Below are positions 1-64,000 of a stretch of DNA of 64,000 nucleotides, in pieces. Positions within the stretch are counted from its first letter, which is position 1; each line of letters begins with the position of its first letter. Source of the stretch: Squalus acanthias (Eukaryota). Under the pieces are notes generated by a model that saw only the letters and a list, made by a program, of their open reading frames with translations, did not search any database and was not told where the DNA came from. The position numbers were made by a program, and so were the translations under genes. The stretch spans positions 115,384,001-115,448,000 of the forward strand of contig CM059431.1 in the NCBI GenBank assembly GCA_030390025.1. Reading direction: 5' to 3'.

Positions 1-239
1 CATTTATCTCAAGATAGAACAAAACCCCCGCCTAGAACTTCGGGCATGTAGAAGTAGCAGCAGAAGTGGAATAGGAAATGAGGAGAAAAGTGATGGTGGC
101 AAGAAGACCTGCAGGAAAGAGAGCTTCAAACTTCACGGATGCTTAAATGGAGGCCCTCTTGCAGTTGAGGAGCTGGCACCAGCACAAGCTGAATGGGCTG
201 AATTGCCTCCTGTTGTGCTGTAATTTCTGTGATTCTCTT

Positions 240-424
240 GGGGTGAAATTCAACTTCGGCGAGGGATACAAAACGGGCAGTACTGCACCGGCCTCCGGTT
301 ATACACCAGGCCTGATTTACTTTTCCATTGAAGTCAATGGAAAGGAAAATCGAGTGTGGTGGATAACGGGTGGCCGATCCGTCACCGCCTATTCTGCGCC
401 TCCACTGTAGTCGAATTTTACCCC
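240..424. mobile_element. Palindromic MITE (Harbinger-type termini)
   Basis: Left GGGGTGAAATTCAAC vs reverse complement of right end GGGGTAAAATTCGAC; central palindrome TTTTCCATTGAAGTCAATGGAAAG; imperfect hairpin along its length. Confidence 0.7.
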
Positions 425-428
425 TCGT

Positions 429-528
429 GGCTCAATTCCTCACTCCACTATTTCAGTGGAGGTGTTAAAGTGTTTAAAATGAAAGGATTAACGCCTCAGT
501 TAAAATAGCGGAGAGAAGAATTTGATAC
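429..528. repeat. Short hairpin/MITE remnant
   Basis: ~40-bp imperfect inverted arms at 429-468 and 488-528. Confidence 0.5.
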
Positions 529-1701
529 AATTACATGAAGCGGTCATTGCGTAACATTGCAGCAGTAATTCCCGGCCTAGTAGAATTTAACATGGTACTG
601 GCGCCTCTGGAGCTCCGAGACCATTAAAGGTGGAAGTAATGCGGCAATAACAGAACTGCTTCTCGTCTCTCGGTGCAGGCTATCTGGAATTTTTATGACT
701 GAAAAATATATACTTTCACCACGCGCGTTGTCCATTCTCCTGCTACTGGGACTGATAAAACATACCCCTGTGGGCAGAGTTGTGCCAATAATGACAGCAG
801 AATCATCTGGCACTTCCTCCTGCCTCAATTCATTTGGAGCCCTTCGAGATGTTATCACTGCAGTACTTCAGCTTTCATAAATAACATCCCATTTACAAGG
901 GCAAGTCAACACGGCTCTGTTCCAGAGTAACTGGAAATGATTCCAGGTTTCCCTTTAGCTCACTTCTACCATTTATGTGGGAACAAAGTCAAAGTCTGTG
1001 TCTTTAACCTGCTGTCAAAAAAGGTTTCTACTGATATTACCCCGGTTGAAAAAGTAAACCAAAAGGTGAGTATGCATATTTAAGCTTTGAATCTGTCAAA
1101 AGATTCATCTTTAGTTCTATTGCATTACAACTGTTCTTGCCTTAAAGCCCAAAGTTCGCAATTAATCTCAAGTTTTCTTTCTTTTACCAATTAAGAAAGA
1201 GCTATTCTGAACCTTGCTGTGGAGATAAGCTGGTGGTGTTATGCATCAGTATTTGTGATAATTTATGCCACACCAGTGACAGATACCACATTTTTACAAT
1301 TATCGATATACTGTACACCATGAGTTTAAGTCAGATTTCCTCTGTGCATTAGAGGTAGTGGGCATAAATGTTATTGGCCAGTAATTTTTCTATGTTATTG
1401 TCAGCACCTCAATGAGTCACTTTTTTCCCTTTCTTGAAATTACTCATTAAGGCCTGCATTAATGTACAGACCTGGCATGGAAAAGTTCTATGCTTGTCAA
1501 GTCCCTTTTAATGGCTAATTAACAGGAAGCGTGCTAATTTGATCAGGATTTATTTCATTTGCACAGCACATTCACTTCCTCCAATTGAAACTGGAGTAAA
1601 GGCATTGGCGGAAGCTGGCAAAGTTTAAGGGATGAGCAGAGCATGGGATATCTCATGAAAATATTAAAAGAGGTGCCTTTCATTAAACAAAGCAACACAA
1701 A

Positions 1702-2158
1702 GAAAGACTTGCATTTATATAGCGCCTTTCATGATCACTGGATATCTCAAAGCACTTTACAGTCACTAAAGTACTTTTGAAGTGGAGTCATAGTTGCAAT
1801 GTGGGAAACGCGGCAGCCAATTTGCGCACAGCAAAGTCCCGCAAACAGCAATGTGATAATGACCAGATAATCTGATTTTTTGTTTGAGAGAGAAGTATTG
1901 GCCAGGACACTGGGGATAACTCCCCTGCTCTTCTTCAAAATAGTGCCATGGGATCTTTTACATCCACCTGAGAGAGCAGACAGGGCCTCGGTTTAACATC
2001 TCATCCGAAAGATGGCACCTCTGACAGTGCAGCACTCCCTCAGCACTGCACTGGAGTGTCAGCCCAGCTTTATGTGTTCAAGTCCCTGGAGTGAGATTTA
2101 GAACCCACCATCTTCTGACTCAGAGGCAAGTGTGCTACCAAATGAGCCACAGCCGACA
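1702..2158 (-). mobile_element. tRNA-derived DeuSINE (SacSINE1-like), full length
   Basis: Head TGTCGGCTGTGGCTCA.. with A/B-box-like motifs; Deu-domain-like core GAGGTGCCATCTTTCGGATGAGATGTTAAACCGAGG..AAAGATCCCATGGCAC; tail GGCGCTATATAAATGCAAGTC; several copies in the window. Confidence 0.8.
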
Positions 2159-2169
2159 TATATGCAGGA

Positions 2170-5100
2170 TCAAGTCTGTCATAGGACAGTAGAGAGAAAG
2201 GATCTCGGCTCGGAAGGTCAGGAAGTAAAATAAGATAAGGAATAACAAGGGGCAGGAAACACTGGTGGGTGTAGTATACAGGCCCCCTAACAGTAGCTAT
2301 ACTGTTGGACAGAATATGAATCAAGAAATAGTAGAAGCTTGTAACAAAGGCAATGCAATAATCGTGGGGGACTTTAATCTTCATATAGACTGGACAAATC
2401 AAATTGGTAAACGGTGGCATAGTGGTTAGCACTGGTGTCTCACAGCGCCAGGGACCCGGGTTCGAATCTGACCTCGGGTGACTGTCTGTGTGGAGTTTGC
2501 ACATTCTCCCCGTGTCTGCGTGGGTTTCCTCCGGGTGCTCCGGTTTCCTCCCACAGTCCAAAAATGTGTGGGTTAGGTTGATTTGGCTATGATAAATTGA
2601 CCCTTAGTGTTAGGGGGGGATTAAATATGTGGGGTGATGGGATATGTTAGGGGGAATTAAATACGTGGGGTTACGGGGGTAGGGTGGGATATGTGTACTG
2701 TGGGGATTACAGCAGGGACAGGGTACTGGATTTGGATGATCAGCCATGATCGTATTGAATGGTGGAGCAGGCTCGACGGGCTGAATGGCCTACTCCTGCT
2801 CCTAGATTCTATGTTTCTATGTTTCTATGTCTTGAGGACGAGTTCATGGAATGCATTTGGGACATTTCCTTGAACAATACCTCATGGAACCAACCAGGGA
2901 ACAGGCTATTTTAGATCTTGTATTGTGTAGTGAGACAGGGCTAATTAGTAATCTCATAGTAAAGGATCCTCTGGGGCAGAGTGATCATAATATGATAGAA
3001 TTTCACATTAAGTTTGAGAGTGACTAGTCTTAAACTTAAATAAAGCCAATTACATAGGTATGAGGGGCGAGTTGGCTAAGGTAGATTGGAAAAATAGATT
3101 AAAAGCTATGGCGGTAGATAAGGAGTGGCTAGCATTTAAAGAAATATTTCATAATTCTCAACAAAAATACATTCCATTGAGAAACAAAAACTCCACAGGA
3201 AAAGTGATCCATCTGTGGCTAACTAAAGAAGTTAAGGGGAGCATTAGATTGAAAGAAGAAGCTTATGATGTTGCGAAGAATAGTAGTATGCCTGAGGATT
3301 GGGAGAGTTTCAGAAACCAGCAAAGGATGACCAAAAAATTGATAAAAAGGGAAAAAAATAGAATGAGAGAAAACTAGCAAGAAATATAAAAACAGATTTT
3401 AAGAGCTTCTACAAGTATGTAAAAAGGAAGAGAGTAGCAAAAGTAAATATTGGTCCCTTAGAGACTGAGACAGTAGAAATTATTATGGGGAATAAGGAAA
3501 TGGCAGAAGCGTTAAACAAATATTTTGTATCTGTCTTCACAGTAGAAGACACAAAAATCATACTAAAAATGGTGGGGAACCAAGGGTCTAATGAGGTGGA
3601 GGAACTTAACGTAATTAATATAAGTAGAGAAAAGGGACTAGATAAACTAATGGAACTAAAAGCCGACAAATCCCCTGGACCTGACGGCCTACATCCTAGG
3701 GTTCTAAAAGAGGTGGCTACAGAGATAGTGGATGCATTGGTTTTGATCTTCCAAAATTCCCTAGATTTTAGAATGGTCCCAACGGATTGGAAGGTAACAA
3801 ATGTAACCCCACTATTCAAGAAATGAGGGAGAGAGAAAACAGGGAACTATAGGCCAGTTAGCCTGACATCAGTCGTCGGGAAAATGCTGGAATCCATTCT
3901 TAAGATAGTGGTATCAGGGCACTTAGAAAATCATAACATGATTAGGCAGAGTCAACATGGTGTTATGAAAGGGAAATCTTGTTTGACAAATTCATTAGAG
4001 ATTTTTGAGGATGTAACTAGCAGTATAGATAAAGGGGAACCAGTGGATGTATTTTATTTGGATTTCCAAAAGGCATTCGATAAGGTGCCACATACAAGGT
4101 TATTTCACAAGATAAGGGCTCATGGGGTTGGGGGTAATATAATAGCATGGATTGAAGATTGGTTAATTGACAGAAAACAGAGAGGAGGGATAAATGGGTC
4201 TTTTTCAGGTTGGCAGGCTGTAACTAGTGGGGTGCTGCAAGGATCAGTGCTGGGGCCTCAGCTATTTACAATCTATATTAATGACCTAGATGAAGGGACA
4301 GAGTGTAATGTATCCAAGTTTGCTGACGATACAAAGCTAGGTGGGACAGTAAGCTGTGAGGAGAATACAAAGAGTCTGCAAAGGGATATAGATAGACTAA
4401 GTGAGTGGGCAGTAAGGTGGCAGGCAGAGTATAATGTTCGGAAATGTGAGGTTACTCACTTTGGTAGGAAGAATAGAAAAACAGAATCTTTTTTAAATGG
4501 TGAGAAACTTTTAATTGTTGGTGTTCAGAGAGATTTGGCTGTCCTTGTGCAAGAAACACAAAGCTAGCATGCAGGTACAGCAAGCAATAAGGAAGGCCTT
4601 TATTGCAAGGGGATTGGAGTATAAGAGTAAGGAAGTCTTGCTACAATTTTACAGGGCCTTGGTGAGACCACACCTGGAGTACTATGCACAGTTTTGCTCT
4701 CCTTATCTAAGGAAGGATATACTTGCCTTGGAGGTGGTGCAATGATGGTTCACTAGATTGATTCCTGGGATGAGAGGGCTGTCCTATGATGAGAGATTGT
4801 GTAGAATGGGCCTATACTCTCTGGAGTTTAGAAGAATGAGAGGTGATCTCATTGAAACATACAAGGTTCTGAAAGGGATTGACAGGGTAGATGCTGAGAG
4901 GTTGTTTCCCCTGGCTGGAGTGTCTAGACCGAGGGAGCATAGTCTCAGGATAAGGGGTAGGCCATTTAAGAACGAGATGACGAGGAATTTCTTCACTCAG
5001 AGAGTTGTGAATCTTTGGAATTCTCTGCCCCAGAGGGCTGTGGATGCTGAGTCTTTGAGTATATTCAAGGCTGAGATAGATAGATTTTTGGACTCATGGG

Positions 5101-5238
5101 GAATCAAGGGGTATGGAGGTCGGGCGAGAAAGTGGATTTGAGGTCAATGATCAGCCATGATCTTATTGAATGGCGGAGCAGGATCGAGGGGCCATATGGC
5201 CTACCCCTGCTCCTATTTCTTATGTTCTTATGTTCCTA
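2170..5238 (+). mobile_element. CR1 LINE (family A), 5'-truncated, decayed ORF2 (APE + RT)
   Basis: ORF pieces with [58 protein letters not shown]; stops and frameshifts; 3' tail (TTCTTATG)n. Confidence 0.92.
2412..2830 (+). mobile_element. HE1/V-SINE-like SINE inserted in CR1
   Basis: tRNA-like head GGTGGCATAGTGGTTAGC..GGGTTCGAATC; V-domain-like core TGTGGAGTTTGCACATTCTCCCCGTGTCTGCGTGGGTTTCCTCCGGGTGCTCCGG; 3' tail matching the CR1 family A 3' end. Confidence 0.88.
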
Positions 5239-5556
5239 TTCCTCGACAGTTGGGAGAGGAGGAGCAAGGATGGCAGAAGAGGACATTCTAGGAGATTCAA
5301 GGACCTAGGTGGTGGACCATTATGACTCATTACTACACAATCCAGTGTAAGCGCTTGCAGCTCTGCAAACAATAGTGGCCCCGATATTAACGGGGAGCTG
5401 GAGAGGGTGCAGAGGAGGCCTAAATCACCCAAAGAACACAGCAAGGCAGGAAACGTGGAGGCCTTGCCGACACTCTCCCGACCATTAGGGGGGGTCGGCG
5501 GGTGGTGGAGGGTATTAAAATAAAAGCCTGTGTGTCTGTCAGGTAAAAAAGAAAAA

Positions 5557-5695
5557 GGAATTTGCATTAATATAGCACCTTTCATACCCACAAGATGTCC
5601 CAAAGCGCTTTAAAGCTAGATGAGGTACTTTTGAATTGTAGTTACTGTTGTTATGTACAGTTTGCACACAGCAAATACCTTAAGCAGAAATGAGA
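5557..5695 (-). mobile_element. DeuSINE 3' fragment (continues at ~8400-8438, split by a LINE)
   Basis: Matches tail of the 1702-2158 SINE; the next colinear part (AATGATCAGATAATCTGTTTTAG) reappears after the LINE. Confidence 0.65.
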
Positions 5696-5704
5696 TTTTT
5701 TTTT

Positions 5705-8398
5705 GTTTATGGGATGTGGGCATCGCCTGGCAAGGCCAGCCTTTATTACCCATCCCTAGTTGCCCTTGAGAAGGTGGTGGTGGGCTGCCTTCTTGAACCG
5801 CTGCAGTTCGTGTGGTGAAGGTACTCCTACAGTACTGTTAGGTAGGGAGTTCCAGGATTTTGACCCAGCGACGATGAAGGATCGGCGATATACTTCTAAG
5901 TCAGGATGGTGTGTGACTTGGAGGGGAACTTGGAGGTGGTCGTGTTCCCATGCACCTGATGCCCTTGTCCTTCTAGGTGGAAGAGGTCGCAGGTTTGGGA
6001 GGTGCTGCCGAAGAAGCCTTGGCAAGTTGCTGCAGTGCATCTTGTAGATGGTACACATTGCAGCCACGATACGCCGGTGGTGGAGGGAGTAAAAGTTTAA
6101 GGTGGTGGATGGGGTGCCAATCAAGCGGGCTGCTTTGTCCTGGATGGTGTCGAGCTTTTTGAGTGTTGTTGGAGCTGCACTCATCCAGGCAAGGGGAGAG
6201 TATTCCATCACACTCCTTACTTGTGCCTTGTAGATGGTGGAAAGGCTTTGGGGAGTCGGGAGGTGAGACACTCGCCCCTCAATACCTAGCCCCTGAGCTG
6301 CGCTTGTTGCCACAGTATTTATGTGGCTGATCCAGTTAAGTTTCTGGTTAATGGTGACCCCCAGGATGTTGATAGTGGGGGATTCGGCGATGGTAATGCC
6401 GTTGAATGTCAAGGGGCGGTGGTTGGACTCTCGTTTGTTGGAGATAGTCATTGCCTGGCACTTCTATGGCGCGAATGTTACCTGCCACTTATCAGCCCAA
6501 GCCTGAACATCGTCCAGGTCCTGCTGCATGCGGGCATGGACAGCCTCCTTATCTGAGGAGTTGTGAATGGCACTAAACACTGTGCAGTCATCAGCGAACA
6601 TCCCCATTTCTGACCTTATGTTGGAGGGAAGGTCATTGATGAAGCAGCTGAAGATGGTTGGGCCCAGGACACTGCCCTGAGGAACTCCTGCAGCGATGTC
6701 CTGGGGCTGTGATGATTGACCTTCAACCACCATAACCATCTTCCTTTGTGCTAGGTATGACTCCAGCCAGTGGAGCGTTTTCCCCGATTCCCATTGACTT
6801 CAGTTTTACTAGGGCTCCTTGATGCCAGACTCGGTCAAATGCTGCCTTGATGTCAAGGGCAGTCACTCTCACCTCACCTCTGGAATTCAGCTTCTTTGTC
6901 CATATTTGGACCAAGGCTGTAATGAGGTTGGGAGCCGAGTGGTCTTGGCAGAACCCAAACTGGGCATCAGTGAGCATGTTATTGTTGAGTAAGTGTCGCT
7001 TGATAGCACTGTCGATGACACTTTCCATCACTTTGCCGATGATTGACAGTAGACTGATGGGGCGGTAATTGGTCAGGTTGTATTTGTCCTGCTTTTTGTG
7101 GACAGGACATACCGATGCAGTTTTCCACATTGTCGGATAGATGCCAGTGTTGTTGCTGTACTGGAACAGCTTGGCTAGAGGCGCAGCTAGTTCTGGAGCA
7201 CAAGTCTTCAGCACGATAGCCGGGATGTTGTCAGGGCGCATTGCCTTTGCTGTATCCAGTGCGCTCAGCCATTTCTTGATATCACGTGGAGTGAATCGAA
7301 ATGGCTGAAGACTGGCTTCTGTGATGTTGGGGACCTCAGGAGGAGGCCAATATGGATCATCCACTCGGCACTTCTGGCTGAAGATGGTTGCAAACGCTTC
7401 AGCCTTGTCTTTTGAACTCACGTGCTGGGCTGCACCATCATTGAGGATGAGGATATTCATGGAGCCTCCTCCTCCTGTTAGTTGTTTAATGGTCCACCAC
7501 CATTCACGACTGGATGTGGCAGGACTGCAGAGCTTTGATCTGATCCGTTGATTGTGGGATCGCTTAGCCCTGACTATAGCATGCTGCTTCCGCTTTTTAG
7601 CATGCATGTAGTCCTGTGCTGCAGTTTCCCCAGGTTGGCACCTCATTTTTAGGTATGCCTGGTGCTGCTCCTGGCATGCTCTTCTACACTCCTCATTGAA
7701 TCATGGTTGGTCCGCTGGCTTGATGGTAATGGTAGAGTGAGGGATATGCCGGGCCATGAGGTTACAGATTGTGGTGGAATACAATTCTGCTGCTGCTGAT
7801 GGCCCACAGTGCCTCATGGATGCCCAGTTTTGAGCTGCTAGATCTGTTTTGAATCTATCCCATTTAGTATGGTTGTAGTGCCACACAACGCGATGGAGGC
7901 TGTCCTTAGGGTGAAGACAGGACTTTGTCTCCACAATGACTGTGCGGTGGTCACTGCTACCAATACTGTCATGGACAGATGCATCTGCAACAGGTAGATT
8001 GGTGATGATGAGGTCAAGTAGGTTTTTTCCTTGTGTTGTTTCTCTCACCACCTGTCGCAGGCCCAGACTGGCAGTTATGTCCTTCAGGACTCGACCAGCT
8101 CGGTCAGTAGTGTTGCTACAAAGCCACTCTTGGTGATGGACATTGAAGTCCCCCACCCAGAGTACATTCTGTGCCCTTGCTACTCTCAGTGCTTCTTCCA
8201 AGTGGTGTTCAACATGGAGGAGTACTGATTCATCAGCTGAGGGAGGGCGGTAGGTGGTAATCAGCAGGAGGTTTCCTTGCCCATGCTTGACCTGAAACCA
8301 TGAGACTTCATGGGGTCCGGAGTCAATGTTGAGGACTCCCAGGGCCACTCCTTCCCGACTGTATACCAGTGTGCCGCCACCCCTGGTGGGTCTGTCCT
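5705..8398 (-). mobile_element. CR1-group LINE family B, decayed APE-RT ORF
   Basis: WVGDFNVHH, SSDHRTV (APE); YRPISLLS, QFGF, DIKAAFDRVWH, GVPQGSVLGP, MFADD, YKAQVRSVMEY (RT); frameshifted. Confidence 0.9.
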
Positions 8399-8479
8399 AT
8401 AATGATCAGATAATCTGTTTTAGTGATGTTGGTTGAGGTACAGTTCACCAGGGATACAAACAATGGCCGATGTCATCCC

Positions 8480-9150
8480 CGGAGACAGACTTGCAGGTAA
8501 AGAGCAATTTCTGCAATGACACTGCCAGTGGAAGTGAAAGTGACCACTTAACCAACCTTCTACTCCACTGGGTCATTCAAGGCACCACTGGGTCATTCAA
8601 TGCAGGGGTCAGCTATTGCAAAGTTCACCACTACATGACAGTGGTAATGATGTCCTATTATGTCTCGTATCTGCAGACATAAACTTCAGCAATGGATGCA
8701 ACAGCAGTTGGAGAGACATCCATTTTATGAATTGGATGGCATTCGTAGGGTATGAGGCACCATCGATTGGATGTTCATGTCTTGTCACCATTTATGGACT
8801 TGTAGGCAATATCCTCCATTTTGTTAACAGAAAGAGTTACTCCTGAGTTAATGTCCAGATAATCTGTGATGCCAGAAAAATATTATGCAAAAGAATTTGT
8901 TGTTTTCCATGAAGCACACATCTTGATGTAATCAAACATGCCTGAATTAACTGAAGGCAAAACGGACTGCTCCTGAAAGATATGTTTACCTGCTCACAAT
9001 GTGGCTGATGACTTATGCGTGAATACCTCATGACCCTCAAGAAAGAGCCTGCAATCAGGCACATATCGTTGTAAAAATTTAGACAAAAAATGATCATAAA
9101 CAGAGGATACTTGCCACTTTGCTATCACAGAAATACATCATTTTCTAGCA
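8480..9150 (+). pseudogene. Highly decayed Harbinger transposase
   Basis: In-order motif remnants LPVEVKVTT, FYSTGSF, FVNRKSYS, VNVQIICD, WLMT colinear with the intact transposase at 62733. Confidence 0.7.
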
Positions 9151-9289
9151 CTACCAACATGTTCTGATAATGTTGATGCCACAGTTATTGCATCCAGCAA
9201 ATTTGCATCGATTTCAATTAGTGTAGGAGGTTCTTTAACTAATAATTTGACCAATTTTTAACTATTAGCAAACCATTAGCAAATCCTAA

Positions 9290-9640
9290 AGGTGCTCCTC
9301 CAATTGCCCAATGGGGAAAGGCACCACCCAGTGTAGCACAATGGCATACAGACCAAAAGACCAAGGTTTGAATGCCGGTCTGTGGCATGTTAGCTGGTTT
9401 TAGATGAGGCAGCAGTTGGGGTGTTGCAATTGGCATTAGTGCCCCTGAGCTAGGTAGGGGAAAAAATCAGCCAAGGATTCCACCTTAGACCAGTATCCAG
9501 TGACGCTTGAGAGTTGGATGATTGGGTCAGGCTACGATGCTCTCCATGACAAAATTGCTTCTTGAAACTCACTGTTGAACATAAAGAATGCCACTTGGAT
9601 GAGGTACCAGAGGCTTGCCAGTCCAAGCAACTGTACCCCA
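9290..9640 (+). mobile_element. Old SINE, AmnSINE2-like
   Basis: GTTAGCTG..CAATTGGCATTAGTGCCCCTGAGCTAGG..AAAATCAGCCA..TATCCAGTGAC; related minus-strand pieces at ~42430-42610, ~39790-39970, ~41620-41800; family name is from recall only. Confidence 0.5.
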
Positions 9641-10979
9641 GCCAGAAATTTGGCCATGCAGCATCTGTTTTTCGGCCTCCTAATCCTCTAATATGGTGGG
9701 CAGGAAGCGTACACACATTTCCGACCAGAAGTGCGTTGCCCGTCATATTGGATAAGGCGTTTGGAGCCCACGTCGAGAACATTTAAAGGAGGAAATAATT
9801 TAGTCAAATTTAGGTTCCTGAGCGTCTTGCAGGACCCATTTCTGATTTTCGATTGCCTTAGTGCTTCACTCACCTTGTGCTGCAGCACAACGTGGCACTA
9901 ACAGGCAGGAAAGCCCCCATACTTACCTGAATGTGAAGCCGGAGTGGTCCTCCCATTGCCACATTAAAGGAACACGGGCCACTTCACCCCCGCTTTCCTA
10001 CTGACACTTCCCGGCCACCAGTCGACCCACCTTCCCCCTGCCGGGTCTGCTAACGATCCTCCCTGAATCAGCTACCAGTCCCGCGACCCGGCTACCAATT
10101 CCCCCGCCCCCCCCCCCCCCCCGCCAACCGAGGTCCAATCTCGCCCCTCTGACTTCAAAACTTCCCCGAGGTCTGATCTTTCCCCCTCCCGACACCAATC
10201 CCTCCCTGAGGTCCGATCTCTCCCCGCCAACTTCCTATCCTTCCCTGAGGCCCAATCTATCCGCCCCCCCCAGCTTTTGATCTCCCTCCCAGGCCTCCGT
10301 TTCTCCCCCCACTCCCCCCACCCATCCTTAACTTACACGAGGGTCTCTGCGACACTGGCAGCGGCCCGTTGTTGGTTCACTCATCACCAAGGGGCTCCTC
10401 CTTGTCACTGAACTTCTTGTGGCAGCGTGAAAGAGTGCCAGTGCCCCCTCACCAGGGATGGCATGAGTGACATTTCTGTAGCTTTGCTGCCATTGACACC
10501 TGTCTATGTCACCTGATGTCAATTTCCTCGAGGAGGGCTTGCAGACCAGAGTCTATGAAGTTAGACATCTTCTGCTGTACCTGTGTGCCACGTCTTTCTG
10601 CTTTATTTGGCTGCATGCGCCACCTGCTCCTATAGGAGGCATTCTTAAAAAGTTGGAAAGGAAGAAAGAAAGGAAAGAAAGAAAGACAGACAGACCTGAA
10701 TGTCCCCCCAGTCTGCTGCTTCAGTGTTCAGCCAGAACTCTTTTTAAAGGCTGGACCCTTATTTCCATGCACCCCAGCAGATTATAGCATGTTACGGAGG
10801 ATTTACACTAAGCACTACTCCAATGGATATACAAATGTGCTGAACCAGGAAACCCTTGTGCAAATAGCTTTCCAGTCCACTGGCAGCTCTTTTCATTACC
10901 GTAAAAGTGGTGCAACCCACCTCGTGGGAATTCACCGCAATGCTTTTAAGCTGCAGGGGAAGCAATGTGGTAAAAGCCA

Positions 10980-11127
10980 TGGGGATAGAATTTCCACACG
11001 TGTTCCCTGATCGCACACCGCAACTTTGGCAGAAGATCAGTGGAAACCGCTGGGGAATGTCATTTACCCCATTCCCTTGCAGTTTACGATGAGAAGATTG
11101 GGGCTACCTCGTGGAAATTTGACCTCT
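10980..11127. mobile_element. Small MITE
   Basis: GGGGATAGAATTTCCAC ... GTGGAAATTTGACCTC imperfect TIRs; shorter relative at ~32903-32978. Confidence 0.5.
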
Positions 11128-11849
11128 GGTCTCAGTCTTGGCCTCCTCAACCTTATACCCTGAGAGAGCACAATACAGCTCAATACTCATCATCACACAT
11201 GAGAAGAGACACAATCAAGATTGAAATATAAAGCAATACATAAAACAATAGATCATTAGTGCAGCAATAGTTTGTGTTCCACTCCTACGGCTACATATGG
11301 ATAAATGCATATTTGTACTCTCAGGGGTTCAAATACAAAAACAAACACAAGAGTAGATCAAGGCCATTGCTGTCACAATCCTTAAAGATAAAAACTAGTG
11401 AAAAAGTCCCAGTTGTAACCATTGCAGATCTTGGGACTAGAATAAAGGAGAAACTTCCAGCCAATGAAAGTCTTGCCAAACCCAAGTACTCCCCAAAGGA
11501 AGTCCCACTCCACTCATTAAACACCTTCACAGCATCCTTTCCTTGACATGAAACTTTCCTTGATGCTTAGAAGAGGACAGACTTCCGTCTCATTTGTGTC
11601 CTATAAATTAACTGTATGATGTTCTTTGGCGAGAATGTTTTCCTTTTGCTGTGCAGCCAGATAGAGAAAATTTCCATTTGTAGAATTGAGTTAGGGAAGG
11701 AAAAATTCATACCAGTGAACACAATCCTACACCCACATGTAGAATCTCTGCTAAACAGACAAGATGGCTTAGATTTTTTGATTGGTGTGATCCCACGCAG
11801 TAGTATGGTAGAGTGCCTGACATCGTTAGTCCTGACTCCATTGTGATTT

Positions 11850-14351
11850 TCAGGGTCAGCCTCAATAACATATTGAGAGCAAGCTCCAGACATTGCGATA
11901 ATGTCCTCTTGCAATGATAGACTGGCCAACTCTGTCGAATATCAAACGCGGCAATCAAATGAGTCCATCATGCCTTGACCACAGCCATGCATACTTTGGA
12001 TGACAACATGTCTGCCGCCTTACAGTGCCTCACTGATCTGCATCAAAGTGCTCTCCAGCAGAATGGTAGCAGTGAAGTGCAGATGGCCCATGAGAGGGAT
12101 GATGGCGAAAGGGGACATGTAAGTGGGAACTCCACTCAAACGTTTCCACTTCTCAACCGTTGTCCCATCAGTTAGTACCCAACATGCTGCCTCGTCTCCC
12201 GATGGCTGAGTCTTCCCGTGCACAGGTGCAGGTGGAGCAATCTTTGGTGGGGCCCTCACGGGTTCCAAAACCCAGAGGTTGTTGGCCAAGAGCATCTCAG
12301 CAGTCAGAGCAGGGATCTGAGCAGCCTTCCTCTACCCCTGCTGAAGCCACAGGGGTTGTACCACATTGGAGCAGTATGAAAAGGAAGAGTAAAGCTTTGT
12401 ACTTTCACAATGGTATGCACATGGGTGTATGATAAAATGTTATGCTGTGAAGTTTCTGTTCTTTAGTAGAATCACATAAATTTTATTATTTTGAACCTTT
12501 TTCCGTCTTGCCCATTCTTAGTTGCTGCGTGGCAAGTCATCTTTTAACTTGCTTGATGATGAATGGGAAGACATGAATTGATGGGGGCCAATGGAGGGAT
12601 GTGCAAGGGGTGGTTGTTTGTTTGCAGGACTGCTTTGCATTAGTGGCATTGGGGGGCGGGCAGGTGGCGGGAAGAGTGGCTGTTGCATGTGGTTCTGACA
12701 TCAGTCCACTGGTGCAACCTAAGTGAACCTTGCATCCCAGGCAGCAATGTGAGCAGCTGGTGCTACATTGCCCTCATCACCTTCCTCCACCTCCTCGGAA
12801 TCGTCCGCAGACAATCTGCACTCTGTGCCTTGTTCCTCCTGTAGGTCCAAGCCTTGCTGCTGCGCTATGTTGTGCAAGGCGCAGCACACCACGACCATTC
12901 TGGAGATCCTGGCAGCTGCATACTGAAGGGCGCCTCCAGATCTGTCTAGGCACCTGAAGCGCATCTTCAGCATGCCAATGGCTTGTTTGATCACACATCT
13001 GGTGGCGCTATGGTATTCATTATAGTGCTGTTGGGCTTCATTGTCGGGTTTCTGATATGTGTCATCAGCTAAGTATGAAGTGGTTATCCCTTGTCTCCTA
13101 GCAGCCACCCCTTAAGTATACGATAGCAAAATACTGCGGATGCTTAGGTATACTTACAGGTCCAAAGGCATCCTGGAGCTTGGATTACTGCAGGATGAAA
13201 GCATCATGGCAACTCCCCGGAATCTTGCACACACCTGCATAAAGATCTTTTTGTGGTTGCACACCAGCTGCACATTGATGGAATGGAAGCTCTTGCAGTG
13301 GTTGAATACTCCTGGTTGATTTGGGGGGCGCGTGATTGCCACGTTTGTGCAGTCGATGATGCCCTGCACCTGTGGGAAGCCAACCAGAGATGAAAAACTG
13401 AGCACCCACTTATTCTGACTGGCATCATTGCAAGCGAAGTTCACATAATTGCCAGCCCTGGCAAATAACCCATCAGTCACCTGTCTTATGAATTTCGGGC
13501 CACCGACTGGGAGATCCTGGATATGTCTCCAGCAGAGCCCTGGAAGGATCCAGAGGCAAAAAATGTTGACGGTGGTAGTCACTTTGACAGCCACCGGTAA
13601 TGCGTGGCCATCAGGTCCAGCAGGGAGCATATCTTCTTCTGGAGGCTGCAGATGTGTGCTACCACCTTACGTGACAACCTGAGCCTCCTGAAACACTGCT
13701 GTTTGGACATGTCAAGGAAACTCTGTGTCGTGGATAGTGTCTCCTGCGAGCTGCATCCCTTTGCTACTCCCCTCTCTGACGCTCCCCTCTCTGACGCTCC
13801 CCTCTCTGTTGTGCTGCTGCAGGTCTCTCAACAGGAGGCTGCCGTTACTGTTGCTGCTGCTGGTCATATTGCTCCTCATCTGAGGTCCAATCTAAGGCAT
13901 CCAAAGCACCACCCATCCTGCTGTGATTCAGAAACCCTCCAAAGTGTAGAAAGTATACACTGTACTGTGAACAAACCCTTTCCCCACTAGTAAGTAAGAA
14001 AGCAGCTGTGAGTACTGAGTATTTATTGCTGCATTTCCATGAGTTTTAATCAGCCCCCACCTTGCTTTCAATGGCGAGTTTCAGGAAGCCCAGGAAACCC
14101 GTGGATGCAACGTTAAATTTAAAACTGTGTTGAAATATCTCTCCAATTGAGCGATTACCATATGTTAATAGGCAAACCTCCTCTCCCGAGGGGGTTGCAT
14201 GCAAGCAGCTTAACGTGCGCGAGTTAAACGCGGAAGTCGGCGGGTTGGAGCCGGCTTCCCGACGTGCTCACATTTTTGTTGGTTTTAACTCCCCCCCCCC
14301 CCCGCCACCCGCACCCACACCCATGCGCTTCTCCAGGTTAAAATTCCCTCC
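11850..14351 (-). mobile_element. Decayed Harbinger element A (transposase on minus strand, last exon of Myb-like gene on plus strand, left end lost)
   Basis: Transposase motifs below; plus-strand remnant GPSRVPKPRG..ATGVVP..KRK resembles the C-termini of Myb-like genes in elements B and C; terminus AAAATTCCCTCC at ~14340-14351. Confidence 0.75.
12719..13916 (-). pseudogene. Harbinger DDE transposase pseudogene
   Basis: [65 protein letters not shown]; several frameshifts. Confidence 0.88.
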
Positions 14352-16483
14352 ATGATATTACATTATTAACACCTCATTTGTGAATGCATCCTTCAGTCAC
14401 CAGACATGACAATGTAAAATAAAATGGCTGCTTAGGTGGAGGGAGTTCCATGCAGTAAAACAGGTGGCCCTGATCAGAGAATCTAGGCTGGGAAGTCTGT
14501 AAGAGCCTGTGTGCAACAGCTAGTTGTGCCACAAGAGACTGTCACGATAATTCTTGATCGTATCCAGATTCATCTTTGATTCTAACTAGTAAAGGTCAGA
14601 TTCAACTTCCTGAAATTAATTGTTGCAACATCCCTCATCCAATGACTATCCAGAGGTGCACTTTCAAGATGACCCTCAGTCAGCTTGTAACTTATGTAAA
14701 AGTAATGGGATAATCCATTTTATCCTCATGTTCCAAGTATTGAATTTTTGTTAACCAGATTAATTGCTCATTCTACACTCTCAGAAAAAAAAACATCAGC
14801 TCAGAGCCTGCAAGTCTGCTTCAACATCTGGAGTAGTGTGGATTTTATGAGTGATTCAAAGGTTACAGCTTTTTCCTTTGGAAGATTGTGGGTTGTTTGG
14901 GCACTCATTTTCTTCCTAAAGAATTATGAAATAATCTCTATTTTGAGAAACATCTTAGTGCTCTCTGGTAAGAAATCTTTAGGGTACTATTTAACAGGAA
15001 CACTAGCCATTTGTGATCGTGCAAACTAAGAGCACTATCAAAGCTATCCTATATCTCTAAACTGCCAACAATTAAGTTTCTGGGATAAAAAAAATCTTCC
15101 AGTAAGAATGGTTAGAATAAAAGGTGAATAAGAAGATGTAGGATTGCGATGGTTCCACACATTCAGCAATTTACTTTAAAGGACCCTAATCACCCCAGAA
15201 AAGGGAGAGGTAGACTAGCTAGTGCTTTGTCTACACGTGGAGAAAGCAGGAGAAAGCACATAATTAAAATTCTCTCAACAATTATATTAGGATGTATAAG
15301 TGGGGCTAGTAATATGAATATTTTTCATTATAAAGGCAGGAGAATCATATTCAGGACATTGACATTCAGCACCGTAACTGATCAGAAGAGAATCTTTCAA
15401 TAAAAATTATATTCCTGCCCCAGCTTTATATCTGTCACAAATGTTTGACCTACGGTTACATTTTCAGTTTGATGGGTGTTGAATTTGCAGTGGATTTGAG
15501 TCACTTTTGAAATAAATACTACTATGAATAGATTAAGCACCGTTCCCATTTAGTGAAACAATTTTTACTACTTTTTAAACATCCATTACTCATTTGTTTT
15601 TGTTATTGTAAGTTACATTCAAATTTAAATCCAGCCCAACAGGCCGCGGCACAAGCTTCATGCCAGATGTTGTAATGGTTTCTTAGCTCACGAGTGATTC
15701 CATATATGAATTTTTCTTTCCCTAACCCAACTCCACAAATGGAAGTTTTCTCTGTCTGATTCTACAGCACTCTGCCAAGGAACAAATCTGAGCCAAGGAA
15801 CATCATTCAGTTAATTTATAGGACACAGATGAGTGGGAAGTCAGTCCTCTTTTCATCATCAAGGGAAGTTTCAAGTCAACCTAGATTGGCCCAGTTCACA
15901 TGGAAAGTCAAACTCTGCCAGAAAATGCAGCCAATAATCATTTCAGATTGTTGAACCGAAGCATTCCTTCAGTACTCAAATTGCCCCATCATTTACGTAG
16001 GACTTTTTTTTTTGTCAATGAAACTAGCTGAGGATGACCTGTTTGGTCTCATCAGACAAAACAACCGTGCCATTCATCTAGCTATGAGATGATAGGAGTG
16101 TTGCATGCTTTATGGTTTCCGTTGTTCATTCTTTCCTCTCGATGCAACTCCTTGGAGGCAAAGACAAATATTTTTTGGCAAGAGAGAGAGAGTTTCTGAA
16201 AAAATGTCCTGTCTTCTTAATTTATGGTTGTAAATAACGGAGTATTCCCGAGGGCAGGATGCAGACAATATCGACTTAGAAGGAGAGCAGTATACAAAAT
16301 GTTTTTGCACATTTGGACGCTGCACTTTAATTTATTGCAGCATCTTGCAAGATATTGGAAAGCTGCTTTATATGTATCAATTTAAATTATTTTAAGCGTC
16401 CTTTTTATATATTTTTGAGGAAACTGGATCTACCCAGTGATAATGAAAAACACCAATTGCTGTTACCGCAATATGGTATAACC

Positions 16484-16520
16484 AGTTCTGATGAAAGGTC
16501 ATCGACCTGAAACGTTACCT
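16484..16520 (+). ncRNA. Minimal hammerhead ribozyme-like motif (family 2) at the head of a ~140-bp short repeat (16484-~16625)
   Basis: AGTT-CTGATGA-A-AGGTC atc GACCT-GAAA-CGTT-ACCT: core boxes, 5-bp stem II, palindromic AACGTT; one mismatch in stem I. Confidence 0.7.
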
Positions 16521-16714
16521 CTGTTTCTCTTACTACAGATGCTGCCTGACCTGCTGAGTATTTCCAGCATTTTCTGTTTTTATTTCAGAGTTCCAGCATC
16601 TGCAGTATTTTGCTCTTATTTTATTGCAGTAGTCGTATTATATAACAAATTTATGTTTCAGATTTTACAGAAAAATGATCATTTTAACAGTGCCATACTA
16701 TGCACATTATTGTA

Positions 16715-17912
16715 GAATCATAGAATCAGAGAATGATACAGCACAGAAGGAGGCCATTCGGCCCATCGTACCTGTGCCAGCTCTTTGGTAGAGCTATCCA
16801 ATTAATCCCACTCCCCTGCTCTTTCCCCATAGCCCTGTAAATTTTCCCTTCAAGTATTTATCCAATTCCATTTTGAATGCTACTATTGAATCTGCTTCCA
16901 TCACCCTTTCAGACAGTGCATTCCAGATCATAACAACTCGCTGTGTAAAAAAATGTTTCCTCACGTCGCCTCTGGTTCTTTTGCCAATCACCTTAAATCT
17001 GTGTCCTCTGGTTACCAACCCTTTTGCCACTGGAAACAGTTTCTCCTTACTTACTCTATCAAAACCATTCATGATTTTGAATACCTCTATCAAATCTTCT
17101 ATTAACCTTCTCTGCTCTAAGGAGAACAACCCCAGCTTCTCCAGTCTCTCCACATAACTGAAGTCCCTCATCCCTGGTACCATTCTAATAAATCCCATCT
17201 GTACCCTCTCAAAGGCCTTGACATCCTTCCTAAAGTGTGGTACCCAGAATTGAACACAATACTCCAGCTGAGGCCTAACCAGTGTTTTATAAAGGTTTAG
17301 CATAACTTCCTCGCTTTTCTACTCAATTCCTCTATTAATAAAGGCAAGTATCCCATGTGCTTTTTTAATAGTCTTCTCAACTTGTCCTACCACCTTCAAA
17401 GATTTATGTACTTACATCCATCCCCAGGTCTCTCTGTTCCTGCTCCCCCTTTAAAATTGTACCATTTAGTTCATATTGCCTCTCCTCATTCTTCCTACCA
17501 AAATGTATCACTTCACACGTCTCTGTGTTAAATTTCATCTGCCATGTGTCTGGCCATTTTACCAGTCCGTATTTGTCCTCCTGAAGTCTATTGCTACCCT
17601 CCTCATTGTTTACTACATTTCTGAGTTTCGTGCCATCTACAAACTTTGAAATTATGCCCTGTATACCCAAGTCCAGGTCATTAATATATATCAAAAGAAG
17701 CAGTGGCCCTAATACCAACCCCTGGGGAACACCACTGTATACTTCCCCTAGGTCCAAAAAAAGCTGCTCACCCCTAATCTTTCTTTTCCTTTAGCTAATT
17801 TTGTGTCCACGCTCCCAGTGTCCCTTTAATTCCATGGGCTTTAATTTTGCTAACAAGTCTATAAAGTGATGCTTTGTCAAATGCCTTTTGAGAGTTCATA
17901 TACACAACATCA
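16715..17912 (-). mobile_element. CR1 LINE 3' part
   Basis: [34 protein letters not shown]; tail (ATTCTATG)-like repeats. Confidence 0.9.
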
Positions 17913-19614
17913 AACAAGTGTAATATGCCATTGAATAGTTTTTAAATATCATTGTAATGGAAGTATCAATACAGTCAATATTTAATAGTTATAGTACTGA
18001 TGTTTCCAGTGAAGAGAAGGGAACATTGCTTTATCCTTATGGGGTAAGGATCTCTGTGTTTGTTGTAATGAAATCATAAACCCATTTATAAAGAATATAC
18101 TTACAACTTCACTGCAAATGGTGCACAGACAAAATCTTCCCTTATGTTACTTAGGGTTGAATTTTCCATGGTGGTAGAGGGCGCGATCGGTGGTGGGTTG
18201 GGTGGGAAAGTTGTTTTTTTTTGACAGCGGGTCGGGAACCTGCTGTCAACTTGCTCCCACGCGCCTTTCCCACAGGCACATCTGTCAGCATGGAGCCGAC
18301 CCGATCTGCAGTGGCGGGGGACCCAATTGAAATAATTATCAGGTATTTACAGGCACGTAAGAGCCTTTTACCCCCTACTTTGTAAATTTCCCTGCATGGC
18401 CACGGGATTCACACAGCTCAGGAACTACGTCGGTCAACCTGAGGTGTGAGTTCTGTGGCCATTGCTCCAGCTGATTACTTGACAGCATGAAAACAAAGCA
18501 AATTAAAAACATGTTATTACATCAGCTAACAGATTGATGGAGATTCTGTACTACTTGAAAAGCTACTGGTAAATGTTAATTTTTCACTGGCCATTCTCGG
18601 CTGTTGTCTTCCAACTGAACAGTAATTGCAGTGAATTGATCTCCACTATAAAAAATGACATATACCATTTAAATACATTTTTGTGTTGTTTCTGGTCAGG
18701 TTTTTCTCACAGTATACTGTGATTGTCCAGTTACACATTAAATCAAGTCATCAAATTCTCATCACTCATTCCACTGGTTCAATTTGCTCTCAGTCCCTGA
18801 CTATGACTAATTTAATTTTTCAGTCTGAGACTTTAGGGTGAATTTCTGTGGCGGTTCTCTCACTTGTCCAATGCAAGAGCTGCAGAAATCCCAGAAACAC
18901 ATTGTAAGCACCACTTACACTGATTGTCAGGGATTCCGCAGCTCTTCCGCTGAACTTGCATAAGATTGTAAATCCATCCCTTTACAATTACATTTAAAAT
19001 CTGCTTAATTTTATATATTACCTATACACACACATCTTTTATTTGTACCAGTTACTGATTCAAAAGTCTATAGATTTGTGACTAAAGCACCAATTAATGA
19101 TCATTTTTGTAGATGGAGTCATATTACTTAATGATAATTTTATTTCGATATTTCTTTGTCACTCATATATAACTTTTATTATACAATTGTACAGTAAAGA
19201 TTCAACACCCACTATGTTAGATTAAACATAAAATTTAATGTGGCCAGTGTCCCTTTAAGAATCCCAACTTAAAACGCGTCATGAGTGACGTCACGAGACC
19301 CGTTCCATCTCATTGGGCCGGGTAATGTGCTGGGCCGGCTTAATAGACCCCAGAAGGTAAGTTCATTTTGTGCAGCGGGATGGAGCCAGCAGCGGGGTCA
19401 CGACCCGCCATGGACACCGGCAGCACCGGACCGGACCCGCCAAGGTAGGCAAAATTCCGGCCATAGTTCCTCCTCTAAATGCTTGATCAGAAAAAAAGAT
19501 AAAAGTTGATTGATTGATGAATAGAAAGAAGCAGAAAGAGCTAGAAAAGAGAGAGAGAAATAGAGAGGAATAACGTTTTATTAATATTAGAGGAAGAGTT
19601 TTTGTCAATTATAA

Positions 19615-19830
19615 CAACAACAACTTGTATTTATAGAGCGCCTTTAACGTAGTAAAACATCCCAAGGTGCTTCACAGGAGCGTTATCAGACAAAATTTAA
19701 CACGAGCTACATAAGGAGACATTAGGACTGGTGGTCACAGAGTTAAGGAGTGTCTTAAAGGAGGAAAGAGAGGTAGAGAGGCGGAGAGGTTTAGGGAAGG
19801 AATTCCAGAGCTTGGAGCCTTGGCAACAGA
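19615..19830 (-). mobile_element. L2-like LINE 3' end fragment
   Basis: CTCTGGAATTCCTTCCCTAAACCTCTCCGCCTCTCTACCTCTCT..CCTTTAAGACACTCCTTAA and tail GGCGCTCTATAAATACAAGTTGTTG. Confidence 0.65.
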
Positions 19831-21934
19831 ATTAAAAAGGAAGAGAGAGTAATGGAACTCTAAGAGATGTGGCAATAGTCCAATTTGTGCTATTCTATTG
19901 TCACAAATCATTAGTGACAATATACCGACGGTGTTTTGTAAACCAAGGAACATTTTGAAATGAAAAGTCAATAAAATGTTGGAAAAATACCGTTTCTTTT
20001 AAATCTTAATGCATTAAGTGAGAATCAGTTTGTATAAATAGAATTTTTGTCCATTGAAAGCAGCACTGTAGGCTGAGACAGAAAATCAGATAACATTGGA
20101 TTTCCTTATGCAAACTTTTTATTATCTCATAGGTCCAAATGGAGGAAATATGTTAATTGTGACAGTCCATTTGAATGGACTGCTGGGCTAGCTCCTTCAC
20201 TAATGATGCCATTGTTGCCTTCTCTGATGCAGTTTATAGCCCTAGGAAGGCACTGGTCCAGGAACATATCTATATCTATTTTCCTGGCGGAGGATACAGT
20301 GGGTGAGGAGAGGCATACTAGCCTCCCAGCTGGCGGGAGTGGGAGTCACCTGTGAGTCCAGCCCTGGGAGGTGGCATCGACTCCAAAAGATTCAGCAGCA
20401 CTTGGTGAGTTATTTTGGTCACCTTCTAACGGGTGATCTTGAAGGCCACAAATTGTGCATCTTCTGTGCCAGTGATACCATCACTCACTGCAGCAGCTTT
20501 CTAGCATTACTTTCATCTGGCCCCTCTGCAACGGTGGGCATTCAAGGTGTGTCCACAGTGGAGTGGGTACTCACCAAAAGATGTAAAACAGGGAACCTCC
20601 CCCTCACCACACATACGCTGATGGGGGTCAGAGGTGGACGATCTCGTTGGGTGCCTCCTGCACTTGTGCCAGGATCACAGGCCCTGGCAGTCTCAGGGCA
20701 TTTATTTCCCAGCAAAGCCAATCTAAAACTCTTGCTTCATGATCTGTGACAAGTCCCATTACTAACTATTTTCAAAATTCTTTCATAGGAGATGTAAACC
20801 CCTTCCCTGTTCCACACTCCAGCCTGACACGCCCCCCCTCCCTCCCAACAACAGTGGAACCTCTGACTCACCATGAGCAATGCCAAGGGAGATTTGCTAG
20901 TGTAAACTATTTATGGGGGCAGTTTCCAGCAAGCAATGGTCCAATGACTGAATCTATATATAAAAGGAATAACTGCGCATAGTGGGTTCAGGCTTTGTTA
21001 AATAAATGTGTCCAATCACTACGCTAAGTTATACTTCTTCCCCGAGCTCCTCTCACAGCAATAATATACAACAGAAATAAAAGTAAGGTCATTTTATTGG
21101 TATAATATATCAATATTGAAACAATAGGAGCGCAAAAGGTGAGTAAAATGGCATACACCTGATCAGTTGACCACGTGAAAGCAATAAATATCAATGAAAT
21201 CCTGCAGGATTTTTATTTATTATCAGTGTTGTGCAGCTGCACAATTTGCCTGATAATTACGTCAAATGAATGTCCAGCTTGGGTCACACAGTCCAGTCCA
21301 GTGAATCTATAAACTTACTGTGTGGAGGGGATAAAAATGAGGTTGTATTGTATTATATTATTATGCAATGTAAATGTACACTTTTAATAGAGCATCAAAC
21401 TGCATCAACTAGTAAATTGTTTGATGGATCAATCGCTGGATTTTCTAAACATCGAGTTAGATTAATGGGCAAACAGTTTAAGATTTTAGGCAGAGGAAAT
21501 GGGCTAGAAATTCAATACTTTAGCGCTCATGGGGCGCTAAGGGCTTATCGCCCGGGCGTGGCGATTCCAACGCCGCCCACGAAATTCAGTCGGCATTTAG
21601 CGCCAATGCTAACACTTAGCGCCTGACCCTCTAGTGCTGCTCAAACCGTGATGCCCGTTAGTGCCCCAGATGCAAAATTCAGTCGCTTCCCCTGACTTAC
21701 CGCCTGGTGCAGAGAACGACCGAAATAGCAGGCGTTGATACCCGGGATTGCCGCTCCCGGGGCGCTATTTAAAGGGATCACTAATCGGTTCATTGGGAGG
21801 TCAGATTCATTGCTGGCTTGTTCGGTAGCGTTTTGGCAGCATTCACATTTTCTCCATCTTTGCTTTGTTGCTGCTCTAACAGTTTCTTCACTTGTATTGC
21901 TCTGAACATTTCTACCTCCTCTTTTCTCTCATTT

Positions 21935-23131
21935 ATGGGGGCTGTGCTGGCGCTCCACCTTGCCCTCCGGCAACTACGTCGGAGACAGTGGATGCAGAGA
22001 CAGAGATTGGCAAATGTGGCCAGAGGTAGGAGGAGGGCCAACAGACCTCGCAACATGAGGCCTTACCCTCCCAGGGTTTTCCGGGAGCACTTCTCCGACA
22101 TTCATCTCTCAGAGGAGCAGTGCCTTAGAAGGCTCCGTTTCAGCAATGAGGTGGTCACAGAGCTCTGCCACCTCTTGTAGCCAGACCTCCAGCCTCAGCT
22201 CAGGACCAAGACGTCTCTCTGAGTGGCAGTTAAGGTCACAGTCCTCTCAATTTCTATGCCAGCGGCTCCATCCAGGCTTCAACAGGGGATATTGCAAAGA
22301 TTTTGTTGTTCTCCGTCCATTGCTGCATCCAGGAGGTAACAGACGCTCTCTACAGAAGGAGAAGGGAGTACATCTCATTCCCCATCACCAGAGAGAAGCA
22401 GGACGAATGCTCATGTGGCTTTGCAAGGATAGCGGGCATCCCCATGGTTCAGGGCGCCATTGACTGCACCCACGGGGCATTGCGGGCACCTCATCACAAT
22501 GCAGAGGTGTTCTGTAAACGCAAAGGCTACCACTCTCTGAACATTGGTGTGTGACCACAGACAGCGCATCCTCGCTGTCAATGCCCGCTATCCTGGCAGC
22601 AGCCATGATGCATTCATCCTGTGACAGACTGGTGTCCCAGCACTGTTCCACCCACCACATGAAGCTCGCGGCTGGATGCTCGGGGACAAGGGATATCCAC
22701 TCGCCACCTGGCTGATGACACCCCTCCGCAACCCCAACACTCCTGTTCAGCACGCATACAATGACAACCATACCACCATCAGGAACCTGATCGAACAGAC
22801 TATCGGGGTGCTGAAGCAATGCTTCCGCTGCCTTGATCACTCTGGAGGAGCCCTGCAGTACTCCCCTGATCGAGTCTCCCTTTTCATTGTTGTGTGCTGC
22901 ATGCTGCACAACCTGGCCATTCTGAGAGCCCAGCCATTGCCACCAAGGATTGCAGGTCCACCTCAGGAGGAGGAAGAGGGAGAGGAGGAGGAGCAGGCGG
23001 AGGAGGAGGATGAAGAGGAGGATGAAGAGGAGGAGGAGCAGCGGCAATGGAGGAGGGAGCCACTCAATCTTGCTTCTGCAAGGGCCGTTCGTGAGCACCT
23101 CATTAGACAGTGTTTCCAATCAATGATATAG
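21935..23131 (+). pseudogene. Harbinger transposase of element B
   Basis: [57 protein letters not shown], poly-Glu tail; stops at ~22178 and frameshifts. Confidence 0.9.
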
Positions 23132-23364
23132 CACATGGCATTTGCGCAGCACAACCACATCATTACAGCCAGCTCACAGTCCCTATCACTGGGCAAACGT
23201 CAAATGAGAAACATCACAAAATGTGCAAGGTCAAATTAACAATTTAATATCGAATACAACTCTCTCTTATGAAACACAACTATTCATAAAGAAACACAAT
23301 AATATATTTACAAACACATCAATTTATTAACACACACTACCCACATTTGCTACTAAAGTATTCT

Positions 23365-25196
23365 TTACTCCCCTTTCTTCAATGATTTCCCTCCCCTTTG
23401 GAGTTTCCCCCTCCCAACCCTACTGCTCCTCCGTAATGTGGCCCCAGTGGCTGCAGCAGGGCTGGCGGAAGGCTGCTGAGTCTGGGAGCCAGAGACTGCA
23501 GGTGGCCTTGCAGGACGCCCTCGACCAGCTCTGGGCCTGGAAGGCCCGGCTGCAGACTGCACCACCTCAGCATGGGCGGCAGCAGTCTGGGATGGCTGGG
23601 TTACAGGCTGCGACAAGTGCAATGGCGGAGTGGCAGTGGTGGGAGCAGGAATGCTGTCATCCTGAGAGAGGACAGCACCTTCCTGCTCGACCGACACACT
23701 GCCACTCCCCCGAGGCAGAACCTCAGCATCTGGAGCAATCTGCTCGAGCACAGATCCCTGGTGGACTGTGTACGACCCAGCAACGATCGCAGCAGTCAGC
23801 GTTTGCGTGGCAGCAATCTGAGACTGCATGAGAGCAGTCTGAGATTGGATGCCAGCAACCACTGACTCCAATACAGCACTAAGCCATTGTGTTGCCTCGC
23901 CTGTGCTGCAATAGCTGCTGCCACCTCACCCATGACATGCAGCATGAGGTCTGGGTCCCCACGGTCTCTCTGCGAGTTGACCATCCTTTGCAAACTGCCA
24001 AGGATGGGCTCGAAGGTGTGAGGTGTGAGCAGAGCTGTGACTCCTCCAAGCTCCTTATCATTGCATCCATGCTCTCGGGCACCCTTGCCATTGCACCCAT
24101 GAGCTCAGTGTGCATGCCCATCGCCCGTCTGATCAACGCCTCCACATCGACGTCTTCATCTGAGTCCTGTGCAGAACTCGCGTGTGAACTCACCCTCCGG
24201 GGAGATGGCCCCCGAGCTTTCCTTTCCCCGTGGCGTTGCTGCAGCCCGCTGGGTCCCGGAGCTTCACCCACATCAGACCCATGTACTAGGCTCCCCTCCA
24301 GTGACCGTATCGCCCCATTATCGGACCTAGCGGCTTTGGGAGACACAGCCAGTGAGGCTATGGCTTGGTCTTCCTCCTCCTCTCCCGCGTCGCTGCCACT
24401 GGGAGGCTGAGGGATAGGCTGGACATGTGGTGGCTGATTGTCTGAAAGCATAAAGGTACAATAGTGGGGTTCAGGTCGGGGGTGGTGCAGGAAGGGAGCA
24501 AGGAATGGAGACAGTATACTTAGATGGAAAGTGGGAAAGGCTTGTGGTGTGAGGGGGCAGTGGTATGAGAGAAGAGGGAGAGATGATGAACATACCGTTG
24601 TTGTCCCCAAGGGGATCGGCGTCTCCGACGTCCACAGCACCCACAACCTGGGCCCCAATGACGCCTCCCACTCCTCCTCCAGGTCTGTAAGGGGGTGCAG
24701 GTCCGCCTCACCCTCCTCCCGTTCGTAGCTGCTCCCTCCTGTTGTGAGCAAGCTTAGCCTCCAAGAGAAAGGAAAGCGTGTGAGTGAGTGTGCAGCTATG
24801 TGTTTGGCAGATGTGCCTACCATAGCTGAATAGCTGTTAATGTATGCAAGGCGTGAGATGTGGATGTGACTTTTAGTAGGTGGACATAGTTGGTGGGTGA
24901 GTGTTGGGGATAAGGCGGTTTCTACAGTGTGTGCACAGAGTGAGGTTGAAATGGTGACATGTAGAGGTTTTTGAAGCATGTACTCACCCTGACCACCCGA
25001 GTGAGGTCGTTGAATTTCTTCTGGCATTGGGTGGGAGTTCTGTGGACCACACTTCTGGCTGACACGTCCTGGGCGACCTCCCTCCACATCCTCCTAAACG
25101 CCTGTGGCAATGGCCTCCTGCCATGGCCGCGATCAGATCCTCCAAGGCCTGGTCGCTGAACCGGCTCTCTCTCTCTCTGGGCCTCTGATCAGCCAT
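23365..25196 (-). pseudogene. 3-exon Myb/SANT-like DNA-binding gene of element B (exons ~25196-24988, 24758-24596, 24441-23365)
   Basis: MADQRPRERESRFSDQALEDL..WREVAQDVSARS..RTPTQCQKKFNDL then GTGAGT donor; exon 2 AKLAHNRREQLRTGG; exon 3 after TTTCAG acceptor, low-complexity, ends LRRSSR..; frameshifts. Confidence 0.8.
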
Positions 25197-27144
25197 GACT
25201 TCATTGAGTGTAGTCTTGCAGCTCCTTGCAGGCCCAGTTCACAAGCAGTGATGATCAGAGTGAGGCTGTGCAGCATGATTAAACCTCCCCTTTAAGAACT
25301 GGAAGGTGCCAGTCTGTCTGACGACTCTCTAATTGACAGTGCCAGACTTGATTAGCGCTCTGAAGGTAGCACCCCGCTCTCCGACGTTAGCGCCCTAAGA
25401 GACGTGTGTAGTGCTTGATTTAGCGCTCCACTTCCCTCCTGGGGCGCTAAAACTCAATTTTGCGGTCGCTGGCTCTAATTAGCGCCGGGTGCTAAAGTTA
25501 GCGCCCAGGCGATGTTAGTGCCCCAAAATGGTCAACACTGAATTTTTCCCCATTGGATATGATCATTTGGATAAATTCCAGTTTAGGATCAGGACTAAAT
25601 CCCTGAGTTTAACTGGGGGATAGGTTTCGGCGAGTGAGTTTCGATTTCAGTTCAAAACTAACCCGCTGCAGAATAAAATGAGGCCTGGGATATTTTAACT
25701 GCCGGACCTCATTTAAATGCCCTTGGCCGACTTCCCACGTGCTCAGGGCTGTAACACAGAAACTAACGGCTGCAAAATGCTGAAGTGGACGTTTTAAATT
25801 CAGTGGTGTGGCGTGTTTGCTCAGGTGCCTACAATCTTCATCTGCATTTTAAGCACACTGAGGTATAAATTCGTCTGGTAGCGCAATACGGGCGATAGCG
25901 AATTGGCATTGAAATCAACAGAAAAGAAAATCGGGTGGAGTGCAAAACAGGTTGCAGATTCACTATCACCCAGCCAACCCTGGATCAAAGAAAACCTTTA
26001 TCTGAATGAATCTGTGATGCAAAGATTCTTCCTATGTTCTGATAGAAATGCCATCTGTATTTCAGCCCAAGTTATCACAGTTGTTAAAGGTCCCGTGCCA
26101 CTATTCAAAGAAGAGTTATCCCATTATCCTGGCCAATCTCACCAAAGTCAGGTTAACAGCTCATGTTTTTTTTGTGGGACACTGCAGTACCCAAAATGGC
26201 TGCTGTGTTGGCCGACGTGACTAAACTTCAAATCAATTCATTGTACGTGAACTGCTTTGGAACATTTCCCAAAGATGTGATAAGATGCTTTTGAAATGTA
26301 TGTTTTTTAGTTGCAGCTTACGTTGGGGTTTCCATGGCGTCCTGTGGTTCTGGTATGGCTCAGCAGAGAAGGACATACACCTGTGTAATAAAATGCTTGA
26401 AATGCAGTCCGAAAGAGAAAGAATAGGTTACTGTTTTGGTTGAGACCCTTTATCTCATGATACAGAACAGAGAATTACATAGAATTTACAGCACAGAAAC
26501 AGGCTATTTGGCCCAACTGGTCTATGCCAGTTTTTATGCTCTACATGAACCTCCCTATCTAACCCTATCAGCAAATCCTTATAACTTATAACAGTAACAA
26601 AACAGTTATAAGTGACATAAAGATTAATTGCAGATATATTGGCGTTCACCATGAGAAAAGTTAGTAACCAGAACTGGACCAACGCTGAGATATAATAGTG
26701 ACATCAGCCCTTTGATCCTGAAACTGTGAGTCTTGGATAAATGAAATGTGGTCATACAAGCAACTGATCAAAGGCAAAGACCACACAAGGAAGGAAAATT
26801 AAAGCAATTTTAACCCAGTACGTTTCAGAAAAAATGACCAGCTGACATCAGCAAAATTTATGAAAGTAAACTAGCAACAGTTTCAGTAAAGCTTGGGGTC
26901 AACACATTGGTGACACAATTCCAAGACTGGATACATGACTGAAGCAAGGAAATAGTCAAACAATTGTGGCTTTGACTCCGCCAACCACAGGAGTCCTCCC
27001 TTTGCTTGACTCATTTTACCCCCACAACATAAAAGAGAGGGCAGGGAATAACTTTGTCAAAGTTTGTTAAATGCGCAAGACAGCAATCAATGAGCTTGAG
27101 GTGGTTGGGAAGCAGGGCTTCAAGAGCACAGCGGGAAAAAAGAA

Positions 27145-27612
27145 AGAAAGACTTGCATTTCTATAGCGCCTTTCACGACCGCCGGACGTCCCAAAGCACT
27201 TTACAGCCAATGAAGTACTTTTGAAGTGTAGTCACTGTTGTAATGTAGGAAACATGGCAGCCAATTTGCGCACAGCAAGCTCCCACAAAACTGCAATGTG
27301 ATAATGACCAGATAATCTGTTTTAGCGATGTTGATTGAGGGATAAATATTGGCCAGGACACCGGGGAGAACTCCCCTGCTCTTCTTCAAAATAGAGCCAT
27401 GGGATCTTTTACATCCACTTGAGAGGGCAGACGGGGCCTCGCTTTAACATCTCATCCAAAAGACAGCACCTCTGACAGTGCCACACTCCCTCAGTACTGC
27501 GCTGGAGTGTCAGCCTAGATTTTTTTTGGTGCTCAATTTTCTGGAGTGGGACTTGAGCCCACAACCTTCTGACTCAGAGGTGAGAGCGCTACCCACTGAG
27601 CCATAGCTGACA
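27145..27612 (-). mobile_element. DeuSINE (SacSINE1-like), full length
   Basis: Colinear with 1702-2158. Confidence 0.85.
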
Positions 27613-28160
27613 CAGCTGAAAGGAGGGTGGGAATGATGATTCGCCATTTTAAAACAAAAATGCTTGCCATAAAAACTGACAAACATCCCCAAAAAGCTGA
27701 GCATTCAAATAACAGACAACAACACAAAAACAGTCCTGAATATAGGCCTGGAGGACCAAGGTCACTACTTCATGGTGAGAGAATAAGTTGAATTCTGCTT
27801 TGTTACATAGGAGTCCAATGCCTTTGGGATCACATTTCACAATTTAGACCCTATTTCTGTGAAAGAAACAAAACTTAAAGGTCTTGCCAGTTGCCAATAA
27901 CGTGGTCAGTCTGTGAGTACAGTGGGACATAACCTGGCTGTCACTTAAGCATCAAGTACATCCAATATTTCCAACACTTGTACCGCAGAGAAAAATTGAA
28001 GTGCAGAAAAATTCCTTTGTTTACAATGTAGACCTAGAAATTTTGTGAAGAGGACAGAGCACTGAAGATTCAAGCTTTATTTCTTAGGGTCATCTAGGGG
28101 TTTGCCCTCCAGGTAATTTGGAATTTAACACTTTTTGGTCCATTTTCCAGCATTTTGGGT

Positions 28161-28635
28161 TGTCAGCCATGGCTCAGTTGGTAACACCCTCGCTTCTGAG
28201 TCAGAAGGTTGTGAGTTCAAGCCCCATTTCAGAGATTTGAGTGCAAAAATCTAGGCTGACACTCCAGTGCAGTGCTGAGGGAGTGCTGCACTGTTGGAGG
28301 GGCTGTCTTTTGGATGAGACATTAAACTGAAGCCCCGTCTGCTCTCTCAGGTAGATGTAAAGGATCCCATGCCACTGTTTCGAAGAAGAGCAGGGGAGTT
28401 ATCCTCGGTGTCCTGGCCAATATTTATCCCTCAATCAACATTATCAAAAAACAGGTTAGCTGATCATTAACACATTGCTGTTTGTGGGACCTTGCTGTGT
28501 GCAAATTGGCTGCTGCGTTTCCGACATTATAACAGTGACTACACTTCAAAAAGTACTTCATTGGCTGTAAAGCGCTTTGGGACATCAGGTGGTCGTGAAA
28601 GGTGCTATATAAATGCAAGTCTTTCTTTCTTCTTT
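28161..28635 (+). mobile_element. DeuSINE (SacSINE1-like), full length
   Basis: Head TGTCAGCCATGGCTCAGTTGG, Deu-like core, (TTTC)n tail. Confidence 0.85.
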
Positions 28636-30139
28636 CTTTTTGCAGTCTTGGAAGCTAAAAGTAACTTATTCTGGAACAGTTACAGACATTTCAATTATAA
28701 AGGAAAAAAGTTATTACAAGTCGCAATTGACTGTTGAATTTGACACCATCAGAAGGTAATGCAGAGTGAGCACAAATACAACGGAATGCTGCTAATATTA
28801 ATACAGGAATAATCTATCTCACAATGGCAGCAGCTCACGGTAACAAGACAGGGATTGAAATGATAAAGTCACTAATCTTGTAGTTCAGGGCTCACTAACT
28901 CAAAAGAACGGTCAAGTGAATGTTAATCTGTTAGTTGTCTCCAACCAAATGCCAGGCTGAGCCAACATAAGACCCACTGCGTTCCCCAACCTCCACGAAT
29001 GCGGGTAAATTTTCACCGTTTGCCCACTGCCTGGAACTTCACATATGCGCATGAGAAATATCTAGGGCATTCTGGGATAACTTTAACAAATAGTGATTTT
29101 GATCAGTAAATGCTGACTGTACGTGTGATACACTGATGATTAGTGTGTATGATTTATCATTTGAATGGAATAAGAAATAAGAATTCAGTTAAAGATGAAC
29201 TAAATTTGGACACAGCTCGCCTTAATGCTAAGCCATTTTGTAAAGCTTGGGGCCCCAATCTCTGATTGGACAATGGATGTAAGTGCGGTGGAATGCCGGT
29301 GAGGGGATCATAATATGGGACAGAAGCAGTTCCACTGGGTTTCCACCCCGTTCAATCATAAAATCCAGTGGATGGGGAGAGCGAGTGTGACTTCCACCCT
29401 TATTCCCCCACCCCACCCCTCCTGCTCTGTATCAAGGTGGCACAATTTGGGGAACTTCCCAAGTTACCCAGGGAACTCTGGCCTTTATGCCTTTGGTCGG
29501 CCTCAATGAACACTTGTTATCTGAGAGGTGGCAGGAGATCTGTGAAGGCCCCAGGAAAGGCCCCACACCTTGCACAGTAAAAATAATCAATTCCTAAAGG
29601 CTCCCTTCACAGATTAAGATTTATTTTTATTATAATTTCATCTTTGGCTCAGGAAAGGTCTCAGGGGACCTCTAGAAGAGCGGCTAAGGGCCATTCTGCC
29701 TTACAATGGTGGGATCTGGATGGGCTCCTCTGAAGTGAAAAGTGTGCATCTTGTTGGAAAGTGTGCATCTGTTGGCATTGGGTGAGGACAGGATGAGCTT
29801 AACTGTGATGCCTTCATAATGAGTAACCTACTAAATTCATACGTAGAAGATATAGGATAGTGTAGGACCAGGAAAGTCTCTGCAGTCCATATAGCGGGTC
29901 TCAAAAACTAATACTCAAGTATCTAATGAATTCTCCCTTAAATTGTTTCACACTATCTGCCTTCACTGCCTCCCTAGGTAGTCTGATCTACACATTCATT
30001 ATCCTCTGTGCAAAGTAGTTAAATCTAAAAATGCATAAGCTTGAAACAATGTTTCCTGGTTCTAGAATTTGTGGCAATTTTGAACATATTATCAGGGTTC
30101 AATTTATCTATTCCCTTAAGAATTGTGAATACTTTTTTT

Positions 30140-30300
30140 TTCATTCCTGGGATGTGGGAGTCACTGGCATGGCCGGCACTAATGGTCCATCCCTAGTTGG
30201 CCTGAGAAGATGGTGGTGGGCCTTCTTCTTGACCTGCTGCAGTCCACATGGTGAAGGTGCTCTCCCACAATGTTGTTAGGGAGGGAATGCCAGGATTTTG
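30140..30300 (-). mobile_element. LINE family B 3' fragment
   Basis: Matches 5705-5860. Confidence 0.75.
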
Positions 30301-30519
30301 GCTCGAATAACATTTCCCTGAGCCTTCACTTCAGAGTAAGCAATCCCAGCTTCCAGTGCCTGGATACCCTTGCTGTAGTGCATTAGCTAAAATTGTACAC
30401 AGTACTCCTGGTGTGGCTGTACCTGCATGTTCTATAGACTCATTAGTGTAAGTGACCCAGTTGGGCGTACACCAGACTAGCAGTAGGGCAGTGTGGGACT
30501 TGAGTGTGCCCAACACATA

Positions 30520-31206
30520 GGACTGGATTTTGATACTGGGGCGGGTTGGGGTCGTGTCATCCACTTTTCGTGTTATCCACCCGACTGCAATTGGATGTGG
30601 GAGATTGATGCAATTTTCACCTAATTGGGCAATTGAGTTCCAGCATGTGGGAACCCATGAACCAATTAGTGTTTTCAGTCTGAAAGTCGCCTCTGATGAT
30701 GTCATCATTACTGCTGCATTGAAGGTCTTCAGAGACTGCCTGGCCTTTGCTGTGAGAGGACCTGGATACAAAATGAGCAGCAGCAGCCCTAAGTCTGCTC
30801 CCAGCTATTTTTACACCACCATTCCCAGATATGTCTCCTCTCCATCCATATAGCTATCCATATATGCATCCCCACAGCCAGCCAGCATCAACTATCCATA
30901 TCCAAATGTGCTCCCGCCAGGTTTCACATTCGTGGTTCAGAACAGGCGTGCTTCATGTAGAAAAGGGTTAAAATCACAAAGGCCTTTCAAAATGGCATTA
31001 TAGAGGCAATTTAGTGCTTGTTAAGGGCCTTAACAGCCTATCCCGCCTCTTAGAGGTGGAACGGAGTCGGGACCAGCAGACACGATTTAATCAAAATTGC
31101 GTGGAGGCGGGATGGAGGCGGACTTATGCCCGCCCGCCAGTTTTCACAATTTTAACCCCCCACATGCCTCCAAACCCACCTCCACGGGTCAATGAAAATC
31201 CAGCCC
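30520..31206. mobile_element. Non-autonomous Harbinger derivative
   Basis: TIRs GGACTGGATTTT / reverse complement GGGCTGGATTTT; exact 3-bp TSD ATA on both sides. Confidence 0.75.
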
Positions 31207-31429
31207 ATAGAGTGCTAACCCAGTGAATATTTCTTGGTCAGTCTTATTTTAATACAGTATGCAAGCTGCTGATTTGGAAAAATACCTGTGATCAGGAGCT
31301 TGTCAATTAGTGGGCAAGTAATCAAATGCTGCTGTAGGAGGTGAGTGCCGAAAGCAGCTTAAAAGGGACAGGCATTGCAGTTTTTCAGCTTTTTAAGACA
31401 GCACGTTTATAACCAAAAAATATCTGGAA

Positions 31430-31640
31430 CAAATGCAGGAAGGCAGAGTTCTCCCCTTTACTCTGATGGCAGTATAGAAATTCTGCTGGAGAAAATGAGG
31501 CAGAGGAAGGGTTCAGCAGGCCCCAGGAGGTTCATCCCAGGGGAATGAGAGCAGGTGGCCACCACTCACTTCCGGCATGCAGCACACCTGAAAGGCAATG
31601 CGAAAAAAAGTTGAATGGTCCCACCAGGCCATCTCAAGTA
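31430..31640 (+). pseudogene. Decayed exon 1 of a Harbinger Myb-like gene
   Basis: SPLYSDGSIEILLEKMRQRK..ERQCEKKLNG followed by GTAAG donor; preceded by a TTAAAAGGG box as in other elements. Confidence 0.55.
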
Positions 31641-32039
31641 AGAGAACCCACCGTTATCTTCCAATAAAACAGTGTGCTTAGCAAACAGAACACTCAGAAT
31701 GGCCTCCTGCTCAGACTGTGTTAAAGGTTTTTCAGACACTAACATGAATGGCCAATACGCAGCAAAGTGTGTTACAGCCTTATACATGTATTTTCAGCCC
31801 AAAAGATTCCTGCTATCCAATATGTTGTCTGTACATGTTATCACACCCACAATGGTCTGCATACTGATACTAGGGTGTTACTACATGTCATCTGGACAAT
31901 TCAAACTTCTTATTTCTTCTAATCTGGCTGCAGGAAAAGGTAGCCATTAGCAACAGGAAGAAAAAAACAAATAACAACAGATAGAGAGCACAACATTTCA
32001 TTTTCTAACCTCTAACGACAAGAAAGCTCTGGAAATCAA

Positions 32040-32492
32040 AAAGACTTGCATTTCTATAGCGCCTTTCACGACCACCAGACTTCTCAAAGTGCTTTACAGC
32101 CAATGAAGTACTTTTGGAGTGCAGTCACTGTTGTAATGTGGGAAACACAGCAGCCAATTTGCGCACAGCAAGCTCCCACAAACAGCACTGTGATAATGAC
32201 CAGATAATCTGTTTTAGTGATGTTGGTTGAGGGATAAATATTGGCAAGGATACCAGAGATAACTCCCCTGCTCTTCTTTGAAATAGTGCCATGGGATCTT
32301 TTACGTCCACCTGAGAGAGCAGATGGGGCCTCGGTTTAACGTCTCATCCGAAAGACGGCACCTCTGACAGTGCAGCACTCCCTCAGCACTACACTGGAGT
32401 GTCAGCCTAGCTTTACGTGCTCAAGTCCCTGGAGTGGGACTTGAACCCACAACCTTCTGACTCAGAGGTGACCCACTGAGCCACAGCTGACA
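32040..32492 (-). mobile_element. DeuSINE (SacSINE1-like), full length
   Basis: Colinear with other copies. Confidence 0.85.
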
Positions 32493-33799
32493 TACAGAAC
32501 ATGGAGACTGCAGGAAATGAGGAAGTTGGAAGTTCAGGGCTTGCAATAATCTTCTGTTTTTCTTCTTTCTCATTCTAATCTCTCATTCACAAACTGACAG
32601 CAAAACATATACTGAATTCCGTTACCATGTCAATCTTCCTACTGAAAGCTATGTATGAAGACTGCTCAGAAGGACTCCTTTGTCTTCCTCTTCATTCTCC
32701 AGGTGTGCCACAGGAAACGCAGATGAGAAAATATACCCTTTATGGCCTCCTGGGATTAGTGCTCTATCCCTTTAGCCGCACATCCCAAGATCATGTTACT
32801 TTCCCTTGCTGCTATTGCATGCTGTGTTCTTGGTTTCAGTGAACTGTTCATCAATTACCCCAGATCGCCCTCATATGTTGTATCTTGTAACCTAGAACCA
32901 GTGGGGATGAATTTCCATTGGGGTTCTTCCACTCGTCTACCATAACTTCAGCCACAGAAAGTCCACGGAAATTACCCCCATTTTGTTTATATTCTTACTG
33001 TCTATATTCCTTCCCTGGTCAGGAGAAAGTGGCGATACCTGGAAATATCACCTTTTTTTTTACTAGAGTAATTCCAGTTGTTTATTTCTCTCACATACTC
33101 CTGACATAAGCACAACATACTGCAGGTAACATCAGGTTTGAATCTACCTTTATTTAGTTTCTTCCAATTGCATTGTAAGAGAAATATAGAGTGATGTCCC
33201 CTATTAAGGCCTCTATGTAGCACCTTATTTGTATTACAGATCTGTATTTCCAATCTACATTTTAGCCATTTCATGCTGTAAATGTCACAAACCATCTGCC
33301 AAATAAATTAAGAAAAACAGCCTTCTGACTAAAATGATCAAACATGCAGTAATATATCAGACCCAGAGGCTACATAAACATTTTTATATCATGACATTAA
33401 GTTATATGTCTGCATGTGATGGCAGATAGCTGTGTTGAGATTCAGAACCAGTATAAACGGGCAGTAAATTATATACCGCTCAGGCACTGCAAAGGACTAC
33501 CATTCTCAGCTCGTATGCTCGATCGTCAAAAGTGCTTTGTTGCATGTTAGGTGGCATAACAATAGAGCGCAACCTGAGACATCTGCAATAAGGACAGATG
33601 TTTCATAAGTTTGACTCTGGTGGTTTGGGAGCACATAAAAAATCGGAGAAATTGTATTAGTGCAGCAGGCATGTCAGGGGGATTTCCTGCTGTCTAATTT
33701 GTGATCTAGCAACCCTGTTTCAGTTAGCTGTGCACTTGAATTTGTGCATGCAAGGAACATAAGGCAAAGTCTTGTGACATCCCGCACCACTTTTTTTTC

Positions 33800-34285
33800 A
33801 TTCACAGCAAGGCCAGCATTTATTGCCCATGCGGAAGGTGGTGGTGGTGAGCCGCCTTCTTGAACCGCCGCAGTCCGTGCGGTGAAGGTACTCCCACAGT
33901 GCTGTTAGGGAGGGAGTTCCAGGATTTTGTCCCAGTGATGATGAAGGAACGGCAAAATATTTCCAAGTCAGGATTCTGTGTGACTTGGGAGGGGAACGTG
34001 GAGGTGGTGGTGTTCCCATGCGCCTGCTGCCCTTGTCCTTCTAGGTGGGGGAGGTCATGGGTTTGGGAGGCGCTTTGAAGAAGCCTTGGCGAGTTGCTGC
34101 AGTGCTTCCTGTAGATCAGGGGCGGGCAATTATTTGGGCTGGAGTGCCAGTGGAGAGTGTTCCATCACATTACTGACTTGTGCCTTGTAGATGGTGGAAA
34201 GGCATTGGGGAATCAGGAGGTGAGTCACTTGCTGCAGAATACCCAGCCTCTGACCTGCTCTTGTAGCCACAGTATGTACGTGGCT
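33800..34285 (-). mobile_element. LINE family B 3' fragment with internal deletion
   Basis: Matches 5705-6330. Confidence 0.8.
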
Positions 34286-34567
34286 ATATGCGAGGCCTTG
34301 CGTGCAGCAAGCAGTTTACTGGAAAATTGTGAGTGCATTGCTCATGATTTCCTGTCTATTGATTTAAATAGATGAAAAATTGTAGGCAGCACGCCCACAG
34401 TTTCTGATAAGCTGCCTGCTGTTTTCAAAGCTCATCTGTAGTTTGGAATCTTGGGACAGTTTGCCTATGCTGGGGGACGATACCGGGGAACATTTCTTCC
34501 ATGCGATAGCTCAAATAAAATAGTCAATCCATTTATAAAAATGGGTCAATGATTTTAAAGAAAGGAA

Positions 34568-34806
34568 AAACCTGTATTTGCATAGCACTTTTCATGACCT
34601 CAGGATGCCCCAACGTGCTTTACAGCCAATTAACTGCTTTTTGAAATGTCGTCACTGTTGTAATGTAGGAAACGTTGCAGCCAATTTGCACAAAGCCAGG
34701 TCCCACAAAGAGCAATGCGATAATGACCAGATAATCTGTTTTAGCGATGTTGAGGGATAAACATTGAACACTCTGAAGAACTCACCTGCTCTTTTTCAAA
34801 ATAGTG
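34568..34806 (-). mobile_element. DeuSINE 3' half
   Basis: Matches 3' half of other copies. Confidence 0.75.
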
Positions 34807-35007
34807 TGCACCTAACGCACAGAGCAACCTTCCCCCACAGTGCCGTGTAGGAGAAATGGTGTGTGAAGATGATACTCATGCAGCCTAACCATGATCGCTG
34901 AAAAGTTAAATCAGCCATTTCCAGTTTTTTCAACCTTTCATGCATATAGTCTTCACCAATAGCCTTCAGTTTCAGAAGCTAAAATTAATTTTTGCTGTTT
35001 ATTTCAC

Positions 35008-35280
35008 GGGAACGGTAGCATAGTGGTTATGTTACTGGACTGGTAATCCAGAGGTCTGGACTTTTCATCTGGAGACATGAGTTCAAATCCCACCTCAGCA
35101 GCTGGGGAATTTAAATTCAATTAATTAAATAAATCTGGAATATAAAAGCTAGTATCAGTAATGAAAGACTACTGGATTGTCATAAAAACCTAGCTGGTTC
35201 ACTAATGTCCTTGAGGGAAGGAAATCTGCTGTCCTTGACTGGTTTTTTGGCCTATATGTGACTCCAGACCCACAGCAATA
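35008..35280 (+). mobile_element. tRNA-headed element whose body matches the 5' region of LINE family B
   Basis: GGTAGCATAGTGGTTATG (A box) .. GAGTTCAAATCCC (B box); 35200-35280 matches the reverse complement of ~60995-61070. Confidence 0.75.
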
Positions 35281-38200
35281 TCGGTACCAATGACATAGGC
35301 AGAAAGAGGATGAGGTCCTGCAGGCAGAGTTTAGGGAGCTAGGAGAGAGATTAAAAAGCAGGACCTCAAAGGTGTAGTAATCTCTGGAATACTCCCGGTG
35401 CCACGTGCTAGTGAGTACAGGAATAGGAGGATAGAACCAATGAATGCGTGGCTGGAGAGATGGTGCAGGAGGAAGGGCTTTAGATTCCTGAGGCATTGGG
35501 ACTGCTTCTGGGGAAGGTGGGACCTGTACAAGCTGGATGGGTTACACCTCAACAGAGCCGGGACCAATATACACACGGGGAGGTTTGTTAGTGCTGTTGG
35601 GGAGGGTTTAAACTAACTTGGCAGGGGGGTGGGCACCAGCAGATAGGAGTAGAAAAGAGGAATAAGGTGCATAAAAGAGTGAGTGTGTTGGATAGTACTA
35701 GAGAAGAAAGTAATATTAGAGACGGAAGTAGTACCATTTTAGATAGGAGAAGACTACGAAAAATTCAAAAATGGGTTTAGAATGCATGTACGTAAACGCA
35801 CAAAGTGTGGTGAATAAGGTTGGTGAGCTACAAGCACAATTAGCTGTTGTGGCAATAATGGAAATGTGGCTTAAAAACGGTGAGGACTGGGCACTTAATA
35901 TTCAAGGGTACAAGGTGTTCAGAAAAGATAGGTAAGGAAAAAAGGGAGGTGGAGTGGCAGTGCTGATTAAGGAAGACATTGTAGTGTTGGAAAGAAAGGA
36001 TGTTCTTGAGGGGACAAGGACAGAATCCATTTGGTTAGAGTTGAGGAGCAAAAAGGGTATGATCACGCTACTGGGGATATTCTATAGGCCTCCAAATAGT
36101 GAGAGGGAGGTAGAGAGGGAAATCGCAGAGATATGCAAGAGCTATAGAGTGGTGATATTGGGGGACTTTAATTACCCAAAAATCGATTGGGATAATGCTG
36201 AGGTAAAGGGAAAGGAGGGGGAGGAATTTCTGAAATGTGTTCAGGACAATTTCCTTGACCAGTATGTTCTTGGCCCAACTAGGAAGGAGGCATTGCTGGA
36301 TCTGGTGCTGGGGAATGAGGTGGGCCAGTTCGCCCAAGTGTCTGTGGGAGAACACTTGGGTACAAGTGATCATCGTATTATAAAATTTAGATTAGCAATG
36401 GAGAGGAGCAAGGAACAATCTAGAACAGAACTTCTAAACTGGAATAGGGCTAACTTCAATGGGATGTGAAAGGATCTAGCCAGGGTAAAATGGAACCAAA
36501 GACTGACAGGAAAAACTGTAACGGAACAATGGGTGATCTTTAAGGAGGAGATATTGCAAGTACAGGCTAGGTACATTCCAACAAGAGGGAAGGGAACCAA
36601 AGCAAGGGCTCCTTGGATGATGAGGGAGATAGAGAAGATGATGAAACAAAGAAAGAGGGTGTATGATGCATGTCAGGTGAATTCCTCAAGGGAGAACCAG
36701 ACCAAATACAATAAGTTGAGAGGGGATGTGAAGATGAAAATAAGATTGGCAAAGAGAGAATATGAGAGTAGAATGGCAGTTAACATAAAAGGGAACCCAA
36801 ACATCTTCTACCGGCATGTAAACAGTAAGCAGGTAGTAAGAGGCGGGTTGGGGCCTATTAGAGACAAAGAAGGTGATATATGCTTAGAGGCGCAGGGCAA
36901 GGCTAGAATACTCAATGAGTACTTTGTATCGGTGTTTACTAAGGAGGTGGATGCTGACAAAATATCGGTGGAAGTGGAAAAGGTAGAAGCAATGGAAGGG
37001 GTGAAAATTGATAGACAGGATGTACTAGAAAGGCCGGGTATGTTTAGAGTGGATAAGTCGCCTGGTCCAGATGGCTTGCATCCCAGGTTACTAAGGGAAT
37101 TGGGGGAGGAGATAGCGGAAGGACTTGCCGTAATTTTCCAATCTTCCCTAGATGCGGGGGAGGTGACTGAGGATTGGAAAGTGGCAAATGTGACACCATT
37201 GTTCAAGAAAGGGTGTAAGGACAATCCTAGTAACTACAGGCCAGTCAGTTTAACATCAGTGGTGGGTAAAGTTTTAGAAACAATAATCAAGGAAAAAATT
37301 AACGGGCATTTGGAGAGGTTTAAGCTAATTAAGGAGAGCCAACACGGGTTTGTAAAAGGAAGATCGTGTTTGACTAATGTAATTGAATTTTTTGATAAAG
37401 TAACAGAGAGGATTGATGAAGGGAATGCAATGGATGTTGTCTGCATGGATTTTTGGAAGGTGTTTGATAAAGTACCACGTAGAAGGCTGATTAACAAAAT
37501 TGAGGCTCATGGAAAAGGTGGGTCAGTGGCAGCTTGGATAAGGAATTGGCTTAAGGACAGAAAACAGCGAATTGTGGTAAATGGCTGTTTTTCAGACTGG
37601 AGGATGGTAGACAGTGGTGTTCCCCAAGGGTCAGTGCTGGGGCCACTGCTTTTTTTGATATATATATATAAATGACCTGGATATTGGAATCGAGAGTAGA
37701 ATTTCTAAATTTGCTGATGACACCAAACTTGGGGGTGTGGCAAACAGTGAGGATGATACCAATCGACGGCAACAGGACATAGAAAGGCTAATAGAATGGG
37801 CAGACAAGTGGCAGATGGAATTTAATACAGAGAAGTGTGAGGTGATGCATTTTGGCAGAAGGAACAGGAAGAGGCAATATACACTTAATGGCACAGTTTT
37901 AAAGAGTGTGCAGGGACAGAGGGACCTGGGAGTTAATGTGCATAGGTCCCTGAAGGTGGCAGGACATATTGAGAGAGTGGGTAACAAAGCATATGGGATC
38001 TTGGGCTTCTTAAATAGAGGTATTGAGTACAAAAGTAGAGAAGTTATGCTGAACCTTTATAAAGCGCTGGTTAGGCCACAACTGGTGTATTGCGTCCAGT
38101 TCTGGTCACCACACTTTAGGAAGGATGTGAAGGCCCTTGAGAGGGTGCAGAGGAGATTTACCAGAATGGTTCCGGGGATGGGGGATCTTAGCTACAAGGA

Positions 38201-38352
38201 CAGGTTGGAGAAGCTGGATTTGTTTTCATTAGAGCAAAGGAGGTTGAGGTGTGATTTGATAGAGGTGTACAAGATTATGACGGGTTTGGATAGGCTAGAC
38301 AGGGAAAGGCTGTTCCCATTAATTGATGGTACAAAGACTAGGGGACACAGGC
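35280..38352 (+). mobile_element. CR1 LINE: ORF1 C-terminal esterase (SGNH-like) remnant plus decayed ORF2
   Basis: GTNDIG and DGLHLNRAG (ORF1 esterase); FYRPP, LGDFNYP, TSDH (APE); KSPGPDG, QHGF, GVPQGSVLGP, FADD (RT); 3' end truncated. Confidence 0.92.
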
Positions 38353-38486
38353 GGTAAGGCAGGGGGCGCCACTCAATATCCGGTCGGGGGTGCTACCGGG
38401 GCATTGCACACTCGACTGACGTCACGATCTGCCGGCGCAAAAGATCGTGGCGGTAGGGTTTAGCGCCGTCGCAAAATGTCTAGTTT
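38353..38486 (-). mobile_element. Subterminal fragment of the 62223-type Harbinger family
   Basis: Near-identical to ~44056-44190 and to the reverse complement of ~62335-62470. Confidence 0.8.
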
Positions 38487-38795
38487 ATTGTCTACATTAG
38501 ACCCCCTGTGACCCCACCTCATTGTCTCAGTTGTATCTTGCTATGTCTTTGATGTGGTGCCTTCCTGGCTGACCTGAATGTTTCTCTGCCGAGGTGTGAT
38601 GAAAGACAGTCAGATAGATTAACTGTAGTCGTCTGAGATTGTACGCTACACAGGCATTGTTCTCTGACTATATATGCTTTGCCGATTCGTATTCCTTCAC
38701 TTCACCTGACGAAGGGGCAGCAGCTCCGAAAGCTTGTGATTTCAAATAAAACTGTTGGACTATAACCTGGTGTTGTGCGACTTCTCACTTTTTTC
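38487..38795 (+). mobile_element. Penelope-type terminal-repeat fragment carrying a hammerhead motif (family 1)
   Basis: TATATA box, hammerhead fold, AATAAA, then CTGTTGGACTATAACCTGGTGTTGTGCGACTTCTCA shared with 50188-50322. Confidence 0.7.
38702..38739 (+). ncRNA. Minimal hammerhead ribozyme-like motif
   Basis: TCAC-CTGACGA-A-GGGGC agca GCTCC-GAAA-GCTT-GTGA. Confidence 0.78.
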
Positions 38796-39979
38796 CCTAT
38801 GTTCTGCTTTCATTTTATGAGGCTGAGGTGAACAGAAGAACTCGGAAACCCGGACTGAACTCCCAGTTACACCAATCCGCAGAATCAATTGATCAGCTCA
38901 GCCACCATTCGAGGAACTTATATACAAGAGGATGCAGATCACTGATTGCAGGACAGACAGAGCAGCTTGTTGTTGTTACTGCACATAGATAACCTAACTC
39001 TGATCAAACTGGTCCAAAGTCCTTTCCTTCTTTCTACAAGCATAACCAGAATTTCCGCCACACTCCTGACAAAGTTACGACGGTGCAGCAGCAGGAAGTC
39101 CAAGAAAATTCAGGGCCTTTATTGTCCTTTGAAAATATTTGGCCTAGAAATGGATTGCGCCCAAATTGTGGGCGATCCCGGTGTAGCGCAGGCTGCACGG
39201 GTCTGAAGAGGCTGGTGGCAGGACCAGGGCAAATTGGTCCGCCGGCCTCATTGATTCATTGACCGGTGTTCTGTGGGCGCCAGTCGTGGCCCTAGAGGCA
39301 GCTCGCCAGTCGCGGATGGGAGCGAATTTGGCCAGCTCGGACGCCAGTCGAGGTCATTGGCGGAGTATGGGGGAGGGGCAATCAGGAGGGGGAGTGAGTG
39401 GTGGCTGATAGCGGCCCAGCGATTTAATGTGGAGCCAGGAGGAACACTGCTGCTTTGGCCGGCTCAACAATGAGGTAAGTAAAAAAGTGAAAAAACTGAC
39501 CTTTCGTGAGGCAGCCTCTAGCGATCCCTTTAAGTGTTGCTGGTTTTGGCCGCTGAAGAATCTGACTGCAGAATGCATGGCGCATATTGCGGTAAGTCGC
39601 AATCTGCAAAGGGTGTTTCAAACAGACGTTAGGCCCTCTATTTACATATGCAAAAGAGCTAATGCCTGTTTCAAGCATGCGCCCTGGATGCCTGCGGAGG
39701 AGCTCTAACCAATATGGCGGGCTTTCTGATTTCTTTCCCCTGACTGCACTCTTCCACCCTTGGAAGGTTCTTTTGACTCAAATTTAGTTGGGTATTTTTC
39801 TCCTTCCAATCTTCTGCCCTCTTTTCTTTGAGGTGTTGACTCTTGTGGGCACACTAAAAGCCTTCTGGTAACTTGTCAAAGTGGACATTCTTCATTTGTG
39901 AGCATTAGGGATAGCACAAGAACCAAGTGTGATCCTGTCTTCATGCAACATCCATATGTGCACACTTTCAAATAGTTAA

Positions 39980-40070
39980 GGGTTATCGAGCTGAAACGTT
40001 AACTCTGTTTCTCTCTCCACAGATGCTGCCTGAACTGCTGAGTATTTCCAGCATTTTCTGCTTTTATTTC
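39980..40070 (+). repeat. Degenerate copy of the 16484 short repeat (hammerhead 5' core lost)
   Basis: CTGAAACGTTAACTCTGTTTCTCTCTCCACAGATGCTGCCTGA..GAGTATTTCCAGCATTTTCTG matches 16507-16585; a further degenerate minus-strand copy at ~26385-26455. Confidence 0.7.
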
Positions 40071-41160
40071 AAATACGTAAGGATTGGGCTCGACTGTGAT
40101 ACTCAGCTTTATTGATTAACCTATCAAGATTCACTACTGAAATTCATAACTTAAGAATGACAATTTGAGGTATCAGAGAACATCAAATCCTGTGGAACAG
40201 GACATGATCAATTGGGAAAAAACGACAAAGAGAAATACTAGACTGTCAGATTTTTGATAATAATGAAACTTGAGTAAATTCTATGGCATGATAGATTTGA
40301 TTTCTGTACTTAATATCATGCTAAAGCACATCTTTTTATGGTTGAGATAATTCATATGCTACTACTAAGGGAAATAATTGCAGGACTGTGAGGAAAGAGC
40401 AGGGGAGTGGGACTAATTGGATAGCTCAAAGAGCTGGCACAGGCGTCCTTCTATGCTGTATGATTCTATGATTCCACTTTCTGGTCTGATACTTCTGTAG
40501 TATTGGTTGCTATGGCAATCATGCTACACTACCTAGGCAATGTTACTGCATATAACATTGTCTTAAAATATGAAATGGGTGACCATGTACACTAAATATT
40601 ACAGGATTCTTTTTTCTAACATCCTAATGGGAGCATTTTCCCAGGAGGGGGTTGCATGTAAATGCAAGTTGTTAAGTTGTTGTATGAACTTATCAGATTT
40701 CAGTTTGACTAAAAGGTTACCAAAGTTCAGAAGTTTTCCGACTGCTGGGATGTTAGTCAGTATCATAGGCTTACCTGGATTCTCCAGGCTTTTCTGGTTA
40801 ACGTTGATCTTTGAGGCATGATGATAATTTTCATCATTTCTATTAAAAATACACCAGTCAATGACTTATCTTCACTCCCACTATGTTCTTCATTTAGCTA
40901 TCTACGTCCACCTCTGTTCCTCAATTATTCTGAAATTCCTGAAATGTCCAGAAAATTCATGGGCCTTAATTTAGAAGTAACAATGCTAATCTAGTTCTCT
41001 AAGTAATGGATTTATGACTATTAAAGTTAGATAGACAAGAATCTAGATGCACCATAATATCCAAAGCTACTATTAAAAAAAAACGAATGATAAAGTTCTG
41101 GTATAGATTACCTCAGAGACATCCAACTAATATTTCACACTTAAGATTTTTTCTTTCCAA

Positions 41161-41597
41161 TCATAGAAACATAGAAACTAGGAGCAGGAGTAGGCCATTC
41201 GGCCCGTCGAGCCTGCTCCACCATTCAATACGATCATGGCTGATCATCCAAATCCAGTACCCTGTCCCTGCTTTCTCACACAGAATCCCCACATCGAGCC
41301 TGCACCTATCCCACCCTATCCCCGTAACCCCACGTATTAAATTCCCCCTAACATATCCCATCCTATCCCCATAACCCCACATATTTAATCCCCCCCTAAC
41401 ACTAAGGGTCAATTTATCATAGCCAAATCAACCTAACCCGCACATTTTTGGACTGTGGGAGGAAACCGGAGCACCCGGAGGAAACCCACGCAGACACGGG
41501 GAGAATGTGCAAACTCCACACAGAGTCACCCGAGGTCAGATTCGAACCCGGGTCCCTGGCGCTGTGCAGCACCAGTGCTAACCACTATGCCACCGTT
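41161..41597 (-). mobile_element. HE1/V-SINE-like SINE
   Basis: Reverse complement highly similar to 2412-2830. Confidence 0.88.
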
Positions 41598-41835
41598 CTG
41601 CCCTCAATCCTATTTTCCCATCAATTTTTTCCACTTTATTCCTACTCTTCTGTGGTGACTCATTCTGGGGTATGATTCTGGGCATCAGTAGTCTTCTGTT
41701 ACCTTATTCAAGTGACCATTCTTCAGTGTATGAGCCAGGACTGTGAGTCTTGACAGAGCATTTAACTGTCAGTACCAATACAATTAAACCCAATTCCGTT
41801 GACATCCAGGGTCCCCACACACTCATGCGCACGTG

Positions 41836-41841
<6 letters not shown>

Positions 41842-41875
<34 letters not shown>
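41842..41875. repeat. (CA)n microsatellite
   Basis: Visible perfect CA run. Confidence 0.95.
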
Positions 41876-41877
<2 letters not shown>

Positions 41878-41878
<1 letters not shown>

Positions 41879-42385
41879 TGGTTAGGCCTCAGCTGGAGTA
41901 TTGTGTCGAATTCTGGGCACTAAAGGTTGGGGATGACGTCAACGCCATGGAGAGGGTGCAGAGGAAATTTACCAGAATGATACCAGGAATGAGGAAATGT
42001 GGAGAGGCTAGAGAAGCTGGGATTGTTCTCCTTAGAACAGAAAAGGTTAAGGGGAGATTTAATTGAGGTGTTCACAATTATTAGGGGTTTTGATAGATCA
42101 AATAAGGACAAGCTGTTTCCACTGGCAGGCAGACCGGCAACTAGAGGACACAGATTTAAGATAATTGGCAAAAGAACCAAAGGAGAGATGAGGAGAATTG
42201 TTTATGCAGCGAGTTTTGATGATCTGGCTGCACTGCGTGAAATTGTGGTGGAAGCAGATTCAATAGTAAACTTTCAAAAGGAAATTGGATTCATACTTAA
42301 AAAGGAAGAGTTAGCAGAACTATGGGGAAAGAGCAGGGGAGTGGGACCAATTGGATTGCTGTGCTGTAAGATTCTGTAAATTTAT
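41878..42385 (+). mobile_element. CR1 3' fragment
   Basis: LVRPQLEYCV, RLEKLGLFSLEQKRLRGDLIEV, TRGHRFK. Confidence 0.85.
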
Positions 42386-42944
42386 GATATCCAATGAGGG
42401 GGTGGCAGAGGGGGGCGGGGGGGGGGGGTGGTGGTCACTGAATAGAGATCAGAAGCAGGCTTATTTTCACCTCCCCAGGCCAAGCACAATGAGACCAATT
42501 GCTATGCCCTTAGTTGCCACTCCAGCTCAGATCAGCTAACTCAAATGTAGGACCTTTTTAACCTGTACAGCTCAGTTCCACATTGAGTAGTGCAGCAACC
42601 ACCCGACCTCTCAAGAAGAGACAATGAGGCTCCTTTAATTTAAAATTACTTGCTTGATGTGCTCTTTACGTTTCATTGCCACTTCAATCTGATGCTCCAT
42701 TGATCCCCCACTCCCCCAATCTTTTCAACATTCCTTTTCTGCCAATAAGCAACACGATTATCGCTAGCAGGTTGCCACCTGTATTTAAATGAAGCCTGAT
42801 TGTGAAAATCATTGGGCCGCCCACTGACATCATTGGTTGGCGGATGGGGCAACCTGCCCATCGCCCGCTTGGTATACAGCAGAAACCAAAATTGACACCA
42901 CATATGCAGTTCCTAAAATGTCCTTAAGGACTTGCCCACACTTC

Positions 42945-44719
42945 GGCTGCGATTTTATCGATCGATGAAGCTTGGGAGCGGGTCAGCTGGTTTCCGGGTT
43001 CCAGTCCCGCCCCCAACTTCATCCGGCCCACGGACGTGATTTTACGCCCATTGACCTTGTTAAGCCCGCCTTGTGGGCTTGCCGGCCAATTAAGAAGAAG
43101 CCGGTCAGATGACGTAATTTGATGATGCGTCATCTGCCGGTTTTCTTAAAGGAACCACGCACATTTTTTCTTTGACAGCTCATTTCTCAGTGTTTGACAA
43201 CATTGAGGTGCTACAAACACTGACAATGACTATTCACAGGTGAGTTCTTGCACCCAGGCTCTCCAGTGACTCCCTCCTTAGGCTAGAACAGATGGCAGCT
43301 GCAGGTGAGGTTACAGAAGCGATCTGTCACTGGTGAGAGGGGTTCTCCCAATGAGGTGGGACTAGACAGCCAATTCAAAACTTCTTACCTACAGAAAAGT
43401 CTAAGGGGGAAAAATTCAGTATCACCCCGTTTGGGGCGCAATTATCGGCCGGGCGCAAAGATTAGCGCCTGGCGCTAATTATCGCCTCCGACTGCAAACT
43501 TGACTTTTATCGCCCCTGGAGGTGATTGGAGCGCTAAATCAGGCGCTACACATCTGTCTTAAGGCGCAAAGGCCGAGGAGCGAGTCGCTACCTCAGAGCG
43601 CTGGCGAAGCTCATGTGATGTCAGTCAGCAATGGAACACAGACACAATGGCGCCGGCCAGTTCTTAAAGGGGAGGGTTGATCTTGCTTTCCATCCACATC
43701 CTGCTCATTGCAGCTTTGAATCTCGGCCTGGAGAGACCTGTACATCAAATCTGCTGGAAAGAACAATGGAGAGAACCAGGGAAAGAGCTCAGAGTGCAAC
43801 CCCCACAGTCTCTTCTAAATCGATACAAGGAAGGGCAAATCAAAATGAACCTGCAAAGTGCTGCTCAGTATCCAAAACTCCTTCACACAGCGTTGAATCT
43901 CTCTAGAAGTCTCTCTCTCTCTCTCTCTCTCAGAATGCGTGGTTCAAAAATGTCACCAACAAAAAAAGGCAGGAAGCGGTCGCCTATAAATAGCGCTCCC
44001 CCAGTCCCTTCCTGACTGCAAAACGCTCCCCTCAACCTGTCGTTGCTAGCGGCAGGCGGTAAGGCAGGGGGCGCCACTCAATATCTGCTCCGTGGCGCTA
44101 CCGGGGCATTGCACACTCGACTGACGTCACGATCTGCCGGCACAGGAGATTGTGGTGGTAGTGTTTAGCGCTGCCGCAAAATGTCTAGTTAATTTCGCGA
44201 GCAGTGCAAACATCGCCGCGCCCGGGCGCTAGTTGCTTTGTGCCCCATTAGCGCCCCCTTAAGGCGCTAACGGGAGGCGCAACCAACTGAATTTTCCCCC
44301 CTAAATTCATTAAAAATGCATTTCCCAACATTTCCTTACCTCTGAAACTCACCAGTGCACCATTGGATCCTTCACACCACTTCTGCAGCTGTCATCAATG
44401 CAGAAACATTACAGCAGACTCACAACACGCCACACTTACCTGGTGTTATGTCCAGATGTCGGGAAGCCTGAGTGGAAGTGTTAAAATTGCAAAAGAGTCT
44501 GTTACCTGCCTGTTAACAGCCTTTAACAGGCAGTTAAGTGGTTATAATCCTCTTCCCGCCGCTAGGTGTCGGGTCCATGCGCAAATCGGGGACCCGACAC
44601 TTGGGAAGATTGATTGGAGGTGGGTTGACAGCGGGTTTCCTGCCCGCTGTCAATCTTTGCGATTTTGCCAGATGTCCCGCCTCCAAACCCGCCCCCTGAG
44701 CACCGGCAAAATTCCGGCC
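42945..44719. mobile_element. Non-autonomous Harbinger derivative (outer element)
   Basis: TIRs GGCTGCGATTTT / reverse complement GGCCGGAATTTT; TSD TTC on both sides; left part resembles 56019-56340, right end resembles the left end of element C. Confidence 0.7.
43405..44301 (-). mobile_element. Harbinger MITE (897 bp), internal-deletion derivative of the 62223 family
   Basis: 16-bp TIR GGGGGAAAAATTCAGT with 1 mismatch; TSD TAA (43402-43404, 44302-44304); right end matches 62223-62540; keeps the Myb gene start MERTRERAQ at 43766. Confidence 0.92.
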
Positions 44720-44831
44720 TTCTTCTCTCCTCCCCAACTTAAAAAGTTACGCAAGAGCATGGTATTGGGTAAGTGGTGATTAAACTGCTGCAGGACCAAA
44801 ATGGAGGAGGTGCAGGAGGACTTGAGCCATT

Positions 44832-45290
44832 TGTCAGCTGTGGCTCAGTGGGGAGCACTCTCACCTTTGACTCAGATAGGTCGTGGGTTCAAGTCCCACT
44901 CCAGAGAATTGAGCACAAAAATCTAGGCTGACACTCCAGTGGAGTGCTGCACTGTCGGAGGTGCTACCTTTTGGATGAGATGTTAAACCGAGACCCTGTC
45001 TGCTCTCTCAGGTGGACGTAAAAGATCCCATGGCAGTATTTCGAAGAAGAGCAGGGGAGTTATCCCTGGTGTCCTGGCCAATATTTATCCCTGAATCAAC
45101 ATAACAAAAACAGATTATCTGGTCATTATCACATTGCTGTTTGTGGGACCTTGCTGTGCGCAATTGGCGGCCACATTTCCTACATTACAACAGTGACTCC
45201 ACTTCAGAAGTACTATATTGGCTGTAAAGTGTTTTGGGACATCCGGTGGTCGTGAAAGGTGCTATATAAATACAAGTCTTTCTTTTTTTC
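44832..45290 (+). mobile_element. DeuSINE (SacSINE1-like), full length
   Basis: Colinear with other copies; T-rich tail to ~45335. Confidence 0.85.
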
Positions 45291-46236
45291 TTTTCTTTCT
45301 TTTCCTTCCTTTCTGTTTTTTTTTCTTTCTTTCTATTTTTCCTCACTGCCTTTGACTTCACTCTCAACATCTTCACAGCTTACAGTGACAGTCAGGTAAG
45401 GCAGAAATCATGCCTGGTGCTTCTGATACCTGGAAAGTCATAAAAAATCTTTAAGTCTGATGCAACATGTTTGGTGGCAAGCAGGAACCAAATCATGCAT
45501 TCAGCTGGTTCCCGCCTGCTGCTATAAATGGAGCATTATACCACAGATACAGCATGAAGCCACTATTAGGTTTCCACACACCACACTACTTTACAGACCA
45601 TAAAACAGGACAGCATAAGGACACTAAACACTAACTACAAAATTATGAACTCCACCAAATCCACAAGGGAATGCAGAAGAATGTAAAACATTTCTATGGG
45701 GGTCATTTTAAAACTTAATTCGGGTTGGTGCTGTACTTGATCTTCCAACCATTTAAAGTAACGACCTTTAAAATTGTACCCTAAATTTTGATGTCAGCAT
45801 TCGTCAGGTGAAGCTCCCTGCTGGGAGTGCCAATTCAGAGAATTGCCCTTTATTTCCCACGCTCTTGGATGTTATTTAGTGTGATTTATCTTCTCCTGTT
45901 ATCAGCTCCACTTGAAAATTGAGAAGTGGTGAATTGCATCATTCTGGCAACAGTGGATTTTGGTGGGTCCTGATCTGCCAGCTCCACGTCTGCCTGGTGT
46001 CGGATGGAGAACAGTGCTGGGTGGGAGTGTAAAGGTGAGGTAATGGCCTTAGATACAGCTACTTTGATGCAATTAGAACCGCAAAGTAAAAGCTCCTGTG
46101 GCCCTAATGTTAAATGGGGTGGGAAGGGTGCACACGAGCTCTGAAGTGGGCAGCGAACCCGGAGAGTCTGGGGACCATTTTAACGGCTGGGCCTTATTAA
46201 CATAAATTTTCCCGTTGAGCTTGAAGTGTAAATGTG

Positions 46237-46575
46237 TCACCATGTGCACAGTAGGAGCTTGGGGGACTTTACACTAAAAGGGCTGAGATGTATCATTATC
46301 ATTAGAGGAGTGTTAGGAACATCTGATAGCTCCAGTGCTTTTGGCAAAATTTGTTTCCTTGGGGTGTTGAGAAGCAATGGTGTTGCTTTCACAAATGTAG
46401 TTTTCTCTGGACTAATATTTTGATATATGAAAATCTTGATCTCCACATTAAATTCTATTGTCTCAACATCTTTGGACAGATTGATGGTTCTTTTATTGTT
46501 GAAATTTGAACACTTGCTAAAGCTAGAATGTGCAGGGTTCCACCGAAACCGTGCCTTCCATACACATTTAAAAAC
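46237..46575 (-). pseudogene. Possible ancient L1/Tx1 ORF2 linker fragment
   Basis: Stop-free frame WKARFRW..NNKRTIN..EIKIFIYQNI..ILPK..NTPL..KSP; motif order resembles the L1/Tx1 region upstream of KSPGPDG. Confidence 0.35.
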
Positions 46576-46589
46576 AAAAATTATTTTTA

Positions 46590-48112
46590 TTTGTTTATGG
46601 GATGTGGGTGTCGCGTTAAGGCCGGCATTTATTGCCCATCCCTAATTGCCCTTGAGAAGGTGGTGGTGAGCTGCCTTCTTGAACTGCTGCAGTCCGTGTG
46701 GTGAAGGTACTCCCACAGTGCTGTTAGGGAGGGAGTTCCAGGATTTTGATCCGGCGACGATGAAGGATCGGCGATATATTTCTGAGTCAGGATTACATGT
46801 GACTTGGAGGGGAACTTGGAGGTGGTGGTGTTCCCATGCGTCTGCTGCCCTTGTCCTTCTAGGTGGAAGAGGTCGCGGGTTTGGGAGGTGCTGCCGAAGA
46901 AGCCTTGGCGAGTTGCTGCAGTGCATCTTGTAGCTGGTACACACTGCAGCCACGGTGCGCTGGTGGTGGAGACAGTGAATGTTTAAGGTGGTGGATGGGG
47001 TGCCAATCAAGCAGGCAGCTTTGTCCTGGATGGTGTCGAGCTTCTTGAGTGTTGTTGGAGCTGCACTCATCCAGGCAAGTGGAGAGTATTCCATCACACT
47101 CCTTACTTGTGCCTTGTAGATGGTGGAAAGGCTTTGGGGAGTCAGGAGGTGAGACACTCGCTGCAGAATACCTAGCCTCTGACCTGCTCTTGTTGCCACT
47201 GTATTTATGTGGCTGGTCCAATTAAGTTTCTGGTCAATGGTGACCCCCAGGATGTTGATGGTGGGGGATTCGGCGATGGTAATACTGTTGAATGGTTAGA
47301 CTCTCGCTTGTTGGAGATAGTCATTGCCTGGCACTTCTGTTGCGCGAATGTTACCTGCCATGTTGTCCAGGTCTTGTTGCATGTGGGCATGGACTGCTTC
47401 ATTATCTGAGGAGTTGTGAATGGTGCTGAACACTATGCAGTCATCAGCGAACATCCCCATTTCTGACCTTATGTTGGAGGGAAGGTCATTGATGAAGCAG
47501 CTGAAGATAGTTGGGCCAAGGACACTGCCCTGAGGAACTCCTGCAGCGATGTCCTGGGGCTGTGATGATTGACGTTCAACCACCACAACCATCTTCCTTT
47601 GTGCTAGGTATGACTCCAGCTAGTGGAGCATTTTTCCCCCCGATTCCCATTGACTTCAGTTTTACTAGAGCTCCTTGATGCCACACTCGGTCAAATGCTG
47701 CCTTGTTGTCAAGGACAGTCACTCTCACCTCACCTCTGGAATTCAGCTCCTTTGTCCATATTTGGACCAAGGCTGTAACGAGGTCGGGAGCCGAGTGGTC
47801 TTGGCGGAACCCAAACTGGGCATCCGTGAGCAGGTTATTGGTGAGTAAGTGCTGCTTGATAGCACTGTCGATGACACCTTCCATCACTTTGCTGATGATT
47901 GAGAGTAGACTGATGGGGCGGTAATTGGCCGGGTTGGATTTGTCCTGCGTTTTGTGGACAGGACATACCTGGGCAGTTTTCCACATTGTCGGATAGATGC
48001 CAGTGTTGTAGCTGTAGTGGAACAGCTTGGCAAGAGGGGCAGCTCGTTCTGGAGCACAAGTCTTCAGCATGATAGCCGGGATGTTGTCGGGGCCCATAGC
48101 CTTTGCTGTATC
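46590..48112 (-). mobile_element. LINE family B, 5'-truncated RT part
   Basis: KAMGPDNIP, YRPISLLS, GVPQGSVLGP, MFADD, YKAQVRSVMEY; intact 3' tail. Confidence 0.9.
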
Positions 48113-50187
48113 TGTTGGCTCACAGACAGCTCGTTTTATTTTCATTTTTCTGAAGATTTGTCAGCTTTTGGCACTGATCGTGCAAGGAAGGAGCTGAGAT
48201 GTTCCAGGTTGCAGTGTATTTACATTTCCAGCACTTTTATGAAGTTACTGCTCCCCATCCCCACTCCTCTCTACAACTCTGGGCCAAGGTGGTTTAACCA
48301 GCTAAAAATCATCACAATGTTGTTTTTAAAAAAGTTTTACCGTTAGGGCAAAATCTGGGACGGATAATTCTGAGGAAGAGGGGCAATTCTGTCGTTGTGC
48401 AGTAACTCTGTGGTGAATTTTATGGCCACAAAATTGCGGAAAAGTAGTAGGAGCATTGGTTATAATATGTGATTTAGTCACTTATGTGTTACTGGCAGGA
48501 TTTACATGCTGTGTAACGGTCATCGCAGGCTGGAATACCTGTGGTATTCTTCTCTACAGGGTAGATTTAATGAATTAGTGCTCCTAATACAAAGTTGAAC
48601 ATGATGCTCAGCACCAGAAATGATCAGCACCAGAATCTATCCCTTCTAGTGTATTCCCCAATAGTTTCTTATTTTAACGCCCTGTTCCCCTTAGCCTGTC
48701 CTTTGGTTGAGGGCCTGTTCCCCAAACCAGTGTTGCATGTTTCATTTGCCCAGTCTCATTGGCCTTGATATTAACCCTCCCACGTCAGGCGGGAGAGGGT
48801 CGGGGAGGGGGTTAAAAATGTAAAAAAAACGGGAAACATAAGAACATACATAAGAACATAAGAAATAGGAGCAGGAGTTGGCCATTTGGCCCCTTGAGCC
48901 TGCTCCGCCATTCAATGAGATCATGGCTGATCTTCTACCTCAACTCCATCTTCCCGCACTATCTCCATGCCCGATTTTCCCAGCCCTGAGGAGGCGGGTT
49001 TGGAGGCGGGACAGTTGGTATAATTGCAAAAATTGAGTGTGGGTTCGGAACCCGCCTCCAACCCGCCTCCGCATAACTTTGCCGGAGGCGGGCTTCAGGA
49101 GTGCGATTCGGTCCCGCCTCCAAGAGGCGGGATAGGCAGTTAAGACCCTTAACAAGCGCTTAAGGGCCTCAATAATCCTATTTTGACAGGCCTTTGATAT
49201 TTTGCCACATTTACAGCGTGTTGTACGCCGCTCCTATACCACGCCGGCTAATCCTGGCGGGTTGACAAGTGGCTGGCCTCCTCACAGCTGCAGCTCCACC
49301 ATAAAAACGGAGCTTTCAACAGGGATGAGTTGGAGGTGGCAGAACTTTTGTTGCACAGGTCTTTGAGCAGTTTTTCCAGGCCTACTGAAGTCAGAGGTGG
49401 TGCAGCTGAGATCTATCTACTTTGGAACCTCCTGGGAAAACCCTCTCCCCACTTGGACTGAGCGCTTCCCCAACGGAGGTATCTACCAGCAGCATGGGAA
49501 ACATTTATTTCCTTTCATCGTGGCCCTCAGATTCGGATGAAGAGCAGCCGCGGCAGCAGCAGAACCAGGCAGAACAGCAGCAACAGCAGCAGGAGTGCCA
49601 ACCTGCTGCTCACCCACCTGATGGTGCACAGGGCAGAAGGCGCCAGCGCATGGCAGCACGTCGCTGCAGGTGATACCCCCCTCTCAGGGTTTACCGACAG
49701 AGGATGAGCTTTCTCAACATGAGTGAGCAGCAGTGCCAAAGGAGGTTTGTTGGAGACATCTGCGCACTGCTGCACCAACACCTGGAGCCCAGAGGATCCG
49801 GTGGACACCCCTTACCAGTGGCTGTCAAAGTCACCACCGCACTCAACATTTTTGCTTCAGGCTCCTTCCAGGGATCATCAGCAGACATGTGAAGAGGCTT
49901 CAAGGGGATCTCGACAGGCTCAGTGAGTGGGCAAGAACATGGCAGATGGAATATAATGTGGATAAATGTGAAGTTATCCACTTTGGTCGAAAAAACAGAA
50001 AGGCAGAGTATTTCCTAAATGGTGAAAGATTGGGGAATGCAGATGCTCAAAGGGACCTAGGTGTCCTTGTACATGAGTCACTGAAAGTGAATGTGCAGGT
50101 GTAGCAAGTCATTAGGAAGGCAAATGGTATGCTGGCCTTCATTACAAGAGGATTTGAGTACAGGAGTAAAGAAGTCTTACTCCAATT

Positions 50188-50322
50188 GCTAACTTACCTG
50201 ACGAAGGAGCGATAGCTCCGAAAGCTTGTAAAATTAAATAAATCTGTTGGACTATAACCTGGTGTTGTGCGACTTCTCATTTTTGTCCACCCCAGTCCAA
50301 CGCCGGCATCTCCACATCATGA
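50188..50322 (+). mobile_element. 135-bp Penelope-type hammerhead-bearing insertion
   Basis: Interrupts the CR1 sequence; CCAATT duplicated at 50182-50187 and 50323-50328; homologous to 38700-38795. Confidence 0.85.
50194..50231 (+). ncRNA. Minimal hammerhead ribozyme-like motif
   Basis: TTAC-CTGACGA-A-GGAGC gata GCTCC-GAAA-GCTT-GTAA; perfect stems I and II. Confidence 0.8.
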
Positions 50323-52011
50323 CCAATTATATAGGGCCTTGGTGAGACCACACCTGGAGTACTGTGTACAATTTTGGTCTCCTTACCTAAGGAAGGATAT
50401 ACTTGCCATAGAGGGAGTGCAACGAAGGTTCACGAGATTGATTCCTGGGATGGCGGGACTGTCGTATGAGAAGAGATTGAGTAAACTAGGCCTGTGATCT
50501 CTTGAATTCAGAAGAATGAGCGGGCATCTCATTGAAGCATACAAAATTATTACAGGGCTTGATAGGGTGGATGCTGGGAGAATGTTTCCCTTGGCTGGGG
50601 AGTCTAGAACCAGGTGCCACAGCCTCAGAATAAAGGGTAGGCCATTCAGGTCTGAGATGAGAAGAAACTTCTTCACACAGAGGGTGGTGAATCTTTGGAA
50701 TTCTCTACCCCAGAGGGCTGTGGAGGCTCAGTCATTGGGTATATTCAAAACAGAAGTCAATAGATTTCTGACTAGTAAGGGCATCAAGGGATATGGCGAT
50801 AGGGCCGGTGAATGGAGTTGAGGCAGAAGATCAGCCATGATCTTATTGAATGGCGGAGCAGGCTCGAAGGGCCGAATGGCCTACTCCTGCTCCTATTTCT
50901 TATGTTCTTATGTTCTTATATACATCAGCGGCATCTCCCAGTTGGCCGCCCACAGTTGCATCACACAGTTTACTGATGCCCTCTTTGCAAAGGCGCACAA
51001 TTACATCAACTTTTCAACTGATCAAGCAAGTATAACCGCGCGTGCGGTTGAATTCGCAAATTTGGCAGGCTTGCCAATGGTGCAGGACGTCATAGATTGC
51101 ACAAATATGGCCCTGAGGGCGCCCCATCACAACCCAGCTATTTTTGTCAACCGCAAGGGCTTCCACTCCCTCAATGTACAGCTGGTGTGTAACCACAAGA
51201 AGGAGATTTTGCATATTTGCACCAAGTACTGTGGCAGTTGCCATGGCTCATTCATCCTGCGGCAGTCTAGTGTGCCTCCGCTCTTCAAGCCGTCAAACCA
51301 ACTTAACAGATGGCTACTTGGAGACAAGGGCTGCCCCCTGAAGACATGGCTAATGACGCCGATCAGGAGGCCAGCGAACAAAGGTGAGGAGCGCTACAAC
51401 GCCAGCCACATTTCGACCAGGTCCATCTGCGAACAAACCACCGGCTTGCTGAAGATGCGATTCAGATGCCTTGACCGATCAGGTGGAGCCCTGCAGTACT
51501 CAGCAGCCAGGGTCACCAGAATGGTCGTGGTCTGCTGTGCACTGCACAACATGGCACAGCATCGTGGCTTGCAGCTTCCTGATGAGCAAGTGGCGCAGTA
51601 CATAGCCTCCTCAGATGAAGAGGAGGAAGAGGAGGAAGAGAATGATGACCGAGCGAAGGCGCATCAACCAGCAGCAGCAGCACACGAGCACATTGCTGGC
51701 CGGAATGCAAGGGATGCACTCATCTTGGCCAGATTTGCTTAGGCTGCCCATTCTAGCACATGTGCTTGGCTCCTTCTTAGCACAACATAGACAATGGACA
51801 TGACTCTCTGGCTTCCTCTCACTCTGACCACCAACCTGACCAAGCAAGTCTCGCTGAGGCCGCAATGTGGAACTTCCAAAACCAAAATCACAGAGGCCAT
51901 AACGTCAACAGTTTGCCATCACCAGAGTTTAATACATTCACAAAGGGATGGCATTTAATTATTAAATACAAAAAAAACACCCAAGTGACTGCCCGTGTGA
52001 CTAATTGTGCT

Positions 52012-53971
52012 TTATCTTTCTCTAACGCGTGCTCCTACGTGGTGCTTCCCCTGTGGCTTCAGCAGAAGTGGAGGCCCCTTGCTCACTTTCATGCTGCTCC
52101 TGCTTCGACACGTTTGCTGGGCGTCCTGTGGGTTTGCGAGCCTGTGAGGCCTCGCCAAAAGTCTGCTCCTCCTGCAGACGCCCATCTCAGTTGGGTGAGG
52201 ACTGGTGGGGCTCTGATCGAGGGCAACGCAGTGGCATGGAAATGTGAGCGCTTGGAGAGGAGCCTCCACTTCCTTGTTCTCTGCCGCCAACATCCCTCTA
52301 ATGTGTCAGCCCCACCTCAGCTCTAGCAAATGGCTTGAGAGCACCTTGCTGCACATCAGGGGGGCCATGAGGACCCGTGTCTGCACTGGAAGTCCTATTA
52401 CAGAGGACTTCCATGAAGCTCTGGTCTCTCTGATCAATAGCTGACCATCGCTCCCCCAGAGATGTCAGTCTATTCTGAACATTGACCATGTTTTCAATAC
52501 TCTGGCGACTTATCTCCTCCATGGCCTTGGCCATCGTCTGCAGAGAGGCAGCCATCGATACCACAGAGGTAGACATCGCTTCCAAGGAGGTAGCCAACCT
52601 TTCCGAGGAGATGCGCTCATGCACCAATGACTCCACAAAGGCTCTGCTCATATTCGAGTTGGACTCCTCCATCCTCTCCACACATGCAGTGACCCTGGAG
52701 ACAAAACCTGCCATAGACTCCAGCACCTGTTCCTGGAGTTCCAGCACTGCTCTCCTTCTGGATGGACCCGGAGGCACAGGGTCCACATGCAGCTGAGCCG
52801 AGCTAGGAGAGTCCTGCGACCTCCGATGAGGACTCTCCACTGCTGTCCCTGTCTCCACCACATGCTGATGCTCACTTGTCAGCTGTGATACACCAGGTGA
52901 CAAATCTACTCTATCTCCCGAAGGTCCCACCGAGGTGTACGTATCTGCACTGGTGCTGGGTGCGCTTACATCTGCTGACACTGCGTCCTCAGTGGTTGCA
53001 GGTTCTTCTGAGGAAACTTCTGCCTCAGGCTCTTCCTCCTGGACAGTGGGGAGGGGGGCTGTCGATGGTCCTGTGGGGGAGTAAAGGAATGAGTTAGAGA
53101 TGTTACGTTAGTGTGGCATGCACATGCAATAGCGCAGATGATCAATTGTCATTCTATAAATGTACATTCGCAGTCATTTTAGTGACTCCTGCAATGTAAA
53201 AGAGAAAGATGCAAAACTATTCTGTCACCAGCTTGCTTTGCTGCGCCCGTCTATCCGTCCCCCACTTCCACCTCCACCTCAGCGCCAACGATTTCCAGGG
53301 CCGCCTCTTCAGCATTGGTCAAATGGGTGAGGGAAGGTAGCCCTCCTCCAGTCTTCGCCCTTTCCCTTTTACTGTGGGCTATCTTTAATTGCAATGAGGG
53401 AGATAAGTGGAGTTTGAGTGAGAATGATGGAGTGAGTGTAGAGAGTCCAGAGCATAGATGCTTAGAAGGAGACAAAGATGGAGTGAGGTTCCATGTCCAA
53501 GGGCCTTCCCTGTGTGTTGTTAGTCGTTGTCATTGCACAACATTGAAAGGGAGTGTGAGGGCAGCATAGTCGAATAGTGAAGTGATTGTGTTCATAGAGT
53601 GAGAGGGATGGTGAAGGGTGCAAGGGTTGTAAGGGTAAAGTGGGATGTGTAGGAGGAGGTTGACAATGCAGAGTGCTGGTGATGAGAGGAGAAGGGGAGC
53701 AGAAGGAGGGTCAAGCTGATGGTATACTCACTTTGGCTGATCTTACAAGGTCATTGAACCTCTTGCGGCATTGCAGCCATGTTCTGCTGCACACAGACCT
53801 GAAGGTTACATCCCGTGCCAGCTGCACCCAGACAGCCTTGGTTTGTGTGGGAGGCTTCTTCCTCCCAGATGAGGGGAAGAGCACCTCCTTGCTAGCTCTC
53901 ACCCCCTCAACCAGAATACTCAGAGACTCATCAGAGAACCTGGGGGAAGCCTTGGCTCTAGGGTTGGTCAT
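52012..53971 (-). pseudogene. 3-exon Myb/SANT-like gene of element C (exons ~53971-53732, ~53388-53229, 53070-52012)
   Basis: MTNPRAKASPRFSDESLSILVEGV..VWVQLA..RTWLQCRKRFNDL then GTGAGT; exon 2 KIAHSKRERAKTGGG; exon 3 with coiled-coil-like stretch; stops and a damaged acceptor. Confidence 0.82.
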
Positions 53972-56759
53972 CTCTTCTCAGCGCTAAAGTGTTCAGCAGC
54001 CACAAACCAGCAGTGAAATGAGCCAAGGAAGCAAGCAGCCCTCAAATGAAACTGCATAAGTGACGTCAGCAGAGGCGAGTTTCAGTCCATAAAGAGTAAT
54101 TGGCCCAGGGGAACCCACACGCCCGGAATTCATTGGGCAATTGGGGAAAATTGCAACTTTTTCCCACCTGACAGTGGAGGCGGGTTCGGAACCTGTCCGC
54201 CCCCAAAACCGCTCCCAACCCGCCTCCAATGGGAAAATCGCCCCCCTTGATTCCCTTCATTCTCAAAAATTTATCGACCTCTGTCTTGAATATACTCAAC
54301 GACTGAGCATCCACAGCTCTCTGGGGTAGAGAATTCCAAAGAGTCACAACCCTTTGAGTGAAGAAATTTCTCCTCATCTCAGTCCTAAATGGCCGACCCC
54401 TTATTCTGAGACTGTGACCCCGTGTTCTAGATTCCCCAGCCAGGGGAAACATTTTCTCAGCATTAACCCTGTCAAGCCCCTTAAGAATTTTATATGTTTC
54501 AATTCGATCACCTCTCATTCTTCTAAACTCTAGGAAATATAGGCCTAGTCTACTCAATCTCTCCTCATAGGGCAATCCCCTCATCCCAGGAACCAGTCTA
54601 GTGAACCTTCATTGCACTCCCTCTAAGGCAAGTATATCCTTCCTTAGGTAAGGAGACCAGAACTGTACACAGTACTCCAGGTGTGGCCTCACCAATGCCC
54701 TGTGTAATTGTAGTAAGACTTCTTCACTCTTATATTCTAATCCCTTTGTAACAAAAGCTAACATACCATTTGCTTTCCTAATTGCTTGCTATACCTGCAT
54801 GTTAACTTGCTGTGATTCATGTACAAGGACACCCAGGGTCCCTCTGACTGCAAACATTTCCCAGTCTCTCACCATTCAAAAAATATTGTGTTTTTTTGTT
54901 TTACCTATCAAAGTGGATAACTGCAGACTTCCCCACATTGATTTCCATTTGTCATATTCTTTCCCACTCAGTCAATCTGTCTATATCTCTCTGCAGCCTC
55001 CTCACAGCTTACTTTCCCACCTAACGCCATTTTCCTGGCGGCAGGTTTTCGTGCTGTCTGAATGTCCTGCTGTAGAAAGGCGGAACACTTATTAACATAT
55101 TTAAATCATCCTCCCACAGTGCAATTGGGAACCTGACTTAAATTTAACAGTTTCCGTGTGGGTCTTCCAGGTAATTGCCTTTTACAGCAGTCCTTGTGGT
55201 CCAGGAGCAGCAGGAGTGCGCCCCTCGGCCTCTCAGGGAAGCCTTTGGCCTTCCCTCTGCCAATCATGGCCTCTTTCTCCCCTCGCTGTGATCCCAGAAC
55301 TCTCCCTCACACCCCCCACAACCACCGATGTCCACTCCACGCTGTGATCCCAGATCTCTCCCCCACCCTGGCATTGATCTCCAGCCTTTCCCACCGCACC
55401 CCCCCCACGATTGCTTCTCTCTTCACCGCCCCCCCACCCTCACCCACCCTGGCCCCTATCTCCAGCCTTCCCCCCCCCTCCCACCGCCTCCTGATTGCTT
55501 CTCTCTTTGCCCCCGTCCCGGCCGGCCTCCATCTCCGGCCTTCTTCCCTTCCGATTGTCCCCAAGGGTCCCCGGCTGCAGTTTCCTGCTGCTGGCTTCTC
55601 ACCTGGCAGCTGGCCAAATTGACAGGCTGGCCGGCTGCCGGGCAGTAAACAGAGGATAAAAATTATAATGAGGTCCTGCCGTTAAATTCAGCAGGACCTC
55701 CGCTCCCTCGGCCTCGACACATTCCCCGGCCATTTTCTCCTTCCCCGCACCCTCATCGTAAATATCAGGGCCATCGTCTGTGAAAAACGGCACTACATGA
55801 CAAGGTTTTTTTATTATTATGTTCTTTCTTTCTCAGTTTTCTATTCCCTGTTGTGTTTCTTCTTGGAGAACCTATTCCCCATAATATTTTATTTTAACTC
55901 TTTTTTTTAAAGGCTTGTTTTTCATAGTCCTTTATTTCGAGGCCTGTTCCGCATTTCTTTTATTTCAAAGGCTTGTTCACCACTGTCTTTTTTCTCCAGC
56001 CACTAACTCAAAATCCACGGCCGGGATTTTGCTCAGCTCGGCGGGTCCGGTACGGGCGATGTCGGTGGCGGGTCGCGGTCCCGCTGCTGGCTCCATCCCG
56101 CTGCCTAAAATAAACTTACATTGATAGGGCTTGTTAAGCCCGCCCAGCGCGTTTCCCGGCCCAATTAGAAGAAGCAGGTCTGGTGGTGTCATTCATGATG
56201 CGTCATCAGCCAGTTTCCTTATAGGGACCATTGCCAACTTTGTTTTGACATTTGTGCGGTCAGTGTTCTGCAGTATTGAGATGCTGCAAACACTGACAAT
56301 CACTGCACAGAGGTGCACGGCTGCACCCAGGTTCTCCATGACTCCCTCCATATGCTTATGGATGGAGTCACGGCATGCAGGGAGGTTCTCTTCCCTTCCC
56401 ATTGACGGAAGAGACTTCCCCAGGACACCAACGCAGCCTGGTTGCACATTGAAGAGGAGGTCACAAGCAGGGATGTCGTCAGGACCAGGCTGCAGTGGTG
56501 CAAACCTTTCCATGATCTCAGTAGATCAGGAAACATTAGTACAAAGCCACACTCACCTTCATCCTGCTGTGCCTCTCATCACATCCCCGTCACTCTGCCT
56601 TCCCTAACCTACTCCTGCACATCCTTACTCACACCAACTTACATTGCACCTCCACCCATCCCACACTCTATCTACATTATCACATCCCCATCTCACTAGC
56701 CACCCTTCATACTCACCCTCATCCTAGTGCAATCATACCAACTAACAATACACAGTATA

Positions 56760-58125
56760 GCTCCAGTACAGCAACACTGGCATCTACCCGACAATGTGGA
56801 AAACTGCCCAGGTATGTCCTGTCCACAAAAAGCAGGACAAATCCAATCTGGCCAATTACTGCTCCATCAGTCTACTCTCAATCATTAGCAAAGTGATGGA
56901 AGGTGTCCTCGACAGTGCTATCAAGCAGCAGTTACTCACCAATAACCAGCTTACTGATGCCCAGTTTGGGTTCTGCCAGGACCACTTGGCTCCAGACCTC
57001 ATTACAGCTTTGGTCCAAACATGGACAAAAGAGTTGAATTCCAGAGGTGAGGGGAGAATGACTGCCCTTGACATCAAGGCAGCATTTGACTGAGTGTGGC
57101 ATCAAAGAGCCCTAGTAATACTGAAGTCAATGGGAATCGGGCGGAAAACTCTCCAGTGGCTGAAGTCATACCTAGCACAAAGGAAGATGGTTGTGGTGGT
57201 TGGAGGTCAATCATCACAGCCCATTGTCCTAGGCCCAACCATCTTCAGCTGCTTCATCAATGAACTTCCCTCCATCATAAGGTCAGAAGTGGAGATGTTC
57301 GCTGATGACTGCACGGTGTTCAGTGCCATTCACAACTCCTCATATAATGAAGCAGTCCATGCCCGTATGCAGCAAGACCTGGACGACATTCAGGGTTGGG
57401 CTGATAAGTGGTAGGTAACATTCGCGCCACACCATTGCCAGGCAATGACTATCTCCAAAAAGCGAGCGTCTAACCACCACCCCTTGACATTCAACAGCAT
57501 TACCATCGCCGAATCTCCCACCATCAATATCCTGGGGGGGTCACCATTGACCAGAAATTTAACTGGACCAGCCACATAAATAATGTGGCAACAAGAGCAG
57601 GTCAGAGGCTGGGTATTCTGCAGTGAGTGTCTCACTTCCTGACTCCCCAAAGCCTTTCCACCATCTACAAGGCACAAGTCAGGAGTGTGATGGAATACTC
57701 TCCACTTGCCTGGATGAGTGCAGCTCCAACAACACTCAAGAAGCTCGACACCATCCAGGACAAAGCAGCCCGCTTGATTGGCACCCCATCCACCACCTTA
57801 AACATTCACTCCCTCCACCACCAGCGTACCGTGGCTGCAGTGTGTACCATCTACAAGATGCTCTGCAGCAACTCGCCAAGCATCTTCGGCAGCACCTCCC
57901 AAACCCACGACCTCTTCCACCTAGAAGGACAAGGGCAGCAGGCGCATGGGAACACCACCACCTCTAAGTTCCCCTCCAAGTCATACACCATCCTAACTTG
58001 GAAGTATATCGCTGATCCTTCATCGTCGCTGGGTCAAAATCCTGGAACTCCCTCCCTAACAGCACTGTGGGAGCACCTTCACCACACGGACTGCAGCGGT
58101 TCAAGAAGGCGGCTCACCACCACCT
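56760..58125 (+). mobile_element. LINE family B RT fragment (left arm of inverted pair)
   Basis: QFGF, DIKAAFD, MFADD, YKAQVRSVMEY; no 3' tail. Confidence 0.9.
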
Positions 58126-61070
58126 GCTGTTAGGTAGGGAGCTCCAGGATTTTGACCCAGCGACGATGAAGGATCGGCGCTATACTTCTAAGTCAGGATG
58201 GCGTGTGACTTGGAGGGAAACTTGGAGGTGGTGGTGTTCCTATGCGCCTGCTGCCCTTGTCCTTCCAGGTGGAAGAGGTCGCAGATTTTGGAGGTGCTGC
58301 CAAAGAAGCCTTGGCGAGTTGCTGCAGAGCATCTTGTAGATGGTACACACTGCAGCCACGGTACACCGGTGGTGGATGGGGTGCCAATCAAGCGGGCTGC
58401 TTTATCCTGGATGGTGTCGAGCTTCTTGAGTGTTGATGGAGCTGCACTCATCCGGGCAAGTGGAGAGTATTCCATCATGCTCCTTACTTGTGCCTTGTAG
58501 ATGGTGGAAAGGCTTTGGGGAATCAGGAGGTGAGACACTCGCCACAGAATACCTAGCCTCTGACCTGCTCTTGTTGCCACATTATTTATGTGGCTGGTCC
58601 AGTTAAATTTCTGGTCAATGGTGACCCCCAGGATGTTGATGGTGGGGGATCCGGCAATGGTAATGCCGTTGAATGTCAAGGGGAGGTGGTAGACTCTTGC
58701 TTGTTGGCGATAGTCATTGCCTGGCACTTCTGTGGCACGAATGTTACCTGCCACTTATCAGCCCAAGCCTGAACGTTGTCCAGGTCTTGTTGCAAGCGGG
58801 CATGGACTGCTTCATTATCTGAGGAGTTGTGAATGGTGCTGAACACTGTGCAGTCATCAGCGAACATCCCAATTTCTGACCTTATGTTGGAGGGAAGGTC
58901 ATTGATGAAGCAGCTGAAGATGGTTGGGCCAAGGACACAGTCCTGAGGAACTCCTGCAGCGATGTTCTGGGGCTGTGATGATTGACCTTCAACCACCACA
59001 ACCATCTTCCTTTGTGCTAGGTATGACTCCAGCCAGTGAAGCATTTTCAACCTGATTCCCATTGACTTCAGTTTTACTCGGGCTCCTTCATGCCACACTC
59101 GGTCAAATGCTCCCTTGCTGTCAAGGGCAGTCACTCTCACCTCACCTCTGGAATTCAGCTCCTTTGTCCATGTTTGGACCAAGGCTGTAATGAGGTCGGG
59201 AGCCAAATGGTCTTGGCGGAACCCAAACTGGGCCTCAGTGAGCAGGTTTTTGGTGAGTAAGTGCCGCTTGATAGCACTGTCGATGACACCTTCCATCACT
59301 TTGCTGATGATTGAGAGTAGACTGATGGGGCGGTGATTGGCTGGGTTGGATTTGTCCTGCTTTTTGTGGGCAGGACATACCTGGGCAGTTTTCCACATTG
59401 TCGGATAGATGCCAGTTCTGTAGCTGTACTGGAACAGCTTGGCTGGAGGTGTGGCTAGATCTGGAGCACAAGTCTTCAGCACGATAGCTGGGATGTTGTT
59501 GGGGCCCATAGCCTTTGTTGTATCCAGTACGCTCAGCCGTATCTTGATATCACGTGGAGTGAATCGAATTGCCTGAAGACTGGCTTCTGTGATGGTGGGG
59601 TCCTCAGGAGTAGGCCGATATGGATCATTCACTTGGCACTTCTGGCTGAAGATGGTTGCAAACGCTTCAGCCTTGTCTTTTGCACTCACGTGCTGGGCTC
59701 CACCATCATTGAGGTTGGGGATATTCATGGAACCTCCTCCACCTGTTAGTTGTTTAATGGTCCACCACCATTCACGACTGGATGTGGCAGGACTGCAGTG
59801 CTTAAATCTGATCTGTTGATTTTGGGATCGCTTAGCCCTGTCTATAGTATGCTGCTTCCACTTTTTAGCATGCATGTAGTCCTGTGCTGCAGCTTCCCCA
59901 GGTTGGCATCTCATTTTTAGGTACGCCTGGTGCTGCTCCTGGCATGCTCTTCTACACTCCTTATTGAACCAGGGTTGGTCCCCTGGCTTGATGGTAATGG
60001 TAGAGTGAGGAATATGCCAGGCCATGAGGTTACAGATTGTGGTGGAATTCAATTCTGCTGCTGCTGATGGCCTACAGCGCCTCATGGATGCCCAGTTTTG
60101 AGCTGCTAGATCTGTTCTGAATCTAGCCCATTTAGCACAGTGGTAGTGCCACATAACTAGATGGAGGGTGTCCTCAGTGTGAAGATGGGACTTCGTCTCC
60201 ACAATGACTGTGCGGTGGTCACTGCTACCAATACTGTCATGGACAGATGCATCTGCGACAGGTAGATTGGTGAGGACGAGGTCAATTAGGTTTTTCCCTC
60301 GTGTTGGTTCTCTTACCACTTGCCGCAGGCCCAGACTGGCAGTTATGTCCTTCAGGACTCGGCCAGCTCGGTCAGTAGTGGTGCTACTGAGCCACTCTTG
60401 GTGATGGACATTGAAGTCCCCCATCCAGAGTACATTCTGTGCCCTTGCAACTCTCAGTGTTTCTTCCAAGTGGTGTTCAACATGGAGGAGTACTGATTCA
60501 TCAGCCCGAAGGAGGGCGGTAGGTGGTAATCAGCAGGAGGTTTCCTTGCCCATGCTTGACCTGAAGCCATGAGACTTCATTGGGTCCGGAGTCAATGTTG
60601 AGGACTCCCAGGGCCACTCCTTCCCAACTGTATACCACTGTGCCGCCACCTCTGGTGGGTCTGTCCTGCCGGTGGGACAGGACATACCCAGGGATGGTGA
60701 TGGAGGAGTCTGGGACGTTGGCTGAAAGGTATGATTCTGTGAGTATGACTATATCAGGCTGTTGCTTGACTAGTTTGTGGGACAGCTCTCCAGATTTTGG
60801 CACAAGTCCCCAGATGTTGGTGAGGAGGACTTTGCAGTGTCGACTGGGCTGGATGTGCCGTTGCCGTGTCCGTAGCAGGTGCCGAGGTCGATGCCGGGTG
60901 GTCCGTCCGGTTTCATTCTTATTATGTTTCGTAGCGGTTAGTTACAACTGAGTGACTTGCTAGGCCATTTCAGAGGGCAGTTAAGAGTCAACCACATTGC
61001 TGTGGGTCTGGAGTCACATGTAGGCCAGACCAGGTAAGGACGACAGATTTCCTTCCCGATAGGACATTAG
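58126..61070 (-). mobile_element. LINE family B, near full length with 5' region and 597-aa ORF remnant, 3' tail missing
   Basis: LLTNIWGL, IVILTESYL, DRPTRGGG, YRPP, GDFNVHH, SSDH, RT motifs to MFADD. Confidence 0.92.
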
Positions 61071-61090
61071 TTGATTTTTTGATGTAATAT

Positions 61091-61140
61091 TGGATAGATA
61101 CATGGATAAAGTTGGATAGATACATGGATAAAGTTGGATT
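61091..61140. repeat. 22-bp tandem duplication
   Basis: GGATAGATACATGGATAAAGTT x2. Confidence 0.85.
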
Positions 61141-62222
61141 GGAAAGTTTGCTTTGTGGTGGCTTTTATTTCAGCATTGTGGTAAGAGGACACTGTGATGG
61201 TCAGTAACAGAGGGAAGGTAAGGTGTGGGACAAATATTGAAAGGGGAATTGGGGTTGTGGTCACTGGTACCGCAGGCGGATGATTCGATCCCAGATATCC
61301 CGGCCAGAAAGGGGCTACCTGGATTACCTCCTTCCTTCCGCTTCCTCCTCTTCTGCTTCCTTCTCTTCCACTTCCTCCTCTCCTGCTTCTTCCTCCTCCC
61401 TCTGTGAGCAACTTGTCCCCTTTGCTGCCTCTGCTTCATCTCCATGTCATGCTGCAGCCCAAGGGGGACTGCAACTAGAGCCCCCAGGACTGGGAGCAAG
61501 TGGTCTTCTCAGAGGCCTTCGTTTAACGTCCAAAGCCTTGCAAGCATCCAGCAGCACTGCCTGCACACTTTAACAACTTTTTAAACGTATTGCACCAAGC
61601 CACTACTCCAATGAAATATTTAAAAAAGCACTCCAAAAGCTGAAATCGAGACTTACCTGAAAGGTGTGTGCTTCTCTTTAAGAAGCGTCTCTGTAGAACA
61701 GCTGCACACACGTTCTTCCGTATCTAGTTAGGAGGGGGCGATATGGAGTGCGGCGAAGTCCAAAATCGCAGTCGCGCGTCAATTCAGGCATTGCACGCCG
61801 ATTGACATCACGATCTGCATATTTACATTGGAGAGGCGAGCGCAGGCAACGGCAGCGCTGCCGACCACTCCAAAATGGCGGCCGTGTATTCCGCACCGGA
61901 AGCGGGTGGAAGCGAGGCGGCCACCATATTTTCTCGAAAAGATCGAATTTCACGGCCATAGAGCCTTGCGTCTAATGCATGGTCATGTCCTCAGCACCTC
62001 ACGTGTCACTTGATATGCAAATCAAGTGCCAAATCGATAAAGAAGGAATTATGCTAATTTTTTCAATTATATATTTCAGTTATATATTTGTTGGTCCTCA
62101 CAATAAAATCCTACACTCTAAACAGATGGGACAATCTACCTCTCTGATAGTTAGGGTATGACACTGCTGTATTAAGTCGCAAGGAAAGGATTATAATTTG
62201 TATCATTTTTGTACAAAACTTG

Positions 62223-64000
62223 GGGGTAAAAATTCAGTTGGTTGCGCCTCCCGTTAGCGCCTTAAGAGGGCGCTAATGGGGCGCAAAGCCGCTAACACCC
62301 GGGCGCAGCGATGTTTGCGCCGCTCGGGAACTTAACTTGAGATTGTGCGGCGGCGCTAAAACTTACCGCTGCGACCACCTGCGCGCGCAGATTGTGACGT
62401 CATTCCATGGTGCAACGCCCTTGTGGCGCCCCGGAGCGGAAATTGAGTGGCGCCCCCTGCCTTACCGCCTGGCGCTTCCAACGACCGGAAGACTGGAACA
62501 CTATCAATCGCTGTGGGGCTGGGGGGGCGCTATTTAAAGGGGGCCTCTTCCTGTCTTTTTCTGTGGTCGACATTTTTGCACCACTCGTTCTGAGAGAGAG
62601 AGAGAGATTCGGAGAGAGAGAAAGAGAGACTTCTACATTGACTCAACGCTTTGTGAGGTAGTTTTGCCTATTGATCCTAACTTCGCTGGTACTTTAGTTG
62701 CTGTCCTTCATTACTTTGCTTGCAAAGAGAATATGGGGGCTGCACTGATTGGGGGCGTCGTCCTGCTCCAGCTGAATCGGAGGATACAGAGACGCAGAGA
62801 GAGAGTGGCAATGATGGCCAGACGGAGGAGGGCCATCAGGCGTATGTACAGGAGAGCTTACCCTCCCAGGGTATATCGTGAACAGCTCTCCTACATCCAT
62901 ATGTCTGAGGAGCTGTGTTTGCGAAGGCTGCGATTCAGCAAGGAGGTGGTCACTGAGCTCTGCCACCTGCTGCAGCCAGATCTGCAGCCTCAACTGAGGT
63001 CCAGGACGTCTCTGTCGGTGGCAGTGAAGGTCACAGTGGCTCTCAACTTTTACGCTACTGGCTCATTTCAAGCTGCTGCTGGGGACCTCGCCAATATCTC
63101 CCAGTTCGCGGTGCATTGCTGCATCCGGCAGGTCACAAATGCCCTCTTTAAAAGGAGACGAGAGTTCATCTCTTTCCCCATGACCCCAGACAAGCAGCGT
63201 GACCGCGCTCTGGGCTTTGCGAGGGTAGCGGGCTTCCCCATGGTGCAGGGCGCCATTGACTGCACGCATGTGGCTTTGCGTGCTCCGCATGAGAATGCCG
63301 AGGATTTCAGGAACAGAAAGGGGTTCCATTCCTTGAATGTTCAGTTGGTCTGTGACCACAGACAGCTGATACTCACTGTCAATGCCCAGTATCCTGGCAG
63401 CTGCCACGATGCTTTTATCCTGCGCCAGACTACTGTGGCAGAACTTTTCGAGGCACCGCATCAGCCAGTTGGTTGGCTTCTGGGGGACAAGGGGTATGCA
63501 TTGAGCACCTGGCTGATGACACCGCTCCGTACGCCCAACACCCCTGCTGAGCTGCGGTACAATGAGAGCCATCAAGCTACCAGGAACATAATTGAGCGCA
63601 CAATCGGCGTGCTGAAGCAACGGTTCCGCTGTCTCGACCATTCTGGAGGAGCCCTGCAGTACTCGCCTGAGCGAGTATCGAACTTCGTAGTCGTGTGCTG
63701 CATGTTGCATAACATGGCAATCCTCAGGACCCAGCCAATGCCACCAGGCCTTGGAGCACCACCAGAGGAGGAGGAGGAAGAGGAGGAAGAGGACGAGGAG
63801 GATGATCATCAGCAGCACCAAGGCGGGAGGGCAGCCCACAATGGTCAAACTGCAAGGGCCGTCCGTCAACGGCTAATAGCAAGCCGCTTCTAGGGCCCCT
63901 GCCATTGCTAACAACATTAATGAACCCAGCACGCAACCCCTAAGCCGGCCAAGGCACCAATAATTCCAACCACCAACCATGTATATTTTGAATACAGAAA
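62223..64000 (+). mobile_element. Harbinger element F, left part (continues beyond the window)
   Basis: TIR GGGGTAAAAATTCAGT; subterminal TTAGCGCC/GGCGCTAA palindromes; CTATTTAAAGG TATA-like box at ~62530; intact transposase. Confidence 0.92.
62733..63893 (+). CDS. Intact PIF/Harbinger DDE transposase (HARBI1-like family), 386 aa from the first ATG
   Basis: Uninterrupted ORF; Arg-rich N-terminus, HTH-like VAVKVTVALNFYATGSFQ, catalytic GAIDCTH, GDKGY, IERTIGVLK, plus HDA and CCMLHN; ATG position homologous to element B (MGAVL). Confidence 0.92.
   Translation: MGAALIGGVVLLQLNRRIQRRRERVAMMARRRRAIRRMYRRAYPPRVYREQLSYIHMSEELCLRRLRFSKEVVTELCHLLQPDLQPQLRSRTSLSVAVKVTVALNFYATGSFQAAAGDLANISQFAVHCCIRQVTNALFKRRREFISFPMTPDKQRDRALGFARVAGFPMVQGAIDCTHVALRAPHENAEDFRNRKGFHSLNVQLVCDHRQLILTVNAQYPGSCHDAFILRQTTVAELFEAPHQPVGWLLGDKGYALSTWLMTPLRTPNTPAELRYNESHQATRNIIERTIGVLKQRFRCLDHSGGALQYSPERVSNFVVVCCMLHNMAILRTQPMPPGLGAPPEEEEEEEEEDEEDDHQQHQGGRAAHNGQTARAVRQRLIASRF

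Follow-up and report, generated by a model that had tools for sequence, protein, structure and literature searches.

A short hammerhead-bearing insert in a Squalus acanthias LINE and its probable origin from the pLTR of an intact Penelope-like element

EN+ Penelope-like elements (PLEs) of the Neptune/Nematis clade possess a CX2-5CxxC linker between the reverse transcriptase (RT) and EN domains, according to the clade definitions given in PMC8557442. Minimal hammerhead motifs of metazoan PLEs were found mostly as single dispersed copies and were ascribed to truncated PLEs in the main-text account of Cervera and De la Peña 2014 (PMC4209133). A self-priming model, in which fold-back is involved, is presented in the relevant part of PMC3846280. 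The integration of Penelope elements, their inverted ends and the in vivo role of the hammerhead are treated as open in the passages of PMC11167929 and PMC8557442 that deal with them. A literature search confined largely to texts outside subscription journals and supplements returned nothing on run-off solo pseudo-LTRs (pLTRs), two-template Penelope insertions or shark PLE hammerheads. A genome with about 8,700 short inverted insertions, many marked subfamilies and intact master elements makes start site, template number and cleavage readable from DNA. The interest of the insert described here rests on such family-level clues to Penelope integration and not on the copy itself.

The insertion site and the parent element

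The window is a stretch of 64,000 nucleotides of the S. acanthias genome (assembly GCA_030390025.1, contig CM059431.1, positions 115,384,001 to 115,448,000), and all features described below lie on its forward strand. A 6-bp sequence at 50182–50187 is repeated at 50323–50328, with 135 unique bp between the two copies. The host is a fragment of a LINE, presumably of the CR1 type. It occupies 49888–50187 on the 5′ side, where it aligns to other copies in the window and represents a decayed C-terminal region of LINE ORF2, and 50323–50919 on the 3′ side, where it ends in a short microsatellite. Elsewhere in the window, two CR1 copies that lack the insert are uninterrupted and can be aligned through the site, and in translation the decayed CR1 reading frame picks up again after it with the duplicated codon; the insert is therefore a true insertion with a target-site duplication, as an earlier note on this DNA had concluded from the CCAATT repeats around it. 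The 6-bp duplication is short for this Penelope family, in which the mode is 12.

The stretch matching the element is 140 bp long (50185–50324); it begins at the predicted transcription start and extends a little beyond the start codon of the ORF. The last 3 nt of the left duplication coincide, as microhomology, with the predicted +1 to +3 of the element, and the first 2 nt of the right duplication are also those of the ORF start. The stretch comprises a minimal type I hammerhead motif (50194–50231), the hexamer AATAAA at 50237–50242, a putative polyadenylation signal of the 3′ pLTR with each position kept in at least 104 of 106 arms, and a 30–40 bp ‘tail’ (50282–50322) that lies between two preferred 3′ ends and closes with the start codon of the ORF at 50319. 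The hammerhead makes up only 38 of the 135 nt, and the description of the unit as essentially a hammerhead has to be dropped.

A search of the same genome gave 694 candidates, 40 of which were scored; all 40, the window copy included, match the 135 bp over their full length at 100%. Upstream, 26 of 30 fetched loci run on into common element sequence. One locus (L031, at G000:C8) holds an intact element, in which two matches lie 3,019 bp apart and identical 247-bp direct repeats enclose an 892-aa ORF. The 135 bp are 100% identical to the pLTR end of this element, the whole 140-bp stretch matching L031:3082–3221 without a difference. The ATG of the ORF is the last ATG of the 135-bp unit, and the unit stops at this start codon. 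An inverted partner is also present in L031.

The protein encoded by the intact element contains an RVT_1 domain (Pfam, E = 2.2e-8, above the cut-off) with YIDD and DKG motifs. A CX4CxxC linker is found at residue 753, between RT and EN, followed by a GIY-YIG-like motif at residues 790–807 with two Cys and by His residues at 820 and 836 downstream (CCHH). The Pfam search yielded no GIY-YIG match on the query itself, but the protein aligns at 39% identity through its C-terminus, including the GIY-YIG region, with a protein bearing PF01541. The element thus has a single RT ORF, a C-terminal GIY-YIG region with CCHH, pLTRs, an inverted partner and a one-sided tail. By the definitions in the text of PMC8557442, it is an EN+ PLE, and its motifs would place it in the Neptune/Nematis type. 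The nearest named proteins are from sharks (85–91%). The Penelope origin and the likely shark host, both put forward in the earlier note, are in this way supported, and the linked RT and GIY-YIG ORF that the note proposed to look for is present.

The family is abundant. A pLTR 25-mer has 21,516 exact matches in the genome (control, 0) and a minimal-hammerhead pattern has 82,350 (control, 721). Contigs of sequencing runs presumed to be RNA cover the element; they are uninformative on starts, cuts and circles, and no poly(A) loose end on the element was seen among the matches listed. The window locus is unremarkable, dead Penelope fragments numbering in the tens of thousands, and its insert belongs to a known kind of element whose hammerhead is likewise of a known type.

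The second copy mentioned in the earlier note is part of a longer stretch at 38494–38796. It is a 303-bp, 5′-truncated pLTR fragment of a sister subfamily that lacks the 3′ tail and contains a TATA-like box, an Inr-like motif and a hammerhead at 38702–38739. The fragment is about 98.5% identical to many copies of the sister subfamily, and 98 bp of it align to the window insert at 88%. The stem changes between the two copies are as previously described, but the covariation drawn from them is a single change between subfamilies and does not count as independent.

The hammerhead fold and its conservation

The hammerhead of the insert is assembled from a 4-bp stem I (50194–50197/50228–50231), a core (50198–50204), an extra A (50205), a 5-bp stem II (50206–50210/50215–50219), GAAA (50220–50223) and H17 (50227). 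Helix III consists of a single pair and a 2-nt palindrome, and helix I has 3–4 bp. The core and fold coordinates bear out the minimal type I hammerhead with a predicted cut 3′ of 50227. The core, the extra base at 9/10.1, the G10.1–C11.1 pair and the palindromic 15.2–16.2, which characterise the minimal hammerheads of PLEs, are all present; the canonical type I architecture, with helix III and loop 1–loop 2 contacts, is not seen. The 6-nt palindrome AAGCUU, to which importance had been attached, is broken when H17 is C, as in 47 of 106 arms (T in the other 59), and the relevant palindrome is the 4-nt one at 15.1–16.1. An Rfam scan of the window gave no hammerhead match, which carries no weight either way since minimal motifs lie outside the models.

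For core conservation, counts were made over a set of 106 arms selected through a 3′ anchor, in which columns 50192–50195 and the loop columns carry alignment artefacts. Position N7 is C, A, G and T in 60, 22, 21 and 3 arms, respectively, and core positions other than N7 and H17 match in at least 101 of the 106. Sequence 3′ of the fold is well conserved, too, and conservation by itself is therefore not specific to the hammerhead. Pairing is kept in 96% of cells in a set of 20 closely related hammerhead haplotypes, each present in at least two loci. At one pair of stem I, both sides have changed, with a U–G intermediate, and two pairs of stem II show wobble changes; in 8 of the 20, the outer pair of stem I is disrupted. 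Covariation is thus thin, with one compensatory event among relatives, and the conservation of the core is the better evidence of selection on the fold. The earlier note is upheld in seeing signs of selection and not in resting them on covarying stems.

The predicted double-hammerhead fold (−20.7 kcal/mol) is less stable than the best dimer, which is swapped and inactive (−25.4 kcal/mol). This prediction agrees with the weak or protein-assisted activity described in the corresponding sections of PMC4209133 and PMC11167929. The hammerhead appears to be the minimal motif already described for Penelope, maintained through selection on the master elements, and cutting is predicted only as a dimer or with the help of protein; the solo copy in the window would be inert.

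Ends of the copies and the origin of the insert

Junctions were mapped for 239 pLTR arms from loci not picked for likeness to the window copy (first-listed 25-mer and hammerhead matches, together with bystanders); the samples all come from the first 0–110 Mb of contig C1, and the arms of one insertion are not independent. The 3′ ends are bimodal, with 117 at −43 to −24 and 117 at −9 to +11 relative to the ATG and 5 elsewhere. Strong homology between target and template past the ATG is not seen, rates of matching dropping to 0.19–0.49. The 5′ ends form a pile-up immediately upstream of the hammerhead, with 71 in C3−17 to C3−1 versus 4 in C3−34 to C3−18 (38 versus 2 of 178 with abutting pairs entered as one). 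The ends in this 17-nt-wide pile-up lie at a median of 31 nt downstream of a TATA-like box, which, with an Inr-like motif, is present at the pile-up region in long copies of all subfamilies. The 5′ end of the window copy falls exactly on the A of the Inr-like motif, and the microhomology there is 3 nt long. With a TATA-like box about 31 nt upstream and an Inr-like motif, the pile-up would correspond to the transcription start. A TATA box and the same Inr-like motif are found in a rotifer pLTR, according to the promoter data of PMC3846280; a TATA-less internal promoter, reported for D. virilis Penelope in the respective part of PMC2377424, counts against reading the ends as run-off products.

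Inverted pairs that abut consist of one tailed and one tail-less arm in 61 of 61 cases, in keeping with the two RT start sites and the extension of both strands seen in vitro for the anole element PAc (PMC11167929), and 46 of the 61 insertions have duplications of 12–14 bp as scored, microhomology included; the pair finder misses pairs with an arm longer than about 300 nt, so that short–long pairs are undercounted (at least L145, L179 and L186 by eye).

Two other sources of the 5′ ends were considered and rejected. A splice acceptor is not compatible with the pile-up, which has no AG and no common upstream exon. The cut site is not the main 5′ end, with only 4 of 149 3′-anchored arms ending at 0 to +3 of the cut; hence, cleaved RNA is not the main template. 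A cap-derived extra G showed no consistent occurrence in 16 junctions.

The insert is most probably a solo copy of the last 135–140 bp of the pLTR of a young intact PLE, likely formed as run-off cDNA of an uncleaved transcript. The RT of the element would have been primed at a nick in the CR1 and would start internally, at the ORF start codon, by target-primed internal initiation analogous to that of the PAc element in vitro; it would then run off the capped 5′ end of the transcript. The template appears to have been uncut, because the copy reads through the cut site. In the commoner outcome, both cut strands would be primed, giving two arms head to head, one with a tail and one without.

Ordinary random 5′ truncation, with a pile-up created by microhomology, local palindromes or the behaviour of RT at the hammerhead instead of by an RNA 5′ end, would account for the 126 of 239 arms that extend beyond C3−34 to scattered points and for junctions set by local palindromes with overlaps of 4–6 nt. 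The shift of the ends between subfamilies of different Inr-to-core spacing, moreover, is non-significant (p 0.06; 0.19–0.23 on re-test). This explanation is nevertheless improbable in view of the sharp upstream edge (71 versus 4) and of the junctions of pairs whose two ends both fall in the pile-up, 14 of 23 of which either show no overlap or contain inserted bases; a structural stall would also be expected 3′ of the fold, the side that RT reaches first. Less probable still is a reading along the lines of the earlier note, an independent non-autonomous retrozyme-like family replicating as short units via self-cleaved circular RNA. Short copies are indeed very abundant, the genome containing 8,738 short head-to-head hammerhead pairs (control, 1), and a 2026 preprint (10.64898/2026.07.22.740005) derives animal retrozymes from pLTRs and reports retrozymes in one cartilaginous fish in the part that concerns this question. 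The unit, however, is 100% identical to the pLTR of an autonomous element, it is bounded by the predicted start site and the ATG and does not run from cut site to cut site, and the junctions of short copies differ at both ends. Tandem copies, which the note had suggested looking for, did not appear: none of 99 neighbours of the first 100 hammerhead matches, read by eye, lay on the same strand within 1 kb. No short head-to-tail units were found in the fetched loci, where three same-strand neighbours at 400 bp or less are not tandem as far as they were read. In retrozymes, as described in the pertinent sections of PMC7229834 and of the preprint, the repeats are tandem and their type I motifs canonical, whereas the shark motif is minimal. 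The unit, in addition, has neither the TATA-like box nor the ORF start and would thus be a dead-end product, and a family moving as such units is left unsupported.

Mismatched arms, possible cleavage and related systems

Fifty short inverted pairs from the fetched loci were compared at N7 and stem-loop II. The arms are the same in 25, differ at CpG only in 4 and by a private variant in 4, and in the remaining 17 carry two different hammerhead haplotypes, each recurring elsewhere. A stricter count with a longer haplotype gives 7 mismatched pairs of 39. All but one of the 17 mismatched pairs lie within one duplication of at least 9 bp. Fold-back self-priming would give identical arms, so the model as outlined in PMC3846280 does not readily account for arms that belong to different subfamilies. 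Sister masters, a template switch at the hammerhead and later conversion all remain as sources of the mismatch; the first two need a second RNA.

Very short inverted places number 1,202 in the genome (control, 0). Among the first 50 scored, 22 have an arm ending at −2 to +1 of the cut site, versus 19% under a simulated uniform null (p ~5e-5), and among junctions with an overlap of at most 1 nt the count is 14 of 30 (p 4e-4). The excess is modest against a stricter local null (18 of 42, p 0.017; 27 of 68, p 0.013), and all these values are to be read with a 4-nt window that was fixed after viewing the list, two loci that look duplicated and several loci mis-scored through indels. The excess is suggestive of a rare use of cleaved RNA as template.

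A joint reading of these data can be put forward tentatively. The integration complex may carry two RNAs, one per cut strand, held together by the hammerhead in the manner of a retroviral dimer signal. About a third of the short inverted insertions would then derive from two masters, hammerhead cassettes would shuffle between subfamilies and the small cut-site class would record in vivo cleavage by a double hammerhead. It is also possible, and this too is held short of an even chance, that a single RNA served as template for both arms and that the hammerhead of one arm was exchanged afterwards, through ectopic gene conversion at the fragile centre of the palindrome, or altered by recurrent loop mutation. 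Such replacement is consistent with the five diagnostic sites 3′ of the cut, identical on both arms in 19 of 19 mismatched pairs with both arms listed, with the far from random pairing, in which the commonest stem-loop is involved in 16 of 17 scored mismatched pairs, and with the correlated arm lengths within pairs. The diagnostic sites, the share of the commonest stem-loop and the non-random pairing also weigh against a simple two-RNA model. The commonest loop occurs on two backgrounds in short pairs only (8 versus 0, Fisher p 0.005, post hoc), which points the same way. Conversion or mutation is less easily reconciled with the age of the mismatched pairs, which are not older than the others (0.29 versus 0.60 private differences per pair, p 0.09), with the same two haplotypes in reciprocal tailed and tail-less positions (L105 versus L114) and with several pairs that differ at 2–4 linked sites, each haplotype being found again elsewhere.

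Compared with published systems, as far as the consulted portions of the respective papers describe them, the insert shares with non-LTR retrozymes (PMC7229834; 10.64898/2026.07.22.740005) its short length, the lack of coding sequence, a type I hammerhead and the relation to pLTRs. It differs from them in the absence of tandem units among the sampled loci, in the minimal motif and in its identity to an autonomous element. The metazoan PLE hammerheads of PMC4209133 have the same full core, extra base between 9 and 10.1, G10.1–C11.1 pair, palindromic 15.2–16.2, short helix I and high variability within one genome; helix II is of 5 bp in the shark element versus 7–8 bp in Schistosoma. The counts in that paper, obtained with another descriptor, are about 4,000 for coelacanth and about 9,000 for Xenopus, compared with about 82,000 motif matches in the shark, and no shark family appears in the main-text portion concerned.

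The PAc Poseidon element of the green anole (Frangieh et al. 2024, PMC11167929), as characterised in the in vitro experiments of that paper, resembles the shark element in two internal RT start sites bounding the tail, extension of both target strands, uncleaved RNA as the main template and AT-rich targets. The start sites of PAc are inside the ORF, which overlaps the hammerhead, while those of the shark element are at the ATG and 34–43 nt upstream, and its hammerhead is contained entirely within the 5′ leader. For PAc, the respective part of PMC11167929 reports that no reads were found to end at the cut site, in contrast to the modest excess there among shark DNA copies. In structural architecture, the shark element agrees with the Neptune/Nematis-type EN+ PLEs, as presented in the matching sections of PMC8557442: a single ORF with RT and C-terminal GIY-YIG, a Zn-finger-like linker, pLTRs with a hammerhead, 5′ truncation, an inverted 5′ partner and a one-sided tail of 30–40 bp. 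The shark element is set apart from these by its very high copy number (about 82,000 motif matches) and by a dominant short class of copies ending at the predicted start.

Variation within the hammerhead and its background

Among the 106 arms (pLTR copies or fragments chosen by a 3′ anchor), core positions of the hammerhead other than U4 show at most one change each, compared with five at U4 (window position 50199), which is C in the arms of fetched loci L058, L060, L107, L119 and L127. A hot spot for reverse-transcription errors, or base modification at this position, possibly underlies these changes. The five arms belong to differing subfamily backgrounds. In the haplotype table, several distinct 3′ backgrounds carry identical stem-loop II haplotypes, long loops included, and this sharing of sequence suggests that the hammerhead cassette has been exchanged between subfamilies.

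Long elements and other repeats

A second long element, L179 (G000:C1:2359200–2367300), belongs to another subfamily and contains an 848-aa ATG-initiated open frame flanked by two pLTRs on the same strand. A few arms extend at least 105 nt beyond the ATG, deep into the ORF; these are found at L086:2000 (minus strand), a 5′ pLTR belonging to a long element, and at L179.

The window also contains a 2.7-kb self-inverted stretch (56762–59433, 87% identity) composed of a repeat family with several window copies of 1.4–2.6 kb, for which 5695–8398, 46583–48112 and 58127–60667 are also listed. A dispersed repeat of about 470 bp is present in five copies (1699–2161, 27133–27612, 28160–28639, 32014–32494 and 44829–45307; 83–88% identity).

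Insertion structure and target sites

The inverted insertion L093/L234 (G000:C1:6321411–6321476) consists of two arms separated by five unrelated bases; relative to the predicted cut, one arm starts at 0 and the other at +1. In the flanks of many fetched loci, independent insertions often share the same few AT-rich positions of CR1-type repeats (for example, L002, L014, L016, L051, L089, L090 and L101), which suggests a target preference.
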